Source: a virus. Taken from it: a DNA stretch of 35,328 nt. The stretch's first letter is position 1. Each line of letters opens with the position of its first letter. Positions 1 to 35,328 of this stretch are shown here, in pieces. The notes under the pieces were generated by a model. The model searched no databases and was not told where the DNA came from. It was given only the letters and a program-made list of their open reading frames with translations. The translations under genes and the position numbers were made by a program. The DNA is taken from IMG/VR virus record IMGVR_UViG_3300020583_000009. One strand, written 5' to 3'.

Positions 1-127
1 CTATTTACTGCTAAACTTAAATCAACAAGACAAGGAAAGTTATCATGCCAAAATTTAGTCAAAGTTCATTCTCGAAACTAAGTACCTGTCATCCCGACTT
101 ACAAGCCTTGTTCTACGAGGTGATCAA
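1..127. repeat. Terminal direct repeat copy 1 (identical to 35202..35328); circular-closure overlap
   Basis: Read base by base. ctatttactgctaaactt...ctacgaggtgatcaa is present at both window ends, 127/127 identical. Confidence 0.95.
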
Positions 128-458
128 GTTTTTCGACTGCACCATTTTGGAAGGGTACAGAAACGAAGCAGACCAAGAAGCAGCCTTTGCAAAAGGCAAT
201 AGTAAACTTCATTACCCACATGGCAAACATAATGCCAATCCTTCAATGGCCGTAGATGTAACGCCTTATCCTATCGACTTTAATAATGAAAAATTGGCTA
301 TCTGGTTCGGTGGTTACGTGCTAGGTATTGCCCAGAAACTTAAGGATGAGGGTAAAATGTCTCATTCTGTGCGTTGGGGTGGCTCATGGGATGGCCTCGG
401 GAAACTGGATAGACCCGGACAGCTCAATGATGCTGGTCATTTTGAATTGGTGGTGTGA
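45..458 (+). CDS. Endolysin, peptidase M15 (T5-type L-alanyl-D-glutamate peptidase / VanY-like)
   Basis: 137 aa. Zinc-ligand motifs HPHGKHNANPSMAVDVTPY and C-terminal NDAGHFELVV parallel the T5 Lys layout. No signal peptide. First gene after the junction terminator. Confidence 0.85.
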   Translation: MPKFSQSSFSKLSTCHPDLQALFYEVIKFFDCTILEGYRNEADQEAAFAKGNSKLHYPHGKHNANPSMAVDVTPYPIDFNNEKLAIWFGGYVLGIAQKLKDEGKMSHSVRWGGSWDGLGKLDRPGQLNDAGHFELVV

Positions 459-466
459 GGTGAGCT

Positions 467-685
467 ATGGACTGGCTGAAAGAGTTCTTGAAGAACAAAC
501 CACATATTGTATTATCAGTTCCAGCAATATTATGCTTCGTTACGTTTTGCACGAATCTTTACAGCGCATTAACGGATGGCAAAATTGATGCGAACGAATT
601 AAGCACGTTGCTAGGAACGGCTGACGGCTTTGAGACTGTTGTTTTATTTATCGTTATGGTAGCGTTACGCAACAAAAGAAAGTAA
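467..685 (+). CDS. Holin-like small membrane protein
   Basis: 72 aa. Two hydrophobic segments (IVLSVPAILCFVTFCTNLY; FETVVLFIVMVAL) and a basic tail RNKRK. GAGGTGA RBS. Directly follows the endolysin. Confidence 0.55.
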   Translation: MDWLKEFLKNKPHIVLSVPAILCFVTFCTNLYSALTDGKIDANELSTLLGTADGFETVVLFIVMVALRNKRK

Positions 686-707
686 TATACATTTATAGTT
701 TTACATA

Positions 708-723
708 CACTAAAGGATTAGTG
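708..723 (+). promoter_or_regulatory. Dyad CACTAA-AGGA-TTAGTG placing the SD of the terS-like gene in a hairpin loop
   Basis: Perfect 6-bp arms with loop AGGA, 2 nt before ATG 726. Confidence 0.4.
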
Positions 724-725
724 CA

Positions 726-1166
726 ATGACTAGAAATTCAAAGCTTACCGTGCCTGATGAGGTCAAGGACGTTGCTAGAAATAGCAAGTTTACGCCTGAG
801 CGTAGAGCCGCCATCATTCACGACATATCAAGAAGAGTTCCCTATGAACTAGCTGCCGAGGCTAACGGGATTTGTGAGTCTACTTTGTATGATTGGTTGA
901 ACACTGCAAAGGTTCATCAGCTCGAAGGATTGGACACAGAATACACTAAGTTTTCGGAGGCTATAAAAAGAGCCGAGCTTACCAAAGTACAACAACACAT
1001 TGACATAATCGCGGATAGACCCGAGAGGTGGCAAGCTGATGCTTGGCTATTGGAAAGACGATGGCCTAAATACTTCGGCAATAATGTACTGCTTAAAGAG
1101 CTTAACGAGCGTATGAATATGATGACGGGTGCCAAGAAAACTATTGAACAGGAAGATAACGAGTAA
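726..1166 (+). CDS. terS: Terminase small subunit-like HTH protein
   Basis: 146 aa. HTH VPYELAAEANGICESTLYDWL plus a C-terminal AWLLERRWPKYFG motif typical of small terminases. Lies 2.1 kb upstream of terL. Confidence 0.55.
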   Translation: MTRNSKLTVPDEVKDVARNSKFTPERRAAIIHDISRRVPYELAAEANGICESTLYDWLNTAKVHQLEGLDTEYTKFSEAIKRAELTKVQQHIDIIADRPERWQADAWLLERRWPKYFGNNVLLKELNERMNMMTGAKKTIEQEDNE

Positions 1167-1349
1167 ATGAGCTTTTTACCTTGTCCTTTTTGTGGTAGTG
1201 ATGACATCAAGACACAGACGCAGAGGTTTAATAGTCTTACAACGTGGTATCTTGTTAAGTGCAAGAACTGTACTTGCAAGGTACACCACATTAACCCGGA
1301 ACAAGCAAAGGATGCTTGGAATAGAAGGAGTTCTAACGATGGGCGCTAA
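1167..1349 (+). CDS. Lar-family restriction-alleviation-like zinc-ribbon protein
   Basis: 60 aa. CPFCG ... VKCKNCTC ... AKDAWNRR matches the Lar-family signature from memory. Confidence 0.65.
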   Translation: MSFLPCPFCGSDDIKTQTQRFNSLTTWYLVKCKNCTCKVHHINPEQAKDAWNRRSSNDGR

Positions 1350-1512
1350 ATACACATCACCTAAACCAGATGGCTATCAAGCTACTCGCAACAACATTTA
1401 CCTTGAGCGTGAACAGAAACAAGAGGTGCGCACTTATGCAGAGGCCGGAGCATGTCGCAATCTACCAGCTCAAAGCAAAGCGAACTACGGTAAGAAAGGT
1501 TACATGAAATAA
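1339..1512 (+). CDS. Hypothetical protein (57 aa)
   Basis: ATG 1339 is preceded by AAGGAG (1325-1330). The longer ORF-track start 1192 would lie inside the lar-like gene. Confidence 0.5.
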   Translation: MGAKYTSPKPDGYQATRNNIYLEREQKQEVRTYAEAGACRNLPAQSKANYGKKGYMK

Positions 1513-1526
1513 ATGTACATAAATAC

Positions 1527-1555
1527 TTGTTTAATTAAATAAGTAAATATATAAT
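1527..1555 (+). promoter_or_regulatory. Sigma70-type promoter candidate TTGTTT-N17-TATAAT
   Basis: -35 at 1527-1532, -10 at 1550-1555, 17-nt AT-rich spacer. Sits in an 85-bp intergenic gap. Confidence 0.45.
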
Positions 1556-1556
1556 G

Positions 1557-1590
1557 CTCCTCATTGAATGTTAATGGTTGTGATGAGGAG
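1557..1590 (+). promoter_or_regulatory. Hairpin CTCCTCAT/ATGAGGAG sequestering the GAGGAG SD of the 1598 gene
   Basis: 8-bp perfect arms (1557-1564, 1583-1590). The 3' arm is the RBS of ATG 1598. Confidence 0.4.
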
Positions 1591-1597
1591 TTGTTAA

Positions 1598-1804
1598 ATG
1601 TTGTATAACCACGTAAGCGATAAAGAGTACAAAGGTTTTGACCTGACAATCTACGAGATGGCAGATAGCACCTACATCGTAGACGTTAAGAAGCCATGCG
1701 GTGAACTGATAGCTGGCTGGGAAGATGTTAAATCTTTTAACTGTGCAATGATGAAAGGTGTGGATTATATTGATGAGATGGTAGCGCGTGGGGTGAGAGC
1801 ATGA
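1598..1804 (+). CDS. Hypothetical protein (68 aa)
   Basis: ORF with GAGGAG RBS. ATGA overlap with the next ORF. Confidence 0.6.
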   Translation: MLYNHVSDKEYKGFDLTIYEMADSTYIVDVKKPCGELIAGWEDVKSFNCAMMKGVDYIDEMVARGVRA

Positions 1805-1977
1805 GATACCCCATTATTGCGAGCAAGACATACAAGCGCACCCGATACGAGATACTGTTTGACGGTGTGAAATATTGGGTTGTTAAGTGTAACCCAAAAG
1901 GTATCGTCCGATTTCTTGAAGGATTTGAAGAGATTGCCGATGCAAGATTGGGATTTGAAAGAGTGACGGGTGCATGA
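1801..1977 (+). CDS. Hypothetical protein (58 aa)
   Basis: ATG 1801 overlaps the upstream stop (ATGA) after GGGGTGAG. Translation MRYPIIASKTYKRTRYEILFDGVKYWVVKCNPKG... Below the ORF-track cutoff. Confidence 0.5.
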   Translation: MRYPIIASKTYKRTRYEILFDGVKYWVVKCNPKGIVRFLEGFEEIADARLGFERVTGA

Positions 1978-2176
1978 TGCGCCTTTAATACAGGGAGCGT
2001 TACACGTGATTACATTGGAAGTATTGCAAAAGCGTAGAGATGATTTAGCTTCAACCTTAGCCACGAGTTCGGTTGATCATGACCTACTCAAGGATAGATT
2101 GAAGGTAATCAAAAAGGAGATTGCGAACATCAATGGCGCAATCATTGAAATCGATCACATGATCGAATCGTTATAA
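1970..2176 (+). CDS. Hypothetical coiled-coil protein (68 aa, GTG start uncertain)
   Basis: ORF fills the gap. Heptad-like LKDRLKVIKKEIANINGAIIEIDHMIESL. Start codon GTG 1970 or later. Confidence 0.45.
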   Translation: MHDAPLIQGALHVITLEVLQKRRDDLASTLATSSVDHDLLKDRLKVIKKEIANINGAIIEIDHMIESL

Positions 2177-2188
2177 GGACATAACACC

Positions 2189-2359
2189 ATGAGTTTACTT
2201 AGTTCTATTATCCTTCCTAAGCTCGAAGCTGAATTGCTAGCCCAAGAGCCAGCTATTGCCGAGTTCCTAGTCAAACAAGTACATACCTTAGCCACCGAAG
2301 TAATCGCATGGGCACAAGCCAAGGTTCCAGCTTTAGCAGGTGATGCAAATGCCAGCTAA
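2189..2359 (+). CDS. Hypothetical protein (56 aa)
   Basis: ATG 2189 with AAGGA 9 nt upstream. Translation MSLLSSIILPKLEAELLAQEPAIAEFLVKQV... Below the track cutoff. Confidence 0.45.
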   Translation: MSLLSSIILPKLEAELLAQEPAIAEFLVKQVHTLATEVIAWAQAKVPALAGDANAS

Positions 2360-2447
2360 AAAACCTATGAAGAAAGAAGCCCCTAAAAAGGACATGAAGA
2401 AGAAAGACGGCAAAGACATGAAGAAATCAAAGAAGGATTGCATGTAA
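2349..2447 (+). CDS. Lys-rich micro-ORF (32 aa)
   Basis: MPAKKPMKKEAPKKDMKKKDGKDMKKSKKDCM. AGGTGA RBS. Its stop overlaps the next ATG (TAATG). Confidence 0.3.
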   Translation: MPAKKPMKKEAPKKDMKKKDGKDMKKSKKDCM

Positions 2448-2629
2448 TGACGGACGAACAGTGCCAAGCACTTATCGACTCATTGGACAGGCTTACTGAT
2501 GCTGTCCATTCCTCATCTTCTAAGATTGAAAATGCTATTGATAATATTTATACAACATCTACCACACAGATAGAACGGGAAATACATCTAGTGGCTGAAC
2601 TGATAGAAGATATAGCAATTAAATTATAA
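2447..2629 (+). CDS. Hypothetical protein (60 aa)
   Basis: ATG 2447 is in frame with track ORF 2438..2629, whose own start is TTG. Confidence 0.55.
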   Translation: MTDEQCQALIDSLDRLTDAVHSSSSKIENAIDNIYTTSTTQIEREIHLVAELIEDIAIKL

Positions 2630-2638
2630 GGAAATAAC

Positions 2639-2851
2639 ATGGCTAAGTTAGATGCTAAAGAGCGAAGAAAGATACCTAAGGGTGAATTTGGTTTGCCTGG
2701 TGAACGTAAATACCCGATGGAAGACAAAGCCCACGCAAAGAATGCTAAGGCCAGAGCTTCCGAGATGGAAAAGAAAGGGAAGTTGTCCATGTCATCCAAG
2801 GCTAAGATTGATGCTAAGGCTGACAAAGTGCTAGGTAAAAAGAAGAAGTAA
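2639..2851 (+). CDS. Conserved small phage protein (70 aa), function unknown
   Basis: AAGGAA RBS. The motif KIPKGEFGLPGERKYPMEDKAHAKNAKARAS resembles a widespread small phage/bacterial family. Confidence 0.6.
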   Translation: MAKLDAKERRKIPKGEFGLPGERKYPMEDKAHAKNAKARASEMEKKGKLSMSSKAKIDAKADKVLGKKKK

Positions 2852-2863
2852 TGGAGCACTTAA

Positions 2864-2877
2864 CACATAGGGATGTG
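2864..2877 (+). promoter_or_regulatory. CACA-TAGGGA-TGTG dyad around the SD of the 2882 gene
   Basis: Same architecture as the 13742 and 17366 motifs. Followed by ATAC-ATGGC. Confidence 0.4.
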
Positions 2878-2881
2878 ATAC

Positions 2882-3067
2882 ATGGCTACTATCCGCAATA
2901 CGTGGGTCGAGAAGATAAAGAAGAAAAAAGAGCATGAGACGGCACCATCTTATGAACGTGATCCTTTGGCTGATACCTATGCGCATGATGCGAAGAAGCC
3001 AAAAAAACGATTCTCTGTACCTGCTACCTCAATCCTAGTTCGTACACTTCGAGGGATAAGGAAATAG
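2882..3067 (+). CDS. Hypothetical basic protein (61 aa)
   Basis: ORF with the SD in the dyad above. Lys-rich. Confidence 0.55.
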   Translation: MATIRNTWVEKIKKKKEHETAPSYERDPLADTYAHDAKKPKKRFSVPATSILVRTLRGIRK

Positions 3068-3253
3068 ATGCAATGTCACAGTTGTAGCTATCCTGATTCT
3101 CGCGTGGTGGAAACGAAACGGGATGATAGGCTAAATAAAATCGTTAGACGCCGAGAGTGTATCAAATGCGGCGTTCGATTCACCACGCAAGAAAACATTC
3201 GAGAGAATCCAAACTATAAGACTCCTGCACCTAGAAGGATATTAGAGAAATGA
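3068..3253 (+). CDS. NrdR-like zinc-ribbon protein lacking the ATP-cone
   Basis: 61 aa. MQCHSCSYPDSRVVETKRDDRLNKIVRRRECIKCGVRFTTQE aligns by eye with the NrdR N-terminus (MHCPFC..DTKVIDSR....VRRRRQC..C..RFTTFE). ATGA overlap with terL. Confidence 0.7.
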   Translation: MQCHSCSYPDSRVVETKRDDRLNKIVRRRECIKCGVRFTTQENIRENPNYKTPAPRRILEK

Positions 3254-4809
3254 TTCGATCTGCTGCTGAACTATTAAAAACATTCAACGAGTATGAGGCC
3301 GGGATTAACAAAGGTACTCAGAAACAACTCACGATTCTACCCGATAGGATGATTATTCATGCGCATGAGCAAGATAAAATTTATGTTCCAACTGCCACAG
3401 GTGCTATTTTTCATGACAGCGATCAATTTGTCCGCGTCATTATGGGGCCTTATGGAAGTGGCAAATCTACGCTATCAATTGCAGAAATCGTTAAGCGAGC
3501 CTGTGAAGTGCCTGTATGGAATAACGGTAGAAGACGAAGCAGGTGGGGAATTGTGCGAAACACTTCTGGCGAGCTTGCAACCACAACCCTAGCTACTTGG
3601 CTCGCATGGTTTGATGAACTCGGAGATATCCGCAAACGCCAAAAGCCCATGCTTACCTACGAACACACCTTTAACGATGGAAAAGGAATTGTTGAGCTTG
3701 AATTACTTTTTATCGCATTAGACAGACCCGAAGACGTGCGAAAGATTAAGTCTTTGGAGCTAACAGGATGCTATATCAATGAGCTTTCCGAGGTGCCAAA
3801 AGCAGCACTTGCCCACATGAAAGGACGGGTTAACCGTTACCCATCAAAGGCATTCTGCAAAGAACCGTATTGGTCTGGAATTATAGCCGATACTAACCCA
3901 CCGGAAGATGACCATTGGATATTCAAAGACTTTGAAGAGAATTGCGCCGACAATCACATACTCTTTAAACAGCCACCCGGATTGATTAAGAACAAAGATA
4001 ATCAGTGGAGACGAAACCCTGATGCTGATAATGCCGGACATTTGCCCCATCATTACTACGAAAACTTAGCAAGTGGACAGTCTCAAGAGTTCATTAAGGT
4101 ATTTTGTCTCGGGGAATATGGAGCGGTAGGCTTCGATAAGCGCGTTTATCCTGAGTTTAACGCCGATGTACACGCAGTTGATACCTTAGAAGCCATTCAA
4201 GGCGAAAAGCTCATATTGGGCTGGGATTTCGGTTTAACACCTGCTTGTGTGGTATTGCAACTTTCAGCAAGAGGCCAATTACTTATTCTCAAAGAATATG
4301 TGAGTGATGGTTTGGGAATTAGAACCTTTGCCGAAATGGTGGTAATCCCTAACTTACGCAAGGATTTCCCCTATTGCCAAATTGGAATGTCTGTAGCAGA
4401 CCCGGCAGGTAATGCGCGCGATCAGATTCATGAGGAAATGTCTTGTATAGGTGAGCTTAATTCATTACAGATTGCTACTAATGCCGCACGAACCAATGAT
4501 TTAGAGCCAAGACTTGGAGCAGTTAGATACTTCTTGAATCGCATGGTTGATGGAAAACCTGCGTTGTTACTTGATAAAAAGAATTGTCCTACACTCTTCA
4601 AAGGCTTTGTGAAGAAGTATGTTTATGCCCGGGTTGCGGTATCAGGTGAGGAGCGTTACAAGGACAAGCCCACAAAGAATATGTCATCTCACCCAATGGA
4701 CGCCCTAGGTTATGGTTGCTTAGAGATTGCTAGCGACCAAGTAGCGCAAGATAAATTCGGTGGTACGAAGCACGAAAACATGTTTAACCCAGTGATGAGG
4801 ATTTTTTAA
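3250..4809 (+). CDS. terL: Terminase large subunit
   Basis: 519 aa. Walker A GPYGSGKST, Walker B-like LTGCYINELSE. Nuclease Asp motifs GWDFGLTP, VADPAG, HPMDALGY. Confidence 0.93.
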   Translation: MIRSAAELLKTFNEYEAGINKGTQKQLTILPDRMIIHAHEQDKIYVPTATGAIFHDSDQFVRVIMGPYGSGKSTLSIAEIVKRACEVPVWNNGRRRSRWGIVRNTSGELATTTLATWLAWFDELGDIRKRQKPMLTYEHTFNDGKGIVELELLFIALDRPEDVRKIKSLELTGCYINELSEVPKAALAHMKGRVNRYPSKAFCKEPYWSGIIADTNPPEDDHWIFKDFEENCADNHILFKQPPGLIKNKDNQWRRNPDADNAGHLPHHYYENLASGQSQEFIKVFCLGEYGAVGFDKRVYPEFNADVHAVDTLEAIQGEKLILGWDFGLTPACVVLQLSARGQLLILKEYVSDGLGIRTFAEMVVIPNLRKDFPYCQIGMSVADPAGNARDQIHEEMSCIGELNSLQIATNAARTNDLEPRLGAVRYFLNRMVDGKPALLLDKKNCPTLFKGFVKKYVYARVAVSGEERYKDKPTKNMSSHPMDALGYGCLEIASDQVAQDKFGGTKHENMFNPVMRIF

Positions 4810-5091
4810 TTGAAGAAAGAGACTGTCGAAGATGAATTGAAGTTTATGAAGATTGATTTCATGACTATGCAAAAAAACTTACATTCTGAGAATGCGGCAA
4901 TGGCTAGAATCATTGATGACATGAGAGAGCATATAGCTTATTTATATGCCAAAATGGAATTAAAAACACCTGAACGCAAGGTTTGCAAAGAATGTGATGG
5001 TCGTGGAACTTTTTATATCTCACCTATTTCTGATTGTGGGCAGTCTAACAAATGCAAATCATGTCATGGAATGGGGTTTAAATATGTCTAG
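4810..5091 (+). CDS. DnaJ-type CxxCxGxG zinc-finger protein (93 aa)
   Basis: TTG start 8 nt after GAGGA (alternative ATG 4846). Motifs CKECDGRG and CKSCHGMG. Confidence 0.5.
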   Translation: MKKETVEDELKFMKIDFMTMQKNLHSENAAMARIIDDMREHIAYLYAKMELKTPERKVCKECDGRGTFYISPISDCGQSNKCKSCHGMGFKYV

Positions 5092-5239
5092 CAAATGCAA
5101 GTATTGCGGTAGGTTCTATAACCATACAAAAGATGACAAAATGTGTAAGGAATGTAAGAGTCAATACGAAGTTACGTTTCAGAAGTTAAAAAACAACAAG
5201 GCATTACAAGAAGTGATGCTTCGCCTAGCTGATCGATAA
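5084..5239 (+). CDS. Zinc-ribbon protein (51 aa)
   Basis: ATG 5084 overlaps the upstream gene end. Motif CKYCG...CKECK. Confidence 0.5.
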   Translation: MSSKCKYCGRFYNHTKDDKMCKECKSQYEVTFQKLKNNKALQEVMLRLADR

Positions 5240-5250
5240 GGAGATCTAAA

Positions 5251-5511
5251 ATGACAACTCAAGCCGTGGTTACACTTTTATTAAACTTTGCAGGTGAAAA
5301 CAATGAAGTTATTCCAAGAATGGGTCGCTTGTATGCTGCAAACAATACCCTCTCGCAAGTTACTGCTGCTGGGTTCCTAGACAATTACTTAAAAACTTCA
5401 AACAACAGTTTGTTAGCGACTGACTTTGTTTTTTGCGTGGCTTCGGATGGTCACCAAATATACAAGCCAGTGTTCACAAATGGCTCTTGCCAATTAACCG
5501 TTTTACCATAA
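5251..5511 (+). CDS. Hypothetical protein (86 aa)
   Basis: Strong AAGGAG RBS. No recognisable motif. Confidence 0.6.
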   Translation: MTTQAVVTLLLNFAGENNEVIPRMGRLYAANNTLSQVTAAGFLDNYLKTSNNSLLATDFVFCVASDGHQIYKPVFTNGSCQLTVLP

Positions 5512-5531
5512 ACCAAAGAGGAGAAATAAGG

Positions 5532-5780
5532 ATGTTATTTTTAGAAGCTTTAGCGCAACTGAAAGCAGGTGATGCCATGAGACGTACTGCATGGGCTGAT
5601 ACAGAGGGATATTTGAAAGTCCTTCCTGATATGGACTATGTTTGGAAAATCGTAACTCGTCCTAATCCTAATGCTGGAAACTTCATATTCTCAATTGCAG
5701 ATTTTGAAGGTGATGATTGGGTTAAGTATGAAGAGCCAGTTGTGCCAGTAGAAGCAGAAGTGCAGCAAGAAGCAGCATAA
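5532..5780 (+). CDS. DUF2829-like protein (Tad2 family fold candidate), late-region copy
   Basis: 82 aa from ATG 5532. FLEALAQLKAGDAMRRTAW ... IADFEGDDWVKY matches the DUF2829 signature from memory. Confidence 0.65.
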   Translation: MLFLEALAQLKAGDAMRRTAWADTEGYLKVLPDMDYVWKIVTRPNPNAGNFIFSIADFEGDDWVKYEEPVVPVEAEVQQEAA

Positions 5781-5823
5781 CTGCAAAGTCGTTTCAGGAA
5801 GAGACGATTTAAAGCGTTTAAAA

Positions 5824-5855
5824 CGTGACTTTGACATAGATTTGTTGAAGTCACG
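5824..5855 (+). promoter_or_regulatory. Hairpin CGTGACTT/AAGTCACG just upstream of the portal gene
   Basis: 8-bp perfect arms, 16-nt loop. Ends 8 nt before ATG 5864. Confidence 0.35.
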
Positions 5856-5863
5856 ATTTAATT

Positions 5864-8098
5864 ATGTTTACCCAACGGACGGGGAAAAGCATGGAAATCA
5901 TTGCTGAACAATTGGCTGTCGAAGACATAGACAGCATAAACGAAGAATTACAAGCTTCTCTCTATGATGCTGGGATAGACGAAGCAGAAGTGTTGACCAA
6001 AGCCCGTGAAGACATGGTGCAATGGGATGGGTATTTTGGTGAAAACCAAGTACGCGGAAAAGATGATATGAACTTTGTATTGCGCGATCAATGGTCGGCA
6101 GTAGAGCGTTCGGAATTTAGTAGATTGTTTAAACCTCCGATGGTTTTTAACAAACTCTATGATCCAATTAAAAAGATTTTAGGCGAACAGCGCAAGAATA
6201 AACCTGATTTAATGGTGCGTTCAATCACTGGGAATGCCTCACAAGACCAAATCAATTTACGTGCCGACTTGGTGCGAACCATATCCTATCAATCACAAAA
6301 CGATTTAGTTTATCAGACAGCCTTTAAGCAAGCCTTAATGATGGGTCATGGTGCCTTTGAAATTCTGCTTGAATATGAAAGCCCCAAATCATTTAACCAA
6401 GTGATTCGTTATGACATTATCCCCGATGTAACAAGAACAGCCTTTGACCCAACAGCCATGAAGCCACACAAAGGAGATGGAAACTTTTGTTCTCGGCAAT
6501 TTGTTTATAAGAAGGAAGAATTCTATGCGACATATCCTCATGTGCTTAACCCTATTAGCTACTCCGATCCGCGTTCATTACTCGATTTCCAGTGGGAAAC
6601 GCGCGACTCAATCGTGGTATGTAAGTACACCCGTAAAGAATGGTTTCCAATAAAAGTATTACTGTTAACTGATGGTTCAACGGTTACAGAGGACGAATGG
6701 GAAGACATGAAAAAAGAGTTAGAGTTTAAACGCGCTCTAGCTGATAGTTCCCAAGTAGTAGGCGACATGATACGCAAAAGCATTCCAGAAGTTCATGCGG
6801 AACGCTTGAGCAAAGACTACAAGATTCGCCAATACATGCTAACCCAGAATCAAATCATTAAATTCAATGACTGGCCATCTAAATACTTGCCCTTAATATT
6901 CGTTGATGGTGATTCAAACTTCATTGACGGCCAACAATACACTCGTTCGTTTGTTCATGAGGCCAAAGATGCCCAGAAGTTTGTGAACTATGTAGGCTCT
7001 GAAATTGCAGCTGAAGTGAAGAACAGACGCCGTGAACAATGGCTTGGAACCCCGGATAACATCCAAGGCAATGAACAAATGTGGCGTAATCCTGAGCTAC
7101 AAAATGGAATATTGGTAGCAAAACCCGACCCTAAAACGGGTGCAATGCCTCAAAAAATGCAACCTTGGGAAATTTCCCCTTCATTATTGGCTCAATACCA
7201 ACGTGGTTCACAGGATATACGCGAGATTCTCGGGTTTTCAGAGAACGAAGCACTGCAAGGCAAAGACATATCAGGCAAAGCACGCCGTGAGCGCAAAATG
7301 GAAGGTTCAATGTCGGCTTATGTCTGGTTCGATAACCTTAATCAAGCAGTAGAGCAAGGCGGACGGGTTGTACTTGACCTATTGCCAGTGATTGCCGGGG
7401 AATTTGAGCGTCCAATGGTTATTTCTAAAGCGGATGGTCGTACTGATTCAATCGTATTGAACAAGGTAGTTGGTGATGATGAAGACGGCAACCCAATCAG
7501 AGAGAACGTACTTGATTCTGGCGATTACGATATTGAGATTGACACCGGGCCAAGCTTTGCGGTTCAGAAGGATATTGCGCTTGAGTTCTTCCAGCAAACG
7601 CTTGCTGCTGCTCCTCAAACTTTCCCTCTTGTGGCTGATTTATGGGCTAAGAATCTTGACGTTCAATATATGCCTCAAATTGCTGAGCGGTTTAAAACGC
7701 TTGTACCACCTGAAATCATAGCGAAAGAAGAAGGAAAACCCGCACCACCTAAACAACCTAATCCCCAAGAAATGATGATGATGCAGCAAATGAAGCAGCA
7801 ACAGCAAACCATGATGATGAACGAGCAGAAAATGAAGCTAGAGGAAGAGGCATTGAAAGAACGCGCCGAAGAACTCCAGATTCGCAAAGAGAAACACATG
7901 CTCGATCAGGCTGAAATGATTCTGAAAGCACAGCAAATGCAATCGAAGATGGGAATGGAAGAACAGAAAATCAAAATTGACCACGGGAAACTACTTCTTG
8001 ACGCTGATAAAGCCGAGAAAGATTTCTCCAAGACAATTGCGACTGTTCTTGCCGACATCCATAAACATCATAACCCACACGATAAATCCACAAAATAA
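5864..8098 (+). CDS. Portal protein
   Basis: 744 aa. Lies between terL and scaffold/MCP. Met/Gln-rich coiled-coil C-terminus like P22-type portal barrels. Alternative start ATG 5891 after GGGGAA. Confidence 0.88.
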   Translation: MFTQRTGKSMEIIAEQLAVEDIDSINEELQASLYDAGIDEAEVLTKAREDMVQWDGYFGENQVRGKDDMNFVLRDQWSAVERSEFSRLFKPPMVFNKLYDPIKKILGEQRKNKPDLMVRSITGNASQDQINLRADLVRTISYQSQNDLVYQTAFKQALMMGHGAFEILLEYESPKSFNQVIRYDIIPDVTRTAFDPTAMKPHKGDGNFCSRQFVYKKEEFYATYPHVLNPISYSDPRSLLDFQWETRDSIVVCKYTRKEWFPIKVLLLTDGSTVTEDEWEDMKKELEFKRALADSSQVVGDMIRKSIPEVHAERLSKDYKIRQYMLTQNQIIKFNDWPSKYLPLIFVDGDSNFIDGQQYTRSFVHEAKDAQKFVNYVGSEIAAEVKNRRREQWLGTPDNIQGNEQMWRNPELQNGILVAKPDPKTGAMPQKMQPWEISPSLLAQYQRGSQDIREILGFSENEALQGKDISGKARRERKMEGSMSAYVWFDNLNQAVEQGGRVVLDLLPVIAGEFERPMVISKADGRTDSIVLNKVVGDDEDGNPIRENVLDSGDYDIEIDTGPSFAVQKDIALEFFQQTLAAAPQTFPLVADLWAKNLDVQYMPQIAERFKTLVPPEIIAKEEGKPAPPKQPNPQEMMMMQQMKQQQQTMMMNEQKMKLEEEALKERAEELQIRKEKHMLDQAEMILKAQQMQSKMGMEEQKIKIDHGKLLLDADKAEKDFSKTIATVLADIHKHHNPHDKSTK

Positions 8099-8118
8099 AT
8101 TGTGGGGTCGTACATATG

Positions 8119-8132
8119 GGGTCGAAAGACCC
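8119..8132 (+). promoter_or_regulatory. GGGTC-GAAA-GACCC tetraloop hairpin after the portal gene
   Basis: 5-bp GC-rich stem with a GNRA loop. No U-tract. Confidence 0.3.
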
Positions 8133-8263
8133 TTGCAATGGGTCTAATATTTAACTATCGGGCAAAGGATTTGCCTAGGGTCTCAGGCCGCCGGAAGGTC
8201 TAGGGTTACTTGTCAACCGAATGACGAGTGACATCTTGGAGATGTCAACATGGAGAAGTTGAG

Positions 8264-9082
8264 ATGCACGAGGACGAAAACGCTTTAGCTGAACAAGTAA
8301 GTGGTGATGATCAGGATGGGCAAACGGGTGCTGTCGATCCCGGCTACGAATCGGAGCAGGAAGCTCAGGAAGTAGGCGAGGAGAACCACGAAGACGGTGA
8401 AGGACAACTATCTTCTGTGCAAAAGAGAGTACATGCACTCAAACGTAACCACCGCAAGGAAATTCGTGAACTTCATGATCGTATATCGCACATGGAGGCC
8501 ATGAGAGGCGGTGATAGCGCGAACCCCGGCCAACAGATACATCACAACCCTTATGATTCACCCGGACAGCCAACGCCGCCCGGAATGAATGAAGAGGAGC
8601 GAATACAGCACGCAGTACGCTTGGCTCTTGGAATGAAGGAACATGAAGAGAAACAGGCCAAAAATGCAGAAATGCAAACGCATGTACACAAGCAGTATCA
8701 ACGCTTGAATGATGAGTTTGATCATGCATCCGACAAGTACGACGATTTTGACGATGTGGTTAGAGGTAGCGATGTTCCCTTTACCCCACATGTGCGGGAT
8801 GCACTGTTACTCGTTGAAAATCCGGCTGAGGTAGCTTACAGGTTAGGCAAAAATCGTTCCGAACTTGAACGTATTTCAAAACTCCATCCCTTAGATCAGG
8901 CAAGGGAAGTTAACAAGCTGTCATTTAGTTTAATGGGGAACCACGGGAAACCGACTGCTAACCAAAAAACTACCCCTATGGGTGGCATTAGACAAAATCC
9001 AGTGAGTTCTTCCACTGCTGTTACAGGCAAAACGCCTCCGGGTGAAATCCGTAGGCGTATGAAGGCTGGTACATGGAAGTGA
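8264..9082 (+). CDS. Scaffolding protein (by position)
   Basis: 272 aa from ATG 8264 (GGAGAAG RBS). Acidic and helical. Lies between the portal and the major capsid protein. Confidence 0.6.
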   Translation: MHEDENALAEQVSGDDQDGQTGAVDPGYESEQEAQEVGEENHEDGEGQLSSVQKRVHALKRNHRKEIRELHDRISHMEAMRGGDSANPGQQIHHNPYDSPGQPTPPGMNEEERIQHAVRLALGMKEHEEKQAKNAEMQTHVHKQYQRLNDEFDHASDKYDDFDDVVRGSDVPFTPHVRDALLLVENPAEVAYRLGKNRSELERISKLHPLDQAREVNKLSFSLMGNHGKPTANQKTTPMGGIRQNPVSSSTAVTGKTPPGEIRRRMKAGTWK

Positions 9083-9087
9083 TCTAA

Positions 9088-9107
9088 GGGTTTCAAGGAC
9101 GAAACCC
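9088..9107 (+). promoter_or_regulatory. Hairpin GGGTTTC-AAGGAC-GAAACCC after the scaffold gene
   Basis: 7-bp perfect stem, 6 nt after the scaffold stop. No U-tract. Confidence 0.35.
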
Positions 9108-9140
9108 AAACCGAGAGACCCTTGATACACCGCTATGTAC

Positions 9141-9160
9141 CCATTTAACGGATTAAATGG
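9141..9160 (+). promoter_or_regulatory. Hairpin CCATTTAA-CGGA-TTAAATGG abutting the capsid-gene SD
   Basis: 8-bp perfect stem. The 3' arm overlaps GGAG (9159-9162) of ATG 9171. Confidence 0.35.
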
Positions 9161-9170
9161 AGACTAGCAA

Positions 9171-10382
9171 ATGGCTAACCAATTTATTACGACCGACCTG
9201 GTATCAAATACCGCGTTGGCAATGTTCGCGAACAACGCGCCTTTCGTGATGACAGCATCACGTATTTACCAAGATGACTTCGTATCTTCTGGGTATAAGA
9301 TAGGCGATACATTACAAGTACGAAGACAGAACCATTTTATCGTTGGTGATGGCTCCGTTGCTACTCCTCAATCAATCATTGAGACTGTAGAAACGATAGT
9401 TATTCAGCATCAATACCATGCTCTGATTGCGTACACTATCCAAGATTTGTCTTTGCGAATTGAAGACTTCTCTCGTTTGTTTATTGCTCCTGCGATTCAG
9501 GAAGTAATTACTCAAATGGAAAAGGATATTGCAGCTTCTGCTGAACAAGAGCTTAACTTCTTCACGGGTACTGCTGGCGTTGCGATTAACTCGTTCACCA
9601 CTGTAGATATGGCTGGTGCTAAATTGCTTGAGCAGGGCGTAAATATTGCGTCTGATGCTTATATGGCAATGACAGTGCGAGACGGTTCTAGCTTGAAAGG
9701 TGCGCTGTTAAACAACTTCACCCCTGTATTCAACGAAGACATCGTTCGTTCTTCTGCTATTGGTCACTTGTCCTATTTCGACATTTTCCAATCTCAAAAT
9801 ATCAAACGTCACCAAGCTGGTGCTGGCCCAACTTTGCATTCTTCTGATGCTTTATTGGTTAACGGTCAAGTTACTTCTGGTAACACAATCGTTATGGACG
9901 GCGCAACAGCGAGCGTTACTAACTATTTCTTAGTTGGTGATGTGTTCTCAATCAGTGGTGTTCAGTCTGTCAACCCTGTAGGTCGTGCATCTACTGGTCA
10001 AGATATGCAATGGGTAGTAACTGCCAATGCTAGCTCTGATGTTAGTGGTAACTTAACTGTACAAGTTGCTCCAATAATCATCTCTGATACGATGAACCCT
10101 AACCGTAACGTGAGCAATCCTATCCCTGATAACGCTGCTGTTACCTTGGTTGGTTCGCATAACGTGAACGTGGCTTACCCAAGCCGTGGTTTAGATATCG
10201 TTTGTCCTCCACTTTACAAGCTTCAAGTTCCTTATGCTTCTGTAGCGGTTGACCCTGAGACTGGTTTATCACTTGCGGTAACGCAAACTGGTGACATCTT
10301 AGGTTACCAAAACTATATGCGTATCGACTTACTTTGCGGCTTTAAGTGGCACGCACAATATGCGGTTCGTGTGTTGTCTTAA
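9171..10382 (+). CDS. Major capsid protein, P22-coat-protein-like
   Basis: 403 aa. The N-terminus MANQFITTDLVSNTALAMFANN...GDTLQVRR fits the P22 coat family pattern. Lies after the scaffold gene. Confidence 0.88.
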   Translation: MANQFITTDLVSNTALAMFANNAPFVMTASRIYQDDFVSSGYKIGDTLQVRRQNHFIVGDGSVATPQSIIETVETIVIQHQYHALIAYTIQDLSLRIEDFSRLFIAPAIQEVITQMEKDIAASAEQELNFFTGTAGVAINSFTTVDMAGAKLLEQGVNIASDAYMAMTVRDGSSLKGALLNNFTPVFNEDIVRSSAIGHLSYFDIFQSQNIKRHQAGAGPTLHSSDALLVNGQVTSGNTIVMDGATASVTNYFLVGDVFSISGVQSVNPVGRASTGQDMQWVVTANASSDVSGNLTVQVAPIIISDTMNPNRNVSNPIPDNAAVTLVGSHNVNVAYPSRGLDIVCPPLYKLQVPYASVAVDPETGLSLAVTQTGDILGYQNYMRIDLLCGFKWHAQYAVRVLS

Positions 10383-10394
10383 AGGAGTAAGCAC

Positions 10395-10601
10395 ATGCTG
10401 ACTTGTATTTATCACCCGTTAGATCACTACCGAGTGGTTGAACATGATGAAGCCGAACGTCTGATTGAATCAGGCGTTTGGTTTGACTGTCCAGCCAAGG
10501 CGCGAGCCTATAAGGAAGGGGTCGAAGATGATGTGAGAAAAGAAAAGGCCGAAGCTGCAAAGCCTAAAGCCCGTGGACAAATTAAAGGAGATAAGCCATG
10601 A
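10395..10601 (+). CDS. Hypothetical protein (68 aa)
   Basis: AAAGGAG RBS. Overlaps the next ORF (ATGA). Confidence 0.6.
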   Translation: MLTCIYHPLDHYRVVEHDEAERLIESGVWFDCPAKARAYKEGVEDDVRKEKAEAAKPKARGQIKGDKP

Positions 10602-10801
10602 AAGACAATAAAATGGTTCAATCTAACAACGCATTTGTTAGAGCTGAACAAGCCAAGCAAAAAAAGATGATGGGCGACCGTCCTAAGATGAAAAAGGAAA
10701 TGGAAGAATTCAATGCGTATATGAGCAATGATGGCGAAAACGCAAAAGAGTTCGGCCGTAAACTGTGTAAAGGTTTAGACGATGCATTTCCTTTGAAATA
10801 A
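10598..10801 (+). CDS. Hypothetical Lys/Met-rich protein (67 aa)
   Basis: AAAGGAG RBS. Last ORF before the terminator. Confidence 0.6.
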   Translation: MKDNKMVQSNNAFVRAEQAKQKKMMGDRPKMKKEMEEFNAYMSNDGENAKEFGRKLCKGLDDAFPLK

Positions 10802-10810
10802 ATCGATATG

Positions 10811-10850
10811 ATCGACATGTCCTTGTGATGTGTCGATTTTTTCGCTTTTT
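10811..10850 (+). terminator. Rho-independent terminator after the capsid module
   Basis: ATCGACA ... TGTCGAT stem followed by TTTTTTCGCTTTTTTT. Confidence 0.7.
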
Positions 10851-10871
10851 TTCATCATAAGGAGATGAGCC

Positions 10872-11609
10872 ATGACCCAAATCGTCAAGACTGTTAACCA
10901 GTTGATCATCAATTCACTGTACCTGATTGGCGAGTTAGGCGTTGGTGAAACACCCGATCCTTTTATGCTCAGTTCAGGACTTGAGCTAATTAATGAACTG
11001 TTAGCTAAATTTGCCGAAGACAGTATCTATATACCCTATTTGACTGAGTTGAACTTCAATCTTGTTGTTGCTCAAGCGTCTTATGTTATTTCGGACATGG
11101 TTCCTAATCCTGATGTGGTTGCTGACAGAATCGTTGATTTGTCTTTTGCAAACTACACAGTGCCAAGTGCTGGCCAAGGTATCATTTATCCACTACAAAT
11201 CATTAACAAAGCACAATACTACGGTGTTACAAGGCTATTACCCCTAAATACTAGACCGGGTTTTATCTTCCTTGATAAGCAAGACGTAGAAAGCATTATT
11301 ACCCTTTATCCTGCACCCGATCAGCCCTACCCATGTCGGTTAGGCGTTAAATGCATGATGAATAGTTTGGCGCAAAACCAAACTCTTGAAGCGTTACCAC
11401 CTTTTTACTACGGGTTCTTAAAGTACTGTCTTGCGCGTAAGTTTTTGTCCTATTACCCATCTGGTAACTGGCCTCAAACATCCGAAGATGAGTACAACGA
11501 TTATTACAGTGCCATTAAGAACGCTAACGAAACCGATGTCACAGTACGACCCTCTGCTGTTCTTAGCCGAGCCGAGCCGTTCTACTGGCAAAATATTTTG
11601 GCGTACTAA
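10872..11609 (+). CDS. Head-to-tail adaptor candidate (slot of P22 gp4)
   Basis: 245 aa. AAGGAG RBS. Immediately upstream of the gp10-like hub. Function assigned from synteny only. Confidence 0.45.
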   Translation: MTQIVKTVNQLIINSLYLIGELGVGETPDPFMLSSGLELINELLAKFAEDSIYIPYLTELNFNLVVAQASYVISDMVPNPDVVADRIVDLSFANYTVPSAGQGIIYPLQIINKAQYYGVTRLLPLNTRPGFIFLDKQDVESIITLYPAPDQPYPCRLGVKCMMNSLAQNQTLEALPPFYYGFLKYCLARKFLSYYPSGNWPQTSEDEYNDYYSAIKNANETDVTVRPSAVLSRAEPFYWQNILAY

Positions 11610-11611
11610 TT

Positions 11612-13426
11612 ATGGCGAGTGAATGCAAAGATTATGACTTTGTGGGTAGCTACGATAATCAGCGTATCAGTACGATTAACGCCGAACGTAGCGTGAATGT
11701 CTTTGAGTACTTAGATACTAATGGCAAACGTCCTAAAGCCATGATTTCGACCTCTGGATTAGTTAATTCAGCCCTAGATTTCTCGCCTGAAACAGGGGGT
11801 TCTAGGGGTACATTTGTATTTAACAATGCTATTTATCAGGTCTTTGGTTCATCATTATTTTTAATTACTGGAACACTAGACTCATTAACAAAGTCATTGC
11901 TTGGTACTTTAGTTACTGCAACGGGCTACGTTGGAATTGATGCGAATCAGTATCAAGTTATCTTCGTGGATGGTGTAGAAGGGTACATATGGGATACAAA
12001 TGCGACTACTTTTGAACCGATTACTGATGTGGGATTTCCAGCAAACCCGATTGATGTCTGTTATTTGGATGGATACTTTTTGGTTGCCGCTGGCGGTACT
12101 AACAACTTTTACTTATCCCTGATTAATCAAGGGATGGTTTGGAGTGGTGGAAGTGCCACTTTTACGGCCAACGCTGCAACCGATATTTTAACACTGAGTA
12201 GCAGCAATGCTAACTTCCAGACGGGCGTACCTGTGACTTTCACGACCACGGGAACATTACCAGCGCCATTAAATACTACAACAACCTATTATGTGATTAT
12301 GGTTGGAACCCCGACAACAAACCCGGGAACAATCAAATTGGCTACAAGTTACGCAAATGCCATAGCTGGTATTGCCATAGACATTACAACGGCTGGCGCA
12401 CCGACTAATACCATAACGGTATCAGGGCAATTGCAGTTCGGAAGTATTACTTCTCACCCGGGAACCATTGTTGCTTGTAGAACACTTCACAGACGAATAT
12501 TTTTATTCTCTCAGTTCTATACAGAGGTTTGGGAAAATGCCGGATTGGGTACGAACCTGCCATTCAGACGCAATAATTCCTTGCTGATGGAAGTAGGAAC
12601 GCCAGCAATTGGAAGTGTGGCCGTGGGATTTGACCGTATGTTCTTTTTAGCGCAAGACCGTGATGGATTGGCTGGCGTGATGGAAGTTAAGGGAACTGAA
12701 TCATTACCTGTAAGCAACAGGGCATTGGATTACCAGTTGGCGCAATACGCTGCTGGCCCGGGTGTATCTGATGCTCGGGGCATATTAATTAAAGAAAATG
12801 GCCTTATATTTTACCGTCTTAATTTTACGGCTGCGAATCATACATTTGTATTAAACGTGTCGATGAGTACTTCTGAGTCTCCTAAATGGCACGAAGAGGA
12901 GGTCATCAATGGCGATAGGCACCCCGCCCAAACTCACGCTTATTTTGCTGGTGTTAATTTCTATGGAGATTATGAGAAGGCTTTATTTTACATCGTAAGC
13001 GATCAGGTCACTACAAATAACGGTGAGCGCATCAGACGTATGAGAATAGGCCGTCAAATGAGTCCAGAAGGTTACAAGCGATTGCGCATTGACCGATGGC
13101 ACCTTGATTTATTACAGGGCGCATTGTCCACGGGTGCACTAGGATTTACTCCTGATCATGGTCTCGACAATATTTTGACGATTCCTTACGCACCTAATGC
13201 TCAACCTACCGTTTATTTGTCTGTATCAAAAGATGGAGGCCAAAGCTATGGTAATAATCTGCACTCGACAATGGGCAAAACAGGTGAGCGAACACATAGA
13301 ACCGTGTGGCGAAAGATTGGAACCACACCAAGAGGCCAAGGGTTCGTTCCTAGGGTCGAATTTTTCAGTGAGATCCCCTTCATCATCTTGGGTGCCGCTT
13401 GGAATTTTGAGATTTTACCGGAGTAA
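11612..13426 (+). CDS. Tail hub / packaged-DNA stabilisation protein, P22 gp10-like
   Basis: 604 aa. C-terminus VYLSVSKDGGQSYGNN...RTVWRKIGTTPRGQGFVPRVEF parallels the P22 gp10 C-terminus LFLSATTDGINYGRE...RVLWKRVGRIRRLIGFKLRV. Confidence 0.7.
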   Translation: MASECKDYDFVGSYDNQRISTINAERSVNVFEYLDTNGKRPKAMISTSGLVNSALDFSPETGGSRGTFVFNNAIYQVFGSSLFLITGTLDSLTKSLLGTLVTATGYVGIDANQYQVIFVDGVEGYIWDTNATTFEPITDVGFPANPIDVCYLDGYFLVAAGGTNNFYLSLINQGMVWSGGSATFTANAATDILTLSSSNANFQTGVPVTFTTTGTLPAPLNTTTTYYVIMVGTPTTNPGTIKLATSYANAIAGIAIDITTAGAPTNTITVSGQLQFGSITSHPGTIVACRTLHRRIFLFSQFYTEVWENAGLGTNLPFRRNNSLLMEVGTPAIGSVAVGFDRMFFLAQDRDGLAGVMEVKGTESLPVSNRALDYQLAQYAAGPGVSDARGILIKENGLIFYRLNFTAANHTFVLNVSMSTSESPKWHEEEVINGDRHPAQTHAYFAGVNFYGDYEKALFYIVSDQVTTNNGERIRRMRIGRQMSPEGYKRLRIDRWHLDLLQGALSTGALGFTPDHGLDNILTIPYAPNAQPTVYLSVSKDGGQSYGNNLHSTMGKTGERTHRTVWRKIGTTPRGQGFVPRVEFFSEIPFIILGAAWNFEILPE

Positions 13427-13430
13427 ATAG

Positions 13431-13730
13431 ATGGCTCGTGACTTTGACTATTTCCCAACCTATGACCCTTTAGTAAGGGATCAGGTTTATTTGAGTAACG
13501 TATGGGGCGATTTTATGGCCACATTCGTTGAATCATTACGTGAATATATGTCATCCGGTGGCATGTTTATCCCACGCCTTACCAAGGCACAAAAGGCTTT
13601 GATACAAACGCCTGTAGAAGGGCAAATGATTTACGTAAGTGACGCCAATTCGCCAACGTTGCCAAGGACGGCTTCATTACAAATATGGCAAGTGGTTGCA
13701 GGTAATGGACAATGGACAACTATTGTTTAA
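13431..13730 (+). CDS. Virion-associated hypothetical protein (99 aa)
   Basis: GGAG RBS. Lies in the tail module between the hub and the ejection-type proteins. Confidence 0.55.
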   Translation: MARDFDYFPTYDPLVRDQVYLSNVWGDFMATFVESLREYMSSGGMFIPRLTKAQKALIQTPVEGQMIYVSDANSPTLPRTASLQIWQVVAGNGQWTTIV

Positions 13731-13741
13731 CGATTAATTAG

Positions 13742-13755
13742 CACAAGGAATGTGA
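13742..13755 (+). promoter_or_regulatory. CACAAGGAATGTGA motif (copy 1): dyad CACA/TGTG around the SD
   Basis: Identical 14-mer at 17366-17379. Followed by CT-ATGGC. Confidence 0.55.
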
Positions 13756-13757
13756 CT

Positions 13758-14363
13758 ATGGCTTTCGATAGCGGACAGTTTGGAAGTGGCCTTGGTGGGT
13801 TTTTGGGTGGCATGTTTGGCGACTCCGGCAAACCCTATGACAAAGCTATGGAGCAATACCAAAAGTACATGCAAATGGGTCAAGGAGTACAACAACCTTA
13901 CTTAGATGCAGGTAAAGAAGGTCTTGGAAATTATCAGGAATGGCTAAAAGGCCAGAAAGACCCAAGCGGTTTTATTAATAACTTAATGGGTAATTACCAA
14001 GAAAGCCCTTATGCGCATATGCTTCAACAGCAAGCAATGAATGCCGGGAATAACTCAGCGTCCGCTAGTGGTATGATGGGAAGTAGCGCATTAATGCAGC
14101 AACAAATGCAAAACGCTGGTCAAATTGCTTCTGGTGATATGAACTCTTGGCTGCAAAACGTATTGGGAATTAATACGCAATATGGGGAAGGTCAAAAAGA
14201 TTTGAAAAACGGTGGTCAAAACGCGGCTAATTCATTGACCGATATGTACAATCAAATGGGCGGAAAAATGGGTGAAGCAGCCTATGGGAAGGAAGCAGGA
14301 AAGAAAAATGACTTCTGGAACACCATTGGCGGCGGATTAAGTATGCTCGGCAGCTTTTTATAA
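13758..14363 (+). CDS. Ejection/internal virion protein candidate 1
   Basis: 201 aa from ATG 13758. Gly-zipper ends (GSGLGGFLGGMFG; IGGGLSMLGSFL) and a Gln/Met/Asn-rich core. Confidence 0.6.
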   Translation: MAFDSGQFGSGLGGFLGGMFGDSGKPYDKAMEQYQKYMQMGQGVQQPYLDAGKEGLGNYQEWLKGQKDPSGFINNLMGNYQESPYAHMLQQQAMNAGNNSASASGMMGSSALMQQQMQNAGQIASGDMNSWLQNVLGINTQYGEGQKDLKNGGQNAANSLTDMYNQMGGKMGEAAYGKEAGKKNDFWNTIGGGLSMLGSFL

Positions 14364-14372
14364 GGATATAAA

Positions 14373-15722
14373 ATGGCACTTCCATTACCAAGAGTTGTTC
14401 CCGATACTGGCCCCGGTGGTGGTTTGGTCACTGCTATGGGTGGGATTAACGCCTTACATAATGCAATGATTGAGAAGAAGATTAACCAAATCAAAGCTCA
14501 ATACATGCCTTTAACCTCACAAGCGGAAGCAGCGAGTAAGCTTGCCTATGCAAATTTGATGGGGCCACAATTCCTATCGAAACTTTTAGGCAATGAAGGT
14601 GCCTTGGCGAACATGTCAGAAGACCAGAAAAAACAAATCCTAGGATTGGTCTCTCGGGCAGGTGTTAATAATTCTGGAAACCCTTTAGCACAGATGCCAC
14701 AAGCTCAAGCACCACAACATACAGGTGTTGGCCAACCTTCGACCAATAACTTTGCTGGCTACTTAAAGAATGCCCTTAAAGGTTTTCTTGGACAAGGCCA
14801 AAGCCAAGGGCAAGGAAACAATCCATTTGCGCAAGCGGCTCAAGCAATGCCACAAATGCCTCAACAGCAACAAATGCCCCAAGGACAGCCACAAGCTCCT
14901 GAACAGCCAATGGGTAATCCAGCAATGAATGCTGTTCCTGGAAAAAGGCCAAAAGGTGGTGTCACTGTTGAAGGTCAACAATGGTATGACAAGAATGGCA
15001 ATCCTGTTTATGAGGAAGATGTTCAAACGCCTAATGAAGATGTTCAGATTGAAGAAACTGAACCCACATGGGCTGAGAAAACAGGCCGATTTAAAGGCGA
15101 AGAAAAGCAAGGCGAAGAGGCCGGAAAATATCGTGCCAAGGCGCAACAAGAGATTGGCGACAGTCAACTTGGCTTAAGTCATTCAGGTGCCGTATTGGGT
15201 CGTATGACTGATATTATTAAAAATCCTGAGTTTCAAGAAATGCGCAATAAGATTCCTTTCTTCCAAGATAAGCAATTAAATTATTTGATGAAGACCGGAA
15301 CCCCTGCGCAAAAGAAACTTATTGGTGACTTTTTATCGACTTCTGAAAGTTTTATTGCATCAACTGTCCAAGGGTTCAGTGGTAAGCCGTTGGTGCGTGA
15401 GTTTGACTTAGCGCAACGTCAAAAGATTAGCCCAAGCGATCCAATTCATGTCGCCGAAGGTAAACTAAAATCAGCTATTGCACTTCATGACATTGCAGAA
15501 AAGAAGAACAATATTATCTCAGGGTTGCTTGATAAAGGCGTCAATCTATCTGATGCTGTTAAGCAAGCAAACAAAATGGTCGATGTAAGTGCTATTGAGA
15601 AGCGAACTGATGAATTATTGCGTGATAAACCTACGGAAGAAGACATCAAGTATATGGCTGAAAAATACAAAACATCACCTGCGGAAATCAGGAAGAAATT
15701 AAAAGCGCAAGGAGTACTGTAA
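14373..15722 (+). CDS. Ejection/internal virion protein candidate 2
   Basis: 449 aa. Gly-rich N-terminus and a central Gln/Pro/Met low-complexity tract (QMPQQQQMPQGQPQAPEQP). Confidence 0.6.
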   Translation: MALPLPRVVPDTGPGGGLVTAMGGINALHNAMIEKKINQIKAQYMPLTSQAEAASKLAYANLMGPQFLSKLLGNEGALANMSEDQKKQILGLVSRAGVNNSGNPLAQMPQAQAPQHTGVGQPSTNNFAGYLKNALKGFLGQGQSQGQGNNPFAQAAQAMPQMPQQQQMPQGQPQAPEQPMGNPAMNAVPGKRPKGGVTVEGQQWYDKNGNPVYEEDVQTPNEDVQIEETEPTWAEKTGRFKGEEKQGEEAGKYRAKAQQEIGDSQLGLSHSGAVLGRMTDIIKNPEFQEMRNKIPFFQDKQLNYLMKTGTPAQKKLIGDFLSTSESFIASTVQGFSGKPLVREFDLAQRQKISPSDPIHVAEGKLKSAIALHDIAEKKNNIISGLLDKGVNLSDAVKQANKMVDVSAIEKRTDELLRDKPTEEDIKYMAEKYKTSPAEIRKKLKAQGVL

Positions 15723-17356
15723 TGGGAACGCCACGCGATTTTTTAGAAGGTAGTTACAATCCTGCAAAGCAAACTTACCAACCCCGAGACTTCTTAGAAA
15801 TGGAAGAACCGGAAGAAAGTATTGGTCAAGCAGCAAAGTATGCACCTTTCAGGGTTGGTGAGGATTTATTGAATGCCGGAAAGGGTGCGCTTGAAAGTGC
15901 ACCTGAGTATTGGGAAAAGGCAAAGACGGAAGTTCCAGCCTTTTTAAACCCAATTAATGGATTGAGACATCCGATCACACGCAGTAAAAACGTGATTGCA
16001 GGTCTTGCAGAGCTTGGGCATAACACGCTTAATGCACCTCATGGCATAGCTAACTACTTAGAGAAGCGTCTTAACCTATTACCTAAAGGATGGGCGGATA
16101 AAATTCCTTATCAAGATGACATATCCGGCGCATTAGACCAATTCACGGGCAAAGAAATGAACCCCGGAGATGCATTGACGAGAGGATTGGTAAGAAATGC
16201 TACAAATATTATTCCTGCTGGAAAGGTAGCTGGAGCTTTAAATCCTTTAAATCTTACAGCTAAAAATATTGCCAAAGATGTTTTGAAAACACGTGAAAAA
16301 AATATTGGAGAATATGGAAATCGTTATGAAAACTTGTGGAAAGAATCCGAGGCAGAAGGACTAGGAGATTTATCACATACTAGAGGAAATAATCAAGCAA
16401 ATATTCCTTTTGAAAAATATGAAAGTGGTAATCAATTTGGTGTTTCACATAATGCTGGAAATACAGAATTACCTACTAATAATATAGGATTAATAAAAAA
16501 TGGAAATAATGCCCGAGTTATACACGCTGTTGTTGAAGAAAAGCATCGTGGAAAAGGCATTGGAAAAGCACTTTATAAAGAAGCAATTAATGACGCTCTT
16601 GAAAAAGGATTAGGTTTTGAATCAGATAGCGTTGTATCACATGATGCAATGAAATTATATAAATCTCTGGAAAAAGAAGGGTATAAATTTGAATACAATC
16701 CCCATGTTAAAGAAGTTAATGGAGAATATCTTGGAGAGCCATACAAAAGATTTGAATCTATTGATGAAGAAAGTCCGGTAGTCAAATTAATTTCTAAGCC
16801 AAAACCTAAAAATTTGATTGATATAGATATGGAAACAATCAAAAAATATTCTCCCGGTCGTGGAATTAAAGGATTGGAAGACTTTGAAGCTAATCCCACC
16901 TTGCAAAATGCGCACAATGCAAAAAGTGACCTATTACGTATTAAGCGAGATTTAGATAAACTAACTACATTGCGAACTGCTGAACGCCAACAATTGGGTG
17001 CTGTAAATAATGCAATTGACAGCATTAATAACAATATGTTTAAAGGCCCTGATGGTAAGATACATGAGGGAATGAAGCAAAAATATGGCGAGCTTCAAGA
17101 AGGTTATCGAAACGAAGTGGTTCCTTATAAGAATAAGGCCATCAATGAGTTTATGCGCGGTGAATCTTCTCCTGATGAATTAGTAAATTCATTATCTAAG
17201 AGAGCATTTTATGCAAAGCGTGGTAAATATCATAATGCAATGCGAATGAGAAAATTGGTTAAGAGTCACCCTTATCTAGCAGGAATAGGCACAGGAAGTG
17301 CTTTAGGAGCTGGGGCTTTAGGTTTTTACAATGAGCTTTTTGGTAAGAGCAAATAA
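15722..17356 (+). CDS. Ejection/internal virion protein candidate 3 with embedded GNAT-like acetyltransferase motif
   Basis: 544 aa. ARVIHAVVEEKHRGKGIGKALYKEAINDALEKGLGFESDSVVSHDAMKLYKSLEKEGYKF is a GNAT motif A. C-terminal Gly-zipper YLAGIGTGSALGAGALGFY. Confidence 0.65.
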   Translation: MGTPRDFLEGSYNPAKQTYQPRDFLEMEEPEESIGQAAKYAPFRVGEDLLNAGKGALESAPEYWEKAKTEVPAFLNPINGLRHPITRSKNVIAGLAELGHNTLNAPHGIANYLEKRLNLLPKGWADKIPYQDDISGALDQFTGKEMNPGDALTRGLVRNATNIIPAGKVAGALNPLNLTAKNIAKDVLKTREKNIGEYGNRYENLWKESEAEGLGDLSHTRGNNQANIPFEKYESGNQFGVSHNAGNTELPTNNIGLIKNGNNARVIHAVVEEKHRGKGIGKALYKEAINDALEKGLGFESDSVVSHDAMKLYKSLEKEGYKFEYNPHVKEVNGEYLGEPYKRFESIDEESPVVKLISKPKPKNLIDIDMETIKKYSPGRGIKGLEDFEANPTLQNAHNAKSDLLRIKRDLDKLTTLRTAERQQLGAVNNAIDSINNNMFKGPDGKIHEGMKQKYGELQEGYRNEVVPYKNKAINEFMRGESSPDELVNSLSKRAFYAKRGKYHNAMRMRKLVKSHPYLAGIGTGSALGAGALGFYNELFGKSK

Positions 17357-17365
17357 ATAAAACTT

Positions 17366-17379
17366 CACAAGGAATGTGA
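17366..17379 (+). promoter_or_regulatory. CACAAGGAATGTGA motif (copy 2)
   Basis: Identical to 13742-13755. Followed by AT-ATGGC (fibre start 17382). Confidence 0.55.
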
Positions 17380-17381
17380 AT

Positions 17382-18974
17382 ATGGCAATTACTTACGTAC
17401 AAGCGTTTCCGCCACTTTGGTACATCGTTGGTAACGATGGCCTTGCGGCTGGCGGCGCACAAATGTTTACTTATGACTCTATAACCCGTCAACCTAAACC
17501 TGTGTATCAAGACCCAGCCGGAACCTTGGCGTGGCCAAATCCTGTAATCTTCAATTTAAATGGCACGAAAGGCCCTTTTTATTGGCAAGAGGATAGCGCA
17601 AACCCAGACGACTTGTACTATGTAGAAGTTTACGATAAAGACGGTAATCTACTCTGGCAAGCAAATGACTTTCCAGCGAGTGGATCGGGTGGTGGTGGAA
17701 ATGTGACGACCTATATAACCGTCACAAACTACATTACCAACAACCAATTTATCAACCACATTGGGGCGCAAGCGGGTCCTCTCCCTACCAACTTGGTTAT
17801 CGCCCCATCTAATCATAAAGGCTTTACTCCGGCTCTTACAAACCCAATTGTAGGAACCTACGGAGTACTTGGCCCGGATATTCGTTTTGTGAAGAACAAT
17901 ACCAACGCGGTCGATTCAATAACCTTTGTGCCTTTTGCTTTGTCCGCTGCACCTTTAACCGGAGACGTTACACCCGTTGAGTATGTGAGGTATCAATGTA
18001 CCAATACGCCAACAGGTGAAACATACAAGAGCTTTCAGTTCCCTATAACCCAAAAGGTCAAAAACTTATCGAACCAGCCTATGACATTTGGTTTTTGGGC
18101 GGCTTGTGGGTCTGGCACTCAGACAGTTAATATTTATTCACGTCAATATTACGGGTCTGGAACAGGTGCTACACCTGAATCAACCAGCACCCGAGTTAAC
18201 ATTGGTTCGGCGGTATTATCCACTACTTGGCAATGGTTCCCCATTAATTTTGTAGTTCCAACGGTAGCAGGTGGTTCTTTGGGAACGCCGGGAATGCAAA
18301 CGGATGATGACGCTTTATATATACAGATTGATATGCCTTTGGGTACTCCTTGTGACATATTATTTATAAAACCTGCATTGTTCTTGGGTTCTGCTGATCC
18401 AGATACAGAGTTTGATTCATACGACATGATTGACTCAATAGACCAAACGCCCCGGTGCGGAGATGTCAAAGCAACTTATTGGTCTTCTGCTCCTCTTGGC
18501 TGGCTTCCTATGAATGATGGTACGATAGGAAATGATGGTTCAGGTGGCACACTTGCAGTCGGGCAGTTCACGTTCCAATTGTATAAAACCCTTTGGGATG
18601 CTGTATCAAATACTTATGCGCCTGTAACAGGTGGACGGGGTGCAACGGCTCAAGCGGACTTTATAGCTAATAAAGCCTTGCAGTTACCTCTTTCATTGGG
18701 AAGGTCGATTGCGGCAACTGGAATGGGTGCCGTACTTGGTCAAAATGCAGGGGCTAACAGTGCGTCAATTACTCTGGGTGCTGCAAACTTGCCACCTCAC
18801 TCACATACCTATACCTTTACAACGGTTGGGGCTGGGTTTGGTTTTGGTTTTGCATCAGGAACGAACTTGACTACAGGTGCCGGAAACACAGGAAATGGCC
18901 CCGGAACGTCTACACCGTTCACCGTTCCTACATTGCCGTTAACATCATTCATGAATATTTATATTAAACTTTAA
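17382..18974 (+). CDS. Tail fibre protein with tail-collar-like C-terminal domain
   Basis: 530 aa from ATG 17382. GWLPMNDGT...FQLYKTLWDAV...LQLPLSLGRS...NLPPHSH resembles the phage tail collar / MdpB-type domain. Confidence 0.78.
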   Translation: MAITYVQAFPPLWYIVGNDGLAAGGAQMFTYDSITRQPKPVYQDPAGTLAWPNPVIFNLNGTKGPFYWQEDSANPDDLYYVEVYDKDGNLLWQANDFPASGSGGGGNVTTYITVTNYITNNQFINHIGAQAGPLPTNLVIAPSNHKGFTPALTNPIVGTYGVLGPDIRFVKNNTNAVDSITFVPFALSAAPLTGDVTPVEYVRYQCTNTPTGETYKSFQFPITQKVKNLSNQPMTFGFWAACGSGTQTVNIYSRQYYGSGTGATPESTSTRVNIGSAVLSTTWQWFPINFVVPTVAGGSLGTPGMQTDDDALYIQIDMPLGTPCDILFIKPALFLGSADPDTEFDSYDMIDSIDQTPRCGDVKATYWSSAPLGWLPMNDGTIGNDGSGGTLAVGQFTFQLYKTLWDAVSNTYAPVTGGRGATAQADFIANKALQLPLSLGRSIAATGMGAVLGQNAGANSASITLGAANLPPHSHTYTFTTVGAGFGFGFASGTNLTTGAGNTGNGPGTSTPFTVPTLPLTSFMNIYIKL

Positions 18975-18985
18975 GGAGTCCAGAA

Positions 18986-19288
18986 ATGGCAGTTCAATTA
19001 TGTAATATACCCGCTTTAGATCCGAACGCTTACACAGGCCCAACTCGGGTAATGTCTGGCGTTGCTCGGACAGGAACGGTTACAAATGACACGTATTTTG
19101 GAGCCAATAACTCCGTTGAATTCGCACGCTGGCTTTACGTTGGCGTGACTGGTGACGTCTCTTATACAAAATGGGATGGCACTAACCAGACTCTTACGGG
19201 CTTGGCTGCTGGTGTATGGCATCCGATTTTTTCTATCAAGATTAATTCGGCTGGAACAACAGCGACAGGGATCGTATGGGGAAGTTAG
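18986..19288 (+). CDS. Virion-associated hypothetical protein (100 aa)
   Basis: AAGGAG RBS. Lies between two fibre-like genes. Confidence 0.6.
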   Translation: MAVQLCNIPALDPNAYTGPTRVMSGVARTGTVTNDTYFGANNSVEFARWLYVGVTGDVSYTKWDGTNQTLTGLAAGVWHPIFSIKINSAGTTATGIVWGS

Positions 19289-19299
19289 CTAACTTCAAG

Positions 19300-19313
19300 T
19301 AGTAATATTACTA
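19300..19313. promoter_or_regulatory. Perfect 14-bp palindrome TAGTAATATTACTA
   Basis: Lies in the 47-bp intergenic gap before ATG 19336. Confidence 0.3.
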
Positions 19314-19335
19314 ATCATTTAATAAGGATATTAAA

Positions 19336-20322
19336 ATGAGCACAAGTTTAGGACAAACAGTACTGTTTAACGATTTAACCCCAGCGCGAGTGGTGTCTTT
19401 AACCAACGTTGCTGGAACTTATTACAATGGCCCTAATAACAATGGAGTGGGTGCTACCCTTACCGTTGCTGCTAGCTCCTTAACAGTCGATAGCGTGGTT
19501 TTAAGTGTTGGTGACAGGGTTCTTTTACAGAATCAAACAGCCGCACTTCAAAATGGCGTTTATATCGTTGAATTAATTGCCTCAACAGTTGTTCTTGCTC
19601 GTGCCTTTGACCAACAAAGCCTTGAGCAATTGAAAGCAGGTCAATTCATTCTGATAGGAGCAGGTACAGTTAACGCTGGTGCTGCTTTCTGTCTAGTTGA
19701 ACCTTTACCTCAAAACATTGGTGTGGATGCGTTTGTGTACTTATCCTCTCCCTTGAGTGCTGCAATGGGCACAGCGGGTGCAAAAGCTGCCACTAACAAC
19801 GCGCTCCCTGATGTTGTTTCCTCTGCTGGATCAGGATTTACCGCTGGCAACTTCATCTCTGCTGTTGATACTGCTGGTTCTGCGCAAGATTCAGGATTTA
19901 ACGTATCTAACGTTCTGCAACATGCTCGTGTGGCTATGACTGCTGCTCAATGGAATGGAATGTATGCGGCTCCTTTCTTATTGGTAGCTGCACCCGGTGC
20001 TAACAAAATCAACGTGGTTGAACAAATTACCCTTGGCATGACTTTCGTATCTGCGGCTTATGCTGATGGTGGCGTGATTGGCGCTCAATACGGTAGTACT
20101 GTTCATGGCGCAGGTTCTGCTGCAAGTTCTACCGAGGCCGCTGCAGACTTCTTCGCAGGTGCAAGCACAATGTTCCGTTTAGGAAGTGGCGTTGCTACTG
20201 GCGCACCATTTGCTAATGCTGCAAACGCTGGAATCTATTTAAGTAACTTAAGTGGTGCGTTTACGACTGGTGACAGTACTTGGATTGTTGACGTTTATTA
20301 TAGAACGGTTGCTACGGTATAA
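19336..20322 (+). CDS. Fibre/spike-like structural protein
   Basis: 328 aa. The N-domain motif VGDRVLLQNQTAALQNGVYIV...ARAFD...GQFILIGAGTVNAG is common in phage fibre N-termini. Ala/Gly-rich C-terminal half. Confidence 0.6.
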   Translation: MSTSLGQTVLFNDLTPARVVSLTNVAGTYYNGPNNNGVGATLTVAASSLTVDSVVLSVGDRVLLQNQTAALQNGVYIVELIASTVVLARAFDQQSLEQLKAGQFILIGAGTVNAGAAFCLVEPLPQNIGVDAFVYLSSPLSAAMGTAGAKAATNNALPDVVSSAGSGFTAGNFISAVDTAGSAQDSGFNVSNVLQHARVAMTAAQWNGMYAAPFLLVAAPGANKINVVEQITLGMTFVSAAYADGGVIGAQYGSTVHGAGSAASSTEAAADFFAGASTMFRLGSGVATGAPFANAANAGIYLSNLSGAFTTGDSTWIVDVYYRTVATV

Positions 20323-20327
20323 ATGAC

Positions 20328-20351
20328 AAGGGGGATTCGTTCCCCCTTTTT
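20328..20351 (+). terminator. Rho-independent terminator
   Basis: AAGGGGGA-TTCGT-TCCCCCTT followed by TTT. Confidence 0.8.
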
Positions 20352-20365
20352 AAAAGGAATTACAG

Positions 20366-20515
20366 ATGCCAGGCGTTTACGGTGGGTTAATCGTTATCAT
20401 AATGTATGCCGCGAGTGAGAATGTGGTGGATAAATCACTGTATCTTATTACGCAGGGCGGCGATCCGATTCTTACAAACCTTGGTGAAAACATATTAGTC
20501 ACGGAAGAGGAATAA
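20366..20515 (+). CDS. Small hydrophobic-N-terminus protein (49 aa)
   Basis: AAGGAA 6 nt before the ATG. Translation MPGVYGGLIVIIMYAASENVV... Below the track cutoff. Confidence 0.45.
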   Translation: MPGVYGGLIVIIMYAASENVVDKSLYLITQGGDPILTNLGENILVTEEE

Positions 20516-20518
20516 ACC

Positions 20519-22699
20519 ATGCCAGGTATAGAGATTAGTGCCTTACCAGCGGCCACGTCCGCACAAGTAACAGACGTATTCCCAGCGGATCAATTACCCG
20601 GCCCTGTGACGCGCAAAATAACTATTCAGCAAGTCCTCGACTTATTGACTGGAACCTTCGTTGAAAGTGTTTCAGGTACGACAAATCGCATCACCTCAAC
20701 AGGTGGCGTAAATCCAATCCTAGATATTGCCGCTAATTATGTGGGGCAAGCATCAATAACTACTCTTGGCACGATTACATCAGGAACTTGGAATGGTACG
20801 ATTATTAGCCCAGCTTATGGTGGAACAGGTGTAAATAATGGAGCTAACACATTAACTTTAGCCGGTAGTTTAACAACCGTTGGAGCATTTCCAGCAACGT
20901 TTAATTTTACAGCAAGTACTAATGTTACTTTTCCTACATCTGGAACCTTAGCAACTACCGCAATGATTCCAACCGTTACACCTTCCCCATTAACGGCCAC
21001 GCCAGACACAAACGTAACTATAACACTCGGTGGTACGCCAGCAACCGCGTTACTTCAAGCTACTTCTATCACTCTTGGATGGACTGGAACATTAAGTCCA
21101 GTACGAGGAGGAACCGGGGTAAATAATGGAACAAACACCCTTACGTTAGCTGGCAACTTATCAACCGTTGGAGCATTTTCTGCGGTTTTTAATTTCACCG
21201 CTGCAACAAACGTAACTTTCCCTACAAGCGGAACATTGGCTACAACTGCAACGGCATCGGGAATAGTAAGTTCAGGATTGATAAATCAGTTGGCTTGGTA
21301 TGCAGCTAACGGAACAACAGTTTCAGGATTGGCAACCGCTGCATCGGGTGTTTTGGTTACATCGGCTGGTTCAGTTCCAAGCATCAGTACTACATTGCCA
21401 TCTGGACTTTCTGCTACTAATATTAATTTGACTACTCCCAATTTAGTGGTCAACCCCTCTTATACCGTTACAGGTGCCACAATAAACGGTGTGGTTGCTC
21501 CTATAAATTGGGAATTATTTACTTTCTGGCAAGGCGCAGGATATTATAATTCTACTTTTAATTCTTCGATGCTTATTGCGGATTTTAATATTTTTAATGG
21601 CTCAGAACCACTTTTAGATACTTTAAACTTAGGTGGTATTCAAACTCTTTTACAAACTCCAATTACAGGAGGATTTATAAGTGGTACTTTCACAAATTTA
21701 ACTTCTTTGTCTGCTCCCTCATTAATAAATATTAATATGGCTTGGGCACCCACAATGGCGGCGTTAACAAGTTTAAGTATGCCTGCCCTTATTAATATCA
21801 ATGGAAGTTTTGGTGGAACTTATAGTAACGCTGGATTTACAAGTTTTAGTTTACCATCATTAGTTAATGTTTCAGGTAATTTAAATGCTACATGTGCGAA
21901 TGTTACTACAGTTAGCATGGCAAATTTAAAATATATAGGAGCTGTATTTACTGTATTTACAATGTTTCCTGCGGCAACTACGTTAAGTTTCCCGGCATTA
22001 GCGTATGTGGGTTCATCATTAGCAATTACAAATACTTGGAATGGAACATCAATAAGTTTTCCTTCATTACAATATATGGGTGGAAATTTAGTATTAACTG
22101 CGCCAAATTTAACATCATCTACTTTTACAAACTTGCAATATATGGGAGGAACTACTTTAGTATGGGCGGCCATGACATCAGTGTCCTTTCCAGCTTTAAC
22201 AACAATGATAACTGCTCAAGCATTAAACTGTACTTTTGCGGCGGCTACTTCTGTAAGTTTTCCACTTTTAGCTAGTGCGGGACAAATTTTATTAAATACT
22301 GTAAGTGCTAGTAGTATTAATCTTAATTCATTAGCTTCATGTAATTCTTTATCTTTAACCGTTGGAAGTGCTTTAACTTCATTTAGTTTACCTGCATTAC
22401 AAAATATTAATAGTGGCTCGTTTGGTTGTACGACTGCTACAGGACTAACTACATTTTCATTTAATAGTGGGTTATTAAAAATTGCAGGTAATGTTACGTT
22501 AACAAATGCGGCATTAACTCAAGCTAGTGTCGATGGTATTTTAGTTTCTTTAGCTAATTTAAATGGTTCTGGAGGTACAACCGCATGGAGTTCTTTAACT
22601 GTAAACTTAAGTGGTGGAACTTCTGCGACACCAAGTTCCACAGGACTAGCGGCAAAAGCTACTTTAGTCGCGCGTTCTTGTACGGTAACAACAAATTAG
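20519..22699 (+). CDS. Distal tail fibre / receptor-binding protein with duplicated GGTGVNNG domains and an LRR-like C-terminal solenoid
   Basis: 726 aa. Two ~48-aa homologous segments. The C-terminal ~400 aa shows a ~22-24-aa periodicity (L.S.SFPAL..I.G...). Confidence 0.8.
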   Translation: MPGIEISALPAATSAQVTDVFPADQLPGPVTRKITIQQVLDLLTGTFVESVSGTTNRITSTGGVNPILDIAANYVGQASITTLGTITSGTWNGTIISPAYGGTGVNNGANTLTLAGSLTTVGAFPATFNFTASTNVTFPTSGTLATTAMIPTVTPSPLTATPDTNVTITLGGTPATALLQATSITLGWTGTLSPVRGGTGVNNGTNTLTLAGNLSTVGAFSAVFNFTAATNVTFPTSGTLATTATASGIVSSGLINQLAWYAANGTTVSGLATAASGVLVTSAGSVPSISTTLPSGLSATNINLTTPNLVVNPSYTVTGATINGVVAPINWELFTFWQGAGYYNSTFNSSMLIADFNIFNGSEPLLDTLNLGGIQTLLQTPITGGFISGTFTNLTSLSAPSLININMAWAPTMAALTSLSMPALININGSFGGTYSNAGFTSFSLPSLVNVSGNLNATCANVTTVSMANLKYIGAVFTVFTMFPAATTLSFPALAYVGSSLAITNTWNGTSISFPSLQYMGGNLVLTAPNLTSSTFTNLQYMGGTTLVWAAMTSVSFPALTTMITAQALNCTFAAATSVSFPLLASAGQILLNTVSASSINLNSLASCNSLSLTVGSALTSFSLPALQNINSGSFGCTTATGLTTFSFNSGLLKIAGNVTLTNAALTQASVDGILVSLANLNGSGGTTAWSSLTVNLSGGTSATPSSTGLAAKATLVARSCTVTTN
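20819..21250 (+). repeat. Diverged intragenic duplication (20819-20962 and 21107-21250)
   Basis: GGTGVNNGANTLTLAGSLTTVGAFPATFNFTASTNVTFPTSGTLATTA versus GGTGVNNGTNTLTLAGNLSTVGAFSAVFNFTAATNVTFPTSGTLATTA. Roughly three quarters nt identity by eye. Confidence 0.85.
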
Positions 22700-22740
22700 A
22701 GTGTTAGTGAATGGATTATGGTTACTGAATTTATTTACAA

Positions 22741-22926
22741 GTGGCTTGGTATTCTGCAAGTTCTGGTTCAGCAAGTGCGCAACTTTCAGGCCCCGGTTAT
22801 TTTGGTGGTGGTTTTGGATGTGGTGGCCCGGGTTCTATACAATATTCACAGCCATCAGGTAGTACCGTTACTAACACTGGCACAGCGGGAACAGTTGGCA
22901 CTATAATCGTTACGGAATATATTTAA
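22741..22926 (+). pseudogene. Orphan Gly-rich fibre C-terminal fragment (no ATG, no RBS)
   Basis: The frame reads AWYSASSGSASAQLSGPGYFGGGFGCGGPGS...GTVGTIIVTEYI*, typical of glycine-rich fibre ends. Only a GTG is available, directly after an in-frame stop. Competes with the ATG 22718 frame. Confidence 0.3.
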
Positions 22927-22946
22927 AACAACAAGGAGAAGTTAAA

Positions 22947-23165
22947 ATGCAGTATGATTCAAATCAATTATCGCAAGAACTTGCAGCATTACATCAAAAC
23001 AAAGAAGTTGCATTTCAGCAATATCATAAAATTTGCGGCGCAATTGAAATGGTGGAAGCCATGCAAAAGCGTGCGTTAGAAACAGAAAAAGAATCCGAAT
23101 CCAAACTTTCAGACGAAGAAAGTAGCGAGTTGGAACCTGTTCCTGAACAGAGAGAAGCCGCTTAA
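22947..23165 (+). CDS. Hypothetical acidic coiled-coil protein (72 aa)
   Basis: AAGGAGAAG RBS. Last + strand late ORF. Its stop overlaps the stop of the convergent WGR gene. Confidence 0.6.
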   Translation: MQYDSNQLSQELAALHQNKEVAFQQYHKICGAIEMVEAMQKRALETEKESESKLSDEESSELEPVPEQREAA

Positions 23166-23395
23166 TTCATTAAGGGCGCAATCAGTTCATAGCCCCGACT
23201 CTTGCGCCTCTTCATCATTTGCTCAATGGTTTTTTTCGCTTCTTCTTCGGAGCATAAGAAAATATTCTTCTTGCCACCACGATTTGAATTACAGCTACCC
23301 CAACTGTAATCAAGCCTAATCCTATTATCATCTTCCTGCACGGCAATCTTATAAAATCTGTCTTTCGCTCTATTGAGCCATTGGTAAATCAGCAT
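23162..23395 (-). CDS. Stand-alone WGR-domain protein
   Basis: 77 aa. RFYKIAVQ...RLDYSWGSCNSNRGGKKNIFLCSEEEAKKTIEQMMKRRKSRGY fits the short bacterial WGR pattern (FY.i.v...WGRiG..G....f.s.eeA......K..rGY). Confidence 0.65.
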   Translation of the reverse strand: MLIYQWLNRAKDRFYKIAVQEDDNRIRLDYSWGSCNSNRGGKKNIFLCSEEEAKKTIEQMMKRRKSRGYELIAPLMN

Positions 23396-23507
23396 AGGTA
23401 TTTAACATCTCATCTAGTGTTTCTTTAATTTCACGATAATTGTCTTCGTCCATAAAGAAAGAAGGGTCTTGTACGTCCAGTTGTAGACCCTCTACGTAGA
23501 ATGTCAT
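23370..23507 (-). CDS. Possible 45-aa acidic ORF upstream of the WGR gene
   Basis: MTFYVEGLQLDVQDPSFFMDEDNYREIKETLDEMLNTYADLPMAQ. Weak RBS. Overlaps the WGR start by 26 nt. Confidence 0.3.
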   Translation of the reverse strand: MTFYVEGLQLDVQDPSFFMDEDNYREIKETLDEMLNTYADLPMAQ

Positions 23508-23534
23508 TCGCTTATTTATGCCTAAAAAGTTGGC

Positions 23535-23563
23535 ATAGTACAAAATCATGATCTCTGATGCAA
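23535..23563 (-). promoter_or_regulatory. Promoter candidate TTGCAT-N17-TACTAT (minus strand)
   Basis: -35 is the reverse complement of 23558-23563. -10 is the reverse complement of 23535-23540. Lies upstream of the 45-aa ORF and the WGR gene. Confidence 0.4.
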
Positions 23564-23599
23564 GTCAATTCATTCTAAGACTATCCTTAGCGTGAATTT

Positions 23600-23662
23600 T
23601 TTCCCGGGAAATTTCCCATGGGAAAACGGGAAAAGCGGAAAAACTCAACCGTGACTTTTCCC
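23600..23662. promoter_or_regulatory. Array of TTTCCC/GGGAAA half-sites including two abutting perfect palindromes
   Basis: TTTCCCGGGAAA (23600-23611) and TTTCCCATGGGAAA (23612-23625). Then GGGAAAA (23628), GGAAAAA (23637) and TTTTCCC (23656). Confidence 0.55.
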
Positions 23663-23669
23663 TGAAAGT

Positions 23670-23912
23670 TTAACTCCCTTCATCTTCCTGTACATTTCCC
23701 AGTAATTTTGCTAGCTCAACATCAAGGGCAATTGAATCAGGCGTGAGACACCCTTCATTCATTTCTCGCACAAGGTGAACGAGGAACATGTAAGATTTTT
23801 GGATTGCTTGGGGATTTCTGGTTTTAACACTGCGTTCCATGTTGTCTAGGAACTTATGAACATTCTTTAATTCACGCAATACGCCTAAGCGCATTTTATT
23901 CAGATCATTCAT
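23670..23912 (-). CDS. Hypothetical protein (80 aa)
   Basis: ORF in the operon. Overlaps the upstream gene by 8 nt. Confidence 0.6.
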   Translation of the reverse strand: MNDLNKMRLGVLRELKNVHKFLDNMERSVKTRNPQAIQKSYMFLVHLVREMNEGCLTPDSIALDVELAKLLGNVQEDEGS

Positions 23913-24090
23913 TTAAGGGATCATCTATTATAATAGTTCCGACAGTTCGGGATAGAGAAGGGAATAATTCGGCGAATGCTTCTTGTGACATTGGATTCAT
24001 CCGGAGAACTGGAATTGTATAATCACATCGTGTACATTGCAAAAATGTAGGGTGTCGGTCGTCAAATTGGTGTTTACACTCTTCTTTCAT
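23905..24090 (-). CDS. Hypothetical Cys-containing protein (61 aa)
   Basis: AGGATA RBS. Motif CKHQ...CTRCDY. Confidence 0.6.
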   Translation of the reverse strand: MKEECKHQFDDRHPTFLQCTRCDYTIPVLRMNPMSQEAFAELFPSLSRTVGTIIIDDPLNE

Positions 24091-24113
24091 AATAATTATC
24101 CTATTTGTTCATG

Positions 24114-24152
24114 TTCGGTAATATTCGGTTAAATTCGGTACTAAAATACGGT
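24114..24152. repeat. Phased iterons TTCGGT x3 at exactly 10-bp spacing plus TACGGT
   Basis: TTCGGT at 24114, 24124 and 24134. TACGGT at 24147. AT-rich 234-bp intergenic region. Confidence 0.6.
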
Positions 24153-24164
24153 ATAAAAGTTAAC

Positions 24165-24206
24165 CAAATTGTTAGTACTAATTTCCTACTAATTTCTATC
24201 AAATTG
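24165..24206. repeat. Tandem TACTAATTTC x2 (11-bp period) flanked by CAAATTG x2
   Basis: TACTAATTTC at 24176-24185 and 24187-24196. CAAATTG at 24165-24171 and 24200-24206. Confidence 0.55.
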
Positions 24207-24324
24207 GTATTAGTGTTTAATGCATATAAATCAATGACTTAGCCTATTTCATGCGCACTAAGTCTGATTATTGTAATAACCAGACTCATGCTGGAAAGTG
24301 TAGTCAAAGTATTCAGCGATAGAA

Positions 24325-24951
24325 TTATTCTTCTTCGTGTTCTTCTTCGAGGTGATCGATAACATCGACAAAAGCTTTGTTCATTTCATACATGCAATCT
24401 TTAATATATTCCACGGTTAAATCAGTGGCTTTAATTTCGGCTGCAAACTCTTCCATGAAACAAACTAAACGATGTTGAACAGGGCAAATATTAATTTCGT
24501 AAGCTTCGGCTAACTTCATGACGCTTTCTTCTGCCTTGTCCAAAATGTCTTTGATGTTATTTGTTTTTGGATGGGCTGCTTCTTCTGCTATTTCATTGGC
24601 TACTTTAAGCAATTGTCTTTGAACTGATTTCTCACGAATGATATCCACATGGGCGCGGATGTTTTTTAATGAGGGGCAATCATTGGCTAATCCATAGATG
24701 TCTTCTTCTAATAAGCCACTTTCTTTTACATAGTCTATTTGATCGACAATCATAGGCGCGTCAAAATGTTGGTGCTTATTCCATAGTTCACCCATGACAT
24801 GAAAAATTCTTTTGTGCTTATTAAAATAGAAGTCATTCTCGCAAAGGTTCTCTTTAACGATTGGGTAAAGCTGGCAATCTAAAATCATTGCGCCAATGAC
24901 GGTGCATTCTGATTCATGAGGTGGTGTTAATTTAAATTTTCCTTGTGTCAT
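24325..24951 (-). CDS. DnaB-helicase N-terminal-domain-only protein
   Basis: 208 aa. PPHESECTVIGAMILDCQLYPIV...DFYFNKHKRIFHVMGEL...NIRAHVDIIREKSVQRQLLKVANEI parallels the DnaB N-terminal domain. No Walker A. Acidic tail EEEHEEE. Confidence 0.78.
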   Translation of the reverse strand: MTQGKFKLTPPHESECTVIGAMILDCQLYPIVKENLCENDFYFNKHKRIFHVMGELWNKHQHFDAPMIVDQIDYVKESGLLEEDIYGLANDCPSLKNIRAHVDIIREKSVQRQLLKVANEIAEEAAHPKTNNIKDILDKAEESVMKLAEAYEINICPVQHRLVCFMEEFAAEIKATDLTVEYIKDCMYEMNKAFVDVIDHLEEEHEEE

Positions 24952-25178
24952 TGTGGTTGTCCTTGTTTAAGTAACTGATCGGCACATTCAACATAGCCAA
25001 CAATATCAACGTAACTGTCTCTATGGTTGTTATGCTTTGCCCGTGACACCTTTAAAAGAATCATCATTTTGGCTACATCCAGCGAATCAATATGATGACC
25101 CATATATGCAGACCATAGGCCAGCAATGCGCTTTAGAATATTATTGTTTTTTACTTTTACCTCGACTCGGTAATCCAT
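24948..25178 (-). CDS. Conserved phage protein (DUF6378-like helical domain)
   Basis: 76 aa. ILKRIAGLWSAYMG...DVAKMMILLKVSRAKHNNHRDSYVDIVGYVECA matches a common phage family from memory. Confidence 0.6.
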   Translation of the reverse strand: MDYRVEVKVKNNNILKRIAGLWSAYMGHHIDSLDVAKMMILLKVSRAKHNNHRDSYVDIVGYVECADQLLKQGQPQ

Positions 25179-25259
25179 AGCAACACTCTCCCTGTTTCAT
25201 AAAAAAACCTCCTTGTCAAAGGTACGAAATTACCTTGTTTTAGCACTGAAACGTCCGTT

Positions 25260-25556
25260 TTAGTGGGTATTTCGTTCCTGCATTGGCAATTCAAAGATAT
25301 GCCAAACTAAACCATTGGGCATATGCAATGTTTTATAGAAGCGTAATTGCTCCATGTGGTCAATCTTGTGACCTGTGCCGTAAATTTTAAAATATCTTTC
25401 TTCAAATTCAGCTTCTTCGTGAAGCGCAACCCATAAGAAAATATTATCGCCTTGATTATTGATGTCGCAAATGTGTGAATTCTTAGGTAGTTTTACTGTG
25501 ATTATTCCATCTTGAAGGGGTAATTCGTACTTGTATATCACATTCATTGGTGACAT
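25260..25556 (-). CDS. Conserved hypothetical phage protein (98 aa)
   Basis: AAGGA RBS. Motifs YKYELP...LWV...YGTGHKID...LVWHIFE. Confidence 0.62.
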   Translation of the reverse strand: MSPMNVIYKYELPLQDGIITVKLPKNSHICDINNQGDNIFLWVALHEEAEFEERYFKIYGTGHKIDHMEQLRFYKTLHMPNGLVWHIFELPMQERNTH

Positions 25557-25613
25557 AAATATATCCTTATATTACAGTATGGTTGTCTTGAAAAAACAAA
25601 GGATAAATCATAG

Positions 25614-25949
25614 ATGAAAATAAAACTACTAGCTGCTATTTTAAGTTTGGGGTCTAATGCGGCATTTTGCGGTGGCTTGCTGTTCGATGTGCAGTCTTCA
25701 AGCGATGCAATTAATGTGCCAATTACTTTGTGTTTAGATGGAAAAGCACAAATGTCTTGTCAAAATTACACAGCAACAGGGTTGGATTTATACATAAAAA
25801 CTCGAACAACCAATCATACCAATTACCCGAACGCAGGAATAAGGGTAAATACTACAGGCTATAAGTTGTCTGATTGTGTAGCCAATGCAAATACTTACTG
25901 TATATTCAATGCCAATAGCTTTAATGCTGTTCATATCGGCTTGAAATAA
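25614..25949 (+). CDS. Secreted Cys-containing protein; opposite-strand moron
   Basis: 111 aa. Signal peptide MKIKLLAAILSLGSNAAF with 6 Cys in the full-length protein. The only + strand gene inside the - strand operon. AT-rich. Confidence 0.7.
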   Translation: MKIKLLAAILSLGSNAAFCGGLLFDVQSSSDAINVPITLCLDGKAQMSCQNYTATGLDLYIKTRTTNHTNYPNAGIRVNTTGYKLSDCVANANTYCIFNANSFNAVHIGLK

Positions 25950-26000
25950 AAGTAAGCCCTCATCTTGAGCGTACCTAATAGAGCTAAACAGCGTTAGGAT

Positions 26001-26189
26001 TTACAGAGGCTTTGAGGGCTTAGGGTTACTTTGTGGCGTGTCCTCGACAGGTTCGCCGCAAAAGTAGGCGTATGATACAGGCATCCACGGATGGCCAGCA
26101 ATAAATTTTCTATCTTGTTCGTTTAATTTACGGCCACATTTATTTTCACAGGCTGGGCTTGCACAATAACTTTTATCTTTGTAACTCAT
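26001..26189 (-). CDS. Hypothetical Cys-rich protein (62 aa)
   Basis: AAGGTG RBS. Motif YCASPACENKCGRKL...FCGEP. Confidence 0.55.
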   Translation of the reverse strand: MSYKDKSYCASPACENKCGRKLNEQDRKFIAGHPWMPVSYAYFCGEPVEDTPQSNPKPSKPL

Positions 26190-26330
26190 TTACCACACCT
26201 TATACATTTATCGTATCGTTGAACATAAATGGGTTCTCCATTGGTTAGGAACCCGTAAAAGTCTCTGTGTTGCGTTCTATCATGGCCTAGAACACTACAT
26301 TTAACTCGCGCAAGAATCGTGCCAAGTCTG

Positions 26331-26729
26331 CTATTCTTCGTCTTTGCATCCATTTTTCACCCATTCCTTTGCTTTTTCATGTCCATTTAAAGATTCTTCC
26401 CACAATGAGTAACGATTCGTATACATTTCATGTCCGTTTTCATCGAAGACCATTGTTTCAAATATTAATGGGCGACCTTCACCGTACAGATTATGATCCA
26501 TTCCCAAAAATACGGTAGAGATTCTCTTGCCGTCAATCTCGTCCTCGGCAACTCTTCGTCTATCATCACCTCGGCTATCTTGAAACCATTCCCCCCATTC
26601 TCTCAATGTGCACTTGTAGGGTTTTTTATTGTCATCGAGTAGGTAATAATAATCACGGCTATTTAAAAGTTCATCGGCTTGTTTGCGCAATGCTTCTAAT
26701 TCTCTTTCATTCATTACAATCAAAGCCAT
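26331..26729 (-). CDS. Conserved hypothetical phage protein (132 aa)
   Basis: The motif ISTVFLGMDHNLYGEGRPLIFETMVF...RYSLWEESLNGH is seen in many phages. Function unknown. Confidence 0.65.
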   Translation of the reverse strand: MALIVMNERELEALRKQADELLNSRDYYYLLDDNKKPYKCTLREWGEWFQDSRGDDRRRVAEDEIDGKRISTVFLGMDHNLYGEGRPLIFETMVFDENGHEMYTNRYSLWEESLNGHEKAKEWVKNGCKDEE

Positions 26730-26911
26730 TATTTTTCCTTGATGTGGTCTTTGTATATTTCTGCAATACCAGTTTGAACATCAGCAATAGCATCGTACAT
26801 CGTTGGGTAGCCGATATCTTTTAAGCAGATACTTACACGGTCGTCATATTTAATCACTCCACCTCGAACCAAGCACCGAAAATCTTCTTCATCTAAACTT
26901 ATGTATTCCAT
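26729..26911 (-). CDS. Hypothetical protein (60 aa)
   Basis: TAATG coupling on both sides. Confidence 0.55.
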   Translation of the reverse strand: MEYISLDEEDFRCLVRGGVIKYDDRVSICLKDIGYPTMYDAIADVQTGIAEIYKDHIKEK

Positions 26912-27237
26912 TATTCACCACATATCATCGTTTTAAGTTTCTCTTTCATATAACCAAGATTATGTTGCCCTTCAAGCAAAGGCTTCATCATCATGTACCA
27001 CTCACCAATTTGATAACAAATGTGATCAATCTGTCTGTCTGTTAACGGAGCCATTTTAGCGACCTGATATTCTACGGCTGATGAACATTTTGTAAGTACA
27101 GCTTGTATGATAAAAAATGCCTGGTGGAGTTTTTCTTTTGAATCTTCACTATTATTGTCTGCAAATTCCCACATTAAATCGCTTATCTTTGCTGATAATT
27201 GATCATGTTTTTCTATTGCTTCCTCTGGTGTCATCAT
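26911..27237 (-). CDS. Hypothetical protein (108 aa)
   Basis: Translationally coupled ORF. Confidence 0.6.
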   Translation of the reverse strand: MMTPEEAIEKHDQLSAKISDLMWEFADNNSEDSKEKLHQAFFIIQAVLTKCSSAVEYQVAKMAPLTDRQIDHICYQIGEWYMMMKPLLEGQHNLGYMKEKLKTMICGE

Positions 27238-27449
27238 TATTTGTTCTCATAATAAATTGAATTAACGCGGTTCATGACCATATTGAAAAGCTGATCAATG
27301 TCATTCTTTAACTCTTCACCGTGCACCATCTCAGTGACTTTTTTGGATAGAACGCTTAGGCTTCCGCATATTTCCCCGAGCAGCAAAGCAGCTCTATCGC
27401 CGCGTTTCATCATTTCATTTATAGCTTCTTCATTCATACTTCGATCCAA
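27237..27449 (-). CDS. Hypothetical protein (70 aa)
   Basis: Coupled ORF. Overlaps the DUF2829 gene end by 16 nt. Confidence 0.58.
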   Translation of the reverse strand: MDRSMNEEAINEMMKRGDRAALLLGEICGSLSVLSKKVTEMVHGEELKNDIDQLFNMVMNRVNSIYYENK

Positions 27450-27808
27450 TCATCCGCTTTAAAATCCGCAAAGGTAGGATTGAAAGAAAACTGTGACATT
27501 TTATGTAATACCAGCCCGTCTGTTGGGTCTAGGTAAATATAAAACTCAGGCTTCCAATCACTCATCCAAGCGCGTGTACCTTTTTGCAAATCTGGGATGA
27601 TTTCGCAAAAGGTCTTTGCCTCGGGCGCACCTTCGACCATCCAACCATCCGACACCATAATGTCTTCGGTATATAAATAATGCTCTAACACTGGTTGATA
27701 CGAATGCACTTTTCCTTCTTCCATTACAAAGTACAGGCCATCACGCCAATCATTCCGGGTAACTTTCTTTCCTGCTTTTAGCAAATCCATTGCATCGCAA
27801 AAGTTCAT
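27434..27808 (-). CDS. DUF2829-like protein, early-region copy
   Basis: 124 aa. FCDAMDLLKAGKKVTRNDW, an internal second FCEIIPDLQKGTRAWMSDW, and a C-terminal FKADDWIEV. AAAGGAG RBS. ATGA overlap with the phosphoesterase gene. Confidence 0.68.
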   Translation of the reverse strand: MNFCDAMDLLKAGKKVTRNDWRDGLYFVMEEGKVHSYQPVLEHYLYTEDIMVSDGWMVEGAPEAKTFCEIIPDLQKGTRAWMSDWKPEFYIYLDPTDGLVLHKMSQFSFNPTFADFKADDWIEV

Positions 27809-28362
27809 TGGTCTAACTCCTTTAGTCGTTCCATGATTAAACTGCTGTGTACTGGCCTTAAGTTATGACGCTCAACGGCAACATTAAAGTAATTCTTGTC
27901 AGTTACCCAAACCATTTCGCAAAACGCTTTTTCAGCAACCGCATAACTAACGCCTGTCTTCACTTCTTTACTGTGCAAGTGACCGTGAACATTAACCCAA
28001 AACCGCTGGCCTAGATGTTCAGGGTGTACGGGAATGTGAGTTAATATACATCTCTTCCAATAGTGCGCACCAAAGAGCCTTTGAAAATGACGAACATATA
28101 AATCGAAGCTATGACAATCGTGATTCCCCATAACGAGACGCTTGTGGCCATTAAGCCTGTCAGCAATAGGCACATTGATAGCCCCAAAAGCAAAGTCACC
28201 GAGATGAAATACAATGTCTTTCGGACGCACCGTATCATTCCAATTGGCAATAAGCTGTTCATTCATTTCCTCCACTGTTTCAAAGGGTCGAGCTTCCTTC
28301 TCATACTCAAGGATATTCTTGTGTCCAAAGTGTGTGTCTGATGTGAAATAAGTATCAACCAT
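27805..28362 (-). CDS. Calcineurin-like metallophosphoesterase
   Basis: 185 aa. Motifs SDTHFGH, HLGDFAF, GNHD, THIPVH and HGHLH in canonical order. Confidence 0.85.
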   Translation of the reverse strand: MVDTYFTSDTHFGHKNILEYEKEARPFETVEEMNEQLIANWNDTVRPKDIVFHLGDFAFGAINVPIADRLNGHKRLVMGNHDCHSFDLYVRHFQRLFGAHYWKRCILTHIPVHPEHLGQRFWVNVHGHLHSKEVKTGVSYAVAEKAFCEMVWVTDKNYFNVAVERHNLRPVHSSLIMERLKELDQ

Positions 28363-28603
28363 CTTTTTCGCCTATTTCCTCTAGCAAGTTGTTTGACGCT
28401 TGATTAATCCAAACCAAAACAGGTGACGCTGGTTTTATTGTATTGGATTCATCAGCAATCATTTTTACAAAATCAACAAGCATGTCATAACGCTGGAATT
28501 TGCGTGGCGAACAGCCCACATGGTCAAGCCATTTGAGCATTCGCTTGTCAAGTTCATCACAGTTTTCGCACTTACTCACCGTCTTCACCAAACATTTCTT
28601 CAA
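28355..28603 (-). CDS. Hypothetical protein (up to 82 aa; start uncertain)
   Basis: The track start 28603 is TTG. Alternatives are GTG 28579 (overlapping the upstream stop) and ATG 28540. Confidence 0.5.
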   Translation of the reverse strand: MKKCLVKTVSKCENCDELDKRMLKWLDHVGCSPRKFQRYDMLVDFVKMIADESNTIKPASPVLVWINQASNNLLEEIGEKDG

Positions 28604-28859
28604 TGATTAACTCGAACTGTTCTTTTCGGCGTTTAACCAAGTCAAGGTCGTCAATCGCATCAATCATTTTGTGAAAATCAATAGGGTATTCACTGGCTAA
28701 CTCTTGAATCTTTTGTTCACCTTCGGCAATTTGAGATTCAATTTTGCATACTTCAAGTTCGGCTTTCTTCTTCATCTCTCTGGCGCGTAACGGTGCCATA
28801 GCTTCCTTGATTTTATCCTTGCAAAGAATCAATACGTCTTTGTATTTTAATAGAGCCAT
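28572..28859 (-). CDS. Hypothetical coiled-coil protein (95 aa)
   Basis: AAGGAA RBS. Charged heptad-like sequence. Confidence 0.6.
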   Translation of the reverse strand: MALLKYKDVLILCKDKIKEAMAPLRAREMKKKAELEVCKIESQIAEGEQKIQELASEYPIDFHKMIDAIDDLDLVKRRKEQFELIIEEMFGEDGE

Positions 28860-28860
28860 T

Positions 28861-29070
28861 TTATTTCCTTAATAATAATAGTTTTTTCTTTGATGCTTTA
28901 GCTATATATGCTTTAGCCATTTCTTGACCTAAAATGTTGGCCATTTCTGTTCCTGCATAATTGCGTAACGCAGCTTGGTATTGCTGCATACTTTGCTGTT
29001 GTTGAGCCAAGCCCATGCTTCCCATTTGCATATGCAAGCAGTTATAAGACGCGCATTGGTTACAATACAT
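28861..29070 (-). CDS. Hypothetical Gln/Met-rich protein (69 aa)
   Basis: Strong AAGGAGG RBS. Contains MQMGSMGLAQQQQSMQQYQ. Confidence 0.58.
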   Translation of the reverse strand: MYCNQCASYNCLHMQMGSMGLAQQQQSMQQYQAALRNYAGTEMANILGQEMAKAYIAKASKKKLLLLRK

Positions 29071-29081
29071 TCATGACCTCC

Positions 29082-29201
29082 TTATCCCAATATCAACATG
29101 GCTCCAAAGCTTAATAAACAACCTTCCCACCAATCAAGTTGTACGTGATGGCTAAGAACCACCACGAAACAAGTCACTCCAATTGCTTTTAATACTCTCA
29201 T
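29082..29201 (-). CDS. Possible 39-aa membrane peptide
   Basis: MRVLKAIGVTCFVVVLSHHVQLDWWEGCLLSFGAMLILG. AAGG 8 nt upstream. Below the track cutoff. Confidence 0.35.
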   Translation of the reverse strand: MRVLKAIGVTCFVVVLSHHVQLDWWEGCLLSFGAMLILG

Positions 29202-29217
29202 TTACAACCTTGTTTAT

Positions 29218-29295
29218 GGAGACAGGGCTAGGGATTTCACCTAGATTTCCCGCTTTACAGGCGGGTGATTTACGGCCTTATCACGTGTTATCTCC
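29218..29295 (-). ncRNA. tRNA-like cloverleaf (non-canonical; anticodon-loop-like CUGUAAA)
   Basis: On the minus strand: closing stem GGAGATA/TGTCTCC (one G-U pair). Three hairpins: ACG..CGT, CCCGC-CTGTAAA-GCGGG and CTAGG-TGAAATC-CCTAG. There are extra junction nucleotides and the T-loop is not TTCRA. Confidence 0.3.
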
Positions 29296-29320
29296 GCTTT
29301 AAATCTACCCCGTCATAAAA

Positions 29321-29824
29321 TTAAAGATCGAATGGTATATCATCGTCAATAAGCGGTGGTGGTGTATCGCCATTCGGTACACCGCTTGCCCCTTGATCGC
29401 CTTTCTTGATATAGTCCTCGATTTTGTTCTTATCAAAGTAACGAGTACCCAAGGGTTTGCCTTTTAACTTATCTTGAGGGATTTCGCTACCCTGTTCGAC
29501 AACTATTTTAACTTGTACTGTTCTATTGATTGCCGTTTGGGAACAAAGTTTTCCAGATTCATATTCTTTTAAGATACCTGCGGACTCTGCAAAGTGAACG
29601 ACCTTCCACATCATTTGTTTGGTGAACACTAAAAAGTCACGAACGTCATGCGTTTTGCCGTTTTCATCGTACACGGTTACGGTCATGTCCATCATAGGAT
29701 TGCCAGAGTTTGCGGACGTTGTATCTTGTGACGCAGTAATAACCGCGTCATAGATACCTTCCTTCATCAACTGAAACCTTTCGTTCATTGCATCCTGCTC
29801 GCTCATTACATCATAGTGAAACAT
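29321..29824 (-). CDS. ssDNA-binding protein candidate (DUF669-like) with SSB-type acidic tail
   Basis: 167 aa. Ends PPPLIDDDIPFDL (compare the bacterial SSB C-terminus DDDIPF). Directly downstream of the Sak4-like ATPase. GGGAGAA RBS. Confidence 0.7.
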   Translation of the reverse strand: MFHYDVMSEQDAMNERFQLMKEGIYDAVITASQDTTSANSGNPMMDMTVTVYDENGKTHDVRDFLVFTKQMMWKVVHFAESAGILKEYESGKLCSQTAINRTVQVKIVVEQGSEIPQDKLKGKPLGTRYFDKNKIEDYIKKGDQGASGVPNGDTPPPLIDDDIPFDL

Positions 29825-29827
29825 ACT

Positions 29828-30673
29828 TTATTCTCCCTGTATTTTAGATTTAAGATGGTCGATACACTTCTGGATAGAATCCTTTTGCATGTCTTCCCAG
29901 CTCTCAGAGCTAGCCTTATCAAGCCACTTCTGAAAGGTTTCTTCTGGCACCTTAAGCAAATCGATTAATCGTGTAATCTCTTTGACTTGCTCAGGCTCCG
30001 CCAATTCTTGCGCCACTGCTTCACGCTCAATAACTGCTTTACCGTAACGCCCTGCAATCTCTTCGTAAGAGAACGGGAACGTGTCACTGTCTTGGAATGT
30101 CTCAAAGCGTGACTTCTTCACGATACCCACACGGTGCGTTCCGCGCTTTTGAATCTCAAACACGAGATCGAAAAGGTAATCTAGTTTCTTGTAACAATCA
30201 AACGTCTGCCCTAAAACCGCCAAATTCTGCCCGTACTCGTTCTTTGAGTGCGAAGTGATAATAACATTCATGTCGAGCCTAAAGAGCAGGTTAAGCAACT
30301 GCTTCATGCGTTTGTTGGCCTCTCCATAGTGACGGCCAAAGTCTGTTCCTACTTTGCGCTCGGCTTTCTCCAGCAAATCGTTGTACGCTAATGTTAAGGA
30401 GTCGAGAATCAAAGTCTTATAATCGTGCTTTGTTGTTAATAGCTCTCGTACTTCGTTAATCATCTCATCAAAGTCTACGGTCATGAGTACGGCACCGTCT
30501 GATTTCTCAATAAGCCTTACGTATTGTGGCTTGTTGGTTGACCCTTCCGTATCAATGATATAGGGCTTTGGGAATTGAATCGCAGCATAAGTTTTACCTA
30601 CCCCGGCAGACCCATAGAACAATGCTTTAAGTCTGCAATCAACTACTGATGGTTTCTTTGCTTTTAACGCCAT
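29828..30673 (-). CDS. Sak4-like RecA-fold ATPase (AAA_24-type recombination protein)
   Basis: 281 aa from ATG 30673 (AGGAG RBS). Walker A GSAGVGKT and Walker B-like TLILDSLT. The track start 30706 adds 11 hydrophobic residues. Confidence 0.78.
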   Translation of the reverse strand: MALKAKKPSVVDCRLKALFYGSAGVGKTYAAIQFPKPYIIDTEGSTNKPQYVRLIEKSDGAVLMTVDFDEMINEVRELLTTKHDYKTLILDSLTLAYNDLLEKAERKVGTDFGRHYGEANKRMKQLLNLLFRLDMNVIITSHSKNEYGQNLAVLGQTFDCYKKLDYLFDLVFEIQKRGTHRVGIVKKSRFETFQDSDTFPFSYEEIAGRYGKAVIEREAVAQELAEPEQVKEITRLIDLLKVPEETFQKWLDKASSESWEDMQKDSIQKCIDHLKSKIQGE

Positions 30674-30728
30674 TTTAAAACTCCTAACAATTATAATTAT
30701 GCTCATTTAAGAGCGTAGATAAACCCCA

Positions 30729-30775
30729 TATTCGCTCATTCGCCCTAAATTCGCTTTTTGACCGAATAAGCGAAT
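30729..30775. repeat. Cluster of TTCGC/TTCGGT repeats (3 direct, 2 inverted)
   Basis: TTCGC at 30731, 30739 and 30750. ACCGAA at 30761-30766 and GCGAA at 30770-30774 on the opposite strand. Lies in the intergenic region upstream of the Sak4-like gene. Confidence 0.5.
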
Positions 30776-30782
30776 AAAGTGT

Positions 30783-30992
30783 TTATCTGCGCTGCCCGTT
30801 TATACATTCAATAACCATATAAAAAGCGGCAAGCATTCCTTTTTCTTCTCCACGTTCAAGACCAAGACGCCACGTTTCGCCAATGTCTGTGAAGGCTTCA
30901 AAGTCGTTAGGGTGTTTTTCAACTTCGTCTTCCCAATAGTCGATTCGATGCTGTACCCAGTTTTTGACCTGCTCCAAAGTAGTTCTTTCCAC
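30783..30992 (-). CDS. Hypothetical protein (69 aa, GTG start)
   Basis: GTG 30992 lies 7 nt after AGAGGA. Preferred over the overlapping basic ORF 30800..31081. Confidence 0.5.
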   Translation of the reverse strand: MERTTLEQVKNWVQHRIDYWEDEVEKHPNDFEAFTDIGETWRLGLERGEEKGMLAAFYMVIECINGQRR

Positions 30993-31056
30993 GTTCTTGT
31001 CCTCTTAAAATTCATTCTCTCGGCTGCTGTTACTTGATCTTTCATAAAATAAGTCA

Positions 31057-31299
31057 TTATCCCTCTCCACTTTCTAAGCAATCGATGTGTCCTATGGCTG
31101 CAAACTCAGCTTCCTGTGCTGTATCAAAGTACTCGTCTGCTTCTCTTATGATTGGGCAACCTAACCAGAAATGTTGCTCCCCACCCTTATCAAGTATCTT
31201 GTAGTAGTAATACTTTGTGTCCGGGTAGTCATCGTCTGGATATGCCCAAATCTCGTAATCGTAGTAGCTGTATCGGTCTTCCCGTACTAGCGTCTCCAT
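31057..31299 (-). CDS. Hypothetical Tyr/Asp-rich protein (80 aa)
   Basis: GGTGATG RBS. Contains YSYYDYEIWAYPDDDYPDTKYYYY. Confidence 0.6.
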   Translation of the reverse strand: METLVREDRYSYYDYEIWAYPDDDYPDTKYYYYKILDKGGEQHFWLGCPIIREADEYFDTAQEAEFAAIGHIDCLESGEG

Positions 31300-31808
31300 A
31301 CGACATCACCATGATCCATGTCTTGCTCTGATCGATAACCCGCTTCATGCATTTCATTGCAATAGTAATCTTGGCACGCGGTATCAATCAGTTCTTGCAA
31401 GGTTTTGTGGTAGTATTTGAGTACGTTTACAGTCGTAACTTGTGCGAATTTGGCACGTGTTTTGGGGTTAGAATCTTTGAACATGGCAAGCATTGCGCAA
31501 AGAAAATCGCTATTTAAAGTCTGATCTTCTCCATAGCAAGCCCACTCTATTTCACGATCAATTGACTCTATGTATAGTCTGGCAAGCTCAAGCTGGCAGG
31601 GTGAGGAAAGTTTATCAAGGTCAAGCTCGTAGTTATCGCCTATGTGTTTACCATAGCTATAAACTAGCTCTTGAAGGTAATCATTTAGATTACGTTGATG
31701 GTCTGAAATTTTCGTTACTCCTGTAACTAGCCCCTTGAAACCAAACGGGTCATCATTCCATGATGTTTGCTTTTGCGTGTTAAAATACGCTAAACTTAAT
31801 GCGTTCAT
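31287..31808 (-). CDS. Hypothetical protein (173 aa)
   Basis: ATG 31808 lies 6 nt after AAGGTG. The track start 31817 is GTG inside that SD. Confidence 0.6.
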   Translation of the reverse strand: MNALSLAYFNTQKQTSWNDDPFGFKGLVTGVTKISDHQRNLNDYLQELVYSYGKHIGDNYELDLDKLSSPCQLELARLYIESIDREIEWACYGEDQTLNSDFLCAMLAMFKDSNPKTRAKFAQVTTVNVLKYYHKTLQELIDTACQDYYCNEMHEAGYRSEQDMDHGDVVWRR

Positions 31809-31883
31809 ATAATTCACCTTTGAAACGTAGTTACTTGAACACCGGGGTTGTAGGGTCGTAACCTATAACCTCAGACTTATTTA

Positions 31884-32057
31884 CTACTCATTGAAACTTC
31901 TTTTTACCGACTCCGTTGCTGCTGTAAACCCTTTTAAATACCACTCAAATACTAAGTCATTCACTTTATGCTTTAACATTTCTGGGCTGTGAAGATTAAA
32001 TATATGATCTATTTGCTCTTTAATTTTGTTATCTATTTTAACCGCGTCATTTTCCAT
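31884..32057 (-). CDS. Hypothetical protein (57 aa)
   Basis: ATG 32057. The track start 32066 is GTG too close to AAGGAAA. Confidence 0.5.
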   Translation of the reverse strand: MENDAVKIDNKIKEQIDHIFNLHSPEMLKHKVNDLVFEWYLKGFTAATESVKRSFNE

Positions 32058-32084
32058 TGTAAACACATTTCCTTAAATAATTAT

Positions 32085-32276
32085 TTAATTATCGTCATCA
32101 TTATTATCGATGGAAGAATTCTTTTTTTCCAACTTCTTTTTGTAGTCACTTAAACATTTTGTGACCAATGCAGTCATAGAACAGTCTTGTTTAATAGCAG
32201 TCTGCTTTAAAAATATTAACAAATCCTTGTCTATTCTCATGTTGAAGGTATTGATACCGTTCGCTAGTTTTGCCAT
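32085..32276 (-). CDS. Ribbon-helix-helix (Arc/CopG-like) regulator, first gene of the leftward operon
   Basis: 63 aa from ATG 32276 (AGAGGA 8 nt upstream). INTFNMRIDKDLLIFLKQTAIKQDCSMTALVTKCL is the beta-strand-helix-helix pattern. Confidence 0.68.
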   Translation of the reverse strand: MAKLANGINTFNMRIDKDLLIFLKQTAIKQDCSMTALVTKCLSDYKKKLEKKNSSIDNNDDDN

Positions 32277-32318
32277 CTTATACATCCTCTTTTTTGTTGT
32301 TAGTTACTGATGTGAGTA

Positions 32319-32347
32319 AATATAGCAATAATCATTTACGTATGCAA
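32319..32347 (-). promoter_or_regulatory. Leftward early promoter candidate TTGCAT-N17-TATATT
   Basis: -35 is the reverse complement of 32342-32347. -10 is the reverse complement of 32319-32324. One arm of the inverted repeat lies in the spacer and -35. Confidence 0.5.
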
Positions 32348-32378
32348 GCACTAAATTAAAAAATGTACGAAAATGATT
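32330..32378. promoter_or_regulatory. 13-bp inverted repeat AATCATTTACGTA / TACGAAAATGATT (operator candidate)
   Basis: Arms at 32330-32342 and 32366-32378. 12/13 complementary, 23-bp spacer. Confidence 0.5.
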
Positions 32379-32507
32379 AAAAGATTATATTGGTATTTAC
32401 ATGGGTATGATTTTTGTATTACGATTACTGAAAATTAGATACACTAGAAGGGTTAGCAGCAATCAACTTCATGTTCCATGCTGCTGGAACTTTTTATAGT
32501 CGCATGA

Positions 32508-33431
32508 TTGTCATCCGCCAAGACCATCAATCGTGCTTTTGAACTACCGGACGCCAATGTTTGGCAAGAAATCGGCACAGTGCGTCCATACACTAAGGGC
32601 AATTATATAATGAGCATCGTTAAAAATACACCCCATTATTTAAAACACTCGCAATTTCCGTTCACCACTGTACTAAATAAGACCATCGAAGCTATAAAAG
32701 ACCCTGCATCTCTTGGTATTTACTTGTATCTCACCTCAAAACCCGATGATTGGGAAATATCCGAAACGAATTTAAAGAACCGATTTGGCAAAGGGCGTGA
32801 CTTTATCCGCGCAAGGCTATCTGATTTAAAGAAGATTGGACTCTTGAAAAGCGTTGCAGTAAAGAACACCCGTGGCCAAGTATGTAGATGGGAAACGATT
32901 TTATACACCGAAGTCCAGAATACGGAAAACAAGGAATGTGGTGTACATAACCAGATACCTGAAAACCCACCTTCTGGAGAAACCAGTGATCAGGCAGATC
33001 CACCTACAACAAATAAAGGATCTTTACAAAAGAAAGATATTAACAATCACACACACAGCGTGGAACACGATTTATTTTTGGAGTCTGAACAACAAAGAAA
33101 AGCCCTGATGCTCAGAGCTAAGACCGTGAAGCATGAGAAATGCCACGAACTGTACGAACAATTACCCATAGACGTTAAAAACGATAAGAGTTTTGAGGAA
33201 ATACACGATGAGTGTGTTACCCATTATGCAACCCAAGCAGAGCCACAAATGGTAAGCCCACAAAGGCTTATGTCTTGGATTAAACGAGACATCAAATACC
33301 ACGCAAGCCAATCACAAGCCCCAAAGCAATACAAAAAGCCTGGCGATTCCTTCAACGAGTTCATGAACCAAAACAAACAACAAGGTACGACCTATGAGCA
33401 ATCAGGTAGCGTATATGACCCACTCCGTTAA
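32508..33431 (+). CDS. Replication initiator, O-like / winged-helix replisome organiser
   Basis: 307 aa (TTG start; alternative ATG 32610). FPFTTVLNKTIEAIKDPASLGIYLYLTSKPDDWEISETNLKNRFGKGRDFIRARLSDLKKIGLL is the typical wHTH initiator N-domain. Confidence 0.72.
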   Translation: MSSAKTINRAFELPDANVWQEIGTVRPYTKGNYIMSIVKNTPHYLKHSQFPFTTVLNKTIEAIKDPASLGIYLYLTSKPDDWEISETNLKNRFGKGRDFIRARLSDLKKIGLLKSVAVKNTRGQVCRWETILYTEVQNTENKECGVHNQIPENPPSGETSDQADPPTTNKGSLQKKDINNHTHSVEHDLFLESEQQRKALMLRAKTVKHEKCHELYEQLPIDVKNDKSFEEIHDECVTHYATQAEPQMVSPQRLMSWIKRDIKYHASQSQAPKQYKKPGDSFNEFMNQNKQQGTTYEQSGSVYDPLR

Positions 33432-34305
33432 TCGGGAAATCATCACACGCCTATTTGCTAAGTTTGCTAATCGTTACGGTAAGATTTGGACGACAAGACT
33501 AGGTGAAGGTGGCGACTGGAACGCGTGCGCTGATGATTGGCTGGAAGAGTTGCAACAATTTGACCTTGGCGTACTACGCGAAGGGGTTAGCGTAGCACTC
33601 GCAACCTGCAAAGAATATCCGCCAACCCTTGGGCAATTGATTGATCTATGCCTGAAAGCAAGCGGTGTTCCTGAACCTTCGCAATTAATCCGCATGATGA
33701 CAGCAAAAGACTTTAGCCATCCCGTGGTAAAGATGGTCTATGACAAGATTGGTTCATGGAAGCTGTCCAATGGTAGCGAGAAAGAGATAGCCCAATTGGT
33801 GCGTGACCAATACGACACGATGGTTAATACCTTCAAGTCTGAGCCTCAACAATGCTGGCAAAAGTTAACAGACTTCAACGCCAAGCCAAAGGAATTGCCA
33901 CCGCCTGATAAGATACCGAACAAAGACGAGATGAAATCGTTTCGTGAATGTATGACTCGGTGCCAAGAGATACTTAGCGAGAAAAAGATAGCCGGAGGCG
34001 GTAAAGCCTACAAAGAATTTGATGCAAACAAAATAAAGCAGGGTCACAAAGAGTTCGATCAGGGTGTGTTTGATGAGTACAAAGCGTACTTGATAGGCAT
34101 TCCAGAAACGGAAACCATGATTTTACCAGCTACGTATTTAATGCAGAGAAATAAGTTTTTAAACATGGCAGAGCAAGCAGAATGGTTAAAGAAGCAAGGC
34201 TACGTACCGCCTAAAGAGCGGGAAGGGTTTGCATCTCCGAAAGGCTCTGATAGAAGTGGCGCAGGTAAACCCGTGAAGGTTTACAAGAATTGGGCGCATG
34301 ACTGA
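33394..34305 (+). CDS. Lambda P-like replication protein (helicase loader candidate)
   Basis: 303 aa. LFAKFANRYGKIW...WLEELQQFDLGVLREGVSVALATCKEYPPTLGQLIDLC parallels lambda P (...PFLPSPGQFVAWC). Follows the O-like gene. Confidence 0.6.
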   Translation: MSNQVAYMTHSVNREIITRLFAKFANRYGKIWTTRLGEGGDWNACADDWLEELQQFDLGVLREGVSVALATCKEYPPTLGQLIDLCLKASGVPEPSQLIRMMTAKDFSHPVVKMVYDKIGSWKLSNGSEKEIAQLVRDQYDTMVNTFKSEPQQCWQKLTDFNAKPKELPPPDKIPNKDEMKSFRECMTRCQEILSEKKIAGGGKAYKEFDANKIKQGHKEFDQGVFDEYKAYLIGIPETETMILPATYLMQRNKFLNMAEQAEWLKKQGYVPPKEREGFASPKGSDRSGAGKPVKVYKNWAHD

Positions 34306-34520
34306 TGCATAGGGCGTTATGGATAGCGCGAAAGAATTATTTATGCGGACTCATTAAAAAAGTTTCTGATGGGCATGGCGGTGATAACATTGAATTTTTG
34401 CGCCAACACTGCAAAGAAGTGTTACACGCTCACCCTGATGAGAAAATAGAGGAGGCCATCAGATGCTATGAAGAGATGGTCGAACAGTTGAAATACTACC
34501 CAGAAAGGAAGCTGAAATGA
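34305..34520 (+). CDS. Hypothetical protein (71 aa)
   Basis: TGATG coupling to the P-like gene. Confidence 0.58.
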   Translation: MHRALWIARKNYLCGLIKKVSDGHGGDNIEFLRQHCKEVLHAHPDEKIEEAIRCYEEMVEQLKYYPERKLK

Positions 34521-34681
34521 GTACGATTCAAGGAGAGAAAGCAAAGAAGTTTGTTGCGTGGCTTGCTTGTGTGAAAGGATTTTTACCCAATAGCATGACC
34601 ATTAATGAGGCATCAGAAATATTTTTACGCCGATGTAAGGACGAAGAGGAAGCAAAGACAAATGAAAAGAAAGACAGTTAG
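34517..34681 (+). CDS. Hypothetical protein (54 aa)
   Basis: ATGA overlap. AAGGAA 6 nt upstream. Translation MSTIQGEKAKKFVAWLACVKGFLPNS... Below the track cutoff. Confidence 0.45.
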   Translation: MSTIQGEKAKKFVAWLACVKGFLPNSMTINEASEIFLRRCKDEEEAKTNEKKDS

Positions 34682-34731
34682 TTTACGCGACCAACAGGAA
34701 GTTCTAGCGTTGATGAAGATTTTATACGGAA

Positions 34732-35139
34732 ATGATGAGGTCAAGGATGACACGCAAATTTCTGATTCCAACAGAGAATCAAGAGCAAAGGGCATTGGTG
34801 AAGTGGTTGAGTCTGCACCCGTTGCTGAAAGAATATTTTTACAAGAATAATAACGAGGGCAAGCGGACGGAAGCCCAGACTTGGAATCTAAAGTTGATGG
34901 GATTACGTCCAGGTGTGAGTGACTTGTTCATTCCCTACCCTAGCAAAACCAAGTTATATGCTGGCTTATGGTTGGAAGTGAAGCGCAATATGCACTATCC
35001 ACCATCAGCAAGGAAGTCTGAAACTTGGATTAATCAGGAAATTTGGATTGATAGAATGAAAGGCGTTGGTTTCGATGGTCACTTCTGCTATGGTTGGGAA
35101 GATGGCAAGCGAATCATCGAGTGCTATCTCTCCGCTTGA
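34732..35139 (+). CDS. VRR-NUC domain nuclease
   Basis: 135 aa. ENQEQRALVKWL ... GLRPGVSDLFI ... GLWLEVKR matches the PD-(D/E)xK VRR-NUC pattern. Start is ATG 34732, 34735 or 34747. Confidence 0.78.
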   Translation: MMRSRMTRKFLIPTENQEQRALVKWLSLHPLLKEYFYKNNNEGKRTEAQTWNLKLMGLRPGVSDLFIPYPSKTKLYAGLWLEVKRNMHYPPSARKSETWINQEIWIDRMKGVGFDGHFCYGWEDGKRIIECYLSA

Positions 35140-35184
35140 TTTTCTATTATTATTAATTTGTTTCATGAAAACTTCCTTGCTTTC

Positions 35185-35210
35185 TAGCCCTAGCAATAGG
35201 GCTATTTACT
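35185..35210 (+). terminator. Hairpin terminator at the end of the rightward early operon, immediately upstream of the lysis genes
   Basis: TAGCCCTA-GCAA-TAGGGCTA (8-bp stem, tetraloop) followed by TTTACT. Spans the start of the 127-bp repeat. Confidence 0.55.
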
Positions 35211-35328
35211 GCTAAACTTAAATCAACAAGACAAGGAAAGTTATCATGCCAAAATTTAGTCAAAGTTCATTCTCGAAACTAAGTACCTGTCATCCCGACT
35301 TACAAGCCTTGTTCTACGAGGTGATCAA
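35202..35328. repeat. Terminal direct repeat copy 2 (identical to 1..127)
   Basis: Same 127 nt as the window start. Contains the 5' end of the endolysin gene a second time. Confidence 0.95.

What the first reader, a model, noticed from the sequence alone, without database searches (positions are those of the whole stretch)
3068..3253. Stand-alone NrdR zinc-ribbon (no ATP-cone) translationally coupled to terL
The 61-aa product aligns by eye along its whole N-terminal 45 residues with the DNA-binding zinc ribbon of NrdR, the bacterial ribonucleotide-reductase repressor (C-x2-C ... D[ST][KR]V[IV][DE][ST][KR] ... VRRRR-x-C-x2-C-x2-RFTT-x-E).

It lacks the nucleotide-sensing ATP-cone that controls NrdR oligomerisation. 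Such a truncated mimic could compete for NrdR boxes and uncouple host dNTP synthesis from dATP feedback. It could also have been recruited to bind phage DNA.

Its position is unusual for a regulator: an ATGA overlap with terL, at the end of an accessory micro-ORF cluster.
Basis: partly seen in the sequence, partly recalled or inferred. Interest (0 to 1): 0.65.

Follow-up and report, generated by a model that had tools for sequence, protein, structure and literature searches.

The report
NrdR-type zinc ribbon wedded to terminase
A 61-residue phage protein is a genuine copy of the DNA-binding zinc ribbon of the bacterial repressor NrdR without its nucleotide sensor, and because it sits locked in front of the DNA-packaging enzyme gene in a large group of uncultured phages, it more likely helps package phage DNA than controls host nucleotide synthesis.

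Summary
ORF 3068..3253 encodes a 61-aa protein that matches Pfam Zn_ribbon_NrdR end to end (49 bits, cutoff 27). Its model superposes on NrdR structures at 1.3-1.7 Å. It has no ATP-cone, and its stop overlaps the terL start (ATGA).

It is not a one-off. At least 744 clusters of 52-66-aa ribbon-only proteins exist. In every sampled locus with resolvable context (about 95) the gene lies upstream of one terL lineage, abutting or overlapping it in all but one. These are ~35-kb P22-portal-type phages, including a Legionella anisa prophage.

The NrdR-box mimic idea is poorly supported:
- The base-reading residues D15, R17 and R26, about 95-98% conserved in cellular NrdRs, are replaced (E15/K17/V26) and hypervariable across the phage family.
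- The window has no NrdR boxes and no nrd genes.
- The proposed dyads are mRNA hairpins that present Shine-Dalgarno sequences.

Ribbon-pairing and DNA-backbone residues are invariant, and a C-terminal tail is under purifying selection. A separate Sf6-type TerS lies upstream.

Best reading (confidence 0.4): a terminase-associated DNA-binding/bending adaptor. Function is inferred, not shown.

Side finding: a probable overprinted ORF inside terL.

The parts
3068..3253 (+). Gene for the stand-alone NrdR-type zinc ribbon (61 aa). Residues 1-44 form the ribbon: C3, C6, C31, C34, with strands 11-19, 24-31 and 37-43. Residues 45-61 form an unstructured conserved tail, ...NPNYKTPAPRRILEK.
   Evidence: ORF and sequence. 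Pfam PF22811 at 49.4 bits, positions 1-42/42. Model and NrdR fold matches. Family alignment A1. pN/pS is 0.25 for the ribbon and 0.27 for the tail, with all synonymous codons used at the invariant T, P and L residues.
3250..4809 (+). terL (terminase large subunit, 519 aa). Its ATG overlaps the ribbon gene's stop codon (ATGA).
   Evidence: phrog_2 terminase large subunit, E 7.5e-31. TIGR01547, E 8e-14. The 4-nt overlap was confirmed in 75 of the 79 loci with a delimited ribbon ORF; the other 4 show ATGA/GTGA but no long downstream ORF was called.
3235..3239 (+). Shine-Dalgarno (AAGGA) for terL, embedded in the codons of the ribbon tail (R-R-I), 10 nt before the terL ATG.
   Evidence: Sequence. 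SD-hairpin scan. Codon table of the tail.
2882..3067 (+). o2882: a conserved basic 61-aa ORF of unknown function whose stop codon abuts the ribbon ATG. It is the first gene of the translationally linked cassette o2882-ribbon-terL.
   Evidence: Found in 70 of 87 related loci and always ending just before the ribbon start. 26 homologues, no Pfam, PHROG or NCBIfam match. AlphaFold model poor (pLDDT 60): two short helices and a disordered linker.
2639..2851 (+). DUF6582-like 70-aa ORF, often present just upstream of o2882.
   Evidence: phrog_16160, E 3.5e-26. Pfam DUF6582 weak match. Present in 46 of 87 loci.
726..1166 (+). terS: an Sf6-gp1-type small terminase (146 aa), separated from terL by variable cargo plus the conserved cassette.
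   Evidence: phrog_4102 terminase small subunit, E 1.1e-16. hhalign of family profile A4 against Sf6 gp1 (sequence verified as PDB 4DYC/3HEF): probability 90.3%, E 1.5e-6, 98 columns. Present in 73 of 87 loci, 378-2439 bp upstream of the ribbon gene.
3058..3063 (+). Shine-Dalgarno (AAGGAA) of the ribbon gene, inside the last codons of o2882.
   Evidence: Sequence read directly.

Best explanation
The protein is a terminase-associated DNA-binding adaptor built from an exapted NrdR zinc ribbon.

Shown:
- It has the NrdR ribbon fold.
- It keeps every residue that NrdR uses to pair two ribbons into one DNA-binding unit (R27, R29, E42, strand beta3) and to clamp the DNA backbone (R12, R28, R37).
- It has replaced the base-reading residues.
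- It has swapped the ATP-cone for a short conserved tail.
- It is encoded in a translationally linked cassette ending in terL, and this arrangement holds across a whole phage lineage that also carries a separate Sf6-type TerS.

Inferred:
- It forms a ribbon homodimer that binds, and like NrdR sharply bends, a phage DNA site near where packaging starts.
- Its specificity has diverged from the NrdR box.
- Its tail docks onto TerL (or TerS).
- Translational coupling supplies it in step with TerL.
- It thereby supplies DNA recognition or architecture that Sf6/P22-type small terminases provide only weakly on their own.
For: 1. Fold and domain: Pfam, PDB sequence search and fold search all place it with NrdR ribbons.

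2. Residue pattern: R27-R29, R37 and E42 are 100% conserved in the close family (32/32), in the wider stand-alone set (41/41) and in cellular NrdRs (62/62). R12 is 31/32 in the close family. Their roles in DNA-backbone contact and ribbon pairing come from PMC9110341 and PMC12176259.

3. Synteny: the ATGA/GTGA junction with terL is seen in every one of the 79 loci with a delimited ribbon ORF. Seven much more divergent ribbons, with different tails, still lie upstream of a TerL 49-77% identical to the window's, six of them abutting or overlapping it. The 0.4-2.4 kb between terS and the cassette is variable cargo. So the ribbon behaves like a core packaging-module gene, not a moron.

4. In distant cultured relatives of this TerL (BcepC6B, Pmp11) the slot directly 5' of terL is occupied by a TerS of 237-239 aa.

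5. The tail Y-K-T-P-x-P-[RK]-x-[IV]-L-E-K is under protein-level purifying selection (pN/pS 0.27), with synonymous codons freely used. It is predicted to be unstructured. This is typical of a docking peptide. P22 TerS uses a flexible C-terminal tail for TerL association (PMC9611059).

6. No promoter or terminator separates it from the lysis/terS/terL message.

7. Review literature states that TerS-pac binding in Sf6, P22 and SPP1-type headful packagers is weak or non-specific in vitro and remains unresolved. That leaves room for an extra specificity or architecture factor.
Against: - No DNA target was found. A family-wide search for shared palindromes returned only coding-sequence conservation and the SD hairpin. 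The one region of suppressed synonymous change near the gene is better explained by an overprinted ORF.
- There is no physical or co-evolutionary evidence for a ribbon-TerL contact, and no ribbon-TerL or ribbon-TerS fusion proteins were found.
- ATGA overlaps are common in compact phage operons, so coupling alone is weak evidence.
- Tails differ between subfamilies, so any TerL-docking motif is not universal.
- A canonical TerS is already present, so the ribbon is not obviously needed.
- Hypervariable base-contact positions would also fit loss of specific DNA binding.
Confidence: 0.4

Rival explanations
1. Dominant-negative anti-NrdR. The free ribbon pairs with the zinc ribbon of the host NrdR through the conserved beta3/R27/R29/E42 interface. 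This caps the host protein, so the ribbon-paired tetramer that binds NrdR boxes cannot form. Host ribonucleotide reductase genes are derepressed while phage DNA is being made and packaged.
For: - Ribbon-pairing residues are invariant while base-reading residues are not. That is the pattern expected of a protein that must pair but need not read an NrdR box.
- NrdR tetramers depend on pairwise ribbon contacts, which bury about 1200 Å2 (PMC9110341; PMC12176259).
- The phage has no RNR genes of its own.
- NrdR is near-universal in bacteria, so the trick would be portable.
Against: - The gene is fixed in the packaging cassette of the late message rather than among early or host-takeover genes. Derepressing transcription that late would yield little extra enzyme.
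- DNA-backbone contact residues R12, R28 and R37 are also conserved, which capping would not require.
- The tail is conserved for some other partner.
- The ribbons are not especially similar to gammaproteobacterial NrdRs. The best cellular matches are 48-56% identical and mostly from Firmicutes, so there is no sign of host-matched mimicry.
- Moron-like host-manipulation genes in these phages vary in presence and place, whereas this one never does.
Confidence: 0.13
2. One reading: an NrdR-box competitor. The ribbon alone occupies host NrdR boxes and displaces the nucleotide-responsive repressor.
For: It has the same fold and the same Arg-rich DNA-backbone clamp as NrdR.
Against: - D15, R17 and R26 are replaced and vary within the family.
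- A ribbon sitting on the box would itself repress, because NrdR boxes overlap the transcription start site (PMC9110341).
- NrdR needs two boxes bridged by ATP-cone-linked ribbon pairs for specific binding.
- The phage has no boxes of its own.
Confidence: 0.04
3. Regulator of late gene expression. This would be a small zinc-binding DNA-binding (or RNA-binding) protein that tunes transcription or translation of the packaging and head genes. It would be analogous in size and chemistry to the Ogr/Delta late activators, or to translational repressors acting on SD-containing hairpins.
For: - Small Zn-binding late regulators are a known phage theme (Ogr/Delta family; my own knowledge).
- The phage uses unusual SD-in-hairpin-loop ribosome-binding sites at at least 15 genes, including terS, o2882 and terL.
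- The terS hairpin 16-mer is nucleotide-invariant in 33 loci, beyond what base pairing alone requires.
Against: - There is no Ogr_Delta match for this protein.
- It is made from the late message itself, not ahead of it.
- The terS hairpin stays identical while ribbon residue 17 changes (K/T/R), and where the hairpin varies it does not track the ribbon.
- The NrdR ribbon is known to bind kinked B-DNA, not RNA stems.
- SD hairpins occur on both strands and in early genes as well.
Confidence: 0.13
4. The ribbon protein, alone or with o2882, is the functional pac-recognition (small terminase) subunit, and the Sf6-like HTH protein has another or a redundant role.
For: - It occupies the canonical TerS slot directly 5' of terL.
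- It has a DNA-binding domain plus a C-terminal tail, the two end modules of a TerS.
Against: - At about 7 kDa it lacks the helical oligomerisation core that defines TerS (15-21 kDa; PMC9611059). The model contains no helices.
- A well-conserved Sf6-type TerS is present in every locus with enough upstream sequence.
Confidence: 0.08

Closest known systems
NrdR, the bacterial ribonucleotide-reductase repressor (Pfam PF22811 + PF03477; TIGR00244; PDB 7P37, 9FVR)
   Same: - Same 4-Cys zinc-ribbon fold, rmsd 1.3-1.7 Å.
- Same RRR motif, R37 and E42.
- Same residues for ribbon-ribbon pairing and DNA-backbone contact.
   Different: - No ATP-cone, so no nucleotide sensing and no cone-mediated tetramer.
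- Base-reading D15/R17/R26 replaced and variable.
- Carries a conserved C-terminal tail instead.
- Encoded in a phage packaging cassette rather than near nrd or rib genes.
- No NrdR boxes nearby.
Small terminase subunits of headful packagers (Sf6 gp1, P22 gp3)
   Same: - Gene position directly 5' of terL with overlapping stop and start.
- A DNA-binding module followed by a flexible conserved C-terminal tail, which in P22 TerS is needed for TerL association.
   Different: - One third of the size.
- A zinc ribbon instead of a helix-turn-helix.
- No helical oligomerisation core.
- The phage already has an Sf6-type TerS.
Accessory terminase factors encoded beside terminase genes, and host DNA-bending helpers: HK97 gp74 HNH protein, and IHF at lambda cosB (my own knowledge, not tested here)
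   Same: A small extra nucleic-acid-binding protein, or a DNA-bending protein, that assists terminase at the packaging start site. The HK97 gp74 gene is adjacent to the terminase genes.
   Different: - No HNH motif and no nuclease signature.
- Unrelated fold.
- No experimental link to packaging yet.
Ogr/Delta family of small zinc-binding late-gene activators of P2/P4-type phages (Pfam PF04606)
   Same: A phage protein of about 60-70 aa with four zinc-binding cysteines, presumed to bind DNA.
   Different: - No sequence match for this protein; only the neighbouring Lar-like ORF 1167..1349 gives a weak Ogr_Delta hit.
- Encoded inside the late operon and welded to terL.

Membership tests
NrdR transcriptional repressor (TIGR00244) | N-terminal four-cysteine zinc ribbon of the NrdR type (two CxxC motifs, RRRR-x-C motif, FTT-x-E strand) | tested here: met
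   PF22811 at 49.4 bits against cutoff 27.2, full model. The top 13 PDB fold hits are NrdR. C3, C6, C31 and C34 are invariant.
NrdR transcriptional repressor (TIGR00244) | C-terminal ATP-cone domain that senses ATP/dATP and controls oligomeric state | tested here: not met
   The protein ends at residue 61. TIGR00244 aligns only to positions 1-46 of 147, at 36.2 bits against a cutoff of 124.65. No ATP-cone hit appears in Pfam. All 31 close homologues and the 120 listed wider homologues are 52-66 aa with PF22811 only.
NrdR transcriptional repressor (TIGR00244) | Base-specific contact residues D15 and R17 (plus backbone contact R26) that read the NrdR box | tested here: not met
   The window protein has E15, K17 and V26. 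Cellular NrdRs have D 59/62, R 61/62 and R 59/62. In the phage family position 15 is E 31/32, position 17 is T/K/R/N and position 26 is Y/V/M/T... These positions are hypervariable in the wider stand-alone set. Residue roles come from PMC9110341.
NrdR transcriptional repressor (TIGR00244) | Ribbon-pairing residues (R27, R29, E42, beta3) and backbone clamps (R12, R28, R37) | tested here: met
   R27-R29, R37 and E42 are 100% conserved in all three sets. R12 is 31/32 in the close family.
NrdR transcriptional repressor (TIGR00244) | Acts on paired 16-bp NrdR boxes at promoters of nrd operons | tested here: not met
   In the window the consensus ACACWATATATWGTGT with up to 3 mismatches gives 2 matches against 0.84 expected; 20 of 100 shuffles do as well. 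No RNR genes are found among the 20 largest ORFs. Host nrd promoters could not be examined.
Pfam PF22811 Zn_ribbon_NrdR (domain family) | Score above the curated gathering threshold over the whole domain | tested here: met
   49.4 bits against 27.2, positions 1-42/42.
Small terminase subunit (TerS) | Protomer of 15-21 kDa with an N-terminal HTH DNA-binding domain and a central helical oligomerisation core (PMC9611059) | tested here: not met
   The protein is 61 aa (about 7 kDa). The model has three beta strands and no helices. There is no TerS family hit in Pfam or PHROGs.
Small terminase subunit (TerS) | Gene immediately upstream of terL, co-expressed with it | tested here: met
   ATGA overlap in the window and across the family.
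Small terminase subunit (TerS) | Binds TerL (often through a flexible C-terminal part) and recognises pac or cos DNA | not testable with these tools
   There is only indirect evidence: a conserved, unstructured tail under purifying selection. No complex prediction or binding assay was available.
Ogr/Delta late activators (PF04606) | Match to the Ogr_Delta zinc-finger model | tested here: not met
   No such hit for the ribbon protein at E <= 1.

The most novel reading that the evidence does not exclude
The free ribbon is a phage-encoded poison of the host repressor NrdR. By pairing with the NrdR zinc ribbon it would prevent the ribbon-paired tetramer from forming on NrdR boxes. Host dNTP synthesis would then be unlocked exactly when TerL is made, linking nucleotide supply to genome packaging. 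It would be the first viral anti-repressor aimed at the universal RNR regulator, and it would act by domain mimicry of a dimer interface rather than of a DNA site.
Probability: 0.13. Interest if true: 0.75.

Novelty: new variant of a known kind. Interest (0 to 1): 0.52.

Why it matters
- **Annotation.** Hundreds of short phage proteins are currently auto-labelled 'transcriptional repressor NrdR'. They lack the sensor domain and the box-reading residues, so that label is misleading.
- **Evolution.** A DNA-binding module of a universal bacterial repressor has been captured, stripped of its regulatory domain, given a new tail and fixed inside the packaging operon of a large, uncultured phage lineage. 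That lineage includes a second, uncharacterised type of Legionella prophage.
- **Mechanism.** How headful-packaging phages with Sf6/P22-type small terminases recognise their own DNA is still unresolved (PMC9611059). A third, sequence-reading and DNA-kinking component would be a concrete, testable answer for this lineage.
- **If the rival is right.** If the anti-NrdR reading is correct instead, it would reveal a cheap viral route to control host dNTP supply.

Tried and rejected
- **NrdR boxes in the window:** none above chance.
rejected. They are SD sequences in hairpin loops. Their arms are lost in distant relatives. The terS example covaries like RNA, with G-U pairs on the sense strand. The design is genome-wide.
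- **Resemblance of the terS hairpin arms (CACTA/TAGTG) to NrdR-box arms:** the spacing is 2 bp wider, the centre is GGA rather than AT-rich, and there is no co-variation with ribbon residue 17. I treat it as coincidence.
- **Family-wide search for shared palindromes from terS to portal:** only coding conservation (for example DQW in portal, FKDFE in TerL) and the SD hairpin.
- **Synonymous-rate scan for an embedded pac-like site:** one strong dip in the 5' part of terL. It coincides with a conserved +1 ORF and stop-avoiding codon choice, so it is not evidence for a ribbon-binding site.
- **Domain fusions of the phage-type ribbon with TerL or TerS:** none. The long hits are chimeric or duplicated NrdRs or unrelated fusions.
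- **Cultured phages:** no megablast match. tblastn with the ribbon found only bacterial nrdR loci filed as phage.
- **Legionella phage LME-1:** T7-like and unrelated.
- **TerS assignment:** sequence and profile searches of the PDB gave nothing. NCBIfam gave nothing. Only PHROGs and hhalign against Sf6 gp1 succeeded.
- **o2882:** no family match and a poor model.
- the locus search with the diverse alignment A2 and the structure prediction with locus-derived alignment A4.
- **Literature:** no paper on stand-alone phage NrdR ribbons or zinc-ribbon small terminases.

Full report
**1. The observation**

ORF 3068..3253 (+) encodes MQCHSCSYPDSRVVETKRDDRLNKIVRRRECIKCGVRFTTQENIRENPNYKTPAPRRILEK. Its TGA overlaps the ATG of a 519-aa gene (3250..4809). 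That gene is a terminase large subunit (phrog_2, E 7.5e-31; TIGR01547, E 8e-14).

Pfam's NrdR zinc-ribbon model PF22811 matches positions 1-42 of 42 at 49.4 bits (gathering cutoff 27.2). The full-length NrdR model TIGR00244 aligns only to its first 46 of 147 positions and scores 36 bits against a cutoff of 124.65. The best PDB sequence hits are NrdRs.

An AlphaFold model built on 32 family sequences (pLDDT 80) has three strands (11-19, 24-31, 37-43) and an unstructured tail. Its 13 best PDB fold matches are all NrdR, at rmsd 1.3-1.7 Å over 43 residues, and the next hits have E > 0.1.

**2. The setting**

The first ~128 bases of the window recur at its end, from 35201, so it is a closed genome of about 35.2 kb. 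It carries a P22-type portal and coat, a lambda-P-like replication protein, and AAA_24, DUF669 and VRR-NUC proteins. None of the 20 largest ORFs is a ribonucleotide reductase. It has no close relative among GenBank phages.

The gene order on the + strand is:
- endolysin (45..458)
- a small 72-aa ORF (467..685) in the usual holin position, with no family match
- a 146-aa HTH protein (726..1166)
- about 1.5 kb of small ORFs, including a Lar-like protein
- DUF6582 (2639..2851)
- a basic 61-aa ORF, o2882 (2882..3067)
- the ribbon gene
- terL
- small ORFs
- portal

The 146-aa protein is a small terminase of the Sf6 gp1 type. It matches phrog_4102 with E 1.1e-16. The family profile aligns to Sf6 gp1 with 90% probability and E 1.5e-6 over 98 columns. 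I recalled the Sf6 sequence from memory and verified it against PDB 4DYC/3HEF. No + strand promoter-like or terminator-like signal lies between terS and the end of terL.

**3. How general it is**

The deep word-indexed search found 31 close homologues, all 61-65 aa with PF22811 only. One lies in Legionella anisa chromosomes inside a prophage with a P22-type portal and coat. IMG/VR holds at least 87 loci.

The junction with terL is ATGA, or GTGA in one case, in all 79 loci where I could delimit the ribbon ORF. The script confirmed the 4-nt overlap with a long terL ORF in 75 of these. An Sf6-type terS is present in 73 of 87 loci, which is every locus with enough upstream sequence, at 378-2439 bp upstream. 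o2882 is present in 70 of 87 loci and always abuts the ribbon start.

An exhaustive profile search found 4428 proteins at E <= 0.001, most of them NrdRs. The top of the list is dominated by stand-alone ribbons of 50-70 aa. A profile of 48 such divergent proteins recovered 744 clusters at E <= 1e-5, and the best 120 are all 52-66 aa.

Seven of these divergent ribbons, with unrelated tails, were examined in context. All lie upstream of a TerL 49-77% identical to the window's, and an Sf6-like TerS lies further upstream in six of the seven. One locus (L170) has an 89-aa ORF inserted between the ribbon and terL.

Cultured phages whose TerL is 35-40% identical (BcepC6B, Pmp11) have no ribbon. They have a TerS of 237-239 aa in that slot. 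tblastn of the ribbon against GenBank phages returns only bacterial nrdR loci.

**4. What has been kept and what has been changed relative to NrdR**

The cryo-EM and crystal studies assign these roles (PMC9110341; PMC12176259):
- R12, R26-29 and R37 contact the DNA backbone.
- D15 and R17 give base specificity.
- R27, R29, E42 and strand 39-45 mediate ribbon-ribbon pairing.
- A ribbon pair binds each box and kinks it by about 90 degrees.

In 62 cellular NrdRs, D15 is 59/62, R17 is 61/62 and R26 is 59/62. In the close phage family, position 15 is E (31/32), position 17 is T/K/R/N and position 26 is Y/V/M/T... In the wider stand-alone set, positions 12, 15, 17 and 26 are hypervariable. R27-R29, R37 and E42 are 100% conserved in all three sets.

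The ATP-cone is replaced by a tail, Y-K-T-P-x-P-[RK]-x-[IV]-L-E-K. Its pN/pS (0.27) equals that of the ribbon (0.25). Its invariant T, P and L residues use all their synonymous codons. So the tail is conserved as a peptide, not merely as the terL ribosome-binding site that it also encodes.

**5. Search for a target**

- The window has no NrdR boxes above chance.
The arms are lost in distant relatives.
- A family-wide palindrome search surfaced one striking element. CACTAAAGGATTAGTG lies 16-19 nt before the terS ATG in most of the 33 of 88 loci that carry it, nucleotide for nucleotide.
- The other loci carry compensatory variants and sense-strand G-U pairs. On 24 distinct leaders, 86.8% of cells pair against 66% in shuffles (0/500). 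There are 28 double-sided changes against 8 expected, and slid controls reach at most 49%.
- This is an mRNA hairpin that presents the SD in its loop. At least 15 genes on both strands use the same design. It does not co-vary with the ribbon.
- A synonymous-rate scan found one strong dip in terL codons 51-65 (0.36 against 0.80; 0/2000 permutations). That region holds a conserved +1 reading frame (see section 8), so it is not evidence for a DNA site.
- No target was identified.

**6. Interpretation**

Shown: an NrdR-fold ribbon that keeps its pairing and backbone-clamp residues, has lost the NrdR base-reading residues and the nucleotide sensor, has gained a constrained tail, and is fixed as the gene before terL throughout a phage lineage that also has a conventional TerS.

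Inferred: it works with the terminase as a ribbon homodimer that binds and bends phage DNA, with its tail contacting TerL or TerS. I give this 0.4.

The review literature notes that TerS-pac recognition in Sf6, P22 and SPP1-type phages is weak in vitro and unresolved. That makes an extra recognition or architecture factor plausible, but it does not prove one.

Rivals:
- Capping of host NrdR through the conserved pairing surface: 0.13.
- A late transcription or translation regulator: 0.13.
- The ribbon as the true pac-recognition subunit: 0.08.
- The original NrdR-box competitor: 0.04.
- The remainder is 'something else'.

**7. Comparison and novelty**

By domain, this is a member of PF22811. 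It is not an NrdR: the ATP-cone, the base-reading residues and the boxes were all tested and not met. It is not a TerS by architecture either.

I found no paper describing stand-alone phage NrdR ribbons or zinc-ribbon terminase partners. I rate it a new variant of a known kind: a known domain in a new architecture and a new functional neighbourhood. It is robust and widespread, but the mechanism rests on inference.

**8. Side findings**

(a) Window 3359..3592 (+1 frame inside terL) looks like an overprinted gene.
- The frame is open across terL nt 110-300 in 66 of 67 distinct sequences, against about 9% expected under synonymous-codon randomisation. Control segments are open in 0-39 of 67.
- An ATG with an upstream AGGATG/GGGATG is present in 65 of 67.
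- terL avoids ATA and GTA exactly where they would create +1 stops.

(b) SD-in-hairpin-loop ribosome-binding sites occur genome-wide.

(c) The Legionella anisa prophage is of a different type from the only described tailed Legionella phage, LME-1, which is T7-like.

Noticed in passing
window 3359..3592 (+), frame +1 inside terL (terL codons ~37-115): Probable overprinted 77-aa gene. Synonymous variation in terL is suppressed here (0.36 against 0.80; 0/2000 permutations). The +1 frame is open in 66 of 67 family sequences against about 9% expected. An ATG with an upstream AGGATG/GGGATG is kept in 65 of 67. terL avoids ATA and GTA only where they would make +1 stops. The product has a hydrophobic N-terminal half and an acidic C-terminal half, with no PHROG match.
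   Followed up: partly
window 708-723 (CACTAAAGGATTAGTG; terS ATG at 726); similar elements at 2864-2877, 13742-13754, 17366-17382, 19319-19336 and others: Ribosome-binding sites presented in the loop of a short hairpin. The terS example is an invariant 16-mer in 33 of 88 related loci and shows RNA-type covariation elsewhere: 86.8% paired against 66% in shuffles, with 28 double-sided changes. At least 15 genes on both strands use this design. Why the terS stem sequence is invariant beyond its pairing needs is unexplained.
   Followed up: partly
window 5818-5861 (+), just before the portal gene (5864): A 13-pair hairpin followed by a T-rich run. It is the only + strand terminator-like site between the lysis genes and portal, and could be an attenuator or processing site separating the packaging genes from the head genes.
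   Followed up: no
window 2882..3067 (+): o2882 is a basic 61-aa protein conserved in 70 of 87 loci and translationally abutting the ribbon gene. It has no family match, and its model is poor (two short helices and a disordered linker). It may be a partner of the ribbon protein.
   Followed up: partly
window 1-128 and 35201-35328: A terminal direct repeat of about 128 bases, meaning the window is a circularly closed assembly of a genome of about 35.2 kb.
   Followed up: yes
L001/L002 (Legionella anisa contigs), ribbon gene at 10001-10186: A prophage of this ribbon-bearing, P22-portal type is integrated in Legionella anisa chromosomes. It differs from the only characterised tailed Legionella phage, LME-1, which is T7-like. 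This is the only firm host link; other 'hosts' are MAG bins that probably contain phage contigs.
   Followed up: partly
L004 10192-12932 (related locus): terL is split into pieces, with HNH_3 endonuclease ORFs inserted nearby. The portal is also fragmented, which suggests homing-endonuclease or intron/intein-type insertions, or assembly errors.
   Followed up: no
window 30712-30793: A large imperfect inverted repeat (38-nt arms, 79% complementary, 6 nt apart) in the gap between two minus-strand early ORFs. It may be an origin or operator region.
   Followed up: no
window 1167..1349 (+): A Lar-like restriction-alleviation zinc protein (Pfam Lar_restr_allev, E 2e-8) sits directly after terS, as part of the variable cargo between terS and the ribbon cassette.
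   Followed up: no
L073/L074/L081, just upstream of o2882: A tRNA-like 3' end (GGTTCGAATCC...CCA) lies in the variable cargo region of some relatives.
   Followed up: no

Follow-up and report, generated by a model that had tools for sequence, protein, structure and literature searches.

A complete P22-like podovirus genome of ~35.3 kb (the whole stretch of DNA analysed, 35,328 nt; hereafter the window) carries a GNAT acetyltransferase domain within the third protein of its ejection-protein slot. The carrier gene, E3, lies at 15722..17356 on the plus strand and encodes 544 aa from an ATG start. The domain has the fold and the acetyl-CoA motif of GNATs, it is a foreign segment inserted into a helical scaffold, its substitution pattern indicates purifying selection, and the same module recurs in internal virion proteins of other phages. 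We give a probability of roughly 0.57 to the reading that E3 is an ejection protein with an acquired GNAT domain, which would be delivered with the DNA and would acetylate host targets before the phage genes are expressed.

Insertion and fold of the GNAT cassette

The inserted segment (16360..16816, plus strand, 457 nt) is foreign in composition, with junctions at 16359/16817. In the insert-free orthologue P0001/L001, 22 nt stand in its place, so that E3 is longer by a net 145 in-frame codons; this orthologue is 93% identical and lacks exactly the GNAT block. Both flanking parts of E3 are orthologous to insert-free homologues. The N-terminal helical scaffold part (15722..16359, plus strand, aa 1-213) is collinear with L001 up to 16359 (dN 0.022, dS 0.296), and the C-terminal scaffold part (16817..17356, plus strand) is 86% identical to L001 at the nucleotide level (dN 0.050, dS 0.780). 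In the scaffold model, the insertion point is located between helices 180-211 and 225-231.

In 300-nt windows, GC is 0.30-0.37 from ~16200 to ~17300 and 0.44-0.48 on both flanks, while the insert itself has a GC of 0.309 (z = -2.9), which places it in the bottom 0.8% when all windows of 457 nt are ranked. GC at third codon positions (GC3) is only 0.118 in the GNAT module, compared with 0.305 and 0.270 in the N-terminal and C-terminal parts of E3 and about 0.40 (0.34-0.42) in the neighbouring upstream structural genes. The cassette is 76% identical in nucleotides to the cassette of an AT-richer relative (L006), whose carrier gene has a GC3 of 0.14 throughout, and there the composition of the cassette matches that of the resident gene. 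Judging from these sequence comparisons, the cassette was most likely acquired via recombination with an AT-richer relative at a helix-helix junction, and the acquisition seems to be recent because the composition is not ameliorated. The dN/dS between the two cassettes is about 0.25, which indicates that the cassette is under purifying selection.

An initial annotation of this DNA had described a GNAT motif grafted into the protein as a horizontally acquired module at 16200-17280. The graft is borne out by the orthologue that lacks the block, and the acquisition by the low GC3 and the composition-matched cassette of L006. The AT-rich shift also persists when GC is computed in windows, but the true bounds of the insert are 16360-16816, and the AT-richness beyond 16816 belongs to the orthologous C-terminal part.

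Other explanations for the segment were considered and rejected. The junctions contain neither a target-site duplication nor a terminal inverted repeat, as a transposon-like insertion would require, and promoter-like and terminator-like sites are about as frequent as in shuffled sequence, leaving no independent gene or regulatory element within the region. The sole Rfam match over the region is sub-threshold (23.6 bits vs a gathering score of 37.5), and an antisense ORF at 16573-17034 has no support and is regarded as a by-product of composition. Elsewhere in the window, equally low GC is found only in the gap at ~31855-32530.

The minimal GNAT module, supported by Pfam, AlphaFold, Foldseek and homologues, comprises aa 228-363 (IPFEKY...KPKPK; 16403..16810, plus strand). 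Over aa ~255-316, Pfam profiles are matched at or above their gathering cut-offs, with 26.8 bits for Acetyltransf_1 (cut-off 20.7), 27.3 for Acetyltransf_7 (cut-off 27) and 23.9 for Acetyltransf_10 (cut-off 23.6), and these matches span the C-terminal half of the profiles only. The AlphaFold model of the module reaches a pLDDT of 89.8 and a pTM of 0.85. Its top 50 Foldseek matches in the PDB are all GNATs with a probability of 1.00 (best E 8.4e-5, TM 0.56), including the protein acetyltransferases HP0935, RimI (5isv) and the Nat catalytic subunits NatC, Ard1 and NAA60, while the best viral fold matches are multidomain viral proteins of 895 aa and 1290 aa (top TM 0.77).

In the model, a beta-sheet N-half is followed by a beta4-alpha3-beta5-alpha4-beta6 core on a mixed sheet and by an extra C-terminal hairpin. 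Four beta strands and no helices precede beta4, and the alpha1-alpha2 arm is missing. This arm, which shapes the acceptor site of canonical GNATs, is usual in the superfamily without being universal, and the module also gives weak matches to minimal GNATs (Acetyltransf_CG, YjdJ 5i0c, 1r57). The ORF is present as first annotated (544 aa, plus strand), with the quoted GNAT peptide at aa 264-323; profile, fold and motif agree with the "textbook" GNAT that was seen there, but without the arm the domain is not a full-length one. According to the model, the cassette is an autonomous minimal GNAT domain that keeps the predicted acetyl-CoA-binding loop.

For conservation, 180 copies of the domain were compared, from 152 proteins with mutual identity of 50% or less. 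The predicted acetyl-CoA pyrophosphate-binding loop (motif A) is R276-G277-K278-G279-I280-G281 (16547..16564, plus strand), the R-x-x-G-x-G motif noticed initially; it is invariant in A2, and family-wide its key positions are R in 73% (otherwise Q/K) and G in 82%, 98% and 87%. The pair S301-D302 in the predicted beta5 strand (16622..16627, plus strand) is family-specific and nearly invariant (S 97%, D 87%), and is a candidate catalytic or substrate-binding site. Y313 in alpha4 (16658..16660, plus strand), part of an A..LY...L...GY motif, occupies the position that holds the general-acid Tyr in many GNATs and is a candidate for this role. Family-wide this position is Y in 66% and W in 29%, and the catalytic mechanism is uncertain because of the Trp copies. 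Across the 180 copies, conservation covers the [R/Q]GxGxG loop together with the S-D pair and the A..[Y/W]..L...G[Y/F] motif, and the window copy has all of them intact.

The module family in other phage proteins

A word-indexed search with the bare module returned one match, and an exhaustive profile search was needed, by which 704 representative proteins were found. Nearly all members of the family sit inside phage proteins that are internal to the virion and injected into the host, namely T7 gp16-type internal virion proteins (IVPs), DarB-like proteins and giant polyvalent proteins (ART-PolyVal, NUDIX, Fic). Among the carriers, a match at E 4e-146 is to phrog_342 ("internal virion protein with endolysin domain"), and phrog_6651 and phrog_684 are represented too. 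In a census of 38 carriers, IVP families were found in 6, ART-PolyVal in 3 and DarB-like in 2, and LPD22/23/38, InPase, SLT, lysozyme and ddrB-ParB domains are also among the partners. For example, P0120 contains ART-PolyVal and the module, P0128 contains ART-PolyVal, Fic and the module, P0138 contains NUDIX, ART-PolyVal and three modules, and P0134 contains InPase and LPD38, while the carrier from Xylella phage Cota has SLT as a second enzymatic domain. Cultured members of Drulisvirus that infect Shigella, E. coli and Klebsiella also contain the module, and Klebsiella phage KpV48 and E. coli phage ZH5 are examples of cultured carriers. Gp40 of the cultured Shigella phage SFN6B carries it with the C-terminal extension included (hhalign 96.5%, E 7.5e-10), and the RefSeq note of this protein lists the cd04301 N-acyltransferase superfamily. 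Since the same GNAT module occurs in T7 gp16-type ejected proteins, it travels in true ejection proteins.

Carriers related to E3 have the cassette elsewhere: in P0026 it occupies a second site, and type-B scaffolds carry it at a third. One shared type-B site is either empty, or filled by the GNAT, or filled by an unrelated block (P0112). This block has no Pfam match, no homologues and no match in the phage collection or the PDB, and its resemblance to ART-PolyVal segments is at motif level only (hhalign probability 1%).

GNATs of polyvalent proteins were described by Iyer, Burroughs, Anand, de Souza and Aravind (2017, J Bacteriol 199:e00245-17; PMC5512222) as neighbours of ART domains in gammaproteobacterial (pro)phages, and were predicted to be capsid-packaged, injected and protein-modifying members of a RimI-like clade. 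Injected GNATs of this type were thus already predicted, and E3 is a clear further example. No dedicated study of GNAT or acetyltransferase domains in ejection, internal-core or ejectosome proteins was found in the literature searched.

The same delivery could also serve a small-molecule substrate, such as a polyamine (SpeG/PaiA-like), an aminoacyl-tRNA (TacT/AtaT-type translation shut-off) or a nucleotide-derived immune signal. Foldseek matches the polyamine acetyltransferases PaiA and SpeG and aminoglycoside acetyltransferases about as well as it does protein acetyltransferases, and two partner domains of the module, NUDIX and InPase, have nucleotides as their predicted targets (PMC5512222). 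However, the assignment of polyvalent-protein GNATs to a protein-modifying clade in the same study favours proteins as substrates. The prominence of HP0935, RimI, NatC, Ard1 and NAA60 among the fold matches and the count of tRNA-acetylating toxins in the top 50 Foldseek matches (zero) point the same way, although none of these arguments is decisive, and we regard a small-molecule substrate as rather unlikely.

Gene neighbourhood and scaffold of E3

The gene order in the window is P22_portal, P22_CoatProtein, Phage_stabilise (gp10-like), PTL_trimer (needle-like) and then three genes, all of the following being on the plus strand. The P22 gp10-type head-closure / tail-hub protein (11612..13426) matches PF11134 Phage_stabilise and phrog_578 (E 2.9e-50), and the needle-like gene 5' of the ejection genes (13431..13730, 99 aa) has a weak PF26696 PTL_trimer match. 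E1 (13752..14363, 203 aa) is a Gly-zipper, Gln/Met-rich homologue of the P22 gp7-type DNA-ejection protein: it matches phrog_598 at E 8.5e-7, to which P22 gp7 itself belongs at E 2e-95, and BLASTP of E1 against P22 gp7 did not recover the link. The second ejection-slot protein, E2 (14373..15722, 449 aa), is the positional analogue of P22 gp20 on the basis of synteny; it has no Pfam or PHROG match and no BLASTP similarity to P22 gp20. The start of E3 overlaps the stop of E2 by 1 nt, and P22 genes 20/16 show the same 1-nt overlap. Being the last ejection gene, after the needle-like gene and the gp7 homologue and before the tail fibre, E3 occupies the gp16 slot. Between the needle-like and gp7-like genes, the window contains no gp14/IVP-A gene.

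E3 belongs to a ~400-aa family of all-helical proteins ending in a Gly-zipper membrane segment, and the predicted structure of the insert-free orthologue is all-helical (pLDDT 75.7). The hydrophobic Gly-zipper segment at the C-terminal end (aa 518-536; 17273-17329, plus strand), which holds the top Kyte-Doolittle window and a GxxxGxxxG motif at 521, is read as a membrane segment. The C-terminal part of E3 is Lys/Asn-rich. All three proteins of the slot had been described as Gln/Met-rich, and the first two are indeed Gln-rich, but E3 contains only 2.2% Q and 1.8% M. About 95% of 120 scaffold-family clusters have no insert and ~5% have one; the GNAT domain is therefore dispensable for ejection itself.

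Similarity between the scaffold and P22 gp16 was not detected (hhalign probability 0.6%), no fold match was found in the PDB (Foldseek, best E 0.49), and the insert-free scaffold matched no family in PHROGs and Pfam. For this reason, the virion or ejection status of E3 is supported by gene order and analogy. The "ejection-type" label of the initial annotation thus stands on the P22-like synteny, the homology of E1 and gp7, the all-helical scaffold and the occurrence of the module in T7 gp16-type IVPs, but finds no counterpart in gp16 similarity. No cultured relative was found by tblastn in 50,697 phage records, and no host was found among GTDB representative genomes. A Legionella anisa contig is the sole host hint.

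The GNAT-fold domain might instead act in the producer cell, either as a morphogenetic or chaperone module or by acetylating phage internal proteins before packaging. Hardies et al. reported that T7 gp13 (IVP-A) and a syntenic phiRIO-1-like gene match acetyltransferases, that P22 gp14, like T7 gp13, is acetyltransferase-like by HHpred, and that T7 IVP-A is required for morphogenesis and is not retained in virions (PMC4819975), which favours such a reading, as does the window without a gp14/IVP-A gene. However, the cassette profile has hhalign probabilities of only 0.09% and 0.5% with T7 gp13 and P22 gp14, and the cassette is unmatched by their Pfam families (PF11090 and PF11039); a displaced IVP-A was rejected since profile similarity is absent. 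The insert-free sisters L001 and L022 also have no gp14 and evidently assemble without the domain, and the other partners of the module are effector domains (ART-PolyVal, NUDIX, Fic, DarB-like), which makes action in the producer cell improbable.

There is only a small chance that E3, instead of being a virion or ejection protein, is a late membrane or tail-accessory protein whose GNAT would act late in the producing cell. Its scaffold has no sequence, profile or fold tie to characterised ejection proteins and its assignment is positional, yet the genes follow the order of the P22 gp26-gp7-gp20-gp16 block, even to the 1-nt stop/start overlap, E1 is a gp7 homologue, and true gp16-type proteins also contain the cassette. 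IVP-C/D homologues are likewise unrecognisable in sequence and extensively alpha-helical (PMC4819975), as is the scaffold.

An inert passenger, meaning a recent selfish or structural insert at a permissive loop which is catalytically dead or irrelevant here, would fit the rarity of any insert (about 5% of scaffold homologues), a helix-junction site that should tolerate a cassette and the unameliorated composition, which points to recent acquisition, but it is very unlikely given the dN/dS of about 0.25 between cassettes of different phages, the predicted acetyl-CoA loop and family-specific residues that are intact in the window copy and the 180 copies, the exact window allele on 19 contigs from several samples, and the retention of the module in gp16-type proteins of phages ranging from marine to enterobacterial.

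Proposed role and comparison with known systems

In the preferred reading of genome-coupled delivery, the GNAT domain would enter the capsid as a segment of E3, be threaded unfolded through the tail at infection, and refold on the cytoplasmic side. With acetyl-CoA drawn from the host, it would then acetylate at least one target there, probably a protein, ahead of phage gene expression, and this may blunt a defence or reprogram the cell. Against this reading, acetyl-CoA is cytoplasmic and the topology of the ejected protein is only presumed. Such delivery with a takeover or anti-immunity role had been suggested in the initial annotation, and we infer it here in agreement with the published prediction (PMC5512222).

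A more far-reaching proposal, which we find possible but doubtful, is that E3 is a polymorphic effector-delivery platform, in which the helix junctions would be cargo slots (for the GNAT, the P0112 block or nothing) and the cassettes would be swapped by recombination, a picture that resembles polymorphic toxins. The GNAT would then be the first injected acetyltransferase to disable a factor of host immunity or translation seconds after entry, before phage genes are expressed, and might do the same job in T7-like, phiKMV-like and P22-like podoviruses.

Enzymes that enter with phage DNA are prime candidates for counter-defence or host takeover because they are active before phage transcription. 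The E3 locus is an unusually clean natural experiment, with near-identical phages that have or lack the cassette, three cassette sites in related carriers, and one site alternatively holding an unrelated block. The prediction of an injected acetyltransferase is directly testable, since cultured Drulisvirus carriers exist and allow experiments.

Compared with P22 gp7/gp20/gp16, the order and the position after the gp10-like and needle-like genes are identical, E1 falls in the gp7 PHROG, genes 2/3 share the 1-nt overlap, and Gly-zipper hydrophobic segments are present. In contrast, E2 and E3 have no detectable similarity to gp20 and gp16, P22 gp16 has no GNAT domain, and the window has no gp14 gene. 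T7 gp13 and P22 gp14 likewise tie an acetyltransferase-like fold to the podovirus internal-virion-protein operon, but they are separate small genes at the operon start, are not retained in virions and show no detectable homology to the cassette.

The T7 gp16-type IVP-D proteins (phrog_342, Autographiviridae) contain the same specific GNAT module inside an ejected internal protein. They belong to another family, have 1270-1490 aa and hold the module at a conserved position (~aa 310-460), where it looks long-resident with the composition of its gene, whereas the window module is a recent foreign insert. Homologous modules also share a polypeptide with ART-PolyVal, as in the polyvalent proteins. 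E3 differs from these proteins in that the GNAT is its sole recognisable enzymatic domain instead of one among at least two effector-type domains, and in that it is a mid-protein insert in a small (~400 aa) helical ejection-slot protein, with polymorphism in both presence and position.

Proven phage enzymes that enter with the DNA are T4 Alt (ADP-ribosylation), P1 DarB (antirestriction) and N4 vRNAP (transcription), and the transglycosylase domain of T7 gp16 is another virion-delivered phage enzyme. E3 differs from all of them in its predicted chemistry, as acetyl transfer by injected phage proteins is only a prediction in the literature searched. It would resemble them as a head-packaged enzyme that enters the cell and acts before transcription, and the likeness extends further for P1 DarB, as DarB-like proteins carry the GNAT module too.

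A foreign GNAT insert in the carrier gene

The ORF at 15722..17356 (+, 544 aa) described in the initial annotation exists, and the peptide quoted from it corresponds to aa 264-323. Nearly all of the 120 homologue clusters of this protein are 390-425 aa long and without a Pfam domain. For example, P0001 (399 aa, on the relative's contig L001) shares 93% identity with the window protein and lacks one block. At the DNA level, L001 is collinear with the window on both sides of the block, with 82% identity over 4 kb up to 16359 and 86% identity from 16817 onwards, while 457 nt of the window (16360-16816) replace 22 nt of L001, a net gain of 145 codons that keeps the frame. The junctions show neither target-site duplications nor terminal inverted repeats, and the cassette region has no promoter, terminator or RNA signals above chance.

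The GNAT module within this insert (nt 16403-16810, +; aa 228-363) has a GC3 of 0.118, whereas the remainder of the gene has 0.305 (N part) and 0.270 (C part) and the structural genes upstream have 0.34-0.42; the GC of the insert is within the lowest 0.8% of all 457-nt segments of the window. The cassette is 76% identical across 305 nt to that of the related phage L006, whose carrier gene has a GC3 of 0.14 over its whole length, so that the cassette looks native in L006 and foreign in the window genome. It is a discrete, recent and foreign insert. The AT-rich shift noticed earlier is kept in windowed GC (0.30-0.37 in 300-nt windows from ~16200 to ~17300, flanks 0.44-0.48), but the foreign segment extends over 16360-16816 rather than 16200-17280, and 3' of 16816 the AT-richness stems from the C-terminal part of the gene, which is orthologous and Lys/Asn-rich. 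Against insert-free L001, dS is 0.78 in this part (16817-17356) and 0.30 in the N-terminal part (15722-16359), which suggests a mosaic history of the carrier gene; the recombination tract around the cassette may have extended downstream. Only one further stretch of the window is equally AT-rich (31855-32530; GC <= 0.31, minimum 0.27). It falls in a ~690-nt gap between the divergent ORFs 31287-31817 (-) and 32508-33431 (+), adjoins a lambda P-like replication gene (33394-34305), and may have a regulatory function or serve as an origin.

Three Pfam models match aa ~255-316 above their curated cut-offs, namely Acetyltransf_1 (26.8 bits, cut-off 20.7), Acetyltransf_7 (27.3, cut-off 27) and Acetyltransf_10 (23.9, cut-off 23.6), each covering just the C-terminal half of the profile. 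The AlphaFold2 model, with an alignment of eight cassettes as input, is graded confident (pLDDT 89.8, pTM 0.85) and begins with four strands, followed by helix 53-67, short strands and helix 80-90; it closes with a strand, an extra hairpin and a final strand. The motif reported as a textbook GNAT site holds, but in this model the domain is a minimal GNAT without the alpha1-alpha2 arm. The top 50 Foldseek matches in PDB are GNATs only (probability 1.00, best E 8.4e-5, TM 0.56), including the protein acetyltransferases HP0935, RimI, NatC, Ard1 and NAA60; the polyamine acetyltransferases PaiA and SpeG are also found, in favour of a small-molecule substrate, which is possible. Among viral models, the best matches are multidomain proteins of 895 and 1290 aa (TM 0.77 for the best).

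Genome setting of the carrier

The window, a complete genome of ~35.3 kb that was recovered on 19 contigs, has the gene order P22_portal, scaffold, P22_CoatProtein, adaptor-like, Phage_stabilise (gp10-type, phrog_578), PTL_trimer, three genes and tail-fibre genes. The three ejection-slot genes (203, 449 and 544 aa) directly follow the needle-like PTL_trimer gene (99 aa). The 203-aa protein matches phrog_598 (E 8.5e-7), of which P22 gp7 is a member (E 2e-95), and the second and third genes share a one-base stop/start overlap (TAATG, 15720-15724), the same as in P22 genes 20 and 16.

Between the needle-like and gp7-like genes (13730-13752) there is no gp14/IVP-A-type gene (IVP, internal virion protein), whereas P22 and T7 have one at that point. 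Since T7 gp13 and P22 gp14 are acetyltransferase-like, the cassette might have an IVP-A-like assembly role; however, it has no homology to either protein, and insert-free sister phages likewise lack gp14. Relatives without this gene are L001, L006, L007 and L022.

Without its insert, the carrier (the scaffold protein) is modelled as wholly helical (pLDDT 75.7), and the insertion point is the junction after helix 180-211. The C-terminal end of the window protein has a Gly-zipper hydrophobic segment (aa 518-536), while the Gln/Met-richness ascribed to it is not seen (Q 2.2%, M 1.8%). No PHROG or Pfam family was found for the scaffold. It shows no similarity to P22 gp16 by hhalign (0.6%) and no fold match in PDB, as a non-virion protein might, but synteny makes such a carrier unlikely. 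Such a lack of similarity in a helical protein agrees with a published comment that homologues of IVP-C/D are helical throughout and notoriously hard to recognise (PMC4819975). By gene position, the window protein is a putative ejection protein, an assignment short of proof.

Two other ORFs were recorded. A 726-aa ORF (20519-22699) with low GC3 (0.224), an internal ~45-aa duplication (GGTGVNNG.NTLTLAG.L.TVGAF.A.FNFTA.TNVTFPTSGTLATT) and no Pfam or PHROG match probably encodes a mosaic tail fibre with a receptor-binding role, and a 77-aa ORF (23162-23395, -) in the early/replication region has a weak precomputed WGR-domain match (PF05406).

Mobility, conservation and carriers of the module

The GNAT module is mobile. 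In the homologue P0026 the cassette lies ~80 residues further downstream than in the window protein, and a third site is used in a sister "type-B" scaffold (P0069, P0101, P0105), of which P0102, P0104, P0110 and P0116 are insert-free alleles. Moreover, P0112 (L007:4464-5885) carries an unrelated ~125-aa block (aa 202-325) at the exact site of the GNAT of P0069, and both P0101 and P0112 are encoded at the same syntenic position in related genomes of ~35 kb. No homologues of the P0112 cassette were found in any library searched; its motif YHGKS...ILT..A.AYG.R recalls ART-PolyVal segments, without statistical support (hhalign 1%).

By exhaustive profile search, 704 representative proteins match the module at E <= 1e-3 (81 at E <= 1e-10). 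Across 180 domain copies from 152 of these representatives, the acetyl-CoA loop [R/Q/K]-G-x-G-x-G (G 98%) with a following Tyr (91%), the beta5 S-D pair (97% / 87%) and the alpha4 motif A..[Y/W]..L...G-[Y/F] are conserved, and the window copy keeps all conserved positions (R276-G281, S301-D302, Y313). Comparison of the window and L006 cassettes gives a dN/dS of about 0.25, i.e. purifying selection. Such a pattern points to a family of functional enzymes and not to a relic, and an inert passenger is unlikely because of the selection and conservation.

Outside the scaffold family, the module is associated with internal virion proteins. Its carriers in marine podoviruses belong to the T7 gp16-type family phrog_342 ("internal virion protein with endolysin domain", E 4e-146), to phrog_6651 ("internal virion protein") and to phrog_684 ("virion structural protein"). 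The 38 larger carriers include IVP families (6), DarB-like antirestriction (2) and ART-PolyVal (3) proteins, as well as LPD22/23/38, InPase, ddrB-ParB, NUDIX, SLT and lysozyme domains. P0120 combines ART-PolyVal and the GNAT module in one protein; this polyvalent protein (813 aa, JGI metagenome) also has a second YHGT-type block and a further GNAT-like block, its modules being set apart by a repeated KVDDGVLGQ linker, at which the protein may be processed or cleaved. Among cultured phages, the match lies in the internal core protein of Shigella SFN6B, E. coli ZH5, Klebsiella KpV48 and myPSH1235, and Xylella Cota. SFN6B gp40 (1420 aa) is already annotated as cd04301 N-acyltransferase, scores 29.1 bits on Acetyltransf_1 and aligns with the profile of the cassette (probability 96.5%, E 7.5e-10), family-specific C-terminal extension included. 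In the Cota protein (L024:3249-7721, 1490 aa), an SLT transglycosylase domain occupies the N terminus, and Pfam gives weak GNAT-like matches at aa 339-394 and aa 567-621. By tblastn, the cassette matches about aa 584-668, so that the protein may hold two module copies.

As for the host, one insert-free scaffold homologue (L022) is found in a syntenic P22-like block flanked by weak Tad2-like genes. This block spans 164-185 kb of a contig of 195 kb that carries the label Legionella anisa (DBHUHQ010000001.1), which is a host hint for the entire phage group. No copies were found in the GTDB representative genomes scanned.

Proposed mechanism and earlier predictions

The best-supported reading is that the GNAT would be packaged as part of an ejection protein, pass the tail unfolded, refold inside the cell and acetylate host targets with host acetyl-CoA, ahead of phage transcription. 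Our literature searches yielded no paper on GNATs within ejection proteins or internal core proteins, and no experimental test. RefSeq holds an incidental annotation of this kind for at least one internal core protein. What is new here is a P22-type carrier family for the module, an unusually clear pair with and without the insert, and three insertion sites with an alternative cassette at a shared site; the main value is to bring the predicted injection of GNATs within experimental reach. That GNATs occur in virion-delivered phage proteins was already predicted computationally in 2017: Iyer et al. predicted that polyvalent-protein GNATs are packaged in the capsid, typically beside ART domains, and placed them in a RimI-like clade, so that they are probably protein-modifying (PMC5512222), and the four steps proposed here agree with that prediction.
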